A stretch of 44,916 nt of DNA from Longimicrobiales bacterium (lineage in GTDB: Bacteria > Gemmatimonadota > Gemmatimonadetes > Longimicrobiales > Gaopeijiaceae). This document shows, one piece after another, positions 1 to 44,916 of this stretch. The position numbers and the translations under genes were made by a program. The notes beneath the pieces are model-generated. The model was not told the origin of the DNA. It ran no database searches and saw nothing but the letters and a program-made list of their open reading frames with translations. Positions within the stretch are counted from its first letter, which is position 1. Every line of letters begins with the position of its first letter. The DNA lies in assembly GCA_965197725.1 (NCBI GenBank), contig CBDANQ010000007.1, forward strand, positions 1 through 44,916, given 5' to 3'.

Positions 1-101
1 CTCAGGATCGATTCGACTTCGTTAAGAGCGGGTATGATGACGGTCAGACCACCATCGCTCCGGCCCAGAGCCCCAGCGCGCGTCAGGTCGGACTCCTGCA
101 T
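1..101 (-). CDS. Glycosyltransferase family 2, N-terminal part (runs off window start)
   Basis: Manual translation from ATG at 101: MQESDLTRAGALGRSDGGLTVIIPALNEVESIL. IIPALNE is the typical GT2 first strand. The ATG overlaps the upstream stop (TGATG). Confidence 0.75.
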   Translation of the reverse strand, partial: MQESDLTRAGALGRSDGGLTVIIPALNEVESIL

Positions 102-775
102 CAGCTCGTCTCGGTGTCCGAGATCGAAGGTTTCCACATTGAGTACAGTCGGTTCAGCCCGAATTGGGTCCAGAACCTGATGACCCTCAGGTCGGCAAAA
201 CCCGCCTTTGTCAGCCTGTCTAGGATTTCCCGATCACGAAGGTAGTAGTCTTCCTCGTCCTCCATGCCGCGCTCCCCGTCCACGTCGTAGCGCGTCCCCA
301 AGAGGCGATCGTAGGCGGCTACGACCTTGTGCACGAGGACCTCGGCCAGCGGGTTGCCCATGGTCACCATGACGTTGCCCCCCGGCCGGAGGCAACGGTA
401 CGCCTCCGCGAGTTCCACATCCCGCAGCGGCTCCGGTACGTGATTGAGGTTGGCGATGAAGGTGACCGAATCGAACCGACCGTCCTCGAACGGAAATCTC
501 GAGAGGTCCCGGAGGACCTGATGCTTCCGGAGCCCGTCTTAAGGGAAGACGTCGATGCCGACGCCGTTTCCGCCGAGGTGCTCGGTCACGAAACGGTTGT
601 GCCTTCCACATCCGACGTCGAGGCAATAGCCCTGCACCTCTCTCCTTACATAGTCGAAGCGCTCGGTGGCAAGCGAGCTCAAACCCCACCGGTCGTCGTG
701 GAAGAGAGTCACGGCTCGCACGGGGAACGACACGAAGTCCTTCAGCTTTTGCATGCCCGTTCGAGGTGCCCGCAC
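101..775 (-). pseudogene. Class I SAM-dependent methyltransferase with an in-frame TAA at 539-541
   Basis: ORFs 539..775 (LDVGCG motif I) and 101..418 (RCLRPGG) share a frame. Reading through the stop gives VFP*DGLRKHQVLRDLSRFPFEDGRFDSVTFIANLNHVP, a continuous methyltransferase. Confidence 0.8.
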
Positions 776-1048
776 GTCCCTAGTCCGTGTCCAAGGTGAG
801 CGAGAAACAGGTGTGTCCAGCTGTATTCTTAGTTTCGGGGCGGGGGATAGGTCAATTGATTGTGGCTCGTGGGACGCGTCAGTGACCTACTCCGCCCGCT
901 GTGCGGCTAGAGCCACACCGCCGAGCAACGCGATCACCGCAGCCAGCGTGCCCGGGTCGGTCGGTTCATCGACGCGCCCCTCACGTCGCGCACGAACCGC
1001 CCGAGTCGTACCATGACAACGGGCCGGGCCTTCGGATCATTCTGGCCA

Positions 1049-1083
1049 GTATACGTATGATCGTGACAGGTTCATACGTATAC
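1049..1083. promoter_or_regulatory. Perfect 12-bp inverted repeat, candidate operator
   Basis: GTATACGTATGA-N11-TCATACGTATAC; AT-rich and located in the divergent intergenic region upstream of the DUF72 gene. Confidence 0.5.
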
Positions 1084-1172
1084 CGATCGCTGGGCTCCAC
1101 GCCTAACATTTCCCGCTTATATGTCTCTGGCGTGACTACACGTCGCCAATGGTTGCAAGAAGATTGGGGCCT

Positions 1173-2186
1173 ATGGATCCACAGCTCGGCCTCTTCCCGG
1201 ACGAAGCGCCGCGGTTGGCGGCGGCGCCGGTCGCAGCCGTCGAGCACTCCGCCCGACAGTCTGAGATCGCGAACAAGCTGCCGGTCGAGTTGCGCCTAGG
1301 CACGTCGTCTTGGAGCTTTCCGGGCTGGGAGGGCATCGTCTATGACCGGCGGGTGTCCCAGCAGACGCTTTCCAGTCACGGCCTCACGCCGTACGCGCAG
1401 CACCCGCTCCTGCGCACCGTCGGTGTCGATCGAACGTTCTATCGCCCGATCGCTTGCGACGCGTTCCGCGCCTACGCGGACGCGGTGCCGGCGGACTTTA
1501 GGTTCCTCGTGAAGGCGGATCGCTTGCTCACCTCGCCAACCGACCCGGAAGGATATGGCGTTCGAGGGCCCAACCCTCGCTTCCTGGACCCCCGGTACGC
1601 GGCGAACGAGGTGATCGGGCCGATGATCGATGGGCTCGGGAGCAAGGCGGGTCCCCTGCTCTTTCAGTTCCCACCAATCCCTCCCAACCTAGTGGGGGGA
1701 CGCGGCCCCTTCATCGAACGGCTGCACGGGTTCCTCGACGCGCTGCCGAAGGGTCCGCTGTACGCGATCGAGCTGCGTACGGCGGCGTTTCTCACCGATT
1801 CGTATTCGAAGGCGCTTCTCGCCACCGGCGTGGCGCACTGTTATTCGGTGCACCCCGCGATGGCTTCGCTCGAGCGGCAACTGAACTCGGTGCAGGCGTA
1901 TCAACAACCGGCCCTCGTCATGCGCTGGATGTTGCACTCGGGCCTGCGCTACGAGGTCGCGAAAGAACGCTACGAACCCTTCGACGACATCGTGGATGAG
2001 GACGCGGAGACCCGAGAGCGGATCGCGATCGCCGCTTTGGACGCATCAATCGCCGAGAAAAGCGTGTTCGTGATCGCCAACAACAAAGCGGAGGGCTCGG
2101 CGCCCCTCTCCATCTTCCGACTCGCGGAGCGCATCGCTGAGTGGGATGCCCGCGGCTCCGACCTCCCAGCGACGCATGCTCCGTAG
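1173..2186 (+). CDS. DUF72 domain protein (YecE-like)
   Basis: GTSSWSFPGWEG, TFYRP, FRFLVKA, LFQFPP and C-terminal NN motifs. Start placed at MDPQ (1173); the ORF track starts at 1149. Confidence 0.85.
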   Translation: MDPQLGLFPDEAPRLAAAPVAAVEHSARQSEIANKLPVELRLGTSSWSFPGWEGIVYDRRVSQQTLSSHGLTPYAQHPLLRTVGVDRTFYRPIACDAFRAYADAVPADFRFLVKADRLLTSPTDPEGYGVRGPNPRFLDPRYAANEVIGPMIDGLGSKAGPLLFQFPPIPPNLVGGRGPFIERLHGFLDALPKGPLYAIELRTAAFLTDSYSKALLATGVAHCYSVHPAMASLERQLNSVQAYQQPALVMRWMLHSGLRYEVAKERYEPFDDIVDEDAETRERIAIAALDASIAEKSVFVIANNKAEGSAPLSIFRLAERIAEWDARGSDLPATHAP

Positions 2187-2379
2187 CCCACCCCCGGCGC
2201 CTACCGATCCTCTCGACCTGATCCTCGAAATACCGTCGACTCACGAGTCCGTCCCAGATCACCACCATGGGTGCTCGTCCTCGGCTCAACTTGCGTGGGG
2301 GATTGCGACCCACAAGAGTACATCTTGGCAGGGATCCGATTCCGACGACTCGGTTCATGTCTCTGGCTGGAGGAACCAC

Positions 2380-2598
2380 ATGAAGAGACTCACGATCCTC
2401 ACCATCGCCCTACTCGCTGGTGGTGCTTGCGGAAGCGGTTCCGGCGACACGCAGGCCGCTGCTGATACGCTCACACGGGCGCAGAAGGACCGCATCATCG
2501 GGAACCTGCCGGTTCCTGGAGCGAGCGGCGTGAGGGGTGCTCTGTCAGCCGTGGAGCAAGCGAAAGCCCGCGCGGAGCAGCACGACACGATAGGTTGA
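2380..2598 (+). CDS. Small putative lipoprotein
   Basis: GGAGG RBS before ATG 2380; MKRLTILTIALLAGGAC signal peptide ending in a lipobox-like Cys. Confidence 0.7.
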   Translation: MKRLTILTIALLAGGACGSGSGDTQAAADTLTRAQKDRIIGNLPVPGASGVRGALSAVEQAKARAEQHDTIG

Positions 2599-2678
2599 GC
2601 CCGACGGATGGTTCGGCTGGGCGATCGGCCCGATGTGTTGTAGCTTGGTAGCCAATCCAGAACATCTACAACGCACGC

Positions 2679-4073
2679 ATGAAGCTTACGCCGAAAGACA
2701 CCGTCGGCCTGCTCCTCGTCGCCGGCACATTCGGCGCGCTGTACGTCCACATCGGTCTGGACGGTCACGCCTCCAAGCACCCGAGTTCGGCCGCCGACGG
2801 TGGAGGCTCCGTCACCACGGCGGTCGAGAGCAGCGCGGTGGCGTTCATGAACGTGAACGTCCTGCCGATGGATCGGGACCGGGTCCTCCGGAATCAGGTC
2901 GTGATCGTCGAGGGCGGCTTCGTTCAGAGTATCGGCCCAGCCGGGCAAATGAAGCCTCCGCCCGGCGCGCTCATCATCCCGGGCGACGGCAGCAGGTATC
3001 TGGTGCCCGGACTCACCGACGCGCACGTGCACTTGGAAGGGGACGCGGAGCAGTGGCTCAAGCTCTTCGTCGCGAACGGCGTCACGACGGTCTTCAATCT
3101 GGAGGGCGAGCGACGCCACCTCCAGCTCCGTGACCTGATCCGCTCCGAAGACGTGCTGGGCCCGACTCTGTACACGTCTGGTCCCTTCACCAACGAGCCG
3201 AGGGTAGAAACGCCGCAGCAGGCCGAAGATGAGGTACGGGAGCAGGCCCGGCTCGGGTACGACTTCGTGAAGATTCACGGCAACCTCTCCGCGGACGCGT
3301 ACCAGAAGCTCGTCGAGGTCGGCTCGGAGGAAGGGATCCCGATCGTCGGACACGCCCCGCGAAACCTGTCGCTGCGAGAGGTGCTCGAGAGCGGTCAAGC
3401 GTCCATTGTGCACGCCGAAGAGCTGATCTATGCGAGGTTCCCTACCCTCGATCCGTCGGACCTCGAGCGCGTTGCATCGGAGATCGCGGCAGCGCGCACG
3501 TGGGTAACGCCTACGGTTACGACCTTCGGCAACAACGAGACGCAGTGGGGCACACGCGCGGGGCTCCAGACGAGACTCGACTCCCGAGCCGTGGACTACG
3601 TCCCGCAATCCTTGAGGGACCGATGGGCGGGCCCGAACCCCTATACGGACAAGGATTCCTCAGAGCGCCCCCGGATCCGCGCGATGTTCGACTTCCACCA
3701 GCCGATGCTTCGCGCGCTCGGCCGCGCGGGCGTCCCGATGCTCGCGGGCACAGACGCTGGCACGCCGGTCATGGTTCCAGGTTTCTCTCTTCATGACGAG
3801 ATCGACGCGTTGGCCAGAGCCGGCTTGACGAGCTTCGACGCGCTCGAAGCCGCGACGAGCAACGCGGGCCGTTTCGTGCGTGAGTTCGTGGACGAGAATG
3901 CGAGCTTCGGCACCGTGACGCGCAACGCGAGAGCAGACTTGATTCTGCTCGACGGGAACCCCTTGCTGGATCTCTCGCGACTTCGGCGGCCCGTGGGCGT
4001 GATGCTTCGCGGCCAATGGTACGACCGCGATGCGCTGGACCGGATGCTGGGAGAGGCGACCGGCAACCGCTAG
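2679..4073 (+). CDS. Amidohydrolase family protein, membrane-anchored or exported
   Basis: PGLTDAHVH metal motif, K, GH, H and GTD motifs, ADLILLDGNP C-terminus, N-terminal hydrophobic helix. Confidence 0.9.
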   Translation: MKLTPKDTVGLLLVAGTFGALYVHIGLDGHASKHPSSAADGGGSVTTAVESSAVAFMNVNVLPMDRDRVLRNQVVIVEGGFVQSIGPAGQMKPPPGALIIPGDGSRYLVPGLTDAHVHLEGDAEQWLKLFVANGVTTVFNLEGERRHLQLRDLIRSEDVLGPTLYTSGPFTNEPRVETPQQAEDEVREQARLGYDFVKIHGNLSADAYQKLVEVGSEEGIPIVGHAPRNLSLREVLESGQASIVHAEELIYARFPTLDPSDLERVASEIAAARTWVTPTVTTFGNNETQWGTRAGLQTRLDSRAVDYVPQSLRDRWAGPNPYTDKDSSERPRIRAMFDFHQPMLRALGRAGVPMLAGTDAGTPVMVPGFSLHDEIDALARAGLTSFDALEAATSNAGRFVREFVDENASFGTVTRNARADLILLDGNPLLDLSRLRRPVGVMLRGQWYDRDALDRMLGEATGNR

Positions 4074-4128
4074 TTGCAACAACTTGATGCGTCGGATCCA
4101 CCTTCCTATCGCCATGGAAGACAGCTCG

Positions 4129-4629
4129 ATGAAGCTCTTGAGACCGGTCCTACTGACCTGCACGCTCATTGCCGCGGCGTGTGGCGGTACAGAAACCGCC
4201 GAGTCCGCGGAAGCGCTCCCGCTTCTCGCCGAAGCATCTTCGGACCTCCCCTCCGTGCTCGTCTACAAGACGCCGACGTGCGGATGCTGCAACGGGTGGA
4301 TCGAGCATCTGAGAGCGGCCGGCTTCACGGTCGATGCGCGCAATACGACCGACCTCATGACGATCAAGATCGACGCCGGGGTACCGACGGCGATGTCGTC
4401 CTGCCACACGGCACTCGCGGACGGGTATGTGGTCGAGGGGCACGTGCCGGCCGAGCAGCTGAAGCGACTGCTCAACGAGCGCCCGGATCTCGTCGGTGTC
4501 GCGGTCTCGGGCATGCCGGCCGGATCGCCCGGCATGGAGAGTCGCAACCCGCAGCCGTATCAGGTTCTCTCTTTCGACAGCCAAGGCAACGCCGCCGTCT
4601 TTGCGGAGATCGATCCTGGCAGCCCGTGA
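4129..4629 (+). CDS. DUF411 metal-binding lipoprotein
   Basis: YKTPTCGCC, SCHTA, YVVEGHVP and GMPAGSPGME motifs; AAAC lipobox. Confidence 0.85.
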   Translation: MKLLRPVLLTCTLIAAACGGTETAESAEALPLLAEASSDLPSVLVYKTPTCGCCNGWIEHLRAAGFTVDARNTTDLMTIKIDAGVPTAMSSCHTALADGYVVEGHVPAEQLKRLLNERPDLVGVAVSGMPAGSPGMESRNPQPYQVLSFDSQGNAAVFAEIDPGSP

Positions 4630-5714
4630 CTGAGGTTCCGCTGGCTGCCACTCGCAGCTTCGCTCCGCCGATTCTGGTCCTCGGCTGTGTGCTCGGCCTC
4701 TCGTCCCCGCAGCTCGACGCTCAAGAGCCGGTGGCGTGGGGGGACGAGTTGGTCTTCCACACCTTCTCGATCGTGGCGGTCGACCCGGCCACGGGCGAGT
4801 CCGGAGTGACGGTCACCACGCGGGTCCCTTGCGTGGGCAACGGCGTCCCGTGGGTACGAGCGGGTGTCGGGGCGGTCGCCACGCAGGCGTCCACCCGCAC
4901 GGCCTACGGCGACGAGCTCCTCGACATGCTCGAGCAGGGATTGAGCCCCCGGGAGGCGCTGGAGCGGGCGACGGCCGCAGACGAGCAAGCCGAGCGACGC
5001 CAGGTGGGGGTCATTGCCCTGAACGGTTCATCGGCACAACACACCGGTACGGGGCCTAGCTTCTGGGCAGGGCACCGGTCCGGCGTCAACTACGCGACAC
5101 AGGGTAACGTGCTCGCTGGACCGGATGTGCTGGCGGCGGTCGCCGCCACTTTCGAGGCGAGCGAAGGGTCGGGGCGCCACCTCGCCGACCGGCTCATCGA
5201 GGCGTTGGCGGCGGGCCAGGCTGTCGGGGGCGATCGCCGAGCGGGCCGCCTGCAGTCGGCCGCGGTTGTCGTCGCAGACCCAAGGGAGGGTCGCTCACGC
5301 CGGGCCGACGGGCTGACCGTGAACATCAACGTGTGCGAGAGCCCAACGCCGGTCGCCGAGCTGCGCCGGATCTACACGACCATCTCGGGTACGCTCGGAT
5401 TCCGCACGCTCGAGCAGCACTCGGGCAACGACGTTTGGCAGGTCAAGCTGATCATGAACGGGCTCGGCTTCTACCGGGGCGCGACGGAATCGCTCGAACA
5501 GACCGGCGGCTGGCGGTTCTACGATGACGAGATCGTTGCCGCTGTGGACGCTTTTCGGGCCGAACAGGGTCTGTCTACGTCGAACTCGGGTGGAAGCCCT
5601 CCCGGACTCGTCGACGCCCGAACGGTCGAGGCGATGTGGGCGGCACTCGAAGAGGCCGGGAAGGCTGTCGAGATCCGAGCAATCATTAGGGAGCTCACCG
5701 CGGTTCGTCGGTAG
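4626..5714 (+). CDS. DUF1028 (Ntn-hydrolase-like) protein with C-terminal peptidoglycan-binding-like domain
   Basis: HTFSIVAVDPATGESGV, GAVATQA, QGNVLAG and GGDRR motifs; GTGA overlap with the upstream stop; signal peptide. Confidence 0.85.
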   Translation: MTEVPLAATRSFAPPILVLGCVLGLSSPQLDAQEPVAWGDELVFHTFSIVAVDPATGESGVTVTTRVPCVGNGVPWVRAGVGAVATQASTRTAYGDELLDMLEQGLSPREALERATAADEQAERRQVGVIALNGSSAQHTGTGPSFWAGHRSGVNYATQGNVLAGPDVLAAVAATFEASEGSGRHLADRLIEALAAGQAVGGDRRAGRLQSAAVVVADPREGRSRRADGLTVNINVCESPTPVAELRRIYTTISGTLGFRTLEQHSGNDVWQVKLIMNGLGFYRGATESLEQTGGWRFYDDEIVAAVDAFRAEQGLSTSNSGGSPPGLVDARTVEAMWAALEEAGKAVEIRAIIRELTAVRR

Positions 5715-5731
5715 GACTCGCTCGGCCGCAC

Positions 5732-7141
5732 ATGAGCGATTTCATCGAGCAGCCTCTGGCTCGGATCGCCGAGGCGCTCCTGAAACGAGAGATCTCTAGC
5801 GCGGAGCTCGTGGATGACGCCCTCTCGCGACATGAGCGTCGGGGTGCCGGACTACACGCCTACAAGCACCTGGACGCGCAGGCCGCAAAGAGTGCGGCGC
5901 GCCTCGCGGATGACCTACTCGCGAGCGGGTCGGGTGGACCGCTCTGCGGCATCCCCGTGTCCGTCAAGGACCTCTACGGGGTTGAGGGTATGCCGACCTT
6001 CGCGGGCACCGCGCGCCGGCTGCCACCTTCGTGGGAGACCGACGCGTGGCTGGTCGCCCAGCTGCGCGGACAGGGCGCCGTTTTCGTGGGCAAGACCCAC
6101 ACCGTCGAGCTCGCGTACGGCGCAGTCGGCATCAACCCGCACTGGGGCACGCCCCGAAACCCCTGGGATGCACAAAACGCTCGCATCCCAGGAGGGTCGT
6201 CATGTGGAGCGGGCGTGAGCCTCTGGGAGGGCTCAGCCCTGGTCGCGCTCGGTAGCGACACAGGCGGCTCGATCCGCGTCCCCGCGTCCATGACCGGGAC
6301 GGTCGGCCACAAGCCTACGCACGACCGTTGGTCGGTGGCCGGGGTCGTGCCGCTGAGTACGTCACTCGACAGCGTCGGCGGACTGACGCGCACCGTAGAG
6401 GACAGCGTCTACTTCTTCGGCGCGATCGACCCCGCGTGGGGGGAGGCAAACGCACTGCTCCGACATCTCTCCACGTTGGCCCCCGCTGGCCTCCGCATTG
6501 CCGTGCCGAAATGCGACATCTGGGCCGATTGCCAGACCGATATCGCCGATGTCCTGGCACGTGCGCTCGACGACCTCGGCGCGCACGGATGGGATCACAG
6601 GGTCGTGGACGGCTCGCTGCTCGACGAAGCGCAGAGGCTGTACCTGACAGGTGGAATCGCCGGAGCGGAGTGCCTGGCTTTCCTGGAGCGAGACCTGCCG
6701 GGTTGGTTGGAGATCCTCCACCCGACGGTGGGCTCACGCTTCGCAGGCGCGCCCACGCACGACTCGGCGCGGTACACGACATCGATAGCCGAGCGCAAGC
6801 AGCTGATGGGCCGTGCGGAAACGCTCTTCGAGCGCGCCGATCTGCTCGTGCTGCCCACCGCGATCATCACACCCCCGCTCGTCTCGGCTTTGCACGACCT
6901 CGATCGGTACGTAGAGACGAACACCGCGGCGCTCCGCCCCACATGCGCCATCAGCATGCTCGGCTTGTGCGCGGTCACGCTTCCCGTGGGGCTCGACCGG
7001 GCCAATATGCCGGTGGGTTTGCAGTTGCTCGCACCGGCAGGTAAGGACGAGATGCTGCTGGGAGCTGCGCTCGCGGTCGAACGAGCGCTCGGGACCGCTG
7101 AGGGCCGGCTCGGACGGCCGCCCTACCTGGGCGCAGGCTGA
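5732..7141 (+). CDS. Amidase signature (GatA-like) family protein
   Basis: SVKD, GGSSCG and GSDTGGSIRVPAS Ser-cisSer-Lys signature. Confidence 0.9.
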   Translation: MSDFIEQPLARIAEALLKREISSAELVDDALSRHERRGAGLHAYKHLDAQAAKSAARLADDLLASGSGGPLCGIPVSVKDLYGVEGMPTFAGTARRLPPSWETDAWLVAQLRGQGAVFVGKTHTVELAYGAVGINPHWGTPRNPWDAQNARIPGGSSCGAGVSLWEGSALVALGSDTGGSIRVPASMTGTVGHKPTHDRWSVAGVVPLSTSLDSVGGLTRTVEDSVYFFGAIDPAWGEANALLRHLSTLAPAGLRIAVPKCDIWADCQTDIADVLARALDDLGAHGWDHRVVDGSLLDEAQRLYLTGGIAGAECLAFLERDLPGWLEILHPTVGSRFAGAPTHDSARYTTSIAERKQLMGRAETLFERADLLVLPTAIITPPLVSALHDLDRYVETNTAALRPTCAISMLGLCAVTLPVGLDRANMPVGLQLLAPAGKDEMLLGAALAVERALGTAEGRLGRPPYLGAG

Positions 7142-7232
7142 CGCTCTGGGATTGCTAGCCCAGGATCGGGCTCTTGGGTATCGTTGTAGGTTCTAGCAAA
7201 ACCGTCTGGGGACAGGGGAACACGCCCGCCTG

Positions 7233-8183
7233 ATGTCGACCACACACTCCAATTCGAACGAGTGGGCCTTGATCCTCGGAGGCTCGAGCGGATTCGGCCT
7301 TGCCACGGCGCACAAGCTCTCTCGGCACGGCTTCAACGTCTGCGTCGTGCATCGCGATCGCCGGGGCGCGATGAAGCGCATAGAGCCGGAATTCGAAGCG
7401 ATACGCGGAAGGGGCGCGTCATTGCTCACGTTCAACGCAGACGCGCTTGATGCGGACAAACGCGACGAGATCCTGGACGGTCTCGCGGAGTCGCTCGGAA
7501 CCGCTGGCAAAGTACGCGTGATGTTGCACTCGATCGCCTTCGGCAACCTCAAGCTGATAGGTCCGGAGGGCGCTTCCGGCAACGATGCGCGGGAGCGGTT
7601 GGCTGCCGCGATGCACGTCGACCCCCCGCAGCTGGCGGAGACCGTCGACGGACTCTTCGAGCAGGAGGTGTATGGCCTGCAAGGCATTAGCACCGCACCG
7701 CAATACTCCTCCGATGCGTTCCTCGATGAGGAAGACATGGCGCGCACCATCCACTCGATGGGCACGAGCTTGCTCGGCTGGACTCAACGGCTCCGCGAGC
7801 GCGGCATGTTCGCTGACGACGCGCGCGTGTTCGGGCTCACCAGCGAGGGCAACGCCGTTGCGTGGAAGGGGTACGCGGCGGTCGCCGCGGCCAAAGTCGC
7901 GCTGGAGTCCGTGTCCCGAGCCATCGCGGTAGAAATGGCGCACTTCGGGATACGGTCGAACATCATCCAAGCGGGCGTCACGGATACGCCCGCGCTGCGC
8001 ATGATCCCCGGAAGCGGGCATCTGAAGGCGCAGGCCTTGACGCGGAACCCATTCGGCCGACTCACCACACCCGAGGATGTCGCCAACGTGATCTATCTCC
8101 TGTCTCAGCCCGAGGCCGCGTGGATCAACGGTGAGATCATTCGCGTAGATGGCGGCGAAGCGATTTCGGGGCTGTCACGATGA
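7233..8183 (+). CDS. Enoyl-ACP reductase-like SDR (FabL/FabI type)
   Basis: GGSSGFG Rossmann motif, YAAVAAAK (Y-x6-K), first gene of the FAS cluster. Confidence 0.8.
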   Translation: MSTTHSNSNEWALILGGSSGFGLATAHKLSRHGFNVCVVHRDRRGAMKRIEPEFEAIRGRGASLLTFNADALDADKRDEILDGLAESLGTAGKVRVMLHSIAFGNLKLIGPEGASGNDARERLAAAMHVDPPQLAETVDGLFEQEVYGLQGISTAPQYSSDAFLDEEDMARTIHSMGTSLLGWTQRLRERGMFADDARVFGLTSEGNAVAWKGYAAVAAAKVALESVSRAIAVEMAHFGIRSNIIQAGVTDTPALRMIPGSGHLKAQALTRNPFGRLTTPEDVANVIYLLSQPEAAWINGEIIRVDGGEAISGLSR

Positions 8184-9175
8184 GCATGTACCTGCACGGG
8201 CTCGGGCACTTCCACCCCGAGAACGAGATCACCAACGAGTTCCTCACCGCTCTGGACATCGGCACCAACGCCCAGTGGATCGAGGAGCGCGTCGGCATCC
8301 AGTCGCGCCGCACCGTGATGTCGCTCGACTACATCAAAGAGACGCTCAACCGCGACTTCACGCAGGCCGCTGAGGCGTCCGACTACACGCACGCCGAGAC
8401 CGGCAGGCTCGCCTCGGAGATGGCGCTCCAGCGTGCGGGGCTCCGGGCGAGCGACATCGGCATGGTCATCGCCGGAGGCTGCAAACCGGACTTCATGTCT
8501 CCTGCCGACGCGTGCACAATCGCGGGGCGGCTCGGCATCGAAGCGCCGTCGTTCGACATCAACTCGGCATGCACGAGCTTCCACGTCGCGCTCTACACGC
8601 TAGCCATGATGAAGCCCGAAGCGCTTCCAGAGTTCGTGCTCGTGGTGACGCCGGAGACGGTGACGTGCTCGGTCGACTACTCGGAGCGCGCCGGAGCGGT
8701 GCTGTGGGGAGACGGTACGACAGCGGCGATCATCTCGACCAAGGTGCCTTCCCGCATCGAGATCCTCGGCAACTCGATCGAGTCGAGTCCGGCCGGGTGG
8801 GACAAGGTCACCATCGGGTCCGATGAGCATTTCCGCCAGGATGGCCGGACCGTCCAGATGTTCGCCATCAAGAAGACCGCGCGCGTGCTCAAGAGGCTAC
8901 AGCAGGAGTTTGCCGACCCCGGCCGGCGCCTCCACTTCGTGGGGCACCAGGCCAACCTGAGGATGCTCGACGCCGTATGCCAGCGATGCGAGATCTCCGA
9001 GCACCTCCACCACAGCAGTGTCGTGAACTTCGGCAATACGGGCGCGGCCGGCGCCCCGGGCGTGGTCTCGATGCGTTGGGACGAGTGGCAGCCAGGCGAC
9101 GACGTCGCCTTGGTTGGCGTCGGCTCGGGTCTCACCTGGTCGGGACATCTCTACCGGTTCGGGCAGGCTTCGTGA
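8180..9175 (+). CDS. 3-oxoacyl-ACP synthase III (FabH-like)
   Basis: NSACTSF (Cys), HQAN (His), GNTG (Asn) triad; GVGSGLTW; ATGA overlap. Confidence 0.85.
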   Translation: MSMYLHGLGHFHPENEITNEFLTALDIGTNAQWIEERVGIQSRRTVMSLDYIKETLNRDFTQAAEASDYTHAETGRLASEMALQRAGLRASDIGMVIAGGCKPDFMSPADACTIAGRLGIEAPSFDINSACTSFHVALYTLAMMKPEALPEFVLVVTPETVTCSVDYSERAGAVLWGDGTTAAIISTKVPSRIEILGNSIESSPAGWDKVTIGSDEHFRQDGRTVQMFAIKKTARVLKRLQQEFADPGRRLHFVGHQANLRMLDAVCQRCEISEHLHHSSVVNFGNTGAAGAPGVVSMRWDEWQPGDDVALVGVGSGLTWSGHLYRFGQAS

Positions 9176-9765
9176 CCTACGAGGACTTTCTGGCTCGGCC
9201 GAATCTCACGCAGGAAGAAGTTCTGGCCATGTCGTACGGACGTCTGATCGATGACCCGCCCGCGAACTTCAAGACCCGCCTCCCCGCCCCCCCTATGCTC
9301 ATGGTCGACCGCGTGGTCGAGATGACCGAGAACGGGCGCACAGGCAGTATCGTGGGCGAGAAAGACATCCGCCTAGACGACTGGTTCTTCCAGTGTCACT
9401 TCACCGCCGACCCCGTGCAGCCCGGCTGCCTCGGGGTCGACGCGGTATGGCAGCTCATCGGCCTCTACTGCGCATGGCGAGGAGCGATGGGTACGGGACG
9501 CGCGCTCGGCGCCGGCGAGATCGAGTTCTTCGGGCAGATCCGCCCACACGACAAGGTCGTGCGCTACGAGGTCGACATCGTCCGCTACCAGGCCCTACCG
9601 AAATCCGGCTCCGCGGTCGCCATCGGCGACGCACGCGTGATCGTGGACGGCGAGGAGATCTACACGATCAAGCGCGCCAAAGTCGGCGCCTTCCTCGACA
9701 TCGACTATCCCGACTATCCGTACCCGAGCGAGCGATCGCGCGGCGGCAAGATGGAAGCGGAATGA
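9172..9765 (+). CDS. fabA: 3-hydroxyacyl-ACP dehydratase/isomerase FabA
   Basis: LPAPPMLMVDR, WFFQCHF, PVQPGCLGVDAVWQLIG (His/Asp dyad), GRALG; GTG start overlaps the upstream stop. Confidence 0.9.
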   Translation: MTYEDFLARPNLTQEEVLAMSYGRLIDDPPANFKTRLPAPPMLMVDRVVEMTENGRTGSIVGEKDIRLDDWFFQCHFTADPVQPGCLGVDAVWQLIGLYCAWRGAMGTGRALGAGEIEFFGQIRPHDKVVRYEVDIVRYQALPKSGSAVAIGDARVIVDGEEIYTIKRAKVGAFLDIDYPDYPYPSERSRGGKMEAE

Positions 9766-10235
9766 GCGACGATTGCGCAGGGGTCGTACTCACGCCTCAG
9801 GAGGTACTCGAGCTACTCCCACAGAAAGACCCGTTCCTCTTCGTGGACGAGGTCCTGGAAGTCTCGGATGACCACATCGTCGCCAGCTTCACGTTCCGCC
9901 ATGATCACGACTTCTATCGTGGCCACTTCCCGGACCGCCCGCTGACCCCAGGCGTGATCCTGCTCGAGAGCCTCGCTCAGGTCGGCGTTGTCGGACTCGG
10001 CCTGTACCTGATCGCGCGGGATCAGGGCCGCGACGCGGTACTCAGCGCGTTGGCGCTCTTTACCGACGCCAACGTCGAGTTCATCGGTCTCGTGAGCCCG
10101 GGTGACCGCGTGACCATCCGCGCGACGAAGGTCTTCTTCCGCCGGGGAAAGATCCGCTCGGAAGCCGAAATGACGCTCGACGACGGCACCGTCGTCTGCT
10201 CAGGAACGATCTCTGGCATGGGAGTGCCCCGGTAG
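9762..10235 (+). CDS. FabZ-like 3-hydroxyacyl-ACP dehydratase
   Basis: LPQKDPFLFVD and GHFPDRPLTPGVILLESLAQ (His/Glu dyad); ATGA overlap. Confidence 0.85.
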   Translation: MSDDCAGVVLTPQEVLELLPQKDPFLFVDEVLEVSDDHIVASFTFRHDHDFYRGHFPDRPLTPGVILLESLAQVGVVGLGLYLIARDQGRDAVLSALALFTDANVEFIGLVSPGDRVTIRATKVFFRRGKIRSEAEMTLDDGTVVCSGTISGMGVPR

Positions 10236-11512
10236 TGAATCGACGTGTGGTCATCACGGGCTTGGGCGTCGTCGCCCCGAACGGCAATGGACTCGAGGCC
10301 TACGAAGCCGCGCTGCGCGCCGGCGCTTCGGGGATCCGTCACGTTCCCATTCTCGAGGAGCTGAAGTTCGGCTGCACGGCCGCTGGTGTGCCCCAGGAAA
10401 CGGACGCGATCGCCGAAGCGTACTTCGACGAGGACGAGCTGCGCGCGATGAACTCCAACCACCGCTTCGGCTGCATCGCGGCGGTGGACGCATGGACCGA
10501 CGCCGGATTCGCGCGCCCCGACCGCGCAGACGATCACGTCTACTGGGAGGCCGGCGCGGTGATCGGCACCGGCATCGGCGGGCTCGACACCGCGGGCGAG
10601 AAGCTGGTCCCCATGACGGATGCCGCCAAGGTGCGCCGCCTCGGCAGCACGATCGTCGAGCAGATCATGGGCAGCGGAGTCTCGGCCCGCGTTTCCGGCC
10701 TGCTGGCGCTCGGCAACCAGGTCACGTCCAACTCGAGCGCGTGCAGCACTGGCGCCGAGGCGATCGTGGGCGGGTGCCAACGCATCCAGAACGGTCTCGC
10801 GGACCGCATGTTGTGCGGCGGCAGCGAGGGCTCGAGCCACTACATCTGGGCGGGCTTCGACGCGATGCGGGTGCTCTCCCGAAAATTCAACGACGAGCCA
10901 GAGAAGGCTTCTCGACCGCTCTCCGCTTCTGCCGCCGGGTTCGTGCCGGGCAGCGGTGCCGGAGTCGTCCACCTGGAGAGCCTCGAGAGCGCGCAGGCGC
11001 GCGGTGCGAGGATCTACGCCGAGGTGCTGGGCGGCTCACTGAATTGCGGTGGACACCGGCACGGCGGCAGCATGACGGCGCCCAACCCCACGAGCGTGCG
11101 GCGCTGCATCCGCCAGGCGGTCGAGGCAGCAGGTATCGAGTCTGACGAGATCGACGCCATTAACGGCCACCTCACGGCCACCGGAGCCGACCCGCACGAG
11201 GTCGAGTCCTGGGCGGCCGCGCTCGAACGCACGCCGGAGAACTTGCCGCTCATCTGCTCGACGAAATCCATGATCGGGCACGGCCTGGGGGCCGCTGGAG
11301 CGATGGAATCAGTGGCATGCATCCTCATGCTCCAGGGTGGCTTCGTGCACCCGTCGATCAACTGCGAGGATGTGCACCCCGACATCGAACCGTACGCCGC
11401 CTCGATCCCCCACGAGGTCGCGGAGACGCCCGAGTTGCGCACGATCATCAAGGCCGGTTTCGGCTTCGGCGACGTGAACGTATGCGTGGTCTTCCGTAAG
11501 TGGTCCGACTAA
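10235..11512 (+). CDS. Beta-ketoacyl-ACP synthase (FabF/FabB family)
   Basis: RRVVITGLG, SSACSTG, NGHLTAT, KSMIGH (Cys-His-His), GFGFG. Confidence 0.9.
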   Translation: MNRRVVITGLGVVAPNGNGLEAYEAALRAGASGIRHVPILEELKFGCTAAGVPQETDAIAEAYFDEDELRAMNSNHRFGCIAAVDAWTDAGFARPDRADDHVYWEAGAVIGTGIGGLDTAGEKLVPMTDAAKVRRLGSTIVEQIMGSGVSARVSGLLALGNQVTSNSSACSTGAEAIVGGCQRIQNGLADRMLCGGSEGSSHYIWAGFDAMRVLSRKFNDEPEKASRPLSASAAGFVPGSGAGVVHLESLESAQARGARIYAEVLGGSLNCGGHRHGGSMTAPNPTSVRRCIRQAVEAAGIESDEIDAINGHLTATGADPHEVESWAAALERTPENLPLICSTKSMIGHGLGAAGAMESVACILMLQGGFVHPSINCEDVHPDIEPYAASIPHEVAETPELRTIIKAGFGFGDVNVCVVFRKWSD

Positions 11513-11560
11513 CCTTAGTCTTTACGATTCCAAATCGAACTCATAGGAGCTACCACGCCC

Positions 11561-11806
11561 ATGGATCACAGTGAGATCCGCGCTAAGATCGTTGAAATCA
11601 TCGGCGTCTATGCCAAAGACAAAGATGCCTTGGCGTCGGCGACCGACGAGACGAACATCCTTCAGGACCTAAAGGTGAACTCGGCGCGGCTGGTGGACGT
11701 CATCCTCGACTTCGAGGACGCCTTCGACATCGAGGTCGAAGACGAGGACGCCGACAACGTGAACACCATTGGCGACGCCCTCACCCTCATCGCTGCCAAA
11801 CTCTGA
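11561..11806 (+). CDS. Acyl carrier protein
   Basis: 81 aa, acidic; LKVNSARLVDVILDFEDAFDIEV with the phosphopantetheine Ser in NS rather than DS; AGGAG RBS. Confidence 0.9.
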   Translation: MDHSEIRAKIVEIIGVYAKDKDALASATDETNILQDLKVNSARLVDVILDFEDAFDIEVEDEDADNVNTIGDALTLIAAKL

Positions 11807-11814
11807 CCCTCCAG

Positions 11815-12570
11815 ATGAGTCTGTCTGCCGCAACCCGCTTCAACCTCTTCGTGCAACGCGAAGTGGGGAGGCTGTGGTCGGTCGTCTGGGTTCCTGCGTC
11901 CATCTTCGTCCTCAGCGTCATCATGCGCTATCGCATTAGAGACGTCAGGGATCTGCGCCGCCGGTTCCGCACGCTTGTTAGGGAAACCGACAAGCCGATC
12001 CTGATCTGCCCCAACCATCTGACCATGGTCGATTCGGCTTTGGTGACGTGGGCGCTCGGCGGGCCGTGGTGGTTGGTGTTCCACTACCGCTGGGTGCCGT
12101 GGAACCTGCCCGAGTACCACAACTTCGCTTCGGTGTGGTTCAGCCGAATGGCCGCGTGGGCGATCAAGTGCATCCCGATCGTGCGCGGCGGGGAGCGCGC
12201 ACAGGTCTCGAAGGTGCTCAAGCGCATCCAGCACGTCGTTTCGCGCGGCGACACGGCAATCATCTTCGCGGAGGGTGGTCGCAGTCGGACCGGCCGCATC
12301 CAGATGGAGACGATCGCACACGGTATGGGCAGGATCGTGAATTCCATCCCCGACTGTCACGCGCTATGCGTGTACCTGCGTGGCGACCGGCAGGACAGGT
12401 GGTCGACGATCCCGAAGCGGGGCGATTCGTTCTACGTGGACTTCGAAGTGTTCCGCCCCGAGTCCGAGAACTCCGGCATGCGCCGCTCGCGTGACTTCGC
12501 GATGCAGATCGCGGACCGGCTGGTGCGGCTAGAGGAGAAGTACTTCGCGCTACAGCGGGCGACGCCCTAG
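11815..12570 (+). CDS. PlsC-like lysophospholipid acyltransferase
   Basis: NHLTMVD (HX4D) and FAEGGRS motifs. Confidence 0.85.
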   Translation: MSLSAATRFNLFVQREVGRLWSVVWVPASIFVLSVIMRYRIRDVRDLRRRFRTLVRETDKPILICPNHLTMVDSALVTWALGGPWWLVFHYRWVPWNLPEYHNFASVWFSRMAAWAIKCIPIVRGGERAQVSKVLKRIQHVVSRGDTAIIFAEGGRSRTGRIQMETIAHGMGRIVNSIPDCHALCVYLRGDRQDRWSTIPKRGDSFYVDFEVFRPESENSGMRRSRDFAMQIADRLVRLEEKYFALQRATP

Positions 12571-12590
12571 ACGCCGTCGGGGGGGCACCC

Positions 12591-13787
12591 GTGATGTGGC
12601 CGTGTAAGGGCCTCGACTTCAGCTGGGAAGACTGGGTCTTCGCGCTCGAGTCTTCGCTCACCCCACCTCGCCGCCGGACCCTGGGTGCCCGGGTCGAGCG
12701 GCTCTGGTCCGAAGACGGTGACGCGATCGCCTGCCTCACGGTGCGCTCGGCATTCGACCTCTTCCTGCGATCGACGCGGTGGGATGGGGGCGACGAGATC
12801 ATCTTCTCTGCTGTCACGGTACCCGACATGCCGGTCGTCGCCAGGCACCATGGTCTGCGCACTGTGCCCTTGGACATCGACCCGATCACGACCGTGTGGG
12901 ACGCGGCTGAGCTCGAGGCACTGATCGGTCCGCGTACGCGGGCCGTCGTGCTCACCCATCTCTACGGAGCCCGACTCGACGTCGAACCCGCCGTCGAAGT
13001 CGCTCGGCGTCACGGCATCATGGTGATCGAGGACTGCGCGGAGGCGTACGCGGGCCCGGAATGGAGGGGGCACGCCGAAGCGGACCTCAACCTCTTTTCC
13101 TTCGGCCCCTTGAAGACGGCGACCGCGGTCGGTGGAGGCCTCGTGCGCGTGCGCAATGCCGGGCTACGGGAGCGAATGCGCTCGATCATGAAGAGTGATC
13201 CGGTACAACCCACGCTCGAGCACCTCCGGCGGCTGATCATCTATGGCGCGTTAAAAGCCTCCACCAACCCTCACCTCTTCGGCATCTACATCGTGGTCCT
13301 GGGGGCACTGGGGGTCGACCACGCAGAGCTCATCCACAGGCTCCCGCGTAGCGTCAGCCGCGAGGATCTGCTCACCAGAATTCGCCGGCAGCCGTGCGCA
13401 GCCTTGCTGGCGCTTCTCGAGCGCCGCCTCTACGAGGGGGACGCCGCAATCTCGCGACGGACCGAGCTGGGCCGCTCGCTCTTCGAGGCCTTGGGACCGG
13501 AAGTCGATTTGCCGACCCGGGAGGTCGACACCCACAGCTATTGGTTCGTGCCGGTTCTCACGTCCGAACCCGAGGCGCTCGCTCGCGAGCTCCGCAGCGA
13601 AGGCTTTTACCCGATGTCAGGACGACTCGCCGTGGTTACGGACACCAGCGCCCCGGATACCGCTTCGCCCGGTGCGCAACGGCTCGTTACAAGGAGCGTG
13701 TACATCCCCTTCGATCCCCAGATGCCAGCGCTCGAGCTGAAGCGCCTGGGTGGAATCGTGACCGCAGCCGCGAAGAAGGTCCCGTGA
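12591..13787 (+). CDS. DegT/DnrJ/EryC1/StrS-family PLP-dependent aminotransferase-like protein
   Basis: THLYG, IEDCAEA and SFGPLKTATAVGGG with PLP Lys. Confidence 0.8.
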   Translation: MMWPCKGLDFSWEDWVFALESSLTPPRRRTLGARVERLWSEDGDAIACLTVRSAFDLFLRSTRWDGGDEIIFSAVTVPDMPVVARHHGLRTVPLDIDPITTVWDAAELEALIGPRTRAVVLTHLYGARLDVEPAVEVARRHGIMVIEDCAEAYAGPEWRGHAEADLNLFSFGPLKTATAVGGGLVRVRNAGLRERMRSIMKSDPVQPTLEHLRRLIIYGALKASTNPHLFGIYIVVLGALGVDHAELIHRLPRSVSREDLLTRIRRQPCAALLALLERRLYEGDAAISRRTELGRSLFEALGPEVDLPTREVDTHSYWFVPVLTSEPEALARELRSEGFYPMSGRLAVVTDTSAPDTASPGAQRLVTRSVYIPFDPQMPALELKRLGGIVTAAAKKVP

Positions 13788-14470
13788 CCGTTGAAGACGT
13801 CGAACGCTTCGAGAAGATCGGTCGGAGCCTCGACGAGCTCGTCCATATCGCGTGGCAGAAGCGGGCGTTCGATATAGCGTTCTCCTTGCTGCTGATCGTA
13901 ATCTTCTCGCCGGTCATCGTGTTGATCCTGTTGGCGATCACTGCGGACGGGCTGCTCGTCCCGGGGTACCGGGGCCCCCTCTTTCTGACCGAGGACCGTG
14001 GCTCGGAGGGCGACATCTTCCACCTGCCCAAATTCCGGATCATCCGCATGGATAGCTTTCGGCGAATCCGCAAGACGCAGAAGTACCAGCACATCAAGCC
14101 CATCGAATCCGACCCGGACAACGTCACGAGAGCCGGCGCCATTCTGAAGCGGTTCTACCTCGATGAGTTACCGCAGCTGTTCTCGATCCTGAAGGGCGAC
14201 ATGAGCTTCGTCGGCCCACGCCCCTGGCCACTCGAGCCGTACTACGAGGAACTCGAGAAAGGGATCTTCAGAAAGCGACTGATACGCCCAGGGCTTACGG
14301 GGCTCGTGCAAGCCAACAAGGGTGTCAAAGGCGGCCCTAACGAGTGGGCCCTGGACTTCGCGTACATCGGCTTCATGCACGCCGAGCGAAGCGGATGGGC
14401 GAAGCTCGCCTTCGACCTGCGGGTGCTGACGCACTCGACGAAGACGGTGTCCGAGGGAAAAGGGCTGTAG
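13784..14470 (+). CDS. Bacterial sugar transferase (PglC/WcaJ-type phosphoglycosyl transferase domain)
   Basis: KRAFDI, KFR, LDELPQL, GDMSFVGPRP and RPGLTGL motifs; GTGA overlap. Confidence 0.9.
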   Translation: MTVEDVERFEKIGRSLDELVHIAWQKRAFDIAFSLLLIVIFSPVIVLILLAITADGLLVPGYRGPLFLTEDRGSEGDIFHLPKFRIIRMDSFRRIRKTQKYQHIKPIESDPDNVTRAGAILKRFYLDELPQLFSILKGDMSFVGPRPWPLEPYYEELEKGIFRKRLIRPGLTGLVQANKGVKGGPNEWALDFAYIGFMHAERSGWAKLAFDLRVLTHSTKTVSEGKGL

Positions 14471-14891
14471 GCAGCGCACCACCACCGGCACGACCTCGAA
14501 ACCGCTACCGTGATCTGCTACCCTCGTACTAATCGGCCGACTATTTTCGCGCCCCCTTGAGTGCCGAGACCCTGACCGCCTAGCGCAAATCGAGCGCGCG
14601 AGGTCGAACGAGAGAGGTCTATGCTCGACACATCCCGCACGGATGCAGATGGAACGCGACGCGCCGTGCGGTCTCGGGCGGCCGGGACGGCACGGACACT
14701 GCTTGCGCTCATCGGCCTGGTCATCTGCTTCCCACCCTCCTTGCTTGCGCAGCCCGCCGACCGTGGAGAAGTAGTGGCCGTAGGCGAGCGCTATCGCGCT
14801 GGGCCCCTCCATCGGTGGATCCTGGGCCGACACTACCGCGAGATGGTGTCCCGCTGACAGTTGAAGGTGGTGGCGCCGGAGAGTCTCTTGG

Positions 14892-17187
14892 TTAGCCTGT
14901 CTTTCTCATTTCGGCAACCGGTTCATGGTCGTCGAGGTGGGCCCTGAGCATCCAGAGCTGGTCGTAGCCGATGATCCTCCGGTAGCTCTTCTCGGTTTCC
15001 ACGAACGAGGCCGCAGCCCAGCGCAAGGCCATCGCTCCGTTCTTCCAGTTAGTCACCCTGCGGGTCTTCCGTCTTACGCCCGAGTGGGTGCTGTCGATCA
15101 GGTTGGTCGAGCCCAGGCACTTCCTCAGCCGCGGTGGGAGGCCGAGCCGGTTTATGGTGAACATCTCGCTGAGGCCTTCGCGCAGGCTGGCTGCGGCCGA
15201 GGGGTGGTCGCGCTCGAGCCATCGGGCGAGCTGCTCGAGCTTCTGCTCGCCCTGCTTCGCGTCCAGCTTCATCGCCGCCCGGAACGCCGCCTTCACCTGA
15301 GGATGCTGATCCTTCGGCAGATGACCCAGCACGTTGCGGAGCTTGTGGTTGCGGCAGCGCTGGATGGGGTGACGTTGGCCGAACACCTTCTCGATCGCCT
15401 TCCTGAGCGCTTTCGAGCCATCGATCACGAACAGCCGCCGCCTGCCCGGGTCCAGGCCGCGCTCGACCAGATCCTCTAGGAGAAATAGGTTCCCAGCGGA
15501 TGATGGGTGGGAGAGAAGGCAGACACGCGGGGGCTGGTCACCTCGGCGTTCTCACTCGCTCCTTCGGCCTCACGCCCAGCACGTGCTTCTTTCCGGTCTG
15601 CGAGTCCACGCGCTACCGCAGCATCCGGCGGCGGTTGTCGTAGGTCGGCGTCTGCGCGTCCCGGTTGTTCTTCCACGTTGGCTGCGAACAGCTCCCGCTC
15701 GATCACGCCCGTCATGGTCTTGTTCGAGTGGTAGCGCTTTGTCGAGCCACCATCTCGGGCTCTACCTGAGCTGCCGCTCTGCCTCGTCCAGCGTGTTGGG
15801 GCAGCACGCCACATCTCCCCCGTCCATCGTCTGCACCGTCACCGCCCAAGCCGCACCGGTCTCCCGACCGCCTGCTCCAACTTGTCCAGGCCGTCCTGCG
15901 CTCTTCGTGATCCGCGCCTCCGGGTCGTGCGGAGCACCCAGTCCTCTCGAGGTCCAGCGTCGTCAGATCCTTGCGCGTCGGCGTCTCGATCCCCGACGCC
16001 CGGGCCACCTGCTCCAGCCATTCACGTAGCCCAACCCGTCTCGATCGTGCGCATCGCCGCATTCTCCAGCGTCGTCGAGTCGACGCCCAGGCGTCTTCCG
16101 CTCACCCCGACCCCTTCAGCACTCCAGCACCCGCCCGAACACCGCCGCGTGCGCTTCCACGCTCAGGCGCTTGCGCGTCTTGCGAATGCTCGGGTTCTTC
16201 GCCCACCCGTCTCACGCAACGACAACGAGTCCCCACACCGCCAGGCAATGCCCCGCTCCGAGCCGATCCCTTCCAGGTAGCCCACCATCATCATTCGGAA
16301 ATACACGCAATCCCCGGCCGACCCCGGTCCGCGTAGCCGGCATGCCTCTTCCGCGAACTCGTCAAATCGCCGCTCCAAGGCCCAGTAGAACGGGTTGTCA
16401 GGCCCATCTCGCTCGCCACCACGAGGCCTCGGGCCGCCCACGCCATCGCCGTCCTCGCTGCACCCTCGTGTCCTCCTGATTTAACACAACCGGACCGACT
16501 CCACGGTCTGCTAGGAGCTGGTCACCTCGGTTCTCACTCGCTCCTTCCCTCACGTGCTTCTTTCCGTCTGAGTCCACGCCACAGCAAGCACGTGGTGCGC
16601 CCATCTGGATCCCGTCCAGGTAGATCACCAGGAGGTCCCACGCATCGCTCCATCAGCTCCTTCAGCACGCGCTCCGAGGCCTCGACCGTCTCACGGCTCA
16701 CCGCCGACTTGCTCACCCCGACCGTGTCGGCCATCTCACCGATCACACGGCCGTACTTTCGCGTGCTCACCCCCGCCATCAGGACCTCGAGCATCCGATC
16801 CGCCACGGCGCCCGGTCTCCGCATCGCTGCGTACGCCGGCACCTCGACCTCGCCACCCTCCCCGGCGCCCCGGCGCCTGAGCCGTGGCCGCTCCACACGC
16901 ACCTTCCGGTCCAACAGGTAAACCACACCACCCTGCCGGCCATACCACACCGTGTCGTCTTCCGCTCGTGACCGACCTGCCTGCTTCACGCCTGCCACAC
17001 CCTCGGCGCTCATCTCCAGCACCGCTTCGATCGTCGCTCGTCCCATCACCTGGATGACTTCGTCGATCGCGACCTCCGTCTGCTCCACGAGCTCAAGCAT
17101 CGGAAGCAGAAACTGCCCCTCCCGCTTCAGGAACTCCCTGATCGCGCGCTTGTCCGCCCGATCCCTTACCTCGTACGTTCTCTTCAT
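14892..17187 (-). pseudogene. IS256 (mutator-type) transposase split into 16534..17187 and 14892..15479
   Basis: GVSTRKY, GVSKSAVSR, IYLDG, VIDGSKAL, QRCRNHKLRNV and STNLIDS motifs; split by a nested insertion and frameshifts. Confidence 0.9.
15480..16510 (-). mobile_element. Heavily eroded IS1182/IS5-like element nested in IS256
   Basis: Fragments NPFYWALE, VYFRMMMVGYLEGIGSERGIAWRCGDSLSLR, DSTTLENAAMR, ASGIETPT and YHSNKT; CTAG duplicated at 15476-15479 and 16511-16514. Confidence 0.7.
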
Positions 17188-19745
17188 CGTGGTGGCTCCG
17201 TGTTGGGGTTTTTGCCTACCCGAGCCTATCGGCCCGGGACCCCCGGAGCCACCACTTTTCTTTCTCCCCTATCAGGGACCTTCAACTACGGTTGGGACAG
17301 CTTCCTACCGCGACGTGTGGACCCAGATGATCCAGGTCGAGCTGCTCGACCTGTCGTCGTTCGCCGGTGGACTCGAGCCGCTTCGCACCGGCGGAGGGCG
17401 ACAGACGAGATCCTTGAGGTTTAGAGGCGCGGACGGTCGGGAGTACGCCTTCCGCTCCGTCGACAAGGATCCCTCGGCCGTCCTAGACCCACTTCTTCGC
17501 GGGACGGTCGTTAACGAGCTCGTTCAGGACGGGATCAGCGCGGCCCACCCCTACGGCGCGCTGGTCGCGGCACCGCTCCTGGAAGCGGCGGGAATCCTGC
17601 ACGTCGAGCCCCAGCTCAGGCTCATGCCCGACGATCCCGCGCTCGGGGAGTTCAGGGAGGAGTTCGCCGGAGTTCTGGGGCTCATCGAAGAACGCCCGGA
17701 CGAGAACGAGGGTGACCGCGCCGCTTTCGCCGGGACGACTCGCGTGATCGCAAGCGAGACGTTGACCGAGCGCCTCGATCGGGGCCCCGGTGACCTGGTC
17801 GACGGTGCTGCGTTTCTCAAAGCCCGGCTCATCGACGTCTTCCTCGGGGACTGGGATCGGCACCGGGGACAGTGGCGGTGGGCGACCTACAGCGAGGCGG
17901 AGCCCAGGACATGGCTGCCCGTGCCGACCGATCGCGACCAGGCGTTCTCCAAGTTCGACGGCGCTGCGACTCGAATCGTGAGCCTGTACATGCCTCAGTT
18001 CGTTCGCTTCGAGGACAGCTATCCGGACATCAAGCGATTGCACTGGAACGGGCGGGCCTTGGACCGGTGGTTCTTGTCCGGGCTCGAACGACACGTGTGG
18101 GACTCAGTGGGGACCGCACTGCAGGCGCGACTCACGGACGACGTGATCGAGGAAGCGGTCGGGCAGCTGCCGCCCGAGATCCACGCCCTCGGCGGTGAGG
18201 AGCTCGCCCGCACGTTGAGAGTGAGAAGGGACCACCTCGACGAGGCGTGGCACGAGTTCTACCGACTGCTCGCCGACAAGGTCGACATCCACGCCACCAG
18301 CGTCGACGAAGTGCTCGTGATCGATCGCTCGGAGTCGGGTCGCGTCGGTGTTACGCTCACCGCGCCCGATCACCTGGAAGCACCGTATGTTCAGCGTCGC
18401 TTCGACGCGACGGAAACTGACGAGATCAGGATCTACCTAAGGGGCGGCGATGACCACGTAGTAGTGCGGGGCGGCGCCCGGCCGGATATCGCGATCCGCA
18501 TCATCGGTGGGGCAGGAGACGACCGCTATGAATTCGCTTCGGATGGACAGCGAGTACGACTCTACGATTACGAGGGCGACAACCGGGTATCGGGCGGCGG
18601 ATCTCAGCCGATCGACGACAAGGAGTTCGACGAGTGGGTCTGGACCGAAGAGGACCGTGATCAACCCCTCGATTGGGGCAGCGGTACGCTGCCGATCTTC
18701 TGGTCTTTGTACTCGTCCGATCTCGGATTCTTCCTGGGGGGCGCTGCCCACTTTGAGCGCTACGGCTTCCGGAAGCCACCGTACGCATCGTCGTTCGACA
18801 TCCGAGGCGGGTACACGCCGACCCTCGGCAAAGGACGGGTCGAGATCGACGGACGCCTGAACCAGGAGAACTCCTCGGTCTTCTGGACGTGGGGGGGCCG
18901 TATCTCACGGCTGGACGTGCTCCACTATTTCGGGCTTGGTAACACGGCCCCCGCCGGTGCGGAGTCGTTCCACAAGGTCGACCAGACAGCTGCCTCTTTC
19001 GCGCTCGGGCTCGGGGTCTCGCCAAGCCCCCGATTCGTGTTGTCGGGTGGCCTAGCGCTCGAGCGGTTCAGCACGGGAGAGAACACCGGGCGCTTCTACA
19101 ATACTTTGGGCTCGATCTACGGGGACGGCCAGTTCATCCAGCTCGGAGCTACGGCTAGCCTCGTGCTGGACCCGTTCATCGATTCCGAGACCACCGGTAA
19201 CCGTATCCGTGTCTCGCTCACCGCCACGGCCTTCCCGGAGCTCCTCGACGTCGAGCGGCCGTTCGGCAGGGCCGGCGCTGAGGTATCCACTCTGTTGGCC
19301 CCCTCTCTCGACCCCTGGATTTCGCTCGCACTGCGGGCGGGTGGTGAGCGGGTCTGGGGTCGATTCCCCTGGTATGAAGCAGCCTTCCTCGGGGGTACGT
19401 CGACGATCCGCGGGTGGGCCGACCAGCGCTTCGCCGGGGACGCATCAGCGTTCGGCAGCGCCGAGCTCCGGCTCCGGATGTGGCGTCCTCGGGTCGTGAT
19501 TCCGGTGGGCACAGGCGTGTTCGGGTGTGCTGACGCGGGACGCGTGTACCTTAATGGGGCTTCGCCTGGAGGATGGCATACCAGCCTCGGTGGAGGTGTC
19601 TGGTTCCAACCGGTCAGGCAGCCCTATATCGTTCGCGCGGGAATCGGAGTCAGTGACGAGTCCACAAAGTTCTTCATCGTTCTCGGGCTGCCGTATTAGA
19701 CAGCGACTCAGCGCACTCGCACATCCGGCGTACTACCACGGTACG

Positions 19746-20183
19746 CTACGCCAGCGGTTCGAAGGCGACGGAGTCGACGAGGTGCACTCCGTTCGCGAGC
19801 GTCTTGTGAACCGGACAGCGCCGCGCCACCTGCGTAAGCCGGGCTCGCTGGGCATCGTCGAACGTGCCGCGGATCGTGACCTGCGAACTGATGCGCTCGA
19901 TCCATCCGTCGCCGCGTTCGTCACAGTCCGCACAATCGTCGGCGCGGACCCAGTCGAAGTCGAGCCTCACATCAACTTCAGGAAGGGTGATTCCTTTGTA
20001 GTTCGCATAGAGCCGGAGCGTGATGACGATGCACGCGGCGAGGCTGCCGAGCAGGATCTCGTAAGGCGTCGGCCCCAGGTCGGTCCCCCCGGCGCCGAGC
20101 GGTTCGTCTGAGCGCCAAGTGAACTGGCGAGCCTGAAGGGTGACCTCCGTCCCCTCTTGGAGTACAGCAGTTACGACCGCCAT
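19746..20183 (-). CDS. OsmC/Ohr family protein
   Basis: DEPLGAGGTDLGPTPYEILLGSLAAC and RCPVHKTL (two conserved Cys). Confidence 0.9.
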   Translation of the reverse strand: MAVVTAVLQEGTEVTLQARQFTWRSDEPLGAGGTDLGPTPYEILLGSLAACIVITLRLYANYKGITLPEVDVRLDFDWVRADDCADCDERGDGWIERISSQVTIRGTFDDAQRARLTQVARRCPVHKTLANGVHLVDSVAFEPLA

Positions 20184-20474
20184 TCTGCTTCTCCCTCGTT
20201 GCGGGGGCGATCCTCTTGTCACGGCCGGGACAGCAAAGGTACGGCGTGGTCAGGGACCCCTGAAGGGCGGAGAGCTGGAGCACGAACTTTCTTACTAGCG
20301 CGTGAGATGTCATGAACACGGGGCCTACCCCACCACCGTGCGCGCGACGGCTGACAGCGGCACGACATATTCCCCATCAACGTGTTAGCGACACCAGACA
20401 CTCGTGTCACCTGCTTGGCACGCCTCTTGTCCTTAGGACCAGAAAGTTGGGTGAGTGTGACCCACGGAAAAAAC

Positions 20475-20802
20475 GCGGCATGGGCGGCAGAGTTCGGTGT
20501 TGAAGTCGATAGCACGGTCGGGTTGCGTCTCGATCGAGCCGTGGGGCGTAAGGACGACATCGTTCGGGGGATCGTGAAGGGAATTCACTCGGCTCTTCGT
20601 CGCCGCGGCGAGGCCATCGAGTTCATCGAGGGCGAGGGGCGCTTTCTCTCTGGGCACGAGGCCGACGCCGACCGAAGATCGATCACCTTCGAAAACGCCG
20701 TCACCGCGACCGGCGCCCGCCGCCGGACGCCCCGGATCCCCGGCCTCGGCTCGCTGAAGGTTCTGAACAATCGGACCGCCCCCGAGCTCAAGACTCTTCC
20801 TG
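20475..20802 (+). pseudogene. Internal fragment of a pyridine nucleotide-disulfide oxidoreductase (MerA/Lpd-like)
   Basis: AAEFGV...RKDDIV...IEGEGRFLS...TATGARRRTPRIPGL...ELKTLP; the N-terminal GxGxxG/CxxxxC and the C-terminal domains are missing. Confidence 0.65.
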
Positions 20803-20901
20803 GTGATCATGGCGACACCATACACAGCTGGAGCTCCTCAGCGGCGCTCACTTCCCGGATCGAAATCGGGCCTTCCCTGACACGGTTATCCTGTGCCAAG
20901 C

Positions 20902-21894
20902 TCAGTGCATATAGAGATGCCAGAACATCTTCTCGGAGTGTGACTTGGATACCGCGTCGAAGCCGACATGCTCTCCCCACTTGGGGCGGAGCCCCTCGAC
21001 CGCTTTCGTTGAGACCGAGTCCGCGTAATCGATGAACCACTCGTAGAAGGTCCTGTCCTCGTTGAGGAAGGGCCCGAACTCGGTTCGCTGGATCGCCTTG
21101 ATCACGTGCCTGCGGACATCGTCGAAGTAGTCCGTCTCCCAGTCGATGGTCAGGAGCTCCCGGACGGACTCCTCGTACCCCAAGAGATCTTCGGCCCACC
21201 CGAACCCGGGGAACTCGAGAAGTCCGGGGTGCACCAGGTCGACGTTGTGAAGCACCTTGTCGTCCCTCAGTAAGATCCAGCTGTTGTCCGTGGAGTGGCC
21301 CGCCGGCGGCGTCCCCACTTCGATCACCGTACCCTCGAACTCGAACCGACCCCACGGGACCGGAATAATCTCGGTCGGCAGGGGGATTCTCTCACCGTAG
21401 CGCTGGATCTGCCTGCGGGTCGTCTCCGTTCCCACGATACGCAGCTCGGTCCCTGTGCGCTTTGCCTCCTCGACGTAGGCGTTCGCCCCTCCTACGTGGT
21501 CGAAGTGGTAGTGACTGTATACGAGCGTTGTGATCGGAAGCTCCGTGAGCTCTGTCCGGATCGCCTGGATGATCGCTGCGCCACGGCCGTCCCTGGGCGC
21601 GTCGATTACCAGGACCCCCCCGTCGCCGACCAGAACGGTGGATTGATAACCCATCACCTCGACCCAGTACGCTCGCTCCGTGAGTCGTTGGATCGTATAG
21701 GGCCGCATCATCCGGTCGAAGTCGCTCACCCTCAGCTTCTGTCCCGGGACCAGGGGCACAGTCGAGGACGGTGCGATGAGCTCGGTGTCCTGCGCCCGGC
21801 TGGCCATCGGCGTTGACGCCGCGATGGCGAGGGCGGTGATGAGGACGAGCGTCACGTGCGATGTGGGGCTCTGTACTCTGGTGAAGTCGGACAT
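20902..21894 (-). CDS. Exported MBL-fold metallo-hydrolase (possible internal deletion)
   Basis: Signal peptide, HYHFDHVGG, GHS and VD motifs; AGGAGGGAG RBS. Confidence 0.8.
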   Translation of the reverse strand: MSDFTRVQSPTSHVTLVLITALAIAASTPMASRAQDTELIAPSSTVPLVPGQKLRVSDFDRMMRPYTIQRLTERAYWVEVMGYQSTVLVGDGGVLVIDAPRDGRGAAIIQAIRTELTELPITTLVYSHYHFDHVGGANAYVEEAKRTGTELRIVGTETTRRQIQRYGERIPLPTEIIPVPWGRFEFEGTVIEVGTPPAGHSTDNSWILLRDDKVLHNVDLVHPGLLEFPGFGWAEDLLGYEESVRELLTIDWETDYFDDVRRHVIKAIQRTEFGPFLNEDRTFYEWFIDYADSVSTKAVEGLRPKWGEHVGFDAVSKSHSEKMFWHLYMH

Positions 21895-21936
21895 GGTGAT
21901 CTCCCTCCTTTCTGGCTGTTCGTTGGTAGGGTGAGG

Positions 21937-23028
21937 CTAGACCCAGGGCAGCAGAACCACGTTGCCTGTGATCTGGTTGTCGGCGATCGACCGGTGTGCC
22001 TCTGCGGCCTCGCTCAACGGAAGCGCCCGGTCGAGGATCGGTTTGATGTGGCCAGCCGCGACCAACTCGAGACCGTCCTCCAGGTCCTCCTTGTCGCTCG
22101 CCATCGAGCCGAGCAGCCGCTTCTGCGTGAAGAACACACTCCTCACGTCGAAGCTCGTCTCCGTACCGGCCGCAAACCCGTAGAGCACGACGGTGCCGAG
22201 CGGACGTACCGCCTCGATGCTCCTGGGCAGCACATCGCCCCCCAGGCTGTCGATGACGACGTCGACGCCGTGTCCGTCCGTCCATTCCTTGACGCGCGTC
22301 ACGAAGTCATCCGTGCTCGTGTCGATCACGAAGTCGGCGCCGATTGACATCGCGAAGTCCGCGTCTTCCTGACGCCGGACGGTTGTTGCGACCTCGGCGC
22401 CGAGCGCCTTGGCGACCTGCAGCTGCATGCTTCCGGCACCACCCGCGCCGGCGTGGACGAGCACCGTGTCGCCCGACTCGACGCCACCCACGGTCCTCAC
22501 CGACCGCATACCGGTCGCCAGGACCATGGGCAGCGTAGCCATGAGCTCGGGCGGTAGTCCGGTCTCGTCCTTTACCGTGAACGCAGCCGGAAACTCGATG
22601 TACTGAGCGTATGTGCCCGGGCGCCCCAGCCCCGGGACCGTGAAGCTGGCGGCCGTGCCAGCTGGCCGGACGCTCCACTCGCGCTCGTCGAGTGGGTACC
22701 CGGGCACCGGAATGACCGCATCGCCGATCTCAAAACCGGTGACGCCCTCTCCGATAGCCGCCACTTCACCCGAGGCGTCGGAGCCCAGGATGTGTGGCCA
22801 CGGAAGCTCCGGGGCGATCTCGCCCTGTCGAATGTAGTGGTCGAACCGATTCAGGCCGGCGGCGTTCACCTTGATGAGCAGATGACGAGCCCGCGGCTCC
22901 GCGACCGGCACTTCCGCGAGCTCGAGCACATCGGGATCGCCAAACCCCGCGATCAATGCTGCTTTCATCACCCGAGCGATCGACTGCTCCGTTCCCCGCA
23001 CCGTCTCTCTCTTCGTTATCGTCGCCAT
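21937..23028 (-). CDS. MDR-family NAD(P)H quinone oxidoreductase / zinc-binding dehydrogenase family protein
   Basis: MKAA, PHILGSDASGEV, HAGAGGAG, and LPLSEAAEAH...GNVVL; start placed downstream of the sigma54 promoter. Confidence 0.9.
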   Translation of the reverse strand: MATITKRETVRGTEQSIARVMKAALIAGFGDPDVLELAEVPVAEPRARHLLIKVNAAGLNRFDHYIRQGEIAPELPWPHILGSDASGEVAAIGEGVTGFEIGDAVIPVPGYPLDEREWSVRPAGTAASFTVPGLGRPGTYAQYIEFPAAFTVKDETGLPPELMATLPMVLATGMRSVRTVGGVESGDTVLVHAGAGGAGSMQLQVAKALGAEVATTVRRQEDADFAMSIGADFVIDTSTDDFVTRVKEWTDGHGVDVVIDSLGGDVLPRSIEAVRPLGTVVLYGFAAGTETSFDVRSVFFTQKRLLGSMASDKEDLEDGLELVAAGHIKPILDRALPLSEAAEAHRSIADNQITGNVVLLPWV

Positions 23029-23093
23029 CGTTCCCTTTTCCATGTCTTGGCGAGAGGTCTCTGTGCCTCTCCGTCGCTGACTCCATAGGAAAG

Positions 23094-23108
23094 GCATGGC
23101 TCGTGCCA
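23094..23108 (-). promoter_or_regulatory. Sigma54 (-24/-12) promoter for the MDR-MBL operon
   Basis: Minus strand reads TGGCACGAGCCATGC, i.e. GG-N10-GC, next to a divergent sigma54 activator gene. Confidence 0.8.
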
Positions 23109-23162
23109 GACGTGACAGAGACGTAAACGGTTGTCCTACAACATGATGTGGATCTCAGGCCC

Positions 23163-23221
23163 ATCACGAAATATCGTGATAATCACGAACTCTCGTTGAT
23201 ATCATCACGAGTTATCGTGAT
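23163..23221. promoter_or_regulatory. Three tandem palindromes, candidate upstream activator sequences
   Basis: ATCACGA-AATA-TCGTGAT (23163-23180), ATCACGA-ACTC-TCGTTGAT (23182-23200), ATCACGA-GTTA-TCGTGAT (23204-23221). Confidence 0.75.
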
Positions 23222-23282
23222 CTTGCCGCGAAAGGACGGGATCGCGTGAAGCGACGAGCCACCTAGCCTCGAAGGAGGTCGT

Positions 23283-24749
23283 ATGCCCGGAGAAGGCCTG
23301 ACCCCGGATCTGATCAACGAGCTCGAGCAGTACCGGCGCATCCTCAACAACATCCCTGCGGAGATCGGCGTTCTCGACCCCGAAGGCCGATACCTCTTCA
23401 ACACGCCGTCGGGAATCACCGACCCCCAGCTTCGAAAGTGGATGCTCGGCAAGACGAACCACGAGTGGGTGCGAAAGCGTGGTCATCCGATCGAGATCGC
23501 GGACAAGCGCCAGGCCGCCGTCGATCACTGCATAACAGAGAAGGAGTCGGTGACGTTCGAGGAGATCTGGACGGATAAACGCGGCCGCCGGCTCCACTAC
23601 GTCCGCACGTTCAGCCCCGTCGAAGACGAAACGGGGACGGTCACGCATGTCCTCGGATTCGGCCAGCAGATCACGGAGCTGAAGAGGGCGGAGGAGGAGC
23701 TACGGACCGCGTTGGCTGAGGTCGAGGCGCTCACGGATCGGCTTCACGACGAGAACGAATATCTGCGCGAGGAGCTCCAGGCCGAGTACGATTTCGAGGA
23801 GATGGTGGGCGACTCTGCCGCGATGGCCAACGTGCGCGCCGCCATCGAGACCGTGGCGCCGACGGACGCCAACGTCGTGATCAGCGGGGAAACGGGGACC
23901 GGCAAAGAAGTCGTTACCCGGGCGATCCACGCACTCAGCGCGCGGCGTGACAAACCGCTCATCAAGGTGAACTGCGCGTCGATCCCCCGTGAGCTGTTCG
24001 AGAGCGAGTTCTTCGGTCACGTGAGGGGTGCCTTCACCGGAGCGATCAAGGATCGTGTCGGCCGGTTCCAGCTCGCCGATCAGGGAACGTTGTTCCTCGA
24101 CGAGATTGGCGAGATCCCGCTCGGGACGCAGGGCAAGCTACTGTGCGTTCTACAGGAAGGTGAGTTCGAGCGGGTCGGCGAGGCCAAGACACGCAGGGCC
24201 GATGCCCGGATCATCGCTGCCACCAACCGAAATCTCAAAGAGGAGGTCGAGGGTGGCCGTTTCCGCCAGGACCTCTACTATCGACTCAATGTCTTTCCGA
24301 TCGACGTGCCGCCGCTCCGTCATCGCGGCGAGGACATCGAGCTGCTCGCGACTCATTACCTCGAGCGAAGCGTGCGGAAACTCAGTCGGGGACCGCGGTC
24401 GCTCACGTCCGCCGAAGCGTCGACGCTTCGGTCGTACGATTGGCCGGGAAACGTACGAGAGCTGCAGAACGTCATCGAGCGGGCTGTGATCACGAATCGT
24501 GGCGGTCCGCTGAGCTTCGACCTGCCTACGTCGGACCGAAGTTGGCCCTCGGCAGCCGCGACCGCGGCGGGCGCCGAGGTCGACGTGGTTTCCGACGCCG
24601 AGATGCGGAAGAGGGAGCACGACAACGTGGTGCGCGCCTTGGAGCGAGCGAACGGGCGGGTCTACGGACCCGACGGTGCCGCAGTGCTGCTTGGGGTCAA
24701 GGCCACCACATTGGCGTCGCGGATCAAGAAGCTGGGTCTCGGCCACTAA
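23283..24749 (+). CDS. PAS-domain sigma54-dependent Fis-family transcriptional activator
   Basis: N-terminal PAS-like domain, [40 protein letters not shown]-terminal HTH. Confidence 0.95.
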
Positions 24750-24949
24750 GCGTGTCAACGCCACCGCTGGTCGACGCAAGGCATGGCCACCTTGCCGCGC
24801 TCTTGGCCGAGCGACGAGCACCGCATCCCGCCATCACCCCATGCTGAGCTGACGAGGGTCCATACGCCAGCGAACGCCGGCTCGGTCGTGCTTCTGCGCC
24901 CTTTCCGGCGACCGGTCGAAGGGCTACGCTGACCCTGCCATAATCTCGG

Positions 24950-25501
24950 GTCGAATCGATGTCGCAGCCGTCGGTCCTGTTCGGCAAGCGCGCCAGCGGC
25001 ATTTTCCTAGAAGCGACCTCGACCAAGACCGTGGGACAACGACTCCGCGTGCTCGCCCGACTCCGCCCACGCGATTTCAAACCGAGTCTTCCGGGCGTCA
25101 ACGAGCCGTCCACCGGTCTATCGATGGGCGAGCACACCGAGCTCATGGTGAAAGAATGGGAGATCCCGCGCGAGGAGCAGGACGAAATCGCGTACAGGAG
25201 TCATGTGCACGCGGCCCGGGCGACCGAGGACGGCCGGCTAAAGGCTGAGATCCACCCCCTGGACGGGATCGATCACGACCTGCTGCTCAGGCCCGACACG
25301 TCGATGGAGAAACTCGCGAAGCTCCCTCCGGTGTTCGATCGCAGCGCGGCCGGGACGCTTACGGCTGGGAACTCGAGTCCGTTGACGGACGGCGCCGCCG
25401 CGGTACTGCTCATGTCCGAGGATCGCGTAAGGCAGGAGGATCGTGAGCCACTCGCGTTTGTGAAGGCTTTCGAGTACGCTGGGCGCAGGCGTCGGCGATG
25501 A
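24950..25501 (+). pseudogene. Internal fragment of acetyl-CoA C-acyltransferase (thiolase, FadI-like)
   Basis: VESMS, SMGEHTE, REEQD and GTLTAGNSSPLTDGAAAVLLMSE; the N-terminal Cys and C-terminal His/Cys regions are missing. Confidence 0.8.
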
Positions 25502-25558
25502 TCCTCGAACGGGACGCATAACGAACGACTGACCGAGGACAGAGCCACGCAGGAGGAT

Positions 25559-26735
25559 TCATCCTAGCACCAGCCGGCTAAGCTCATCGCAGTGTGCCTG
25601 GGCGTCGGCCTCACCGATATCGATCACCCGGTTGATGTAGTCGGACTGAAACATCAGTAGGCTCAGGAAGTCGGGGGTACGTGTCTCATGGGTGCCGAGC
25701 CCGCGGGTCAAGAAGCGAAACCAGCGAGGCAGGTCTGCCTCGTGCTCGCGAGCAAACTCGCCTAAGGTCCACCGAAGGCCTGACTACGAGCAGTTCGATC
25801 TCGCGGAGGCCCTTGTGTTTTGCCGCGGGCAACTCGTGAAGCAGGCTGTTGGTCCTATTCAGCTGCTCGGCGTCCTGGTCGATCGCATCAAGAAAAACGG
25901 CATTGAAGAGGTTCCCTAGGATCTGCGCTGGCGGCGGGTACCTGACTTCACGCAATTCGGCCTCCCGAGGGCTGCGCTTGTGCTGTGTCGACACAGTGAT
26001 TATCCGGCTTGCCCCCAGATGCACCGCGGGCGCCAGCGGCGCAGCCATGCGAATACCTCCGTCGCCGTGCCATACATCGGCCAGTCGCACGGCTGGGAAC
26101 AACAGTGGCAACGCGGCCGACGCCATCACGTGGTCAACGGTGAGCCGGACCTTGGCGCTGCACCGGTCGGGTCGTTCCCAAGTCGGGATGTCGCAGCCCT
26201 GGACCCACGTCGTTGTCCGGCCGGTGGCGTAGTTCAGAGTCGTGAGAGCGACCGCATCGAGGCGGCCCGCCTCCAAGTTGTGCGCGATGCCTGAGATCTC
26301 TCCGTCGACTGTACGGAGCTCTCGCTCGAGGAGTTGCGCGAGCGGCCCGGTGTCCACCAGACCACGCACCTCAGGAGCGACCCTGACGCCGCCCGAGACG
26401 AGCCGCATCCCCCAGCGCACTACGTTCCGTGCCATCGCCAGGCCTCCAGTCTGGAAGACGCGGTCGACCTGCAGACCGCACCAGAGCCCACGAAGGTCCT
26501 TGGTGGCTTCAGCGATCCCGCCCTGGTGGTTGGCGAGAAAAGCAGCGTTGACGGCCCCGGCCGACACGCCAGTGACGATGGGGAAACGGTAGTCTGGGGC
26601 CATCTCCGCAAGACAGCGCAGCAGACCGACCTGGTAAGCAGCCCGTGCCCCGCCGCCGGTGAGTGCGATCGCGACCGCGCCTCCCGGAGACCTCTGAGCC
26701 AACGTCCCGGTGGTGTTCTCGCTTTTCGCCATCAT
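25559..26735 (-). pseudogene. Patatin-like phospholipase with a frameshift near 25764
   Basis: GGGARAAYQVG, GVSAG and DGG motifs. Removing one base at GACCTTAGG continues as LGEFAREHEADLPRWFRFLTRGLG...LSLLMFQSDY to TGA at 25559. Confidence 0.8.
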
Positions 26736-26802
26736 TTCTTCACTGCGTGGCTCGGGTCACCCTGGCCAGCCCAGTTGTACTGATCTGCGGCGAGGAACCT
26801 TA

Positions 26803-29220
26803 TCATCGCAGAGAACGAAACGCCTCGGGAACAAACGCATCGACCTGAATCACCTCGTCCCGGACCTCGTCGGCGCCGAGCACGTCCTGGCGCTCCCCTG
26901 TGGTGATGATGCCGGCCTCGACCGCTCGGTCCAGCAACATGTCCCCGGGCGCCTTGTCCAAAAGGCCCGCTCGGACCGCATCTCGGATCTTTCTCTCGAC
27001 TGCCAGGGCTGGAAGCGCATGATCCAGGGCGGAATCGAGCATTCCGAGTCCGGGCTCGTTAGCGGGGGGAACATAGATGTCACGCGTCAACGCCTGGCAT
27101 GCTTCTCGATCCTCGAGGAGCGCGAGCGCCACGGCGGCGCCCAGCCTGTCGCTCGGCGGACTGAGGCGAGCACCCAGTGGGAAGACCACGGGCCACAACA
27201 CCCACGCCGCGAGACGGTTGGGCAGGTTACGGAGAATCCCGACGAGCGCGGTCTGGATCTCGTGCAGGGCGTGCACACAGGACCACTCCACGAACGGAAC
27301 GTCGCAGTCGCGTTCTCCTTCGTCGATGAATCGCTTCAGCGCGGCTGAGCCCAGGTACATCCAAGCCAACGCGTCGGCCAGCCGTCCACTGATCTTCTCC
27401 CGGCGCTTGAGCTTACCTCCCAGGGTGGCCATCGCCGCATCGGATACGACCGCGAAGGCTGCGCTCATGCGCGTCAGCTGACCAAAGTACCGTTTCGCCT
27501 TCCCACTCACGGGACGCCTAACCAGTCGGCCATTCGTCGCTCCGAGCAGCACGGCTCGCACCGCATTGACGATCACGAAGCCCACATGACCGAAAAAGGC
27601 GCGGTCGAACCGCCGCAGGTCACCCTCCGCCACCGCCCGCATTTCCTCCTGCGCATGTGGGTGACAACGGATCGCACCCTGTCCATAAATGATCATGGAA
27701 CGAGTGAGGATGTTCGCGCCTTCGACGGTAATGCCGATGGGTACAGCCTGATACACAGGGGCGAGGATGTTGCGCGGCCCACGACAGATCGCGGCGCCCG
27801 CACGGATATCCATGGCGTCGTTCACCACCCGGCGCATTCCCTCGGTCAGGTAGGCCTTCACGATGGCCGAGGCCACGGCCGGTCGCTCCCCGGCGTCAAC
27901 GGCCCCGGCCGTCATCGTGCGTGCAGCGTTCATCGCATAGGTGAGCCCCCCAATGCGGGCCAGCGGCTCTTCGATGCCTTCGAACCTGCCGATCGGTGTG
28001 TCGAACTGTTCGCGGACCGTGGCGTAGGCGCCCACCACCCGGGCGGCCAGCTCGGCCGATGCCCCGGCGAGGGATGGTAGTGAGATAGACCGGCCCGCGG
28101 CCAGACTCTCCATGAGCATCCGCCACCCCTCGCCAGCCATCTCACGCCCCCCGATGATGAAGTCCACCGGGACGAAAACGTCTCGGCCCCAGTTGGGTCC
28201 GATCTGAAACGGCACACCCATGGGATCGTGTCGAGCGCCGATCTCGATCCCGGGCGTATCGGTGGGGATCAGGGCGCACGTGATCCCGAGGTCCTCCTCC
28301 TGCCCCAAGAGCCCGTCCGGATCGTGGAGCCTGAACGCGAGCCCAATCACTGTCGCGACCGGTCCCAACGTGATGTAGCGCTTGCGCCAATTGAGGCGCA
28401 TTCCCAGAACGTCCTCACCACGATAGGTCCCGCGGCATACGGTCCCTACGCTCTGGGTCGCTGCCGCATCGCTACCCGCCTCGGGGCCGGTCAGGGCGAA
28501 GCAAGGGATTTCCTCACCCGTCGCCAGCCGAGGGAGATACCGGCTCTTCTGCTCCTCAGTACCGTAACGGTGGAGGAGCTCGGCCGGTCCAAGCGAGTTC
28601 GGCACCATAACGGTCACCGCGGTCGTCACGCTGCGGCTGGCCAGCTTTGTCACGACGGCCGAATGAGCCGCCGCGGAGAAGCCCAGCCCACCGTACTCCT
28701 CCGGGATGATCATGCCGAAGAAACCGTGCCGTTTGATGAACTCCCACACCTCCGGGGGAAGATCTCCCCTTTGAACTACCTCCCATTCGTTGACGAGCGC
28801 GCAGAGTTCTTCGACCGGGCCATCGAGGAACGCACGCTCTGCCGTGGACAAGCCGCGGATCTTGAAAGCGAGGAGCTTCCGCCAATCGGGATCACCGGAG
28901 AAGAGATCGCCGTCCCACCAGACGGTCCCCGCTTCCAGAGCGATTCGCTCGGTGTCTCCCATTCGCGGGAGGAGGGGTGCGATAAGCCGCATCACCCACG
29001 AGCTCACCAGGGTACGGCGCAGTGGCCGGACTCCGAAGACGAGCGCCATGACCCCGAATCCGCCGGCTACCACACCAAAGAGGGCTGGAGACCCCACACC
29101 CCTTGCCGCCCACCAGATCAAGGCGAGCGCCCCAGGGGTCACCCACGCCCAGAAGCTGCGGCCTCGATAGAAGAGGGTCATAGCAAGAAGCACGAGCACC
29201 GCGAGAACGACGATATCCAT
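26803..29220 (-). CDS. fadE: Acyl-CoA dehydrogenase FadE (membrane-anchored, long type)
   Basis: N-terminal TM helices, TERIALEAGTVWWDGDLFSG, VMVPNSLGPAELL, FALTGPEAGSDA, ITVEGANILTR, long C-terminal extension. Confidence 0.92.
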   Translation of the reverse strand: MDIVVLAVLVLLAMTLFYRGRSFWAWVTPGALALIWWAARGVGSPALFGVVAGGFGVMALVFGVRPLRRTLVSSWVMRLIAPLLPRMGDTERIALEAGTVWWDGDLFSGDPDWRKLLAFKIRGLSTAERAFLDGPVEELCALVNEWEVVQRGDLPPEVWEFIKRHGFFGMIIPEEYGGLGFSAAAHSAVVTKLASRSVTTAVTVMVPNSLGPAELLHRYGTEEQKSRYLPRLATGEEIPCFALTGPEAGSDAAATQSVGTVCRGTYRGEDVLGMRLNWRKRYITLGPVATVIGLAFRLHDPDGLLGQEEDLGITCALIPTDTPGIEIGARHDPMGVPFQIGPNWGRDVFVPVDFIIGGREMAGEGWRMLMESLAAGRSISLPSLAGASAELAARVVGAYATVREQFDTPIGRFEGIEEPLARIGGLTYAMNAARTMTAGAVDAGERPAVASAIVKAYLTEGMRRVVNDAMDIRAGAAICRGPRNILAPVYQAVPIGITVEGANILTRSMIIYGQGAIRCHPHAQEEMRAVAEGDLRRFDRAFFGHVGFVIVNAVRAVLLGATNGRLVRRPVSGKAKRYFGQLTRMSAAFAVVSDAAMATLGGKLKRREKISGRLADALAWMYLGSAALKRFIDEGERDCDVPFVEWSCVHALHEIQTALVGILRNLPNRLAAWVLWPVVFPLGARLSPPSDRLGAAVALALLEDREACQALTRDIYVPPANEPGLGMLDSALDHALPALAVERKIRDAVRAGLLDKAPGDMLLDRAVEAGIITTGERQDVLGADEVRDEVIQVDAFVPEAFRSLR

Positions 29221-29813
29221 GGGTCCCCCAAATGGTGTTGAGTGGCAGACCGCGCTCAGAGAGCCTCCAGCGTGGAACACGCGTTGAGGCTGAAGTTGAA
29301 CCACCAGACCAGGAGCGTCATAACGAACACGTTGGCCGTCCACACGCCATGGATCTAATCGACTCGTTCGCGGACCCTCGTGTCCAGGAGCAGCGAGACG
29401 CCGCTGAGGAGGTGAAAACCTAGGGGCACCAGTCGGTGTACGGGAAGTCCGTCCCCAGCATCAGGCCAACGATATCAACTCGCAGTAGTGGCTGCAGTCG
29501 ACGAAGAGCCGATCCGGATGTGATTCCTGGAAGAACCCCGTGCCGATCTCGCTGCTCGGTATGTGCGCGGCGATCGTTCAGGGAGTCTCCAACCAGGCCG
29601 TACACCCTCGGATGCTTCGTGGGATAGACCTCAGGGATCAAACCGGCCACACGCGATCCGTCCCGGTTTTTGCACCAACTCACCCGCGTTGCTGAACACC
29701 CCGACCACGAGATACGTTTGCTTGAGCGTCGATTCCTGGGGCGATCATGATTGGCCTCCTTGGATCACAAATCCGTTACGTGGGGCGGCCACACTGCTGG
29801 CGAGGAGAAAAAC

Positions 29814-30029
29814 ATGGCTGAGAGCGTGTACAAAGTGATCGAGCTAGTAGGAACCTCTACTGAGTCGTGGGAGAAGGCCGCGGCAGCAGCCGTCCAACGT
29901 GCTTCCGACTCGCTGCGGGACCTGCGTGTGGCGGAGATCTCAGAGCTGGACCTGCAGCTCAAGGACGGTGCCGTTCAGAGCTACCGCGCGAAGGTCAAGG
30001 TCTCCTTCAAGTACGAAGCCGGCGACTAA
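29814..30029 (+). CDS. Dodecin (flavin-binding)
   Basis: SVYKVIELVGTSTESWEKAA...YRAKVKVSFKY; GAGGAG RBS. Confidence 0.92.
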   Translation: MAESVYKVIELVGTSTESWEKAAAAAVQRASDSLRDLRVAEISELDLQLKDGAVQSYRAKVKVSFKYEAGD

Positions 30030-30054
30030 GAACACTCCGCCACCCACCTAACGC

Positions 30055-30801
30055 TCAGCGATACAAAGGGTTGGGGTGATCGAAGCGGCAGCCTGCATCC
30101 CATGCTGACCGCTGGTTTCCGTGCGCAGGAACCCCGCCCGCGTCTTTGATCATGCGCGCCAGATGCAAGAGGTTCCATGTCATGAACGTCGTGTTGCGGT
30201 TCGTGAAATCGTTTTCTGGCCCGCCTGAAGCGGGATCGAGATAAGAGGGTCCCGGCCCTACACCGCCCAGCCATGCGGCATCCGCTTGCGGCGGAATGAC
30301 GTATCCAAGGTGCTGCAGTGAGTAGAGAACGTTCATGGCGCAATGCTTCGCGCCATCTTCATTCCCGGTGATGAGACAGCCACCGACACGGCCGTAGTAC
30401 GCGTATTGGCCAACCTCGTTGAGTCTGCCTGATGCCGAGTACAGGCGCTCGATCACCTTGGTGCACACGGATGATTTCTCGCCGAGCCAGATGGGGGAGG
30501 TGATAACGAGAATGTCTGCGGCCATCACCTTCTCGAGCATATCAGGCCAGTCGTCCTGCTCCCACGCATGTTCGGTCATGTCGGGATAGACACCGTAAGC
30601 GATGTGGTAGTCGACGGGACGGATCACCTCGGCCGACACGTCGTTCTTCTCCATGATCGCCTGGGAGATCCGAATGAGACCGTCCGTGTGGGACAGCTCT
30701 GGAGAACGCTTCAGAGTGCAGTTCAGGAAGAGCGTCTTGAGATCAGAGAAGTCCCACCTGCTGGACTCGCACGTCGCGAGCTGTCGTTCGCTCAAAGTCA
30801 T
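30055..30801 (-). CDS. Flavodoxin-like NADPH-dependent FMN reductase family protein
   Basis: LNCTLK, ADILVITSPIWLG and GNEDGAKH motifs. Confidence 0.85.
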   Translation of the reverse strand: MTLSERQLATCESSRWDFSDLKTLFLNCTLKRSPELSHTDGLIRISQAIMEKNDVSAEVIRPVDYHIAYGVYPDMTEHAWEQDDWPDMLEKVMAADILVITSPIWLGEKSSVCTKVIERLYSASGRLNEVGQYAYYGRVGGCLITGNEDGAKHCAMNVLYSLQHLGYVIPPQADAAWLGGVGPGPSYLDPASGGPENDFTNRNTTFMTWNLLHLARMIKDAGGVPAHGNQRSAWDAGCRFDHPNPLYR

Positions 30802-30846
30802 GACTGACGCTCCTCCACGGTGACATCGGTTGGCCCCAGCTGCACT

Positions 30847-32286
30847 CTACAGCTCCTCAGAACGAATGACCACCAGCTTCCTGATCTGCATGTCCTCCAT
30901 CGTATAGGGGATCCCCCCGACGCCCATGCCCGACTCCCTCAGGCCCGCGAACGGCATCCAATCCACGCGGAAAGCGGGGTGATCGTTCACCATCACAGCG
31001 GAGGCGTCGAGCCGGCGGGAAGCCCGCAGGGCAGTATCGAGATCCTTCGTGAACACCGACGCCTGGAAAGCGTAGGGAAGCGAGTTCGACCGGACGATCG
31101 CTTCATCGATGTCGTCGTACGGATACACGCAGACGACCGGACCAAATATTTCCGAGGTCGAGACCCGCGCGTCGCGTGGCGGATCGTACAGCACGGTGGG
31201 CGCGTAACACGTTTCGGAGGCGGGTCCGCCGCCGGCGAGAAGCTCACCACCCCCGTCGACCGCTTCCTCCACCCACTCTGCTACGCGCTCCACTTCGGCT
31301 GGACGGATCAAGGGGCCTACCTCGGTGTCCGGACGGGTCGGATCTCCGACCTCGAGAGCCGTCGCCGCTTCGGCCAGGCGCTCGGCCAAATCGTGAGCGA
31401 CGCTGCGGTGGGCGAACACACGCTGAACCGAAACGCAGACCTGGCCCGCGTGGTAGAATCCACCCTTGCTGATCAGGGGGAGCGCGCGCTCGAGGTCCGC
31501 GTCCTCCGCCACGAGGACAGGTGCCGCACCTCCGTGTTCCAGGGCACAGCGGGTGCCGGGCGCGAGCTTGGAGCGCAACATCCAACCCACACGAGCGCTG
31601 CCGATGAAGCTGAAGAAGCCCACCCTTCGGTCCGTGGCCAGGGATCCGGCGACCTCCAGACCGGTGGTCACGAGGCCCTGGCACCATTCCTCGGGTAGAC
31701 CCGCCTCGCGGAGGACTCCCACGAAGCGCATCCCCGACAGGGGCGTCGCCTCGGCCGGCTTGACGATGCACGGACACCCGGCCGCGACGGCCGGCCCTAC
31801 CTGGTGGACGATCAGGTTCAACGGATGGTTGAAGGCGCTGAACGCGACCACGACGCCAATGGGCTCATGGCGGGTGAACGCCAATCGGTTCGCCGACGCG
31901 GCGTTGAGTCCCATTGGGATTTCCTCGCCGTGCTGAGTGCGCAGAAATTCTACGCACTCGTGCACGCCATCGACCGCCCGATCCACCTCGACCCGCGAAT
32001 CGACGAGCGGCTTTCCGCCCTCGCGCGCGGCTTCGACCGCTAGCTCCTCTCGTCGGTCCTGCATGATGGCGGCGGCACGCCTCAGAATCTCAATCCGGCG
32101 GGCCGCGCTGAGCCACCCGTCCCTGTCGCGGAAAAGTCGGTAGGCCGTGTCCAGCGCCTTCTCTACGACCTGCGGTCCTCCGCGCTCTACGGTGGCGATC
32201 AGGCTCCGATCGTAGGGCGCACGTACGTCCATGGGCTGGCTGTCCGGCCTAGCGCCGGGAACCATGAGTGGGAAATGCTCAGGCAT
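30847..32286 (-). CDS. Aldehyde dehydrogenase (possibly succinate-semialdehyde dehydrogenase)
   Basis: AFNHP, KPAEATP, FIGS, LEHGG, GQVCVS and EIFGP motifs. Confidence 0.92.
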   Translation of the reverse strand: MPEHFPLMVPGARPDSQPMDVRAPYDRSLIATVERGGPQVVEKALDTAYRLFRDRDGWLSAARRIEILRRAAAIMQDRREELAVEAAREGGKPLVDSRVEVDRAVDGVHECVEFLRTQHGEEIPMGLNAASANRLAFTRHEPIGVVVAFSAFNHPLNLIVHQVGPAVAAGCPCIVKPAEATPLSGMRFVGVLREAGLPEEWCQGLVTTGLEVAGSLATDRRVGFFSFIGSARVGWMLRSKLAPGTRCALEHGGAAPVLVAEDADLERALPLISKGGFYHAGQVCVSVQRVFAHRSVAHDLAERLAEAATALEVGDPTRPDTEVGPLIRPAEVERVAEWVEEAVDGGGELLAGGGPASETCYAPTVLYDPPRDARVSTSEIFGPVVCVYPYDDIDEAIVRSNSLPYAFQASVFTKDLDTALRASRRLDASAVMVNDHPAFRVDWMPFAGLRESGMGVGGIPYTMEDMQIRKLVVIRSEEL

Positions 32287-32321
32287 ACTCGTATCTCCGG
32301 TTGTTCGGCCACCCGACCGCC

Positions 32322-33956
32322 TTAATCGGAGCAGACCAAATTCCCCAGCTTTTCCGTCAACTTCATGTTCTCTGAGTAGTCCACCGGGCAGTCGATGATC
32401 ACGACCGTGTCGTCGGCGATGGCCTGCTCCAGCGTAGGCCCCAACTCGTCGGCGGTTTGTACTCGATAGCCCTTGGCCCCGAAGCTCTCCGCGAACTTCA
32501 CGAAGTTCGGATTGTTGCAGTCGATGTGGCTGGCGCGTCCCAAGTGGCGCAGTTGATGCCAGCGGATCAGACCGTACTCACTGTCGTTCCAGATGAGGAT
32601 GATGATGGGCGTTCCGATACGCAGCGCGGTCTCGATCTCCTGGCAGTTCATCAGGAAGCCGGCATCGCCCGTGATCGTTACCGCCGTACGCTCAGGATGG
32701 GCCAGCTTCGCTGCGATAGCCCCGGGCACGCCGATCCCCATCGAAGCGAAACCGTTCGAGATGACGCAGGTGTTCGGGCGCTCAGCCTGGTAGAGCCGGG
32801 CGGTCCACATCTTGTGGGCCCCCACGTCGCTGATGACGATGTCCTCCGGCGCGAGCATCTGGCGGAGGTCCCACAGGATTCGCTGGGGCACCATGGGGAA
32901 CGCCGGGTTCTCCGCGTGCTCGGAGTGCTCCTGGAGCACGAGGTCCCGTAGTGCCCCGAGTTTTGGTTCGCGCTGGGGCCGCGCCGCTTCACCGATCCGC
33001 CGCAGTGATTCACCGATGTCGCCGATGACTCCGGCGGCCAGCATGTAGTGCTCATCCACCTCGGCCGGCGTCTCGTCTACGTGAAGGAGTTGCGCGTGTT
33101 TCTCTGGATGCCACAGGTAGGGATGGTACTCGACCATGTCGTAGCCTACGCAGATGATCACGTCCGCACGGTCCAGTCCGCAGCTCACGTAGTCGTGGGC
33201 CTGCAAGCCCACGGCCCCCAGGCTGAGGGGGTGTGAGAACGGTACGGCGCCCTTGGCCATGAACGTGGTCGCGACGGGGATCCGGAGCCTCTCCGCGAAC
33301 GCCTGGAGTTGAGCCGTGCCTCCGGAGCGGATGACGCCGTTCCCCGCCATGATGATGGGGTGCTGCGCGCTCGAGATGATCTCAGCGGCCTGCACGATCT
33401 TGGCCTCAGCGGCCTCCGGGGTAGTGGCTGCCTGCACCTTGAGCGGCTCCTTTCCTTGTACGTCGGCGCCGGCGACGTTCTCGGGAAAGTCGATGAAGCT
33501 GACGCCTGGCTTCTCCGCGATCGCCTGCTTGAACGCCTTGCGAACCACCTCGGGAATGGTCTCCGGCTCCCGGATCTGCACGCCGTACTTGCATATGGGA
33601 GCGAAGAGCCCGACCAGATCGAGGTACTGGTGGCTCTCCTTGTGCATCCGTGTGGTGGCCGCCTGGCCGGCGATGGCCACGACAGGCGCCCGGTCCATGT
33701 TCGCGTCCGCTACTCCGGTCACCAGATTCGTAGCGCCCGGACCGAGGGTCGACAGGCACACTCCCGCTCTGCCCGTCAGCCGTCCGTATACGTCGGCCAT
33801 GAAGGCCGCGCCCTGCTCATGTCGCGTAGTGATGAAGCGGATCGGGCTGTCGAGCAGGACGTCCATCATGTCGATGTTCTCCTCGCCCGGGATGCCGAAG
33901 ATGTAGTCTACATCTTCGTTCTCGAGGCATCGGACAAGAAGCTCAGCAGCTTTCAT
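32322..33956 (-). CDS. ThDP-dependent acetolactate-synthase-like enzyme (2-oxoglutarate decarboxylase-like clade)
   Basis: FGIPGEEN, RHEQGAAFMA, GPGATN, ESHQY, DVGAHKMW, GDAGF..N and C-terminal PVDYSEN. Confidence 0.85.
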   Translation of the reverse strand: MKAAELLVRCLENEDVDYIFGIPGEENIDMMDVLLDSPIRFITTRHEQGAAFMADVYGRLTGRAGVCLSTLGPGATNLVTGVADANMDRAPVVAIAGQAATTRMHKESHQYLDLVGLFAPICKYGVQIREPETIPEVVRKAFKQAIAEKPGVSFIDFPENVAGADVQGKEPLKVQAATTPEAAEAKIVQAAEIISSAQHPIIMAGNGVIRSGGTAQLQAFAERLRIPVATTFMAKGAVPFSHPLSLGAVGLQAHDYVSCGLDRADVIICVGYDMVEYHPYLWHPEKHAQLLHVDETPAEVDEHYMLAAGVIGDIGESLRRIGEAARPQREPKLGALRDLVLQEHSEHAENPAFPMVPQRILWDLRQMLAPEDIVISDVGAHKMWTARLYQAERPNTCVISNGFASMGIGVPGAIAAKLAHPERTAVTITGDAGFLMNCQEIETALRIGTPIIILIWNDSEYGLIRWHQLRHLGRASHIDCNNPNFVKFAESFGAKGYRVQTADELGPTLEQAIADDTVVIIDCPVDYSENMKLTEKLGNLVCSD

Positions 33957-34030
33957 GTGTCGCTCCCTTCTCTCTGTGCTCGCGGTTCACGGAATATAAT
34001 CCAGGACCGCGCGCTCCCTTGGAGGCCCAG

Positions 34031-34456
34031 ATGATCCGAGTTGCTCTCGATTTCGCCCGTACGATGCTACGCTTCCCTGGCGGCTGGCTCGTATGGGTCG
34101 CTGCGCTCATCCTCGTCAATGGCGTCACGCCGATCGTGTTCCTCCCGGAGCCAGAGGCAGTCATCACGCTCGCGACCTTCATGCTGGCTGCGATGCTGCA
34201 GATGGCGCTCTTCGGTCGACTCGGTTTCGTCCGTCTCCTCGGGATCGGCCACATCCCGTGGTTGGCCCTGGTCCCATGGGCCTGGCTGCGTAGCGGAGCC
34301 CTGCCCCTCGCTTCTCCGATGCGCATCTGGCTGATCGGCCTCGTCCTGCTCAACACCGCTTCGCTCCTCATCGACGCGGCCGACGTCGTACGCTACCTAC
34401 GCGGAGAGCGGGAGCCTGTCTTGACATTAGATGAAGGCCCCGACCTCATACCATGA
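34031..34456 (+). CDS. Hypothetical membrane protein (about 4 TM helices)
   Basis: GGAGG RBS; hydrophobic helices with GFVRLLGIGHIPW. Confidence 0.7.
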   Translation: MIRVALDFARTMLRFPGGWLVWVAALILVNGVTPIVFLPEPEAVITLATFMLAAMLQMALFGRLGFVRLLGIGHIPWLALVPWAWLRSGALPLASPMRIWLIGLVLLNTASLLIDAADVVRYLRGEREPVLTLDEGPDLIP

Positions 34457-35294
34457 ATTCGAGGACGAGAACGAGAATTCCCACGCCCCCGAATACGACC
34501 CCCAGTCCCTGTTCCATGGTGTGTGCGGGGAGGTACTTCCCCACTCGGCTTCCGAAGGTGCTTCCGATCAAGACGCCCGGGATGCTCCACCCGACCACTT
34601 GCCAAACCGGTTGGGCTGAGAGTGCGTGAATTCCGGCGCCCACGGCTGCCACGACCGCGAGCGTAAAGACGCTGGTGGCGATGGCGACGCGTGGTGGGAG
34701 TCGGCAGCGCACCACGAGCTGAGTGGTAGAGATCTCAGGTAGACCGGCGCTGATCATCCCGGTGAGCACGCCGCCCACCGCCGCCATCAGCACACCCGGT
34801 ACCCTCCAACATGTGGGATACTCGTAGACCGAACCGTCCCGCGCTCGGATCACCGTGGTCCCTTTGCCCTCGGACTTGCCGTCGATTAGGGACACCGCCC
34901 TGTCGCCGGGCTCGCACTGCTCCGGGGAGCGCACGAGAATTAGAAACGCGGCCAGGACGAGCAGACCGATTCCAAAGATCCCTTTGAGGACTCGGTCCGA
35001 CACCATGTCGGCGCCGACCGCACCCAGCACCACCGCGGGTACGCTACCCAACAGAAGCCACCGCGCGGCCGCGTAGTCCACGAGCTTGGCCCTCACATAC
35101 GAGCGAAGGCCATTGCCCATCCCAAAGACTTCAGTCAGGAGGCCCGCCCCCACGGCCTGCACAGGTGTGAGACCGACGACGAGCATGAAGAATGGGCTAA
35201 AGAAAAGCGCCCCGGAAACCCCCGAACCGATCGCCACGGTCGAGAAAGCGATGGACGCCGGAAAGACCCACCATAACTGCGAGAATGTGTACAC
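34446..35294 (-). CDS. Sulfite exporter TauE/SafE family protein
   Basis: Multi-TM; GVSGALFFSPFF, AVGAGLL, AIATS and PGVLIG repeat pattern. Confidence 0.85.
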   Translation of the reverse strand: MYTFSQLWWVFPASIAFSTVAIGSGVSGALFFSPFFMLVVGLTPVQAVGAGLLTEVFGMGNGLRSYVRAKLVDYAAARWLLLGSVPAVVLGAVGADMVSDRVLKGIFGIGLLVLAAFLILVRSPEQCEPGDRAVSLIDGKSEGKGTTVIRARDGSVYEYPTCWRVPGVLMAAVGGVLTGMISAGLPEISTTQLVVRCRLPPRVAIATSVFTLAVVAAVGAGIHALSAQPVWQVVGWSIPGVLIGSTFGSRVGKYLPAHTMEQGLGVVFGGVGILVLVLEFMV

Positions 35295-36102
35295 GGGTTT
35301 CGCACCTTCGCTGCGAGCTAAGACTCACCCTCACAGCACCTACGCGCCGCCTCGCACAGCCCTCGGCTGCCCGGAAGCCTCTAGTACGGTAGCCCCAGAA
35401 TGATGAACAACCTCGTGGTTTCGTCGCTGACGCCGACTCCCGCCCGAACGATATAGGGCTGCCTGACCGGTTGGAACCAGACACCTCCGCCGAGGCTGGT
35501 ATGCCATCCTCCAGGCGAAGCCCCATCAAGGTACACGCGTCCCGCGTCAGCAAACCCGAACACGCCTGTGCCCACCGGAATCACGACCCGAGGACGCCAC
35601 ATCCGGAGCCGGAGCTCGGCGCTGCCGAACGCTGATGCGTCCCCGGCGAAGCGCTGCTCGTGCCATCCGCGGATTGTCGACGTACCACCCACGAAGGCGG
35701 CTTCATACCAAGGGAACCGGCCCCCAACCTGCTCACCGCTCGCCCGCAGTGCGAGCGAGATCCACGGGTCGGGAGACGGCGCCAACAGCGTGGACACTTC
35801 AGCGCCCGCCCTGGCAAACGCGCGCTCGACGTCGAGGAGCTCCGGGAAGGTTGTACCACTGAGCGAGACACGGATCCGGTTGCCGGTCGTCTCGGAATCG
35901 ACCAACGGGTCCAAAACGAGGCTACCCGTGACGCCGAGCTGGATGAACTGCTCGTCCCCGTAGATCGAGCCCAGGGTGGGGAAGAAGCGTCCAGTGTTCT
36001 CGCCGGTGCTGGAGCGCGCTAGGATTAGGCCACCCGACAGGATGAAACTGGAGTTAGCCCCTGACGGTGGACACCTATTCTCTTTAGAGAGAGGAGTCCA
36101 CG

Positions 36103-36417
36103 ATGCCAAGAACGAGACCGCCGTATTCGTTGGAGTTCCGCCAGCAGATGGTGGAGCTGGTCAAAGCAGGTCGCACGCCTGAGGAGCTGAGTCGGGAGTT
36201 TGAGCCCACAGCGCAGACGATCCACAATTGGGTGAAGCAGACGGACCTCGACACGGGAGTCAGAAGCGACGGCCTGACGTCGTCAGAGCGCGAGGAGCTC
36301 CGCGAGCTTCGGCGTGAGAACAAGCGGCTTCGTGTCGAGCGGGAGATCCTAAAAAAAGCCGCGGCCTGGTTCGCTCAGGAGTCCGACTCGGTGCCCCCGA
36401 AGCGTTCGAGTTCGTGA
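36103..36417 (+). CDS. IS3 transposase OrfA
   Basis: YSLEFRQQMVEL HTH and ELRRENKRLRVEREILKKAAAWF; A7G slippery site at 36351-36358 for a -1 frameshift. Confidence 0.92.
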   Translation: MPRTRPPYSLEFRQQMVELVKAGRTPEELSREFEPTAQTIHNWVKQTDLDTGVRSDGLTSSEREELRELRRENKRLRVEREILKKAAAWFAQESDSVPPKRSSS

Positions 36418-37030
36418 GGGCCAACCAGGCCGAGTTCAGCGTGCAGATGATGTGCGAAGTCCTGAGCGTCTCGCCCAGCGGGTACTACGCATGGAGAAAG
36501 CGTCCTCCATCGCATCGCGCGGTCGAGAACGAGCGACTGCTAGGTCGGATGCGTGAGATCCACACGTTCAGCCGTGAGACGTATGGCCAGCCACGGATGT
36601 ACGCCGAGCTCAGGGACGACGGCTGGCAGGTCAACCACAAGCGGGTGCGTCGTCTGATGAGGCTGGCAGGACTACAAGGCGCTACGCGGCGAAGGAAGTG
36701 GCGCACGACGAAGCGAAACAGAGATGCTCGACCTGCCCCCGATCTCGTCGCGCGCGACTTCAGTGTGCACGGCCCGGACCAGCTCTGGGTTGCCGACATC
36801 ACCTACGTGCCGACCTGGAGCGGCTTCTTGTACCTGTCAGTCGTCGTCGATGCGTGGAGCCGCCATGTGGTCGGATGGTCGATGAAGACGCATCTCAAGA
36901 CCGATCTCGTGCTCGACGCGCTGAACATGGCGCTGCAGCAACGACGACCGAACGGTGTCATCCATCATAGCGATCAGGGTACCCAGGGTGAATTCAAGCG
37001 GTCGTCGCAACACCTCGAGGAGGAGTTGCG

Positions 37031-38419
37031 ATGGAGGCAAGCAAGCGCCGACGAGCGGATCGAGCTCTACGTCCACAGATGCGTTCACCAGGCCGTCCGC
37101 CGGTGGGACGCCGCGAGCATCGGCAGAGGTTCTGGGAAGAGGTCGCTCGAGGTCTGTCGAGCGAGGAGGCCGCCGTGGCAGCGGGTGTGTCCCCCGCTGT
37201 CGGGGTGCGCTGGTTTCGCGAATGTGGTGGCATGGCACCCCTCAATCTTCGTCCCCAGTCACGGCGCTATCTTTCGTTCGTTGAGCGAGAAGAGATCGCC
37301 GTTCTTCGAGCCCGTGGTCGTGGCGTGCGCGAGATCGCCCGGCAGTTGGGCCGCTCACCCTCGACGATCTCGCGAGAACTGGGGCGAAACGCAGCTACAC
37401 GGGGAGGCAATCTCGAGTATCGGGCCACGACCGCTCAATGGCACGCCGATCGGCGAGCGAAACGTCCCAAGCTTGCGAAGCTCGCTACGAACGGTGAACT
37501 GAGGCAGTATGTACAGGATCGCCTCGGAGGCCTGATCGCGGCTTCAGATGGTACGGCCGTGGCGGGCCCCGATGTGCGCTGGATCGGACGGCGTCGCGGT
37601 CGCCGACAAGACCGGCGGTGGGCGGTCTCGTGGAGTCCCGAGCAGATCGCCAACAGGCTACGGGTCGACTTCCCCGACGATGAGTCCATGCGTATATCGC
37701 ACGAAGCCATCTACCAGGCGCTCTACGTTCAGGGCCGTGGTGCGCTGCGACGGGAGCTGACAGCGTGCCTTCGGACGGGACGCGCGCTACGGGTGCCTCG
37801 AGCTCGCACCCGCGGACGGGGCAAGACGTTCGTTCACCCCGAGATCATGCTCAGTGAGCGACCGGCCGAGGCAGACGACCGCGCCGTTCCCGGGCACTGG
37901 GAAGGCGACCTGATCCTGGGACTGGGCAGTTCGGCGATCGGAACGCTGGTCGAGCGGGCCTCCCGGTTTACGATGCTGCTCCACCTCCCCCGCCTTGACA
38001 AACACGGCGAGCCCAGGACCAAGAACGGTCCAGCGTTGGCTGGACACGGTGCCGAAGCCGTCCGGGACGCGATTGCTTCGTCGATCACGACCCTGCCCGA
38101 GCAACTCCGCCGGTCTCTGACATGGGACCAGGGAACAGAGATGGCTCAGCACGAACGGCTTCGCATCGATACTGGCCTGGCCGTCTACTTCTGCGACCCG
38201 CAGAGCCCGTGGCAGCGCGGCACGAACGAAAACACGAACGGCCTGTTGAGACAGTACTTCCCGAAGGGCACCGACCTCAGCAGACATACCGCTGACGATC
38301 TCGCCGCCGTCGCAGCCGCTCTCAACAGCCGCCCCCGCAAGACCCTCGGTTGGAGAACTCCGGCGGAAACCTTGGAAAATCTGTTGTCATCAAAGGACCA
38401 GACCTCAACCTTGCGTTGA
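37031..38419 (+). CDS. IS30 transposase (extreme C-terminus altered by a 181-bp insert)
   Basis: LGRSPSTISRE HTH, SHEAIYQALY, GHWEGDLI, TWDQGTEM and SPWQRGTNENTNGLLRQYFPKG. Confidence 0.93.
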   Translation: MEASKRRRADRALRPQMRSPGRPPVGRREHRQRFWEEVARGLSSEEAAVAAGVSPAVGVRWFRECGGMAPLNLRPQSRRYLSFVEREEIAVLRARGRGVREIARQLGRSPSTISRELGRNAATRGGNLEYRATTAQWHADRRAKRPKLAKLATNGELRQYVQDRLGGLIAASDGTAVAGPDVRWIGRRRGRRQDRRWAVSWSPEQIANRLRVDFPDDESMRISHEAIYQALYVQGRGALRRELTACLRTGRALRVPRARTRGRGKTFVHPEIMLSERPAEADDRAVPGHWEGDLILGLGSSAIGTLVERASRFTMLLHLPRLDKHGEPRTKNGPALAGHGAEAVRDAIASSITTLPEQLRRSLTWDQGTEMAQHERLRIDTGLAVYFCDPQSPWQRGTNENTNGLLRQYFPKGTDLSRHTADDLAAVAAALNSRPRKTLGWRTPAETLENLLSSKDQTSTLR

Positions 38420-38567
38420 AATGCTCTACCGCTCCCGTATCTCCAGCCTTCAACGACCTTCGGTCGCTTCTGACTCCCTCGGGTTGGGAGACATCAAGAA
38501 CTGACTTCTTTCTGTCTGGACCCCATCGCCCTCGCCAGCCTAGTGTCCAGCAACATCGGGGCGCATG
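38387..38567 (-). mobile_element. 181-bp non-coding, structured insert in the IS30 3' end (miniature element candidate)
   Basis: Flanked by TG on both sides. Excision restores ...ENLLKTLQHGTVATTA* ending inside the IS30 right IR. Nested stems are visible on the minus strand. Confidence 0.55.
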
Positions 38568-39548
38568 AAAACCCTTCAACACGGTACTGTTGCGACGACC
38601 GCTTGAACCTAGGCAGTACACCTCGATCGCCTTCGGCCTACGCTGCAAAGAGGCCAGCGTCCGACCCTCGATGGGCTCGGTCGGCGACGCGTACGATAAC
38701 GCGATGTGCGAGAGCTTCTTCGCCACGCTCGAGACCGAACTCATCGAACGAAAGAGCTTCCGCAATCAGGCCGAGGCCAGGATGGCCGTGTTCGACTTCA
38801 TCGAAGCCTGGTACAATCCCCACCGACGGCACTCTGCCCTCGGCCAATTGTCTCCTCTTAACTACGAAAAGGAACACGCCCCCGCCGCGTGAATCTCTAG
38901 TCCAAAACCGTCCACCGTGCGGGGCCAACTCCAAACGGGGGCTTGGGGAGACTCCGAGCCCAAGCTCCAGCGCGGCCGCTGTCTGATCGACTTTGTGTAA
39001 GGATCGCCCGCCCGAGGGAGTCGTGTTGCCCAGTCCGTAATAGTGGAGGACGTCCAGCCGTGAGATACGGGTCCCGATCGTAAAGAAGACGGAGGAGTTC
39101 TCCCGCTTCAGGCGTCCGTCGATCTCGACCCGTCCTTTGTTAAGGGTAGGTGCGAATGCGCCGCGAACGTCGAAGGCGGAACGATAGGGTCGCTTGCGGA
39201 AGCCGAAGCCCTCCACGTGTGCGCCGCCGCCCAACAAGAGCCCGAGATCCGACGAATAAGTGGTCGCGAAGATCGGAAGGGTCCGTCTGCCCCATTCCCG
39301 CGGCTGATCCCGGTCTTCCTCACTCCACACCCACTCTTCGAAGTGCTTCGTGTTAAGGGACGGCGGATCGGATCCCGAAACCGAGTTCTCGCCCTCGGAG
39401 TCGTAGAGGCGAACGCGGCGTCCTGAATTCTCGAATTCGAAACGATCGTCACCCGGGCCCCCGATCACCCGCACGACCGTGTTCGCGTCGGCGCCGCCAC
39501 GAAAGACGACACGGTCGTCGCCGCCCTTCAGGTAGATCCTGATGGGTT

Positions 39549-40963
39549 TCGGTCCAGGTACGCTCGCCGGTGGGCTCGTGGGCCCGCTTCCTTGAGCGCG
39601 AGCTCTGTGAGCTCTCGCCTGAGCGCGGCGGAGGCCTTCCTCAGATCGGTGCTCAGGGATGCCTGGTCGGCCGGCCACGCGGCCGGTTTCGCGGCTTTCG
39701 TGCCTTCTCCCGGCCGGAGAGCCCGGTCGGCAACCCTCCAGAGCCCCCTCAGCGCGGATTTTCCGTCGCCGGCGACTCCGCTCGGACTGCCGCCAGCGTG
39801 GCCGCGATTGCAGCGATCCGGCGATCGCTAAGGTCAGAGAGGACGTTTCTTCAGGCGGCGCTCCCCGTGGGCCGTCTCCCCTCCTAGCGGATGTGCGGCG
39901 GGAGAGTGTTCCACGATGAAATCCACACCAATACGGGCGAGGCGTCGCTGAAAACCCATACTAGTAGGCCGCCATGATGAGTTGCATTCCCGCCCGCAGG
40001 CGTACGCGCCACTTCCTCTCAAGCTCGTCGCTCCAGTCCGGATCCAGCGCCTTCGCCACCTCGCAAATGCTGTCAAGCCACAGCTCGTAGAGTTTCGGGA
40101 GGACGCTACGTCCTTCACGGCTGTGCGACGTTCCGAGCCTGGTTAGCATGGATCGAAACTCCGGATCCGCCACGTCCCTACTCACCATCATGTGGACCGA
40201 ATCTCTGAGCACGCGATGTTGTCGCGCGAAGTCGGTTTGCCCGAAGTAGGGCGCGATCTCCGGAGATGAGTTCATGAAGGCCGCGTAGAAGGTCTCGGCG
40301 AAATCCCCGTGAGCCTCGCAGCGCTCGAAACTGAGACGTACTTCCTCATCGGCGAACCACCCAGGCGGCCGCGTTTCGGAGTCGGCATCAAGATCCCGAA
40401 AGAAATCGATTCTGCAGCGCAACGGGCCATCGACGGCCACCCTGTGCGGTGCCTGAGGGTGGATCGTAATGAGACCTGGCGCCGAGATCACATGCTCCTC
40501 GCCGGTTTCAAGGTTCAGAAACCGCAGTCTTCCCTCGAACACATGGAGCACTCCCCATCGTCCGGGAGCCAAGGCGTGTTCCGACTGAAGCGCATCCGGA
40601 ATCGTGTCTTGCGTGAAGATGGGGGAAGCGCCGCCTGGAACGAGCCCCTCAGGCAAACAATCGGTCATGGTGGTCTGGTCGGTGTGGGTTCGCTGTGCCA
40701 TGTGCCGGGCAGGGTGGACAGAGCCCCGTGCTCCAGCGACAGCTCGCATGCACCAGAGAGAACGTTCTTAGCACGCGGTCCGGGGACCAGGAGATCCACA
40801 TCATCCTGGTAAATTATCATAACCAATCGAGGACCGGCAACCGCTTGCTGTGGGTCATGGACATCGAGCCGCGATCGGCGCGTCGCCCGCGACATCGTGG
40901 AGCGGATCTCGGTCCAGGTCCGCTCGCCGGTGGGCTCGTGGGCCGCTTCCTACGAGCGCGAGC
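39549..40963 (+). repeat. Imperfect ~55-bp direct repeats (39549-39603 and 40909-40963) flanking the DUF1971-globin gene
   Basis: TCGGTCCAGGT(A/C)CGCTCGCCGGTGGGCTCGTGGGCC...GAGCGCGAGC present in both copies. Confidence 0.75.
39961..40668 (-). CDS. DUF1971 (YeaR/TehB-N cupin-like) - globin fusion protein
   Basis: N-half: SPIFTQDTIPDALQSEH...WGVLHVFEGRLRF...PQAPHRV. C-half: SFERC...FAETFY...F..TDFARQ...LGTSHSR...YELWLDS. Alternative start at 40701. Confidence 0.75.
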   Translation of the reverse strand: MTDCLPEGLVPGGASPIFTQDTIPDALQSEHALAPGRWGVLHVFEGRLRFLNLETGEEHVISAPGLITIHPQAPHRVAVDGPLRCRIDFFRDLDADSETRPPGWFADEEVRLSFERCEAHGDFAETFYAAFMNSSPEIAPYFGQTDFARQHRVLRDSVHMMVSRDVADPEFRSMLTRLGTSHSREGRSVLPKLYELWLDSICEVAKALDPDWSDELERKWRVRLRAGMQLIMAAY

Positions 40964-41218
40964 GCGGCTTCCGCCCGGGCTTCAAGGGCTCGCTCTGCTC
41001 CGCGTTTCGATGAGCTGGTGATCCTCGATCCTGGCCCACACCCGCATCTTCGAGGCGGAGGCCGGCGAGCCATGCCTTCCTCCGCCATCGTGGCGCGGAG
41101 ATCCGCGATGAAGCCGCCGAACTTCCCGCCCGCCACGGTTTCGCCAGCTTTGGCGGGCTTCCCCGAACAGTGCCCGCCCCCGGGACCTGAGTGCTAGACA
41201 GACAAGTGTACACACCGG

Positions 41219-41246
41219 TGTCAACGCCGGTTGAAAATGTCACACA
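41219..41246 (+). mobile_element. Isolated IS21-like terminal repeat remnant
   Basis: TGTCAACGCCGGTTGAAAATGTCAC resembles IS21-family ends; no istA/istB and no partner end seen. Confidence 0.4.
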
Positions 41247-41315
41247 TCGGGGGGAGGTGACGGGCCTCTAAGTCGTCGTCGTCTCCTTCGATGTTCTCCT
41301 CCTCTTGCGAGGGGG

Positions 41316-41832
41316 TGAAGAGCTCGAGAAGGAGACCCAACTCTTGAAGCGAGCGGTGGCCGATTTAACCCTGGACAATCTGATCCTGAAGGAGGCGTCC
41401 AAGGGAAACTTTTGAACCCCGAGCGGCGGAGGCGGTGCGTGGCAGAAGTTCGTCAGCGGTTCGGGGTGAGCGAGAGGAGAGCGTGCAGGGTCTTGGGCCA
41501 GGCCCGCACGACGCAGCGCCGCAGGAGCAACAGAAGTGCGGACGAAGAGGCGCTGAGGGAGGACGTGGTGAAAGTAGCCCGCAGGTTTGGACGCTACGGG
41601 TACCGGATGGTGACGGGGATGCTGAGGACGAAGGGTTGGGTGGTGAACCACAAGCGGGTGGAGCGGATCTGGAGGCAGGAGGGGCTGAAGGTGCCGAAGA
41701 AGCAGCCCAGGCGGGGGCGTTTGTGGTTGACGGACGGCTCCTGCATCCGGCTCCGGCCCTTGTACCGGCACCACGTCTGGGCCTATGACTTCGTGGCGGA
41801 TCGGACCCACGACGGTCGGCGGCTGAAGATGC
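41316..41832 (+). pseudogene. Truncated IS3-family (IS407-group) transposase remnant
   Basis: OrfA tail KELEKETQLLKRAVADLTLDNLILKEASKGNF* with GGGAAAC; OrfB start VSERRACRVLGQ...YGYR...VNHKRVERIWRQEGL...WAYDFV; the rest of the DDE domain is absent. Confidence 0.85.
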
Positions 41833-41964
41833 GCCCTCCGACGATGGGAAGACCAGACCGCCGCCGCGCGGCTACCCCCCGCCGCCGCTTCTTTCCGTGC
41901 TACACGCCGGGCGCCGGTGGGATTCCAGCCTTTTGGGTCGTGGTTGGAGGGACCGGATGTTTCC

Positions 41965-42900
41965 TCACACCAGGCGTAGCAGCGAGAGCGTCTTGAGAGC
42001 CTCGTTGATCTTCACGACCGTAAAGTTTTCCCTGCGGAGCTTGGCGCGCCATGCGTCGTCGGTCTTGATCAGATCCATCACCGTGTCGGGCGTGATTTCT
42101 CGGTCGTCAACCTGGCTGCACACCGAGTGGACGGTCGTTAACGTCTCTAGCTCGCATTCGTCGAATCTGCGGAGTTTGTCGATCAGTGCCCGTGCAACCA
42201 CTTCCTGACGGACGTACCGAGCCGCATAGCTTGCTGCCTGGGAATGTTTCGGCCCTGGCCGAAGGAGTTGGTCGGCCCCCCTGACGAGGTAGCCCTTTTT
42301 CAGGCATCCGGGCTCAGCGTCGCGGTAGGTCAACGAGGGGTCGTATGGCCCAAACCGATATTTGGTGTGCTTCCGGAAGACACCAAGTTGGAGGCCATTC
42401 TCCAGAAGGTAGGCTACCTTTTGGGCACGCATTCTGGAAACACCCTGACCGCCGTCGCCCGACAGAATGCCAGTGATCCAGCCATACACTGCGATCCGGC
42501 GAAACGTGACCGGAGCCTTCCCCCGAAACGAGTACGAACTACTGCGTAACCGCTCCATCTCGGCACCGATTGAAGCCAGTTGCCTCTCAGTTTCGCTATC
42601 CGGTCGTTTCAGCCATTCCGGGCCCAGCGAGGCAGCTAGACAGAGGTCACGCACAGCCTCCTGTTCAATGGCGTCAAGTCGTGGTTCCCCTCGGTCTTCG
42701 CCGAGGCCCAACTCGGCAAGCGGCGTGGAACTGACCAGGATGACCCAGTAGTCCAGAAGGGTCTCGCGCGCTTCGGGGGCCTCGCGCACATAGGCTGCAA
42801 TGTCTGGCTTGATGCCTGCCTCGAACTCGGCCAGCATCCGGGCTTTGAGGGCGTCGACGGTTGTCATCGGTAGTGTCCCGAAGATGTTGCGCCCATTCAC
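41965..42900 (-). CDS. Hypothetical two-domain protein: putative anti-sigma-like N-terminus plus DarG-C/SocA-like C-terminus
   Basis: GTGA coupling to the sigma gene; N-terminal DIAAYVREAPEARETLLDYW helix; C-terminal RAQKVAYLLE...YRFGPYD...LETLTTVH pattern. Confidence 0.55.
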   Translation of the reverse strand: MNGRNIFGTLPMTTVDALKARMLAEFEAGIKPDIAAYVREAPEARETLLDYWVILVSSTPLAELGLGEDRGEPRLDAIEQEAVRDLCLAASLGPEWLKRPDSETERQLASIGAEMERLRSSSYSFRGKAPVTFRRIAVYGWITGILSGDGGQGVSRMRAQKVAYLLENGLQLGVFRKHTKYRFGPYDPSLTYRDAEPGCLKKGYLVRGADQLLRPGPKHSQAASYAARYVRQEVVARALIDKLRRFDECELETLTTVHSVCSQVDDREITPDTVMDLIKTDDAWRAKLRRENFTVVKINEALKTLSLLRLV

Positions 42901-43589
42901 AGGTCTAGGAGGGCGCGAAACCGTGGAATCTTCTTCAGCCGCTCTCGTGCGTTCCGAAGATGTCTGTGAACCATAGCGGGGCTGATTCCCATGACTTCTG
43001 AGACCGATTCGGGCCCAGAGATCTGTCTACGCTCGATCCACCTGAGGGTGGCCGCCGCCGCTTGGCGGGGCGGCAATTCAGAGATGATCTGTTGAAGTGT
43101 CTCACGGTCAATGCGATCCGCTATCTCCACCGACAGGTCGCCTCGATCAAGTCGGCTGGTTTTCTCCGATACATCGTGGACGGAAACGGTCGCCTCCGGA
43201 AGCTTCGCCCGGCGCCTGCGGATCGCATCGAGACAGCGCTGCTTGTACGCGCGTCCGAAGCGTTCTTCCCAGAAGGTGGGTTTCTCGCTGGTAGCGGCTT
43301 GGAGGGCCACGAACATGTCGCGGATCCCCTCGGAGTGGACATCCTTACGGTCTTCCAGACGTAATGCCCATGAGACCGACTCCGCGATGGGGCGGGAGCG
43401 CTCCAAGAGGTGTGCGGCTGCGGTCTCAGTTAGTTCTGGGTGACGGTCGCCAAGGGCCTTCCGGACTAGGAATGCCAGCGTCTCCAGCGTCAGGTGACGA
43501 CCCTCCCTGCGGACCGCAATCATGCGATCCGTTGGATTGAGTGTGCAGAGCCGCTCGATCTCCGCCTTGGACTTCGCTGGGCGTGCCAG
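42897..43589 (-). CDS. Divergent sigma-70/ECF-like RNA polymerase sigma factor (start uncertain)
   Basis: Region-2-like YKQRCLDAIRR and region-4 LPPRQAAAATLRW...SVSEVMGISPAMVHRHLRNARERLK. The ORF is open to 43772, but that overlaps the Ubl gene; a CTG after GAGG at 43589 is a tentative start. Confidence 0.7.
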   Translation of the reverse strand: MARPAKSKAEIERLCTLNPTDRMIAVRREGRHLTLETLAFLVRKALGDRHPELTETAAAHLLERSRPIAESVSWALRLEDRKDVHSEGIRDMFVALQAATSEKPTFWEERFGRAYKQRCLDAIRRRRAKLPEATVSVHDVSEKTSRLDRGDLSVEIADRIDRETLQQIISELPPRQAAAATLRWIERRQISGPESVSEVMGISPAMVHRHLRNARERLKKIPRFRALLDL

Positions 43590-43740
43590 TGGTCTTCCTC
43601 GGTGTGTTGGGCCGCTACCCAGATAACCGGAGCGAGCCCTCGGAACTGTAAACCCTGAAAGTCCGAGTTCACACTTCTCCGTCCGGAATCCGATTACACC
43701 AATAGCGACGCCGAAACCCCTGGTACATAGGAGAGACGCC

Positions 43741-43983
43741 ATGACGACGACCATGACCCAGAAGACGATCACGATTTACATTGATCAACAGAAGTTCGAA
43801 CTCGAAGCGGGCAAGTACGCCGCCACCCAGCTCCTTGAGCTTGCGGGCGAGGACCCGTCTCAGACGATTCTGGTGCTGAGAACTGGCGACGATCTCGAGC
43901 AGCTGAAGAAGGATTCCTACTTCGAGCCAAAGCCCGATGCCCGCTTCGTCGTGTTTCACTGCGACCCGACTCCCGTCTCGTGA
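43741..43983 (+). CDS. Ubiquitin-like (multi-ubiquitin-domain family) small protein
   Basis: AGGAG RBS; 80 aa beta-grasp pattern ITIYID..F....YAATQLLELAG......LV......QL......F; coupled to E2 and JAB-E1 genes. Confidence 0.75.
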   Translation: MTTTMTQKTITIYIDQQKFELEAGKYAATQLLELAGEDPSQTILVLRTGDDLEQLKKDSYFEPKPDARFVVFHCDPTPVS

Positions 43984-44357
43984 TCTTTGGCCCGGATCGT
44001 CTTCAGGCGGACCTCGCTACGATCGGCTTCCATGCACAGCGTGTCTCTGCGCACGACGGGACCACTTTCGTGGTGATCCCGAACTTCGAGGTGCCGTGCG
44101 GACGCTTCGTAGGACGCGTTATCGACCTGGGACTGCAGGCGACCCCCGACTTTCCGCTCACTATCGCCTCCGCAATCCATGTGCGGTCTGACCCACACCT
44201 GCTGGACATCGCGGACACCGTCCCGGGAAGACGTAACATCATCGAAAGTGCCTTGGGGCCAGACTGGCGCTACTGGAGTCACAACCTTGGCTGGTCGGAC
44301 CCAAGGACCGCACGGCGGCTCATTTCCAAAGTGAACAAGGTGTTCGAGGGTGCTTGA
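43980..44357 (+). CDS. Prokaryotic E2-like (family E) conjugating protein
   Basis: FVVIPNFEVPCG, PDFP and WRYWSH motifs; GTGA overlap with the Ubl stop. Confidence 0.72.
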   Translation: MIFGPDRLQADLATIGFHAQRVSAHDGTTFVVIPNFEVPCGRFVGRVIDLGLQATPDFPLTIASAIHVRSDPHLLDIADTVPGRRNIIESALGPDWRYWSHNLGWSDPRTARRLISKVNKVFEGA

Positions 44358-44916
44358 AGTCAACTCGGCTGCGATGTCGACATCCCTCGCTGGGGCATTG
44401 CATGGCCCCCTCGTCCGAGATGACGGGCAGGAGGATCTGACATTCGCGTTGTGGTACCCCTCGGAGGGAATGAACCGGAAGACCGCCCTTCTCTTCCGCT
44501 CCATCCGGCCGGGACCAGGCGACCGCGAGATTCACGGCAACGTCAGTTTCAACCCGGGCTACCTGCAGCGCGCCTTGGAGGAGGCGCTCCGGCACCGGGC
44601 TGGGCTAGCATTCCTCCATAGTCATCCGTTTCCGGGGTGGCAGCACATGAGCGAGGACGATGTCGCGGCCGAGCGCCGAATCGCCCGTGCGGGGTGTGCT
44701 CTGACCGGACTGCCCCTGATCGGGATGACGACCGGAAACGATGGTACGTGGAGTGCGAGGACCTGGGTTGCGGAGACGGACAAACCGGAGCCGCGCATGT
44801 CATGGCTTCCGGAAGTCCGGGTCGTTGGAGAGGCTCTCCGCGTGTCACGCGTGCCCCGTTCTCCACGTCCCGAGCGGAAGGCCGAAACGCTGATTCGAAC
44901 TGTGGCCGCTTGGGGT
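44350..44916 (+). CDS. JAB/JAMM peptidase fused to ThiF/E1 (partial, runs off window end)
   Basis: Missing from the ORF track. Manual translation gives 189 open codons with GQED (Glu28) and LAFLHSHPFPGWQHMSEDD (HxH..S..D), ending in RTVAAWG, which resembles the start of a ThiF/E1 domain. Confidence 0.8.
   Translation, partial: MLEVNSAAMSTSLAGALHGPLVRDDGQEDLTFALWYPSEGMNRKTALLFRSIRPGPGDREIHGNVSFNPGYLQRALEEALRHRAGLAFLHSHPFPGWQHMSEDDVAAERRIARAGCALTGLPLIGMTTGNDGTWSARTWVAETDKPEPRMSWLPEVRVVGEALRVSRVPRSPRPERKAETLIRTVAAWG

What the first reader, a model, noticed from the sequence alone, without database searches (positions are those of the whole stretch)
43741..44916. Bacterial ubiquitination-like operon (Ubl - E2 - JAB/E1), candidate defence or protein-conjugation system
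Seen: three translationally coupled genes, namely an 80-aa beta-grasp-like protein, a 125-aa E2-like protein, and an ORF missed by the track that has an intact JAMM motif (E28, H90-S-H92, SEDD) and runs into an E1-like start at the window edge. Known: Ubl/E2/JAB/E1 sets make up the bacterial Bil and Bub ubiquitination-like pathways, which are linked to antiphage immunity. Inference: this is a compact variant with a single-domain Ubl and a JAB-E1 fusion, next to IS debris as defence islands often are.
Basis: partly seen in the sequence, partly recalled or inferred. Interest (0 to 1): 0.85.

Follow-up and report, generated by a model that had tools for sequence, protein, structure and literature searches.

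The report
Bub-like ubiquitin-type operon, serine-ended
Three overlapping genes encode a small ubiquitin-like protein, an E2-like enzyme and a peptidase fused to an E1-like activating enzyme, a relative of the bacterial Bub protein-tagging systems that lacks their extra protease and whose tag ends in serine rather than the usual glycine.

Summary
Three overlapping + strand ORFs sit at 43741-43983, 43980-44357 and 44350-44916; the last is cut by the contig end.

- **80-aa protein:** models as a beta-grasp, closest to solved bacterial multi-ubiquitin/BubA structures.
- **Third ORF:** identical over its 189 residues to a 460-aa database protein with an intact JAMM motif plus a ThiF domain. Its best solved relative is the BubCD peptidase-E1 fusion.

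It belongs to a discrete, uncatalogued subfamily:

- No DUF6527/BubE in any locus examined.
- The Ubl ends in Val-Ser, not Gly.
- The E2 active-site motif differs from BubB.

The E1 crossover-loop Tyr and the E2 Ser of the Bub oxyester mechanism are conserved. An antiphage role is unproven, for Bub as well. The E1 part lies outside the window.

Verdict: new variant of a known kind.

The parts
43741..43983 (+). Ubl gene (80 aa): a single beta-grasp domain with a C-terminal tail ending Pro-Val-Ser-stop
   Evidence: ORF. The AF2 model has bb-a-bb-b topology and pLDDT 73. Foldseek top hits are bacterial multi-ubiquitin structures 9d5b/8u38 (E 5e-4, TM 0.71) and BubA 9ea8_B (TM 0.69/0.73). Pfam Multi_ubiq scores only 15.3 bits, below the 24.5 cut-off. 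S80 is invariant in 63 of 63 aligned homologues.
43980..44357 (+). E2-like gene (125 aa): BubB-like UBC fold with no conserved Cys; invariant Ser100 in a W-R-Y-W-S motif
44350..44916 (+). 5' part (189 of about 460 codons) of the JAB/JAMM peptidase-E1 fusion gene (BubCD-like). It holds the whole JAB domain, the linker and the first residues of the ThiF domain, and is cut by the contig end.
   Evidence: P0001 is 100% identical over the 189 residues and has ThiF at 185-411. The JAMM residues are invariant. The profile matches Citrobacter BubCD 9ea4 at E 8.6e-36.
43667..43671 (+). GTTCA motif 74 nt upstream of the Ubl start; candidate -35-like element of a promoter served by the neighbouring sigma-like protein (inferred)
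   Evidence: GTTCA lies at -69 to -85 in 11 of 14 loci that carry the sigma-like/DarG-C-like pair. At that position it occurs in 0 of 22 M78-peptidase loci and 0 of 29 other loci. No sigma-70-type promoter is found in 43400-43800.
42897..43772 (-). Divergently transcribed ECF-sigma-like protein. This is the longest ORF (291 aa); the real start is probably internal, giving about 208 aa as in the orthologue of L004.
   Evidence: TIGR02937 sigma70-ECF at E 5.5e-11 (42.4 bits, cut-off 42.9); Sigma70_r4_2 at E 9e-6. Conserved upstream and divergent in 11 loci including the window.
41965..42900 (-). 311-aa protein of unknown function whose C-terminal half resembles the C-terminal domain of DarG. It overlaps the end of the sigma-like gene by 4 nt, the position where an anti-sigma or partner gene would sit (inferred).
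   Evidence: PADLOC DarG at E 9e-8 (residues 129-306 on profile 159-326 of 329); NCBIfam DarG at E 1.5e-4, far below the cut-off; no macro domain; no Pfam hit. Conserved in 14 loci including the window. The Atlas returned only its own unnamed cluster.
41412..41996 (+). Truncated IS3-type transposase remnant (context only)
   Evidence: HTH_21 at E 1e-13 with no rve domain.

Best explanation
This is a three-gene ubiquitin-like protein-conjugation operon of the 6E/Bub lineage, with Type I layout: BubA-like Ubl, BubB-like E2 and BubCD-like JAB-E1. It belongs to a discrete subfamily that has no BubE (DUF6527) protease.

Proposed mechanism:

1. The E1 domain binds the beta-grasp Ubl and adenylates its C-terminal carboxylate, which here belongs to Ser80 (tail Pro-Val-Ser).
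2. The invariant crossover-loop Tyr373 takes the Ubl as an oxyester.
3. The Ubl passes to the invariant Ser100 of the E2 as a second oxyester.
4. The Ubl is then transferred to a target amine.

The JAMM domain cleaves directly after Val-Ser where the Ubl is made with a short tail or fused to the E2. With no BubE present, it probably also removes the Ubl from targets.

In this window expression is probably governed by the divergently transcribed ECF-sigma-like protein and its partner. In many relatives a CapH/CapP-like HTH + M78 peptidase pair sits there instead, which points to a stress- or phage-induced accessory system.

Shown here: gene order, folds, family relationships and conservation of catalytic residues. 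Inferred: every chemical step, the target, the role of the JAB domain, the regulation and any defence role.
For: **Anatomy.** Overlapping ORFs.

**E1.**
- A 460-aa protein identical over the window's 189 residues has ThiF at 185-411.
- Its best solved match is Citrobacter BubCD: single sequence E 7.7e-18; family profile E 8.6e-36 spanning JAB and E1, positions 8-407.
- Invariant in 45 of 45 homologues: E28, H90, H92, S101, D104 (JAMM); G202/G205/G207; R240; Y373.
- Y373 falls in the same MAFFT column as the 'G-Y' Tyr of all 10 comparator JAB-E1 proteins from the same phylum, 7 of them next to DUF6527.
- In Citrobacter BubCD the crossover-loop Tyr370 is the catalytic residue (paper sections read).
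- The only conserved Cys in or near the loop is a C-x-x-C pair (C348, C351). With C437/C441 it looks like the structural zinc site of MoeB/ThiF-type enzymes; that comparison is recalled, not tested.

**E2.** UBC fold nearest to BubB. No conserved Cys. Invariant S100 aligns with the catalytic-Ser position of BubB-type E2s.

**Ubl.** Beta-grasp nearest to multi-ubiquitin/BubA.

**C-terminus.**
- All 67 locus-derived Ubls carry (V/A)-S at the end of the last domain. 54 stop right after it, 7 have tails of 1-8 residues, and 6 are fused to the E2 directly after it.
- S80 is invariant in 63 of 63.
- In 120 database homologues found with the Ubl profile, 72 end in V-S and 48 carry variable tails of 1-8 residues after it. 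This is the pattern of Ubl precursors.

**Family discreteness.** E1-HMM scores are 577-785 bits for 94 loci and 122-166 bits for 10 other JAB-E1 loci, with nothing in between.

**Accessory character.**
- Matches at E<=1e-30 in 30 of 401 genomes of the phylum, 0 of 2 in the same genus, 11 of 70 in the same family-level group (the tally includes the unpublished genome G059).
- M78 peptidase + HTH neighbours in 22 loci.
- Relatives at 37-42% identity on actinobacterial plasmids beside ImmA/IrrE peptidase genes.
- A DNA methylase lies downstream in the orthologous locus L004.
Against: - No experiment exists on this subfamily.
- Bub itself has not been shown to protect against phage.
- The E1 domain is not in the window or in the assembly. 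Whether this particular copy is intact cannot be told, and a contig break inside a gene next to IS remnants could reflect an insertion.
- The window's Ubl and E2 score below the Pfam cut-offs. PADLOC and NCBIfam give nothing for them, and no sequence-level PDB match was found even with profiles.
- The Ubl model is only moderately confident (pLDDT 73).
- The E2 lacks the Asp + Ser-x-His arrangement of Type I BubB. Here His follows Ser directly and is not invariant, and the Asp column holds Ser/Ala. Catalysis is therefore not assured.
- A non-Gly C-terminus has no precedent among beta-grasp Ubls that I know of (recalled).
- Four phylum loci have V-S followed by Q-L-D-G-stop, which could mean a Gly terminus there. 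One locus and the plasmid relatives end in P-V-A.
- Two of the loci with upstream DNA (L079, L081) gave no E2 or Ubl hit.
- Binding could not be tested, because the complex predictor was unavailable.
Confidence: 0.8

Rival explanations
1. It is an ordinary Type I Bub operon whose bubE (DUF6527) gene simply lies beyond the contig end. The Ser terminus is irrelevant because the Ubl is processed elsewhere.
For: The window ends inside the third gene, so nothing downstream can be seen. The assembly is 88.9% complete. In canonical Bub loci of the same phylum DUF6527 sits directly after the JAB-E1 gene.
Against: - No DUF6527 in the own assembly.
- None in the two complete Longimicrobiales chromosomes that hold the 86%- and 84%-identical orthologous operons.
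- None among 6046 ORFs of 82 family loci plus the window, searched with a DUF6527 HMM built from 20 sequences of the same phylum (best E 0.0036).
- None within 1.5 kb in 12 further genome loci.
- In the phylum scan DUF6527 co-locates only with the weak (122-166 bit) JAB-E1 matches and never with the strong ones.
- No Gly is conserved in the Ubl tail.
Confidence: 0.03
2. It is not a protein-conjugation system. The E1-like domain adenylates the Ser-terminated beta-grasp protein for another chemistry, such as sulfur-carrier-type or MccB-type C-terminal modification. The Cys-less E2-like protein would then be a catalytically inert adaptor, as Iyer et al. 2006 first proposed for 6E E2-like domains.
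For: The terminus is not Gly. The E2 lacks Cys and lacks the Type I BubB Asp/Ser-x-His set. Iyer et al. called these E2-like domains inactive (passages read). MoeB, ThiF and MccB are among the E1 domain's solved relatives.
Against: - Ye et al. showed that Cys-less Bub E1 and E2 conjugate through Tyr and Ser oxyesters. Both positions are invariant here.
- The closest solved structures of all three proteins are the Bub conjugation proteins.
- No rhodanese or cofactor-biosynthesis genes are conserved nearby; the only conserved neighbours are regulators.
- The patchy, plasmid-borne distribution fits an accessory system.
- Variable tails and fusions after V-S imply JAB maturation, as for Ubl precursors.
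Confidence: 0.1
3. The copy in this genome is a dead remnant: a mobile accessory operon disrupted within the JAB-E1 gene, for example by an IS at the contig break, in a region already littered with IS fragments.
For: The contig ends inside the gene and the remaining 271 codons are nowhere in the assembly. A truncated transposase lies at 41412-41996 and two transposase ORFs at 36414-38419. A second E1/JAB locus in the same genome (contig C44) is interrupted by a Mutator-family transposase.
Against: All three reading frames are open with intact start contexts and all catalytic residues up to the last base. A full-length 460-aa protein identical over the shared 189 residues exists in the database. 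Incomplete assembly alone explains the break.
Confidence: 0.2

Closest known systems
Type I Bub (6E.1) operons: BubA/BubB or BubAB, BubCD, BubE (Ye, Gong, Chambers, Corbett, bioRxiv 10.1101/2024.11.21.623953; Citrobacter structures 9ea4, 9ea8, 9eae)
   Same: - Same gene order: Ubl, E2, JAB-E1.
- JAB-E1 fusion of the same length (460 vs 458 aa) with JAMM residues at almost the same numbers (E28, H90/H92, D104 vs E28, H91/H93, D104).
- Crossover-loop Tyr with no catalytic Cys.
- Cys-less UBC-fold E2 with an invariant Ser in a W-x-x-W-S motif.
- Multi-ubiquitin-type beta-grasp Ubl in one or two copies, sometimes fused to the E2.
- CapH/CapP-like neighbours in many family members.

   Different: - No DUF6527/BubE anywhere in the family, whereas 'all Bub operons possess bubE' and the published catalogue was seeded on DUF6527 (43, 47, 70, 91).
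- The Ubl ends in Val-Ser (Ala in a few) instead of Gly.
- The E2 has Ser-His-Asn instead of Ser-x-His, has no Asp at the D299 column, and has its own invariant His67.
- The E1 keeps a C-x-x-C pair in the loop, which Citrobacter BubCD lacks at the aligned position.
- The window's regulators are a sigma-like/DarG-C-like pair, not CapH/CapP, CapW or CapK/CapS.
- The E1-HMM score gap (577-785 vs 122-166 bits) marks a separate clade.
Type II Bub (6E.2): BubA, BubBD (E2-E1 fusion), BubE
   Same: Oxyester-type Cys-less E1 and E2 and a multi-ubiquitin-type Ubl.
   Different: There the E2 is fused to the E1, a JAB domain is usually absent and BubE is present. Here the JAB domain is fused to the E1, the E2 is free and BubE is absent.
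Bil (BilABCD) antiphage ubiquitination-like systems
   Same: The same four activities: Ubl, E2, JAB and E1. No E3.
   Different: Bil has a stand-alone JAB, an E1 with tandem inactive/active adenylation domains plus a Cys domain, and thioester chemistry. Here there is a single adenylation domain fused to JAB. PADLOC BilD matches only the Rossmann part weakly (E 1e-6), and neither the E1 loop nor the E2 has a conserved catalytic Cys.
Iyer, Burroughs & Aravind 2006, Table 1 row 6e (polyUbl, inactive E2-like, JAB-E1, metal-binding protein Y)
   Same: The same domain set. The paper notes that the Ubl may be solo or fused to the E2-like domain (passages read).
   Different: Row 6e includes the metal-binding protein Y, whose signature is a Cys/His zinc motif. 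I take Y to be the later DUF6527/BubE; that identification is my own inference. It is absent here.

Membership tests
Type I Bub (6E.1) | [quoted passage not shown] | tested here: met
   AF2 model with beta-grasp topology. Foldseek top hits are bacterial multi-ubiquitin and BubA structures. 49 single and 18 double forms in 67 loci.
Type I Bub (6E.1) | JAB/JAMM peptidase fused N-terminally to a single E1 adenylation domain (BubCD) | tested here: met
   P0001 is identical over the window's 189 aa and has ThiF at 185-411. The profile matches BubCD 9ea4 at E 8.6e-36 across both domains. The JAMM residues are invariant.
Type I Bub (6E.1) | E1 crossover loop with an invariant Tyr and no catalytic Cys | tested here: met
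   Y373 is invariant in 45 of 45. It aligns with the G-Y Tyr of 10 of 10 comparators. The only conserved Cys there is a C-x-x-C pair, which I read as a zinc site (inference).
Type I Bub (6E.1) | Cys-less UBC-fold E2 with an invariant catalytic Ser | tested here: met
Type I Bub (6E.1) | E2 Ser accompanied by an invariant His two residues on and an invariant Asp (D299/S333/H335) | tested here: not met
   Here the motif is S100-H101-N102, with H101 replaced by R, K, F or N in some members. The Asp column holds Ser/Ala. H67 is invariant instead.
Type I Bub (6E.1) | Conserved Gly as the mature C-terminus of the Ubl | tested here: not met
   The terminus is V-S in 67 of 67 loci. S80 is invariant in 63 of 63. 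72 of 120 database homologues end in V-S and 48 have variable tails after it. Canonical Bub Ubls of the same phylum end in Gly plus 1-3 residues.
Type I Bub (6E.1) | DUF6527/BubE serine protease in the operon ('all Bub operons possess bubE') | tested here: not met
   Searches found none. A positive control worked: the same HMM and Pfam model find DUF6527 next to the canonical JAB-E1 genes in 7 of 10 comparator loci. For the window itself the downstream DNA is missing.
Bil (BilABCD) | Separate JAB; E1 with inactive + active adenylation domains and a catalytic-Cys domain; Cys E2 | tested here: not met
   The E1 is a JAB-fused single adenylation domain of 460 aa. BilD matches weakly and only in part. 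No conserved Cys in the E2.
Type II CBASS Cap2/Cap3 | E2-E1 fusion acting on a CD-NTase, with a separate JAB (Cap3) | tested here: not met
   PADLOC Cap2 'E1-E2' models match only the ThiF core, residues about 190-365. The E2 is a separate gene, and no CD-NTase is among the conserved neighbours.
Pfam PF14462 Prok-E2_E | Score at or above the gathering cut-off (25 bits) | tested here: inconclusive
   The window protein scores 18.9 bits at E 0.0014. Many homologues at 50-79% identity carry PF14462 in the precomputed column.
Pfam PF14452 Multi_ubiq | Score at or above the gathering cut-off (24.5 bits) | tested here: inconclusive
   The window protein scores 15.3 bits at E 0.024. At fold level the best matches are solved multi-ubiquitin proteins.
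ThiS/MoaD-ThiF/MoeB sulfur-carrier pairs | Gly-Gly terminus, no E2 or JAB, cofactor-biosynthesis neighbours | tested here: not met
   V-S terminus. E2 and JAB are present. The conserved neighbours are regulators only. A separate MoeB-like gene sits on contig C52.

The most novel reading that the evidence does not exclude
A large, uncatalogued sister family of Bub in which the ubiquitin-like modifier is activated and conjugated through a C-terminal serine (Pro-Val-Ser-COOH; Ala in a side branch) rather than glycine. The relay would run Tyr to Ser as oxyesters, with no BubE. The E1-fused JAMM peptidase would act as both maturase (cutting after Val-Ser) and deconjugase. In the Gemmatimonadota branch a dedicated ECF-sigma-like/partner module, with its own GTTCA promoter element, replaces CapH/CapP as the switch. 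If true, the near-universal Gly requirement at Ubl C-termini is not a chemical necessity of E1-type activation.
Probability: 0.5. Interest if true: 0.78.

Novelty: new variant of a known kind. Interest (0 to 1): 0.62.

Why it matters
Bub systems are the only known ubiquitin-type cascades that run on oxyesters, and their biological role is still open.

The published catalogue (544 operons) was seeded on DUF6527, so it cannot contain BubE-less relatives. This window belongs to such a group. It is spread over several phyla and plasmids, and PADLOC does not detect it.

Its invariant non-Gly Ubl terminus gives a direct test of how E1 enzymes and JAMM peptidases read the Ubl tail. Its lack of BubE asks which activity reverses conjugation. 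If the family turns out to be antiviral or stress-responsive, defence-finding tools would need new models.

Tried and rejected
- **PADLOC and NCBIfam on the three window proteins:** no hits.
- **PADLOC on full-length homologues:** only the ThiF core matches Cap2 'E1-E2' and BilD models. Not taken as membership.
- **Sequence and profile searches of the PDB for the E2 and Ubl:** nothing significant; best E 0.12 and 0.2, with multi-ubiquitin entries only at E about 0.45.
- **Foldseek alone for the E2:** weak (E 0.012). The VIA second look resolved it.
- **Complex prediction (E1 + Ubl):** answered that it is not available. No binding test was made.
- **IMG/VR scan with the E1 alignment:** 14 pattern matches, none a relative.
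- **The search of earlier findings:** nothing on record.
- **Protein Atlas for the DarG-C-like neighbour:** only its own unnamed cluster.
- **The genome search with 50 locus handles:** reached only 2 genomes; the 48 metagenome records are not held. I therefore built a DUF6527 HMM locally.
- **Position of Y373:** the HMMER profile alignment placed Y373 opposite a different Tyr of Citrobacter BubCD (SEQRES 364) than the catalytic one (SEQRES 372 = Y370). I prefer the MAFFT alignment with 10 phylum comparators, but the loop alignment to Citrobacter itself remains uncertain.
- **E2 HMM against canonical Bub E2s:** no hit at E<=0.01. Homology shows only in the direct alignment and the fold.
- **Literature search with a 'buba' word-start term:** useless, returning buffalo papers. 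It was repeated as whole words.
- **CapK/CapS as regulators here:** rejected. They are STAS/GHKL proteins, whereas the window has a sigma-like protein.
- **A full phylogeny:** not run. The bit-score gap was used instead.
Full report
**1. What is in the sequence**

The window is the whole of contig C7 of a 3.0-Mb, 61-contig assembly that is 88.9% complete. At its 3' end lie three + strand ORFs:

| ORF | Coordinates | Length | Start | Overlap |
|---|---|---|---|---|
| 1 | 43741-43983 | 80 aa | ATG, GGAGAG 8 nt upstream | |
| 2 | 43980-44357 | 125 aa | GTG | GTGA start/stop overlap with ORF1 |
| 3 | 44350-44916 | 189 aa | GTG | 8 nt with ORF2; open at the contig end |

**2. The third gene is a JAB-E1 fusion**

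- A search for longer homologues returned 538 protein clusters at E<=0.001 among 3648 candidates. The 120 listed are 357-518 aa long and all carry ThiF PF00899.
- The best, P0001 (460 aa), is identical to the window's 189 residues and has ThiF at 185-411 (E 1.6e-36).
- In an alignment of 45 full-length homologues these residues are invariant: the JAMM residues E28, H90, S91, H92, S101, D104; the nucleotide-loop glycines G202, G205, G207; and R240, D299, C348, C351, Y373 and C441.
- The best solved relative is Citrobacter BubCD. The single sequence gives E 7.7e-18. The family profile gives E 8.6e-36 over profile positions 8-407 and chain 10-401, covering both domains.
- The rest of the gene is not in this assembly. 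Only residues 1-189 match on C7; the only other hit is an unrelated MoeB-like gene on C52.

**3. The 125-aa protein is a BubB-like E2**

- Pfam gives only a sub-threshold Prok-E2_E hit (18.9 bits against a cut-off of 25). However, 122 of 137 candidate homologues are significant, and many carry PF14462.
- The AF2 model from 48 sequences is confident (pLDDT 91.7).
- Foldseek ranks Citrobacter BubB (9eae_C) first (E 0.012, TM 0.65), followed by eukaryotic E2s and Cap2.
- There is no conserved Cys. Invariant residues are F43, R46, L50, H67, N86, S90, G93 and W96-R-Y-W-S100.
- Aligned with the E2s of five DUF6527-linked operons from the same phylum, W-R-Y-W-S-H-N falls on their W-Q-R-W-S-R-H. S100 therefore occupies the position of the catalytic Ser described for BubB (S333; sections read).
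- The accompanying residues differ. His follows Ser directly and is not invariant. The Asp column holds Ser/Ala. H67 is a family-specific invariant.

**4. The 80-aa protein is a beta-grasp Ubl**

- Pfam Multi_ubiq scores below threshold (15.3 bits).
- The AF2 model from 63 sequences has moderate confidence (pLDDT 73) and bb-a-bb-b topology.
- Its best Foldseek hits are solved bacterial multi-ubiquitin proteins (9d5b and 8u38 at E 5e-4 to 7e-4, TM 0.71-0.72; 9cd2; 9d5a) and BubA 155-229 (9ea8_B, TM 0.69/0.73). Ubiquitin variants and ThiS follow.

**5. Related loci**

I collected three sets of loci:

- Two Longimicrobiales (Gemmatimonadota) MAG chromosomes with orthologues at 86% and 84% identity.
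- 80 metagenome loci.
- 12 loci from a scan of 401 genomes of the window's phylum.

In the first 82 loci plus the window, the E2 gene lies directly upstream of the JAB-E1 gene in 73. Of the other 10, eight have under 100 nt of upstream DNA, and two (L079, L081) have upstream DNA but gave no hit. A Ubl was found in all 67 loci where DNA upstream of the E2 is available. It is a separate gene in 61 and fused to the E2 in 6. It has one beta-grasp domain in 49 and two in 18.

**6. How the family differs from Bub as described**

Ye et al. (outline, sections 5, 7, 8, 9, 12 and passages read) define two types. Type I Bub is BubA/B (often fused), BubCD and BubE (DUF6527). Type II is BubA, BubBD and BubE. 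They state that all Bub operons possess bubE and that BubA ends in a conserved Gly exposed by the JAB domain. Their Table S1 (first part read) says the catalogue consists of DUF6527-containing operons, and it lists Type I operons with separate Ubl and E2. Separation is therefore not new.

*(a) No DUF6527.*
- None in the own assembly.
- None in the two complete chromosomes with the orthologous operon.
- None among 6046 ORFs of the 82 loci plus the window, using an HMM built from 20 DUF6527 proteins of the same phylum (best E 0.0036).
- None within 1.5 kb in the 12 phylum loci.
- The control worked. In the phylum, DUF6527 was found in 23 of 401 genomes. It lies directly beside JAB-E1 genes that match my family profile only weakly.
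- The E1-HMM scores are bimodal: 577-785 bits in 94 loci and 122-166 bits in 10.
- The tallies include one unpublished genome, G059. It is one of the eight genomes with such a co-located pair. No sequence from it was fetched, and no other claim rests on it.

*(b) A Ser terminus.*
- All 67 locus Ubls carry (V/A)-S at the end of the last domain. 54 stop immediately after it. 7 have tails of 1-8 residues. The 6 fusions join the E2 0-4 residues after it.
- S80 is invariant in 63 of 63 and V79 is nearly so.
- In the 12 phylum loci, 7 end in V-S, 4 have V-S followed by Q-L-D-G, and 1 ends in P-V-A.
- In 120 database homologues retrieved with the Ubl profile, 72 end in V-S and 48 have variable tails of 1-8 residues after it. 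The next residue is E, R, L, G, S, D, H and others.
- Invariant residues followed by variable extensions or a fused partner are the signature of Ubl precursors trimmed by a peptidase.
- By contrast, the Ubls of canonical Bub loci in the same phylum end in Gly plus 1-3 residues.
- More distant relatives on actinobacterial plasmids (37-42% identical E1) have the same three genes beside an ImmA/IrrE peptidase gene. The one I translated ends in P-V-A.

*(c) The E2 motif* differs as described in section 3.

*(d) The E1 crossover loop.* It retains a C-x-x-C pair (invariant C348, C351) that Citrobacter BubCD lacks at the aligned position. The canonical phylum comparators also have it.

**7. Conserved catalytic logic**

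Y373 is invariant. In a MAFFT alignment it shares a column with the G-Y Tyr of all 10 comparator JAB-E1 proteins. In Citrobacter BubCD the invariant loop Tyr370 is required for conjugation.

The HMMER alignment to the Citrobacter chain put Y373 opposite another Tyr eight residues earlier (SEQRES numbering is paper numbering +2). Equivalence to Y370 is therefore likely but not proven.

Taken with S100 of the E2, the family has the residues for the Tyr to Ser oxyester relay. That it uses them is inference.

**8. Neighbours and regulation**

Clustering of flanking ORFs found conserved neighbours only upstream and divergently oriented, and none downstream.

- In 22 loci the neighbour is a Peptidase_M78 (IrrE-like) protein, accompanied by HTH_3 proteins in the representative loci scanned. 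This matches the CapH/CapP pair reported next to 31% of Bub operons.
- The window's branch instead has an ECF-sigma-like protein (11 loci) and a 311-aa protein whose C-terminal half resembles the DarG C-terminal domain (14 loci).
- In 11 of those 14 loci a GTTCA motif lies 69-85 nt before the Ubl start (window 43667-43671). Six also have an inverted copy further upstream.
- The motif is not at that position in any of 51 other loci.
- No sigma-70-type promoter is present.
- I read this as a candidate dedicated promoter. This is inference.

**9. Distribution and context**

- The family profile matches at E<=1e-30 in 30 of 401 genomes of the phylum. About 22 places are strong matches.
- It is found in 0 of 2 genomes of the same genus and 11 of 70 of the same family-level group. 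Some genomes have two copies.
- It is not found on IMG/VR viral contigs.
- In the window it lies beside IS remnants. In L004 a 1058-aa DNA methylase follows it.
- All this fits a mobile accessory element. It does not show defence. The Bub authors report no phage protection so far.

**10. Literature**

A whole-word search for 'DUF6527', 'BubCD' and 'bacterial ubiquitination-like' found 9 papers, of which 6 were listed. An earlier term search is, and a search on multi-ubiquitin/JAB/E2-like terms.

In those I read (two Corbett-lab preprints, the CapK/CapS paper, passages of Iyer et al. 2006) there is no BubE-less, Ser-terminated variant. In the Ye et al. text, 'C-terminal serine' occurs 0 times.

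Parts 2-7 of Table S1, the PDF supplement and the 2026 journal version of Ye et al. were not seen. They could bear on this claim.

**11. Verdict**

The operon is best filed as a new variant within the 6E/Bub kind, not as a member of Type I Bub as defined. Three defining features (BubE, the Gly terminus, the Asp/Ser-x-His E2 set) were tested and not met.

The particular copy is incomplete in the data, and its function is untested.

Noticed in passing
Own genome, contig C44 (locus L133:569-6226, minus strand): A second ubiquitin-type locus in the same genome. One 1140-aa ORF combines ThiF (residues 331-439), Prok-JAB (600-688) and a patatin-like phospholipase (759-1004). A 161-aa Prok-E2_A protein lies upstream. 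A Mutator-family transposase ORF (3661-4950) sits between them and overlaps the 5' end of the long ORF. The E1-JAB-patatin fusion looks like a CBASS/6A-type enzyme joined to an effector, possibly disrupted by the IS.
   Followed up: partly
window 41965-43772 (minus strand) and 43667-43671: An ECF-sigma-like gene is followed, with a 4-nt overlap, by a 311-aa gene with a DarG-C-terminal-like half and no macro domain. The pair is conserved divergently upstream of the Ubl operon in 11-14 loci and comes with a position-fixed GTTCA motif. It appears to take the place that CapH/CapP-like genes occupy in other family members.
   Followed up: partly
L128 (G079:C2), L129 (G250:C7), L130 (G153:C17): Further JAB-E1 fusions (511-597 aa) in the same phylum have no DUF6527 in the 9-10 kb fetched. 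In L128 and L130 the upstream Ubl ends in Gly plus 2-3 residues, and the E2-like ORF has a K-(F/L)-S-W motif instead of W-x-x-W-S. At least one more uncatalogued BubE-less 6E-like type therefore seems to exist.
   Followed up: partly
L131 (Rhodococcus plasmid NZ_CP108044.1) and L132 (Mycobacteroides abscessus plasmid NC_021278.1): Actinobacterial plasmids carry the same three-gene set, annotated as two hypothetical proteins plus 'ThiF family adenylyltransferase', beside an ImmA/IrrE metallopeptidase and near relaxase genes. The Rhodococcus Ubl has two beta-grasp-like repeats and ends in Pro-Val-Ala. Its E2-like protein has W-R-R-H-S in place of W-R-Y-W-S.
   Followed up: partly
L095, L096, L097, L099 (genomes G276, G243, G194, G255): A sub-branch of the family has about 205-aa Ubl ORFs in which Val-Ser is followed by Gln-Leu-Asp-Gly-stop, and an E2 motif of W-Q-Y-W-S-R-P. 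This may be a precursor tail or a Gly-ended form intermediate between the two types.
   Followed up: no
window 36414-38419 and 41412-41996: Two overlapping transposase ORFs (HTH_21+rve, IS3-like; HTH_38+rve, IS30-like) and a truncated IS3-type HTH_21 remnant lie just upstream of the regulator pair. GC falls from about 0.63-0.65 to 0.598 in 42001-44000.
   Followed up: partly
L004:7774-10950: In the orthologous Longimicrobiales locus a 1058-aa protein with an N6_N4 DNA methylase domain follows the operon after a 380-nt gap, hinting at a restriction-modification or related defence neighbour.
   Followed up: no
window 39961-40749 (minus strand): A 262-aa ORF combines DUF1971 with a weak globin match. 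It is unrelated to the finding.
   Followed up: no

Follow-up and report, generated by a model that had tools for sequence, protein, structure and literature searches.

A Type I Bub-like operon of a branch without BubE encodes a ubiquitin-like protein with a conserved serine-terminal end

The cassette described here, which comprises genes for a ubiquitin-like protein (Ubl), an E2-like protein and a JAB-E1 fusion, is a Type I Bub-like (6E.1-related) operon of an undescribed branch without BubE, and its Ubl ends in Pro-Thr-Pro-Val-Ser. This Ser-terminal end is genuine and under protein-level selection, far beyond what chance would produce. By analogy with the characterized Bub pathway, we consider it reasonably probable that the Ubl is the modifier of the three-gene cassette, that it is made in mature form, and that ordinary Bub chemistry would act on the carboxylate of its functional C-terminus, Ser80. 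The window, meaning the whole stretch of DNA that was analyzed, is an entire contig of 44,916 bp, and the features in it that bear on the argument are as follows.

41965..42900, minus strand: 311-aa protein of unknown family with no Pfam match, co-transcribed with the HTH protein
42897..43772, minus strand: HTH protein whose C-terminus resembles sigma-70 region 4 (Pfam Sigma70_r4_2, E 9.3e-06), given as the longest ORF, the true start probably lying further downstream
43741..43983, plus strand: Ubl gene, an ORF of 80 aa, encoding a single beta-grasp of the BubA or multi-ubiquitin kind with a PTPVS-stop end
43960..43983, plus strand: Ubl tail C74-D75-P76-T77-P78-V79-S80 and TGA stop, with the tail codons at 43960..43980, beyond the last modelled strand
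43980..44357, plus strand: E2-like gene, BubB-like, an ORF of 125 aa with a GTG start and the invariant Ser100 in a WRYWS motif
[quoted passage not shown]

The Ubl ORF (43741..43983, plus strand, 80 aa) translates as MTTTMTQKTITIYIDQQKFELEAGKYAATQLLELAGEDPSQTILVLRTGDDLEQLKKDSYFEPKPDARFVVFHCDPTPVS, and its C-terminal end reads ...FVVFHCDPTPVS or, in a longer view, ...ARFVVFHCDPTPVS. The only glycines are G24, G36 and G49; none follows residue 49, and none lies within 31 residues of the end. An AF2 model (mean pLDDT 83.8) shows a beta-grasp fold with strands at residues 9-14, 17-22, 42-48, 51-54 and 67-73 and a helix at 28-34, from which C74-S80 extends as a free tail beyond the last strand; model confidence is lowest in this tail, the mean pLDDT over the last ten residues being 71. 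A C-terminal Gly or Gly-Gly such as canonical Ubls carry natively or expose by trimming is absent, the last glycine being inside the fold, where G49 occupies the turn between core strands 42-48 and 51-54 in the model. The sequence-only reading of this DNA had described a Cys-Asp-Pro-Thr-Pro-Val-Ser tail with no terminal or maskable glycine and the last Gly at residue 49 of 80, and had argued that trimming could not expose a glycine. The sequence agrees with the description and the argument holds, G49 lying between core strands of the predicted beta-grasp.

The fold places this protein with the Ubls of Type I Bub operons, which have one to three multi-ubiquitin beta-grasp domains, as its structural matches indicate that the multi-ubiquitin beta-grasp domain is present. 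The best of these matches are the bacterial multi-ubiquitin proteins 8u38 (Z 10.8), 9d5b (Z 10.7) and 9cd2, together with Citrobacter BubA (9ea8_B, Z 8.2), and Foldseek matched the model to multi-ubiquitin structures with an E-value of 1.3e-04. Residues 9..79 of the model align to residues 155..229 of BubA, as solved in complex with BubCD, over 71 residues with an rmsd of 2.1 A and a Z of 8.2, so the Ubl tail reaches about as far as Gly229 of BubA. At the sequence level, the Ubl alone found no match in the PDB, while the Ubl family profile matches multi-ubiquitin PDB chains at E 2e-04. Pfam Multi_ubiq scores 15.3 bits on the window Ubl, under its cut-off of 24.5, and a precomputed PF14452 match is present in six of the 21 close homologues described below. 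A tblastn search of plasmids with the Ubl and an Ala-ended relative gave no match.

Conservation of the end was assessed at two depths. A close-homologue search of 5.8 billion clustered proteins returned 21 homologues of the Ubl with 45-96% identity, every one of which ends in TPVS, and in the 22 sequences that include the window copy, F69, V70, V71, F72, H73, T77, P78, V79 and S80 are invariant. A set of 61 related loci comprises five genome loci, from Longimicrobiales, another Gemmatimonadota genome and two Acidobacteriota, and 56 metagenome loci; the latter were collected with a pattern that includes ...PTP, so they form a biased sample of tails that cannot alone show how often tails diverge, and the unbiased view of tails is a profile search of 1.84 billion representatives taken up below. 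The stop directly follows the Ser in 60 of the 61 loci, after PTPVS or, in one of them (L063), PTPAS; the sole exception is L062, in which the frame runs on with SNVRS. Codons were compared in 50 distinct Ubl genes, drawn from the 60 loci and the window with L062 left out. The P-T-P-V-S residues are kept in 49-50 of these genes, with four synonymous codons used for each of Thr, Val and Ser and three and four for the two prolines, and the stop is TGA in 40, TAA in eight and TAG in two, at an unchanged position. PTPVS is also the best-conserved stretch in an alignment of 57 Ubl sequences whose mean column identity is 34%.

The junction with the E2 gene is much less uniform. The GTGA overlap seen in the window is real, the Ubl stop TGA occupying 43981..43983 and the E2 start GTG occupying 43980..43982, but it does not fix the stop, as had been supposed from the sequence alone: the same stop position is found with TGA, TAA or TAG, with other overlaps and with spacers. 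Relatives show a GTGA, ATGA, TGATG or TAATG overlap or a spacer of 4-18 nt, with the E2 in the -1 frame, the +1 frame or the same frame, and in some of the spacer loci a Shine-Dalgarno-like GGTGAGG precedes the E2 start. The differing frames, the spacers and this site indicate that the Ubl and the E2 are translated separately. They also bear on the suggestion that a single BubAB-like gene has been split by a sequencing frameshift, or is decoded by programmed frameshifting. The window E2 does lie in the -1 frame of the Ubl, five fused relatives were found here, and the part of the Bub preprint available to us reports a fusion of Ubl with E2 for many Type I Bub operons and also lists split forms in its Table S1 (bioRxiv 10.1101/2024.11.21.623953). 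Against this stand a stop retained in 60 of 61 independent loci through three different stop codons, an E2 start that falls in any of the three frames, spacers furnished in some loci with their own Shine-Dalgarno-like sequence, and the absence of an evident slippery site in the window sequence. We therefore rejected a frameshift, an assembly error or programmed frameshifting between Ubl and E2, and regard an artefact of this kind as extremely improbable. Conservation of the tail as a by-product of the E2 ribosome-binding site was likewise rejected, in light of the synonymous codon turnover and the persistence of the motif in fused proteins.

The cassette as a whole is equally regular, with the E2 gene directly 3' of the Ubl gene in 60 of the 61 loci and a JAB-E1 gene after the E2 in 55, the contig ending first in the others. 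The PTPVS-stop end is thus both conserved and linked to the E2 and JAB-E1 genes, which the sequence-only reading had put forward as a matter to be checked, and no Gly-ended homologue, frameshift or assembly error was found among the homologues and the 61 loci.

A broader picture of tail variation comes from the profile search of 1.84 billion representatives, which yielded 110 cluster representatives that were realigned. Half of these (55 of 110) end exactly at ...[V/I/L/T]-S, and a further 13 end at the same position with a residue other than Ser (Ala in ten, Val in two, Thr in one); a second cassette in genome G124 ends in ...TTPVV. Six carry one to four variable residues after the Val-Ser (D, LR, CK, HEA, NGQ and DGRP), and five continue in frame into the E2 (PTPVS/FFGPERF, /DGVSFGADRL, /DFGLQRL, /MLYGPDRL and PTTVS/FSGYGEQRF, the slash following the Ser). 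The profile match stops short of the tail in 30, among which are ends in GGVA, GGAS, GGVS, APVA, GKAS and SNVS as well as canonical ends in ...PYG, ...ATFG-R and ...ATYG-SS, and one representative (P0089) has no local match. A constant end, after which come a stop codon, a handful of variable residues or an E2 fused in frame, is the pattern of a processing site in a Ubl precursor, which argues that the Ser is the mature end of the Ubl. It might be asked whether the fused forms conceal a Ubl glycine in the [FY]-G that follows the Ser. This is unlikely, as that glycine is the invariant G4 of the E2, which caps the first E2 helix (pLDDT 93), and where the two genes are split it is translated as part of the E2.

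The same set of tails can be read in a second way, in which Val-Ser is itself a conserved pro-peptide and the JAB domain trims deeper, for example after Pro78 or Thr77, to create a new non-Gly end for the E1 to activate. Canonical relatives end in an aromatic residue and Gly, as in the Bradyrhizobium Ubl (...PPATFG/HGNH), and an ungapped count from the last strand gives the window tail up to two residues more than its Bradyrhizobium counterpart. The longer tail, together with the GG-Val-Ala, GG-Val-Ser or GG-Ala-Ser ends of some distant relatives, leaves room for the trimming of Val-Ser; in P0059, P0072, P0122 and a Clavibacter plasmid a GG precedes Val-Ala, Val-Ser or Ala-Ser, roughly level with Thr77-Pro78. 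The JAB motif is moreover invariant though most Ubls of the branch need no trimming after the Ser. However, a pro-peptide destined for removal is normally variable, whereas in these Ubls conservation peaks at the final two residues and the variation lies in what comes after. A terminal Ser or Ala also recurs on quite unlike tails (GGVS, GGAS, GKAS, SNVS, TTRS and PTPVS), which points to use of the last residue itself, and activation of a C-terminal Pro would be no more orthodox than activation of a Ser. We consider removal of Val-Ser distinctly unlikely, and retain the Ser as the probable mature end. The canonical aromatic-Gly tails and the Val-Ser or Val-Ala tails have in common a hydrophobic residue and, after it, a small one.

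For the E2-like protein, Pfam Prok-E2_E, the E2 type that Type I Bub operons carry with a catalytic Ser, scores 18.9 bits on the window E2, under the 25-bit cut-off, and 31.5 bits, above it, on its relative in locus L005. Neither the E2 nor an E2 profile matched BubB when searched against the PDB by sequence. An AF2 model of high confidence (pLDDT 93.8) shows a small alpha/beta fold with a helix at residues 4-14, the first helix beginning at G4, and its top Foldseek match, a modest one (E 0.019, TM 0.62), is Citrobacter BubB (9eae_C), followed by eukaryotic E2s. In an alignment of 42 sequences G4, H67, N86, W99, S100 and N102 are invariant. Canonical BubAB fusions carry W-Q-R-W-S-R-H where the window E2 has WRYWS, and an invariant Asn replaces the His of the BubB S-x-H (His335).

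The JAB-E1 gene is truncated in the window at residue 189, and the remainder was not found elsewhere in the assembly. Locus L002 encodes a 463-aa protein whose residues 1-189 share 85% identity with the fragment, and the features given here were read from full-length relatives of 463-517 residues. The L002 protein contains a ThiF domain (E 1.2e-36), and its best solved relative is Citrobacter BubCD (E 3.8e-18). The JAMM residues E28, H90, H92, S101 and D104 are present in 25 of 25 JAB-E1 sequences, as are the E1 features, namely the GxGxxG loop, R240, K253, D299, two Cys pairs and the crossover-loop Y373 within DDPSYL (L002 numbering). The only invariant cysteines in these 25 sequences are the two pairs, which are typical of a zinc site, and there is no free catalytic Cys. 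In the E1s of the branch the catalytic Asp is invariantly followed by Arg-Pro (CVDRP), the corresponding BubCD sequence being CVDTY. No sulfurtransferase domain was found on the L002 E1; a ThiS/MoaD-like sulfur carrier is not favoured for this Ubl, given the presence of an E2 and a JAB domain, an E1 without a sulfurtransferase domain and defence genes as neighbours.

More distant PDB relatives of the E1 include MccB chains (E about 1e-06). MccB is an E1-like enzyme that acts on the non-Gly C-terminus of the MccA heptapeptide to make a peptide-nucleotide antibiotic. This relationship raises the thought that the Ser80 side chain takes part in some unusual chemistry after adenylation or in its place, such as an N-to-O acyl shift at Val79-Ser80 or an MccB-like processing of the adenylate. 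Among the 68 representatives with no residues past the motif, Ser is last in 55, and Bub pathways already run on oxyesters, as stated in the part of the preprint available to us (bioRxiv 10.1101/2024.11.21.623953). On the other hand, sister groups ending in Ala, Val or Thr show that a hydroxyl is not required family-wide, and every ATP-binding and Tyr residue of an ordinary Bub E1 has been retained. A role for the side chain is accordingly very improbable in our estimation.

The surroundings of the cassette are those of a defence island. Upstream of the Ubl gene on the opposite strand, homologues of the window's HTH protein are found in 31 of the 61 loci, and this divergent HTH protein is likely the regulator of the Ubl operon; homologues of the 311-aa protein occur in 26, and that of L002 has a weak PADLOC match to DarG (E 2e-06). 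The HTH/311-aa pair is the commonest upstream content, and other loci have CapH+CapP-like pairs of an HTH protein and an M78 peptidase (L005, L043, L045), a CapK+CapS-like pair of a kinase and a STAS protein (L057) or type I restriction-modification genes. Downstream of the E1 the content varies by locus and includes a type III methyltransferase, DarT with a glycohydrolase, integrases, HTH-M78 proteins, a SMODS domain, AbiEii, a dCTP deaminase-like protein and an HD protein, and no fourth gene common to the loci was found downstream of the E1. Apart from the Ubl, the cassette encodes neither a beta-grasp protein nor any other conserved candidate for a substrate. The cassette is sporadic, being present in six of 301 genomes sampled from the phylum, the source genome included, and the branch extends to Gemmatimonadota, Acidobacteriota, actinobacterial plasmids and soil metagenomes.

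DUF6527, the domain of BubE, was absent from six proteins of L002, 15 of L003-L005, 51 downstream ORFs from 20 loci, 87 upstream ORFs from 26 loci and the source genome, which is 88.9% complete. These scans relied on greedy ORF picking of at least 60 aa downstream and at least 80 aa upstream, through which a small or overlapped gene may escape, and the downstream scan took 51 of 70 listed ORFs, leaving out duplicates and loci already scanned. A JAB-E1 search matched 63 plasmid records, of which seven, hand-picked and not a random sample, were inspected. DUF6527 is annotated beside the Gly-ended Bradyrhizobium Ubl and a Methylomagnum BubAB fusion; it is not annotated beside the cassettes of Clavibacter (...GGVA), Nocardioides (...CAPVA), M. 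avium (...RADVA) and Haloplanus (...GSGRS), and pKAZ5, which carries a truncated fusion, has none. These few annotated examples, together with the published catalogue, link the presence of BubE to Gly-ended tags. According to the part of the preprint available to us, all Bub operons encode BubE (DUF6527), and the catalogue was drawn solely from DUF6527-containing operons (bioRxiv 10.1101/2024.11.21.623953), so a branch without BubE falls outside it. The earlier suggestion that these Ubls define their own subfamily is well supported by the present data, which show a large Val-Ser clade with Val-Ala, Val-Val and Val-Thr sisters, one type of E2 together with a JAB-E1, and no BubE found beside the members examined.

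If ordinary Bub chemistry does operate on this Ubl, its seven-residue tail would thread into the adenylation site of the E1, where the alpha-carboxylate of Ser80 would be adenylated with ATP. The crossover-loop Tyr (Y373 in L002 numbering) would then take the Ubl as an oxyester, from which it would move on to the invariant Ser100 of the E2 and finally be transferred to a nucleophile on a target. The JAB domain would cut after the Ser where the Ubl has an extension or an E2 fusion and, BubE being absent, probably also removes conjugates. The catalytic residues of the E1, E2 and JAB domain are constrained, and no conserved candidate substrate other than the Ubl is present, which makes this the most economical scheme; adenylation of a C-terminal Ser by the E1 is consistent with the invariant catalytic residues, the reach of the tail, and the extensions and fusions that begin after the Ser. 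Judging from the neighbouring genes, the cassette may serve in phage defence or a stress response. The gene order, fold predictions, conservation and similarity to BubCD, BubB and BubA are shown by the analysis, and from them we infer the chemical steps, the processing site and the biological role. It appears to us an evenly balanced proposition that a widespread, uncatalogued, BubE-less branch has dropped the glycine rule altogether, with an E1 and E2 that would use tags ending in Ser (or Ala, Val or Thr) and a fused JAB domain that would be its sole peptidase, specific for Val-Ser.

The absence of a glycine at or near the end would also be expected if the Ubl were never conjugated and acted as a non-covalent subunit or regulator, its PTPVS tail docking, for example, in the active site of the JAB domain or the E1 and so gating the enzymes for another substrate. 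In Type II CBASS, as described in the literature, the substrate of the E1-E2 enzymes is not of the beta-grasp kind, and strict conservation of the tail is also what a binding epitope would display. Yet no alternative conserved substrate is present in the cassette, the genes 3' of the E1 varying by locus; the extended and E2-fused forms suggest a need to generate a free Ser carboxylate; and the tail has about the same reach as its counterpart in BubA, a Ubl that is adenylated. We thus find a purely non-covalent role rather unlikely, and prefer conjugation through Ser80.

Should tags ending in Ser, Ala, Val or Thr prove to be conjugated, glycine would be customary in the known systems but not required by the chemistry, and a supposedly universal rule of ubiquitin-type chemistry is made testable by a PTPVS-ended Ubl. 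The narrow channel of the E1 is usually cited as the reason for a C-terminal Gly. The branch supplies natural and strongly conserved non-Gly tags beside enzymes that keep every catalytic residue, and its E1 and JAB pockets would show how specificity for an end bearing a side chain is built, knowledge that would be useful in engineering orthogonal tagging systems. The Bub family would extend past the DUF6527-based catalogue, with loss of the glycine accompanying loss of the BubE protease, and a new candidate regulator pair, the HTH and 311-aa proteins, is present upstream in about half of the loci.

The nearest known system is Type I Bub, whose reference is the BubAB-BubCD-BubE operon of Citrobacter sp. 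RHBSTW-00271. In the part of that work available to us (Ye, Gong, Chambers, Corbett; bioRxiv 10.1101/2024.11.21.623953), BubCD has no catalytic Cys and relies on the crossover-loop Tyr370, BubB uses Ser333, the JAB domain of BubCD cuts the BubAB fusion after the conserved Gly229, and Gly229 of BubA lies in the E1 adenylation site of the solved complex. The cassette resembles Type I Bub in its gene order (Ubl, E2, JAB-E1 fusion), in the multi-ubiquitin beta-grasp of its Ubl, in a JAB-E1 of equal length and architecture that has an invariant Tyr in the crossover loop and lacks a free catalytic Cys, in an invariant E2 Ser within W-x-x-W-S that matches the canonical W-Q-R-W-S-R-H, and in its defence-island setting, with the same kinds of regulators (CapH+CapP-like, CapK+CapS-like) upstream in some loci. 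Unlike Type I Bub, it has no BubE/DUF6527 in the loci examined or in its own genome, its Ubl ends in Val-Ser in place of an aromatic residue and Gly (G229 in Citrobacter, exposed by the JAB domain), its Ubl and E2 are usually separate genes, and its E2 and E1 have Asn in place of BubB His335 and CVDRP in place of the BubCD CVDTY.

Cassettes on the actinobacterial plasmids Clavibacter pCCa, Nocardioides pCHL and Mycobacterium avium pP7a, annotated as a "multiubiquitin domain-containing protein" with ThiF, are similar in that their JAB-E1s are 37-39% identical to the L005 E1, their Ubls have non-Gly ends (...GGVA, ...CAPVA, ...RADVA) and no DUF6527 is annotated within 3-3.5 kb. They differ in having Ala, not Ser, as the last residue and a different type of E2, which carries a PPHW-H-L motif. 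A survey by Burroughs, Iyer and Aravind in 2011 reportedly defined the 6E systems. Literature that covered neither that survey nor the 2026 version of the Bub report described no Bub-like or multi-ubiquitin tag ending in a residue other than Gly, and in the accounts of E1-E2 cascades that were available to us in part, bacterial Bil and Bub included, the tag is activated through a C-terminal Gly. Ubiquitin, ThiS/MoaD, SAMPs and Bil-type Ubls share with the window Ubl a beta-grasp with a flexible C-terminal tail and an adenylating partner of the ThiF family, but to our knowledge all of them are activated at a C-terminal Gly, which the window Ubl lacks anywhere near its end. MccB also pairs a ThiF-family adenylation domain with a C-terminal carboxylate other than that of Gly, although it does so without an E2, a JAB domain or a beta-grasp substrate.

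Immediately behind the catalytic Asp, the E1 proteins of the Ser-ended branch carry an Arg-Pro pair in all 25 sequences of the E1 alignment, giving C-V-D-R-P at residues 297-301 in the numbering of the related locus L002. In contrast, BubCD, the Citrobacter JAB-E1 of the Type I Bub operon, reads C-V-D-T-Y at this site. Judged from sequence, the Arg-Pro of the branch E1s could form part of a pocket suited to a non-Gly end.

Some loci carry a gene for a small DUF3892 protein directly 3' of the E1 gene, and the L005 and L061 proteins are 74% identical. Beyond the following loci, this gene is absent directly after E1 from the other loci examined.

L005 9489..9833, DUF3892 protein gene (identical copy in L006)
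L061 8124..8414, DUF3892 protein gene

In the GC-rich relative L003, the E2 frame is open over 305 codons (7694..8611) and spans the entire Ubl gene, which is read in a different frame. This long open frame, most simply explained as a compositional artefact, could lead gene callers to an over-long E2. Elsewhere, contig C3 of genome G124 holds two Bub-like cassettes side by side (L070 and L075, about 8 kb between them). One cassette belongs to the PTPVS type; in the other, the Ubl ends in ...TTPVV, carries a PKPEEK repeat at its N-terminus, and adjoins an E2 of a different type, marked by a PPHWLHL motif.

The cassette is closely preceded in the window by three ORFs that, by eye, look like transposases of insertion-sequence type, and by a divergently transcribed gene pair:

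37031..38419, transposase-like ORF
38590..38892, transposase-like ORF
41412..41996, transposase-like ORF
41965..43772 (-), divergent gene pair

One of the transposase-like ORFs encodes 462 aa, and the other two are shorter and fragmentary in appearance. The end of the contig falls within the E1 gene, which suggests that the cassette region is repeat-rich and mobile and that it broke the assembly.

One member of the divergent pair has a C-terminal HTH resembling sigma-70 region 4; the other, of about 310 aa, is without a Pfam family, has a weak PADLOC match to DarG, and presumably has a Panacea-like look. Homologs of the HTH protein occur in 31 of the 61 loci compared and those of the ~310-aa protein in 26; homologs of the pair lie upstream of the Ubl gene in L002-L004, L010-L012, L014-L016, L018-L020, L024, L026-L030, L032, L035-L039, L047, and L050. 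Some members of the branch instead possess known regulator types upstream:

L057 4068..5521, histidine-kinase-like ATPase and STAS-like DUF4325 protein
L005 6119..7365, XRE-type HTH and M78/IrrE peptidase
L043 681..1858, XRE-type HTH and M78/IrrE peptidase
L045 2630..3731, XRE-type HTH and M78/IrrE peptidase

The L057 pair resembles CapK+CapS, and the other three resemble CapH+CapP. The HTH and ~310-aa proteins may represent an undescribed controller pair, the counterpart of CapH+CapP or CapK+CapS in other Bub operons.
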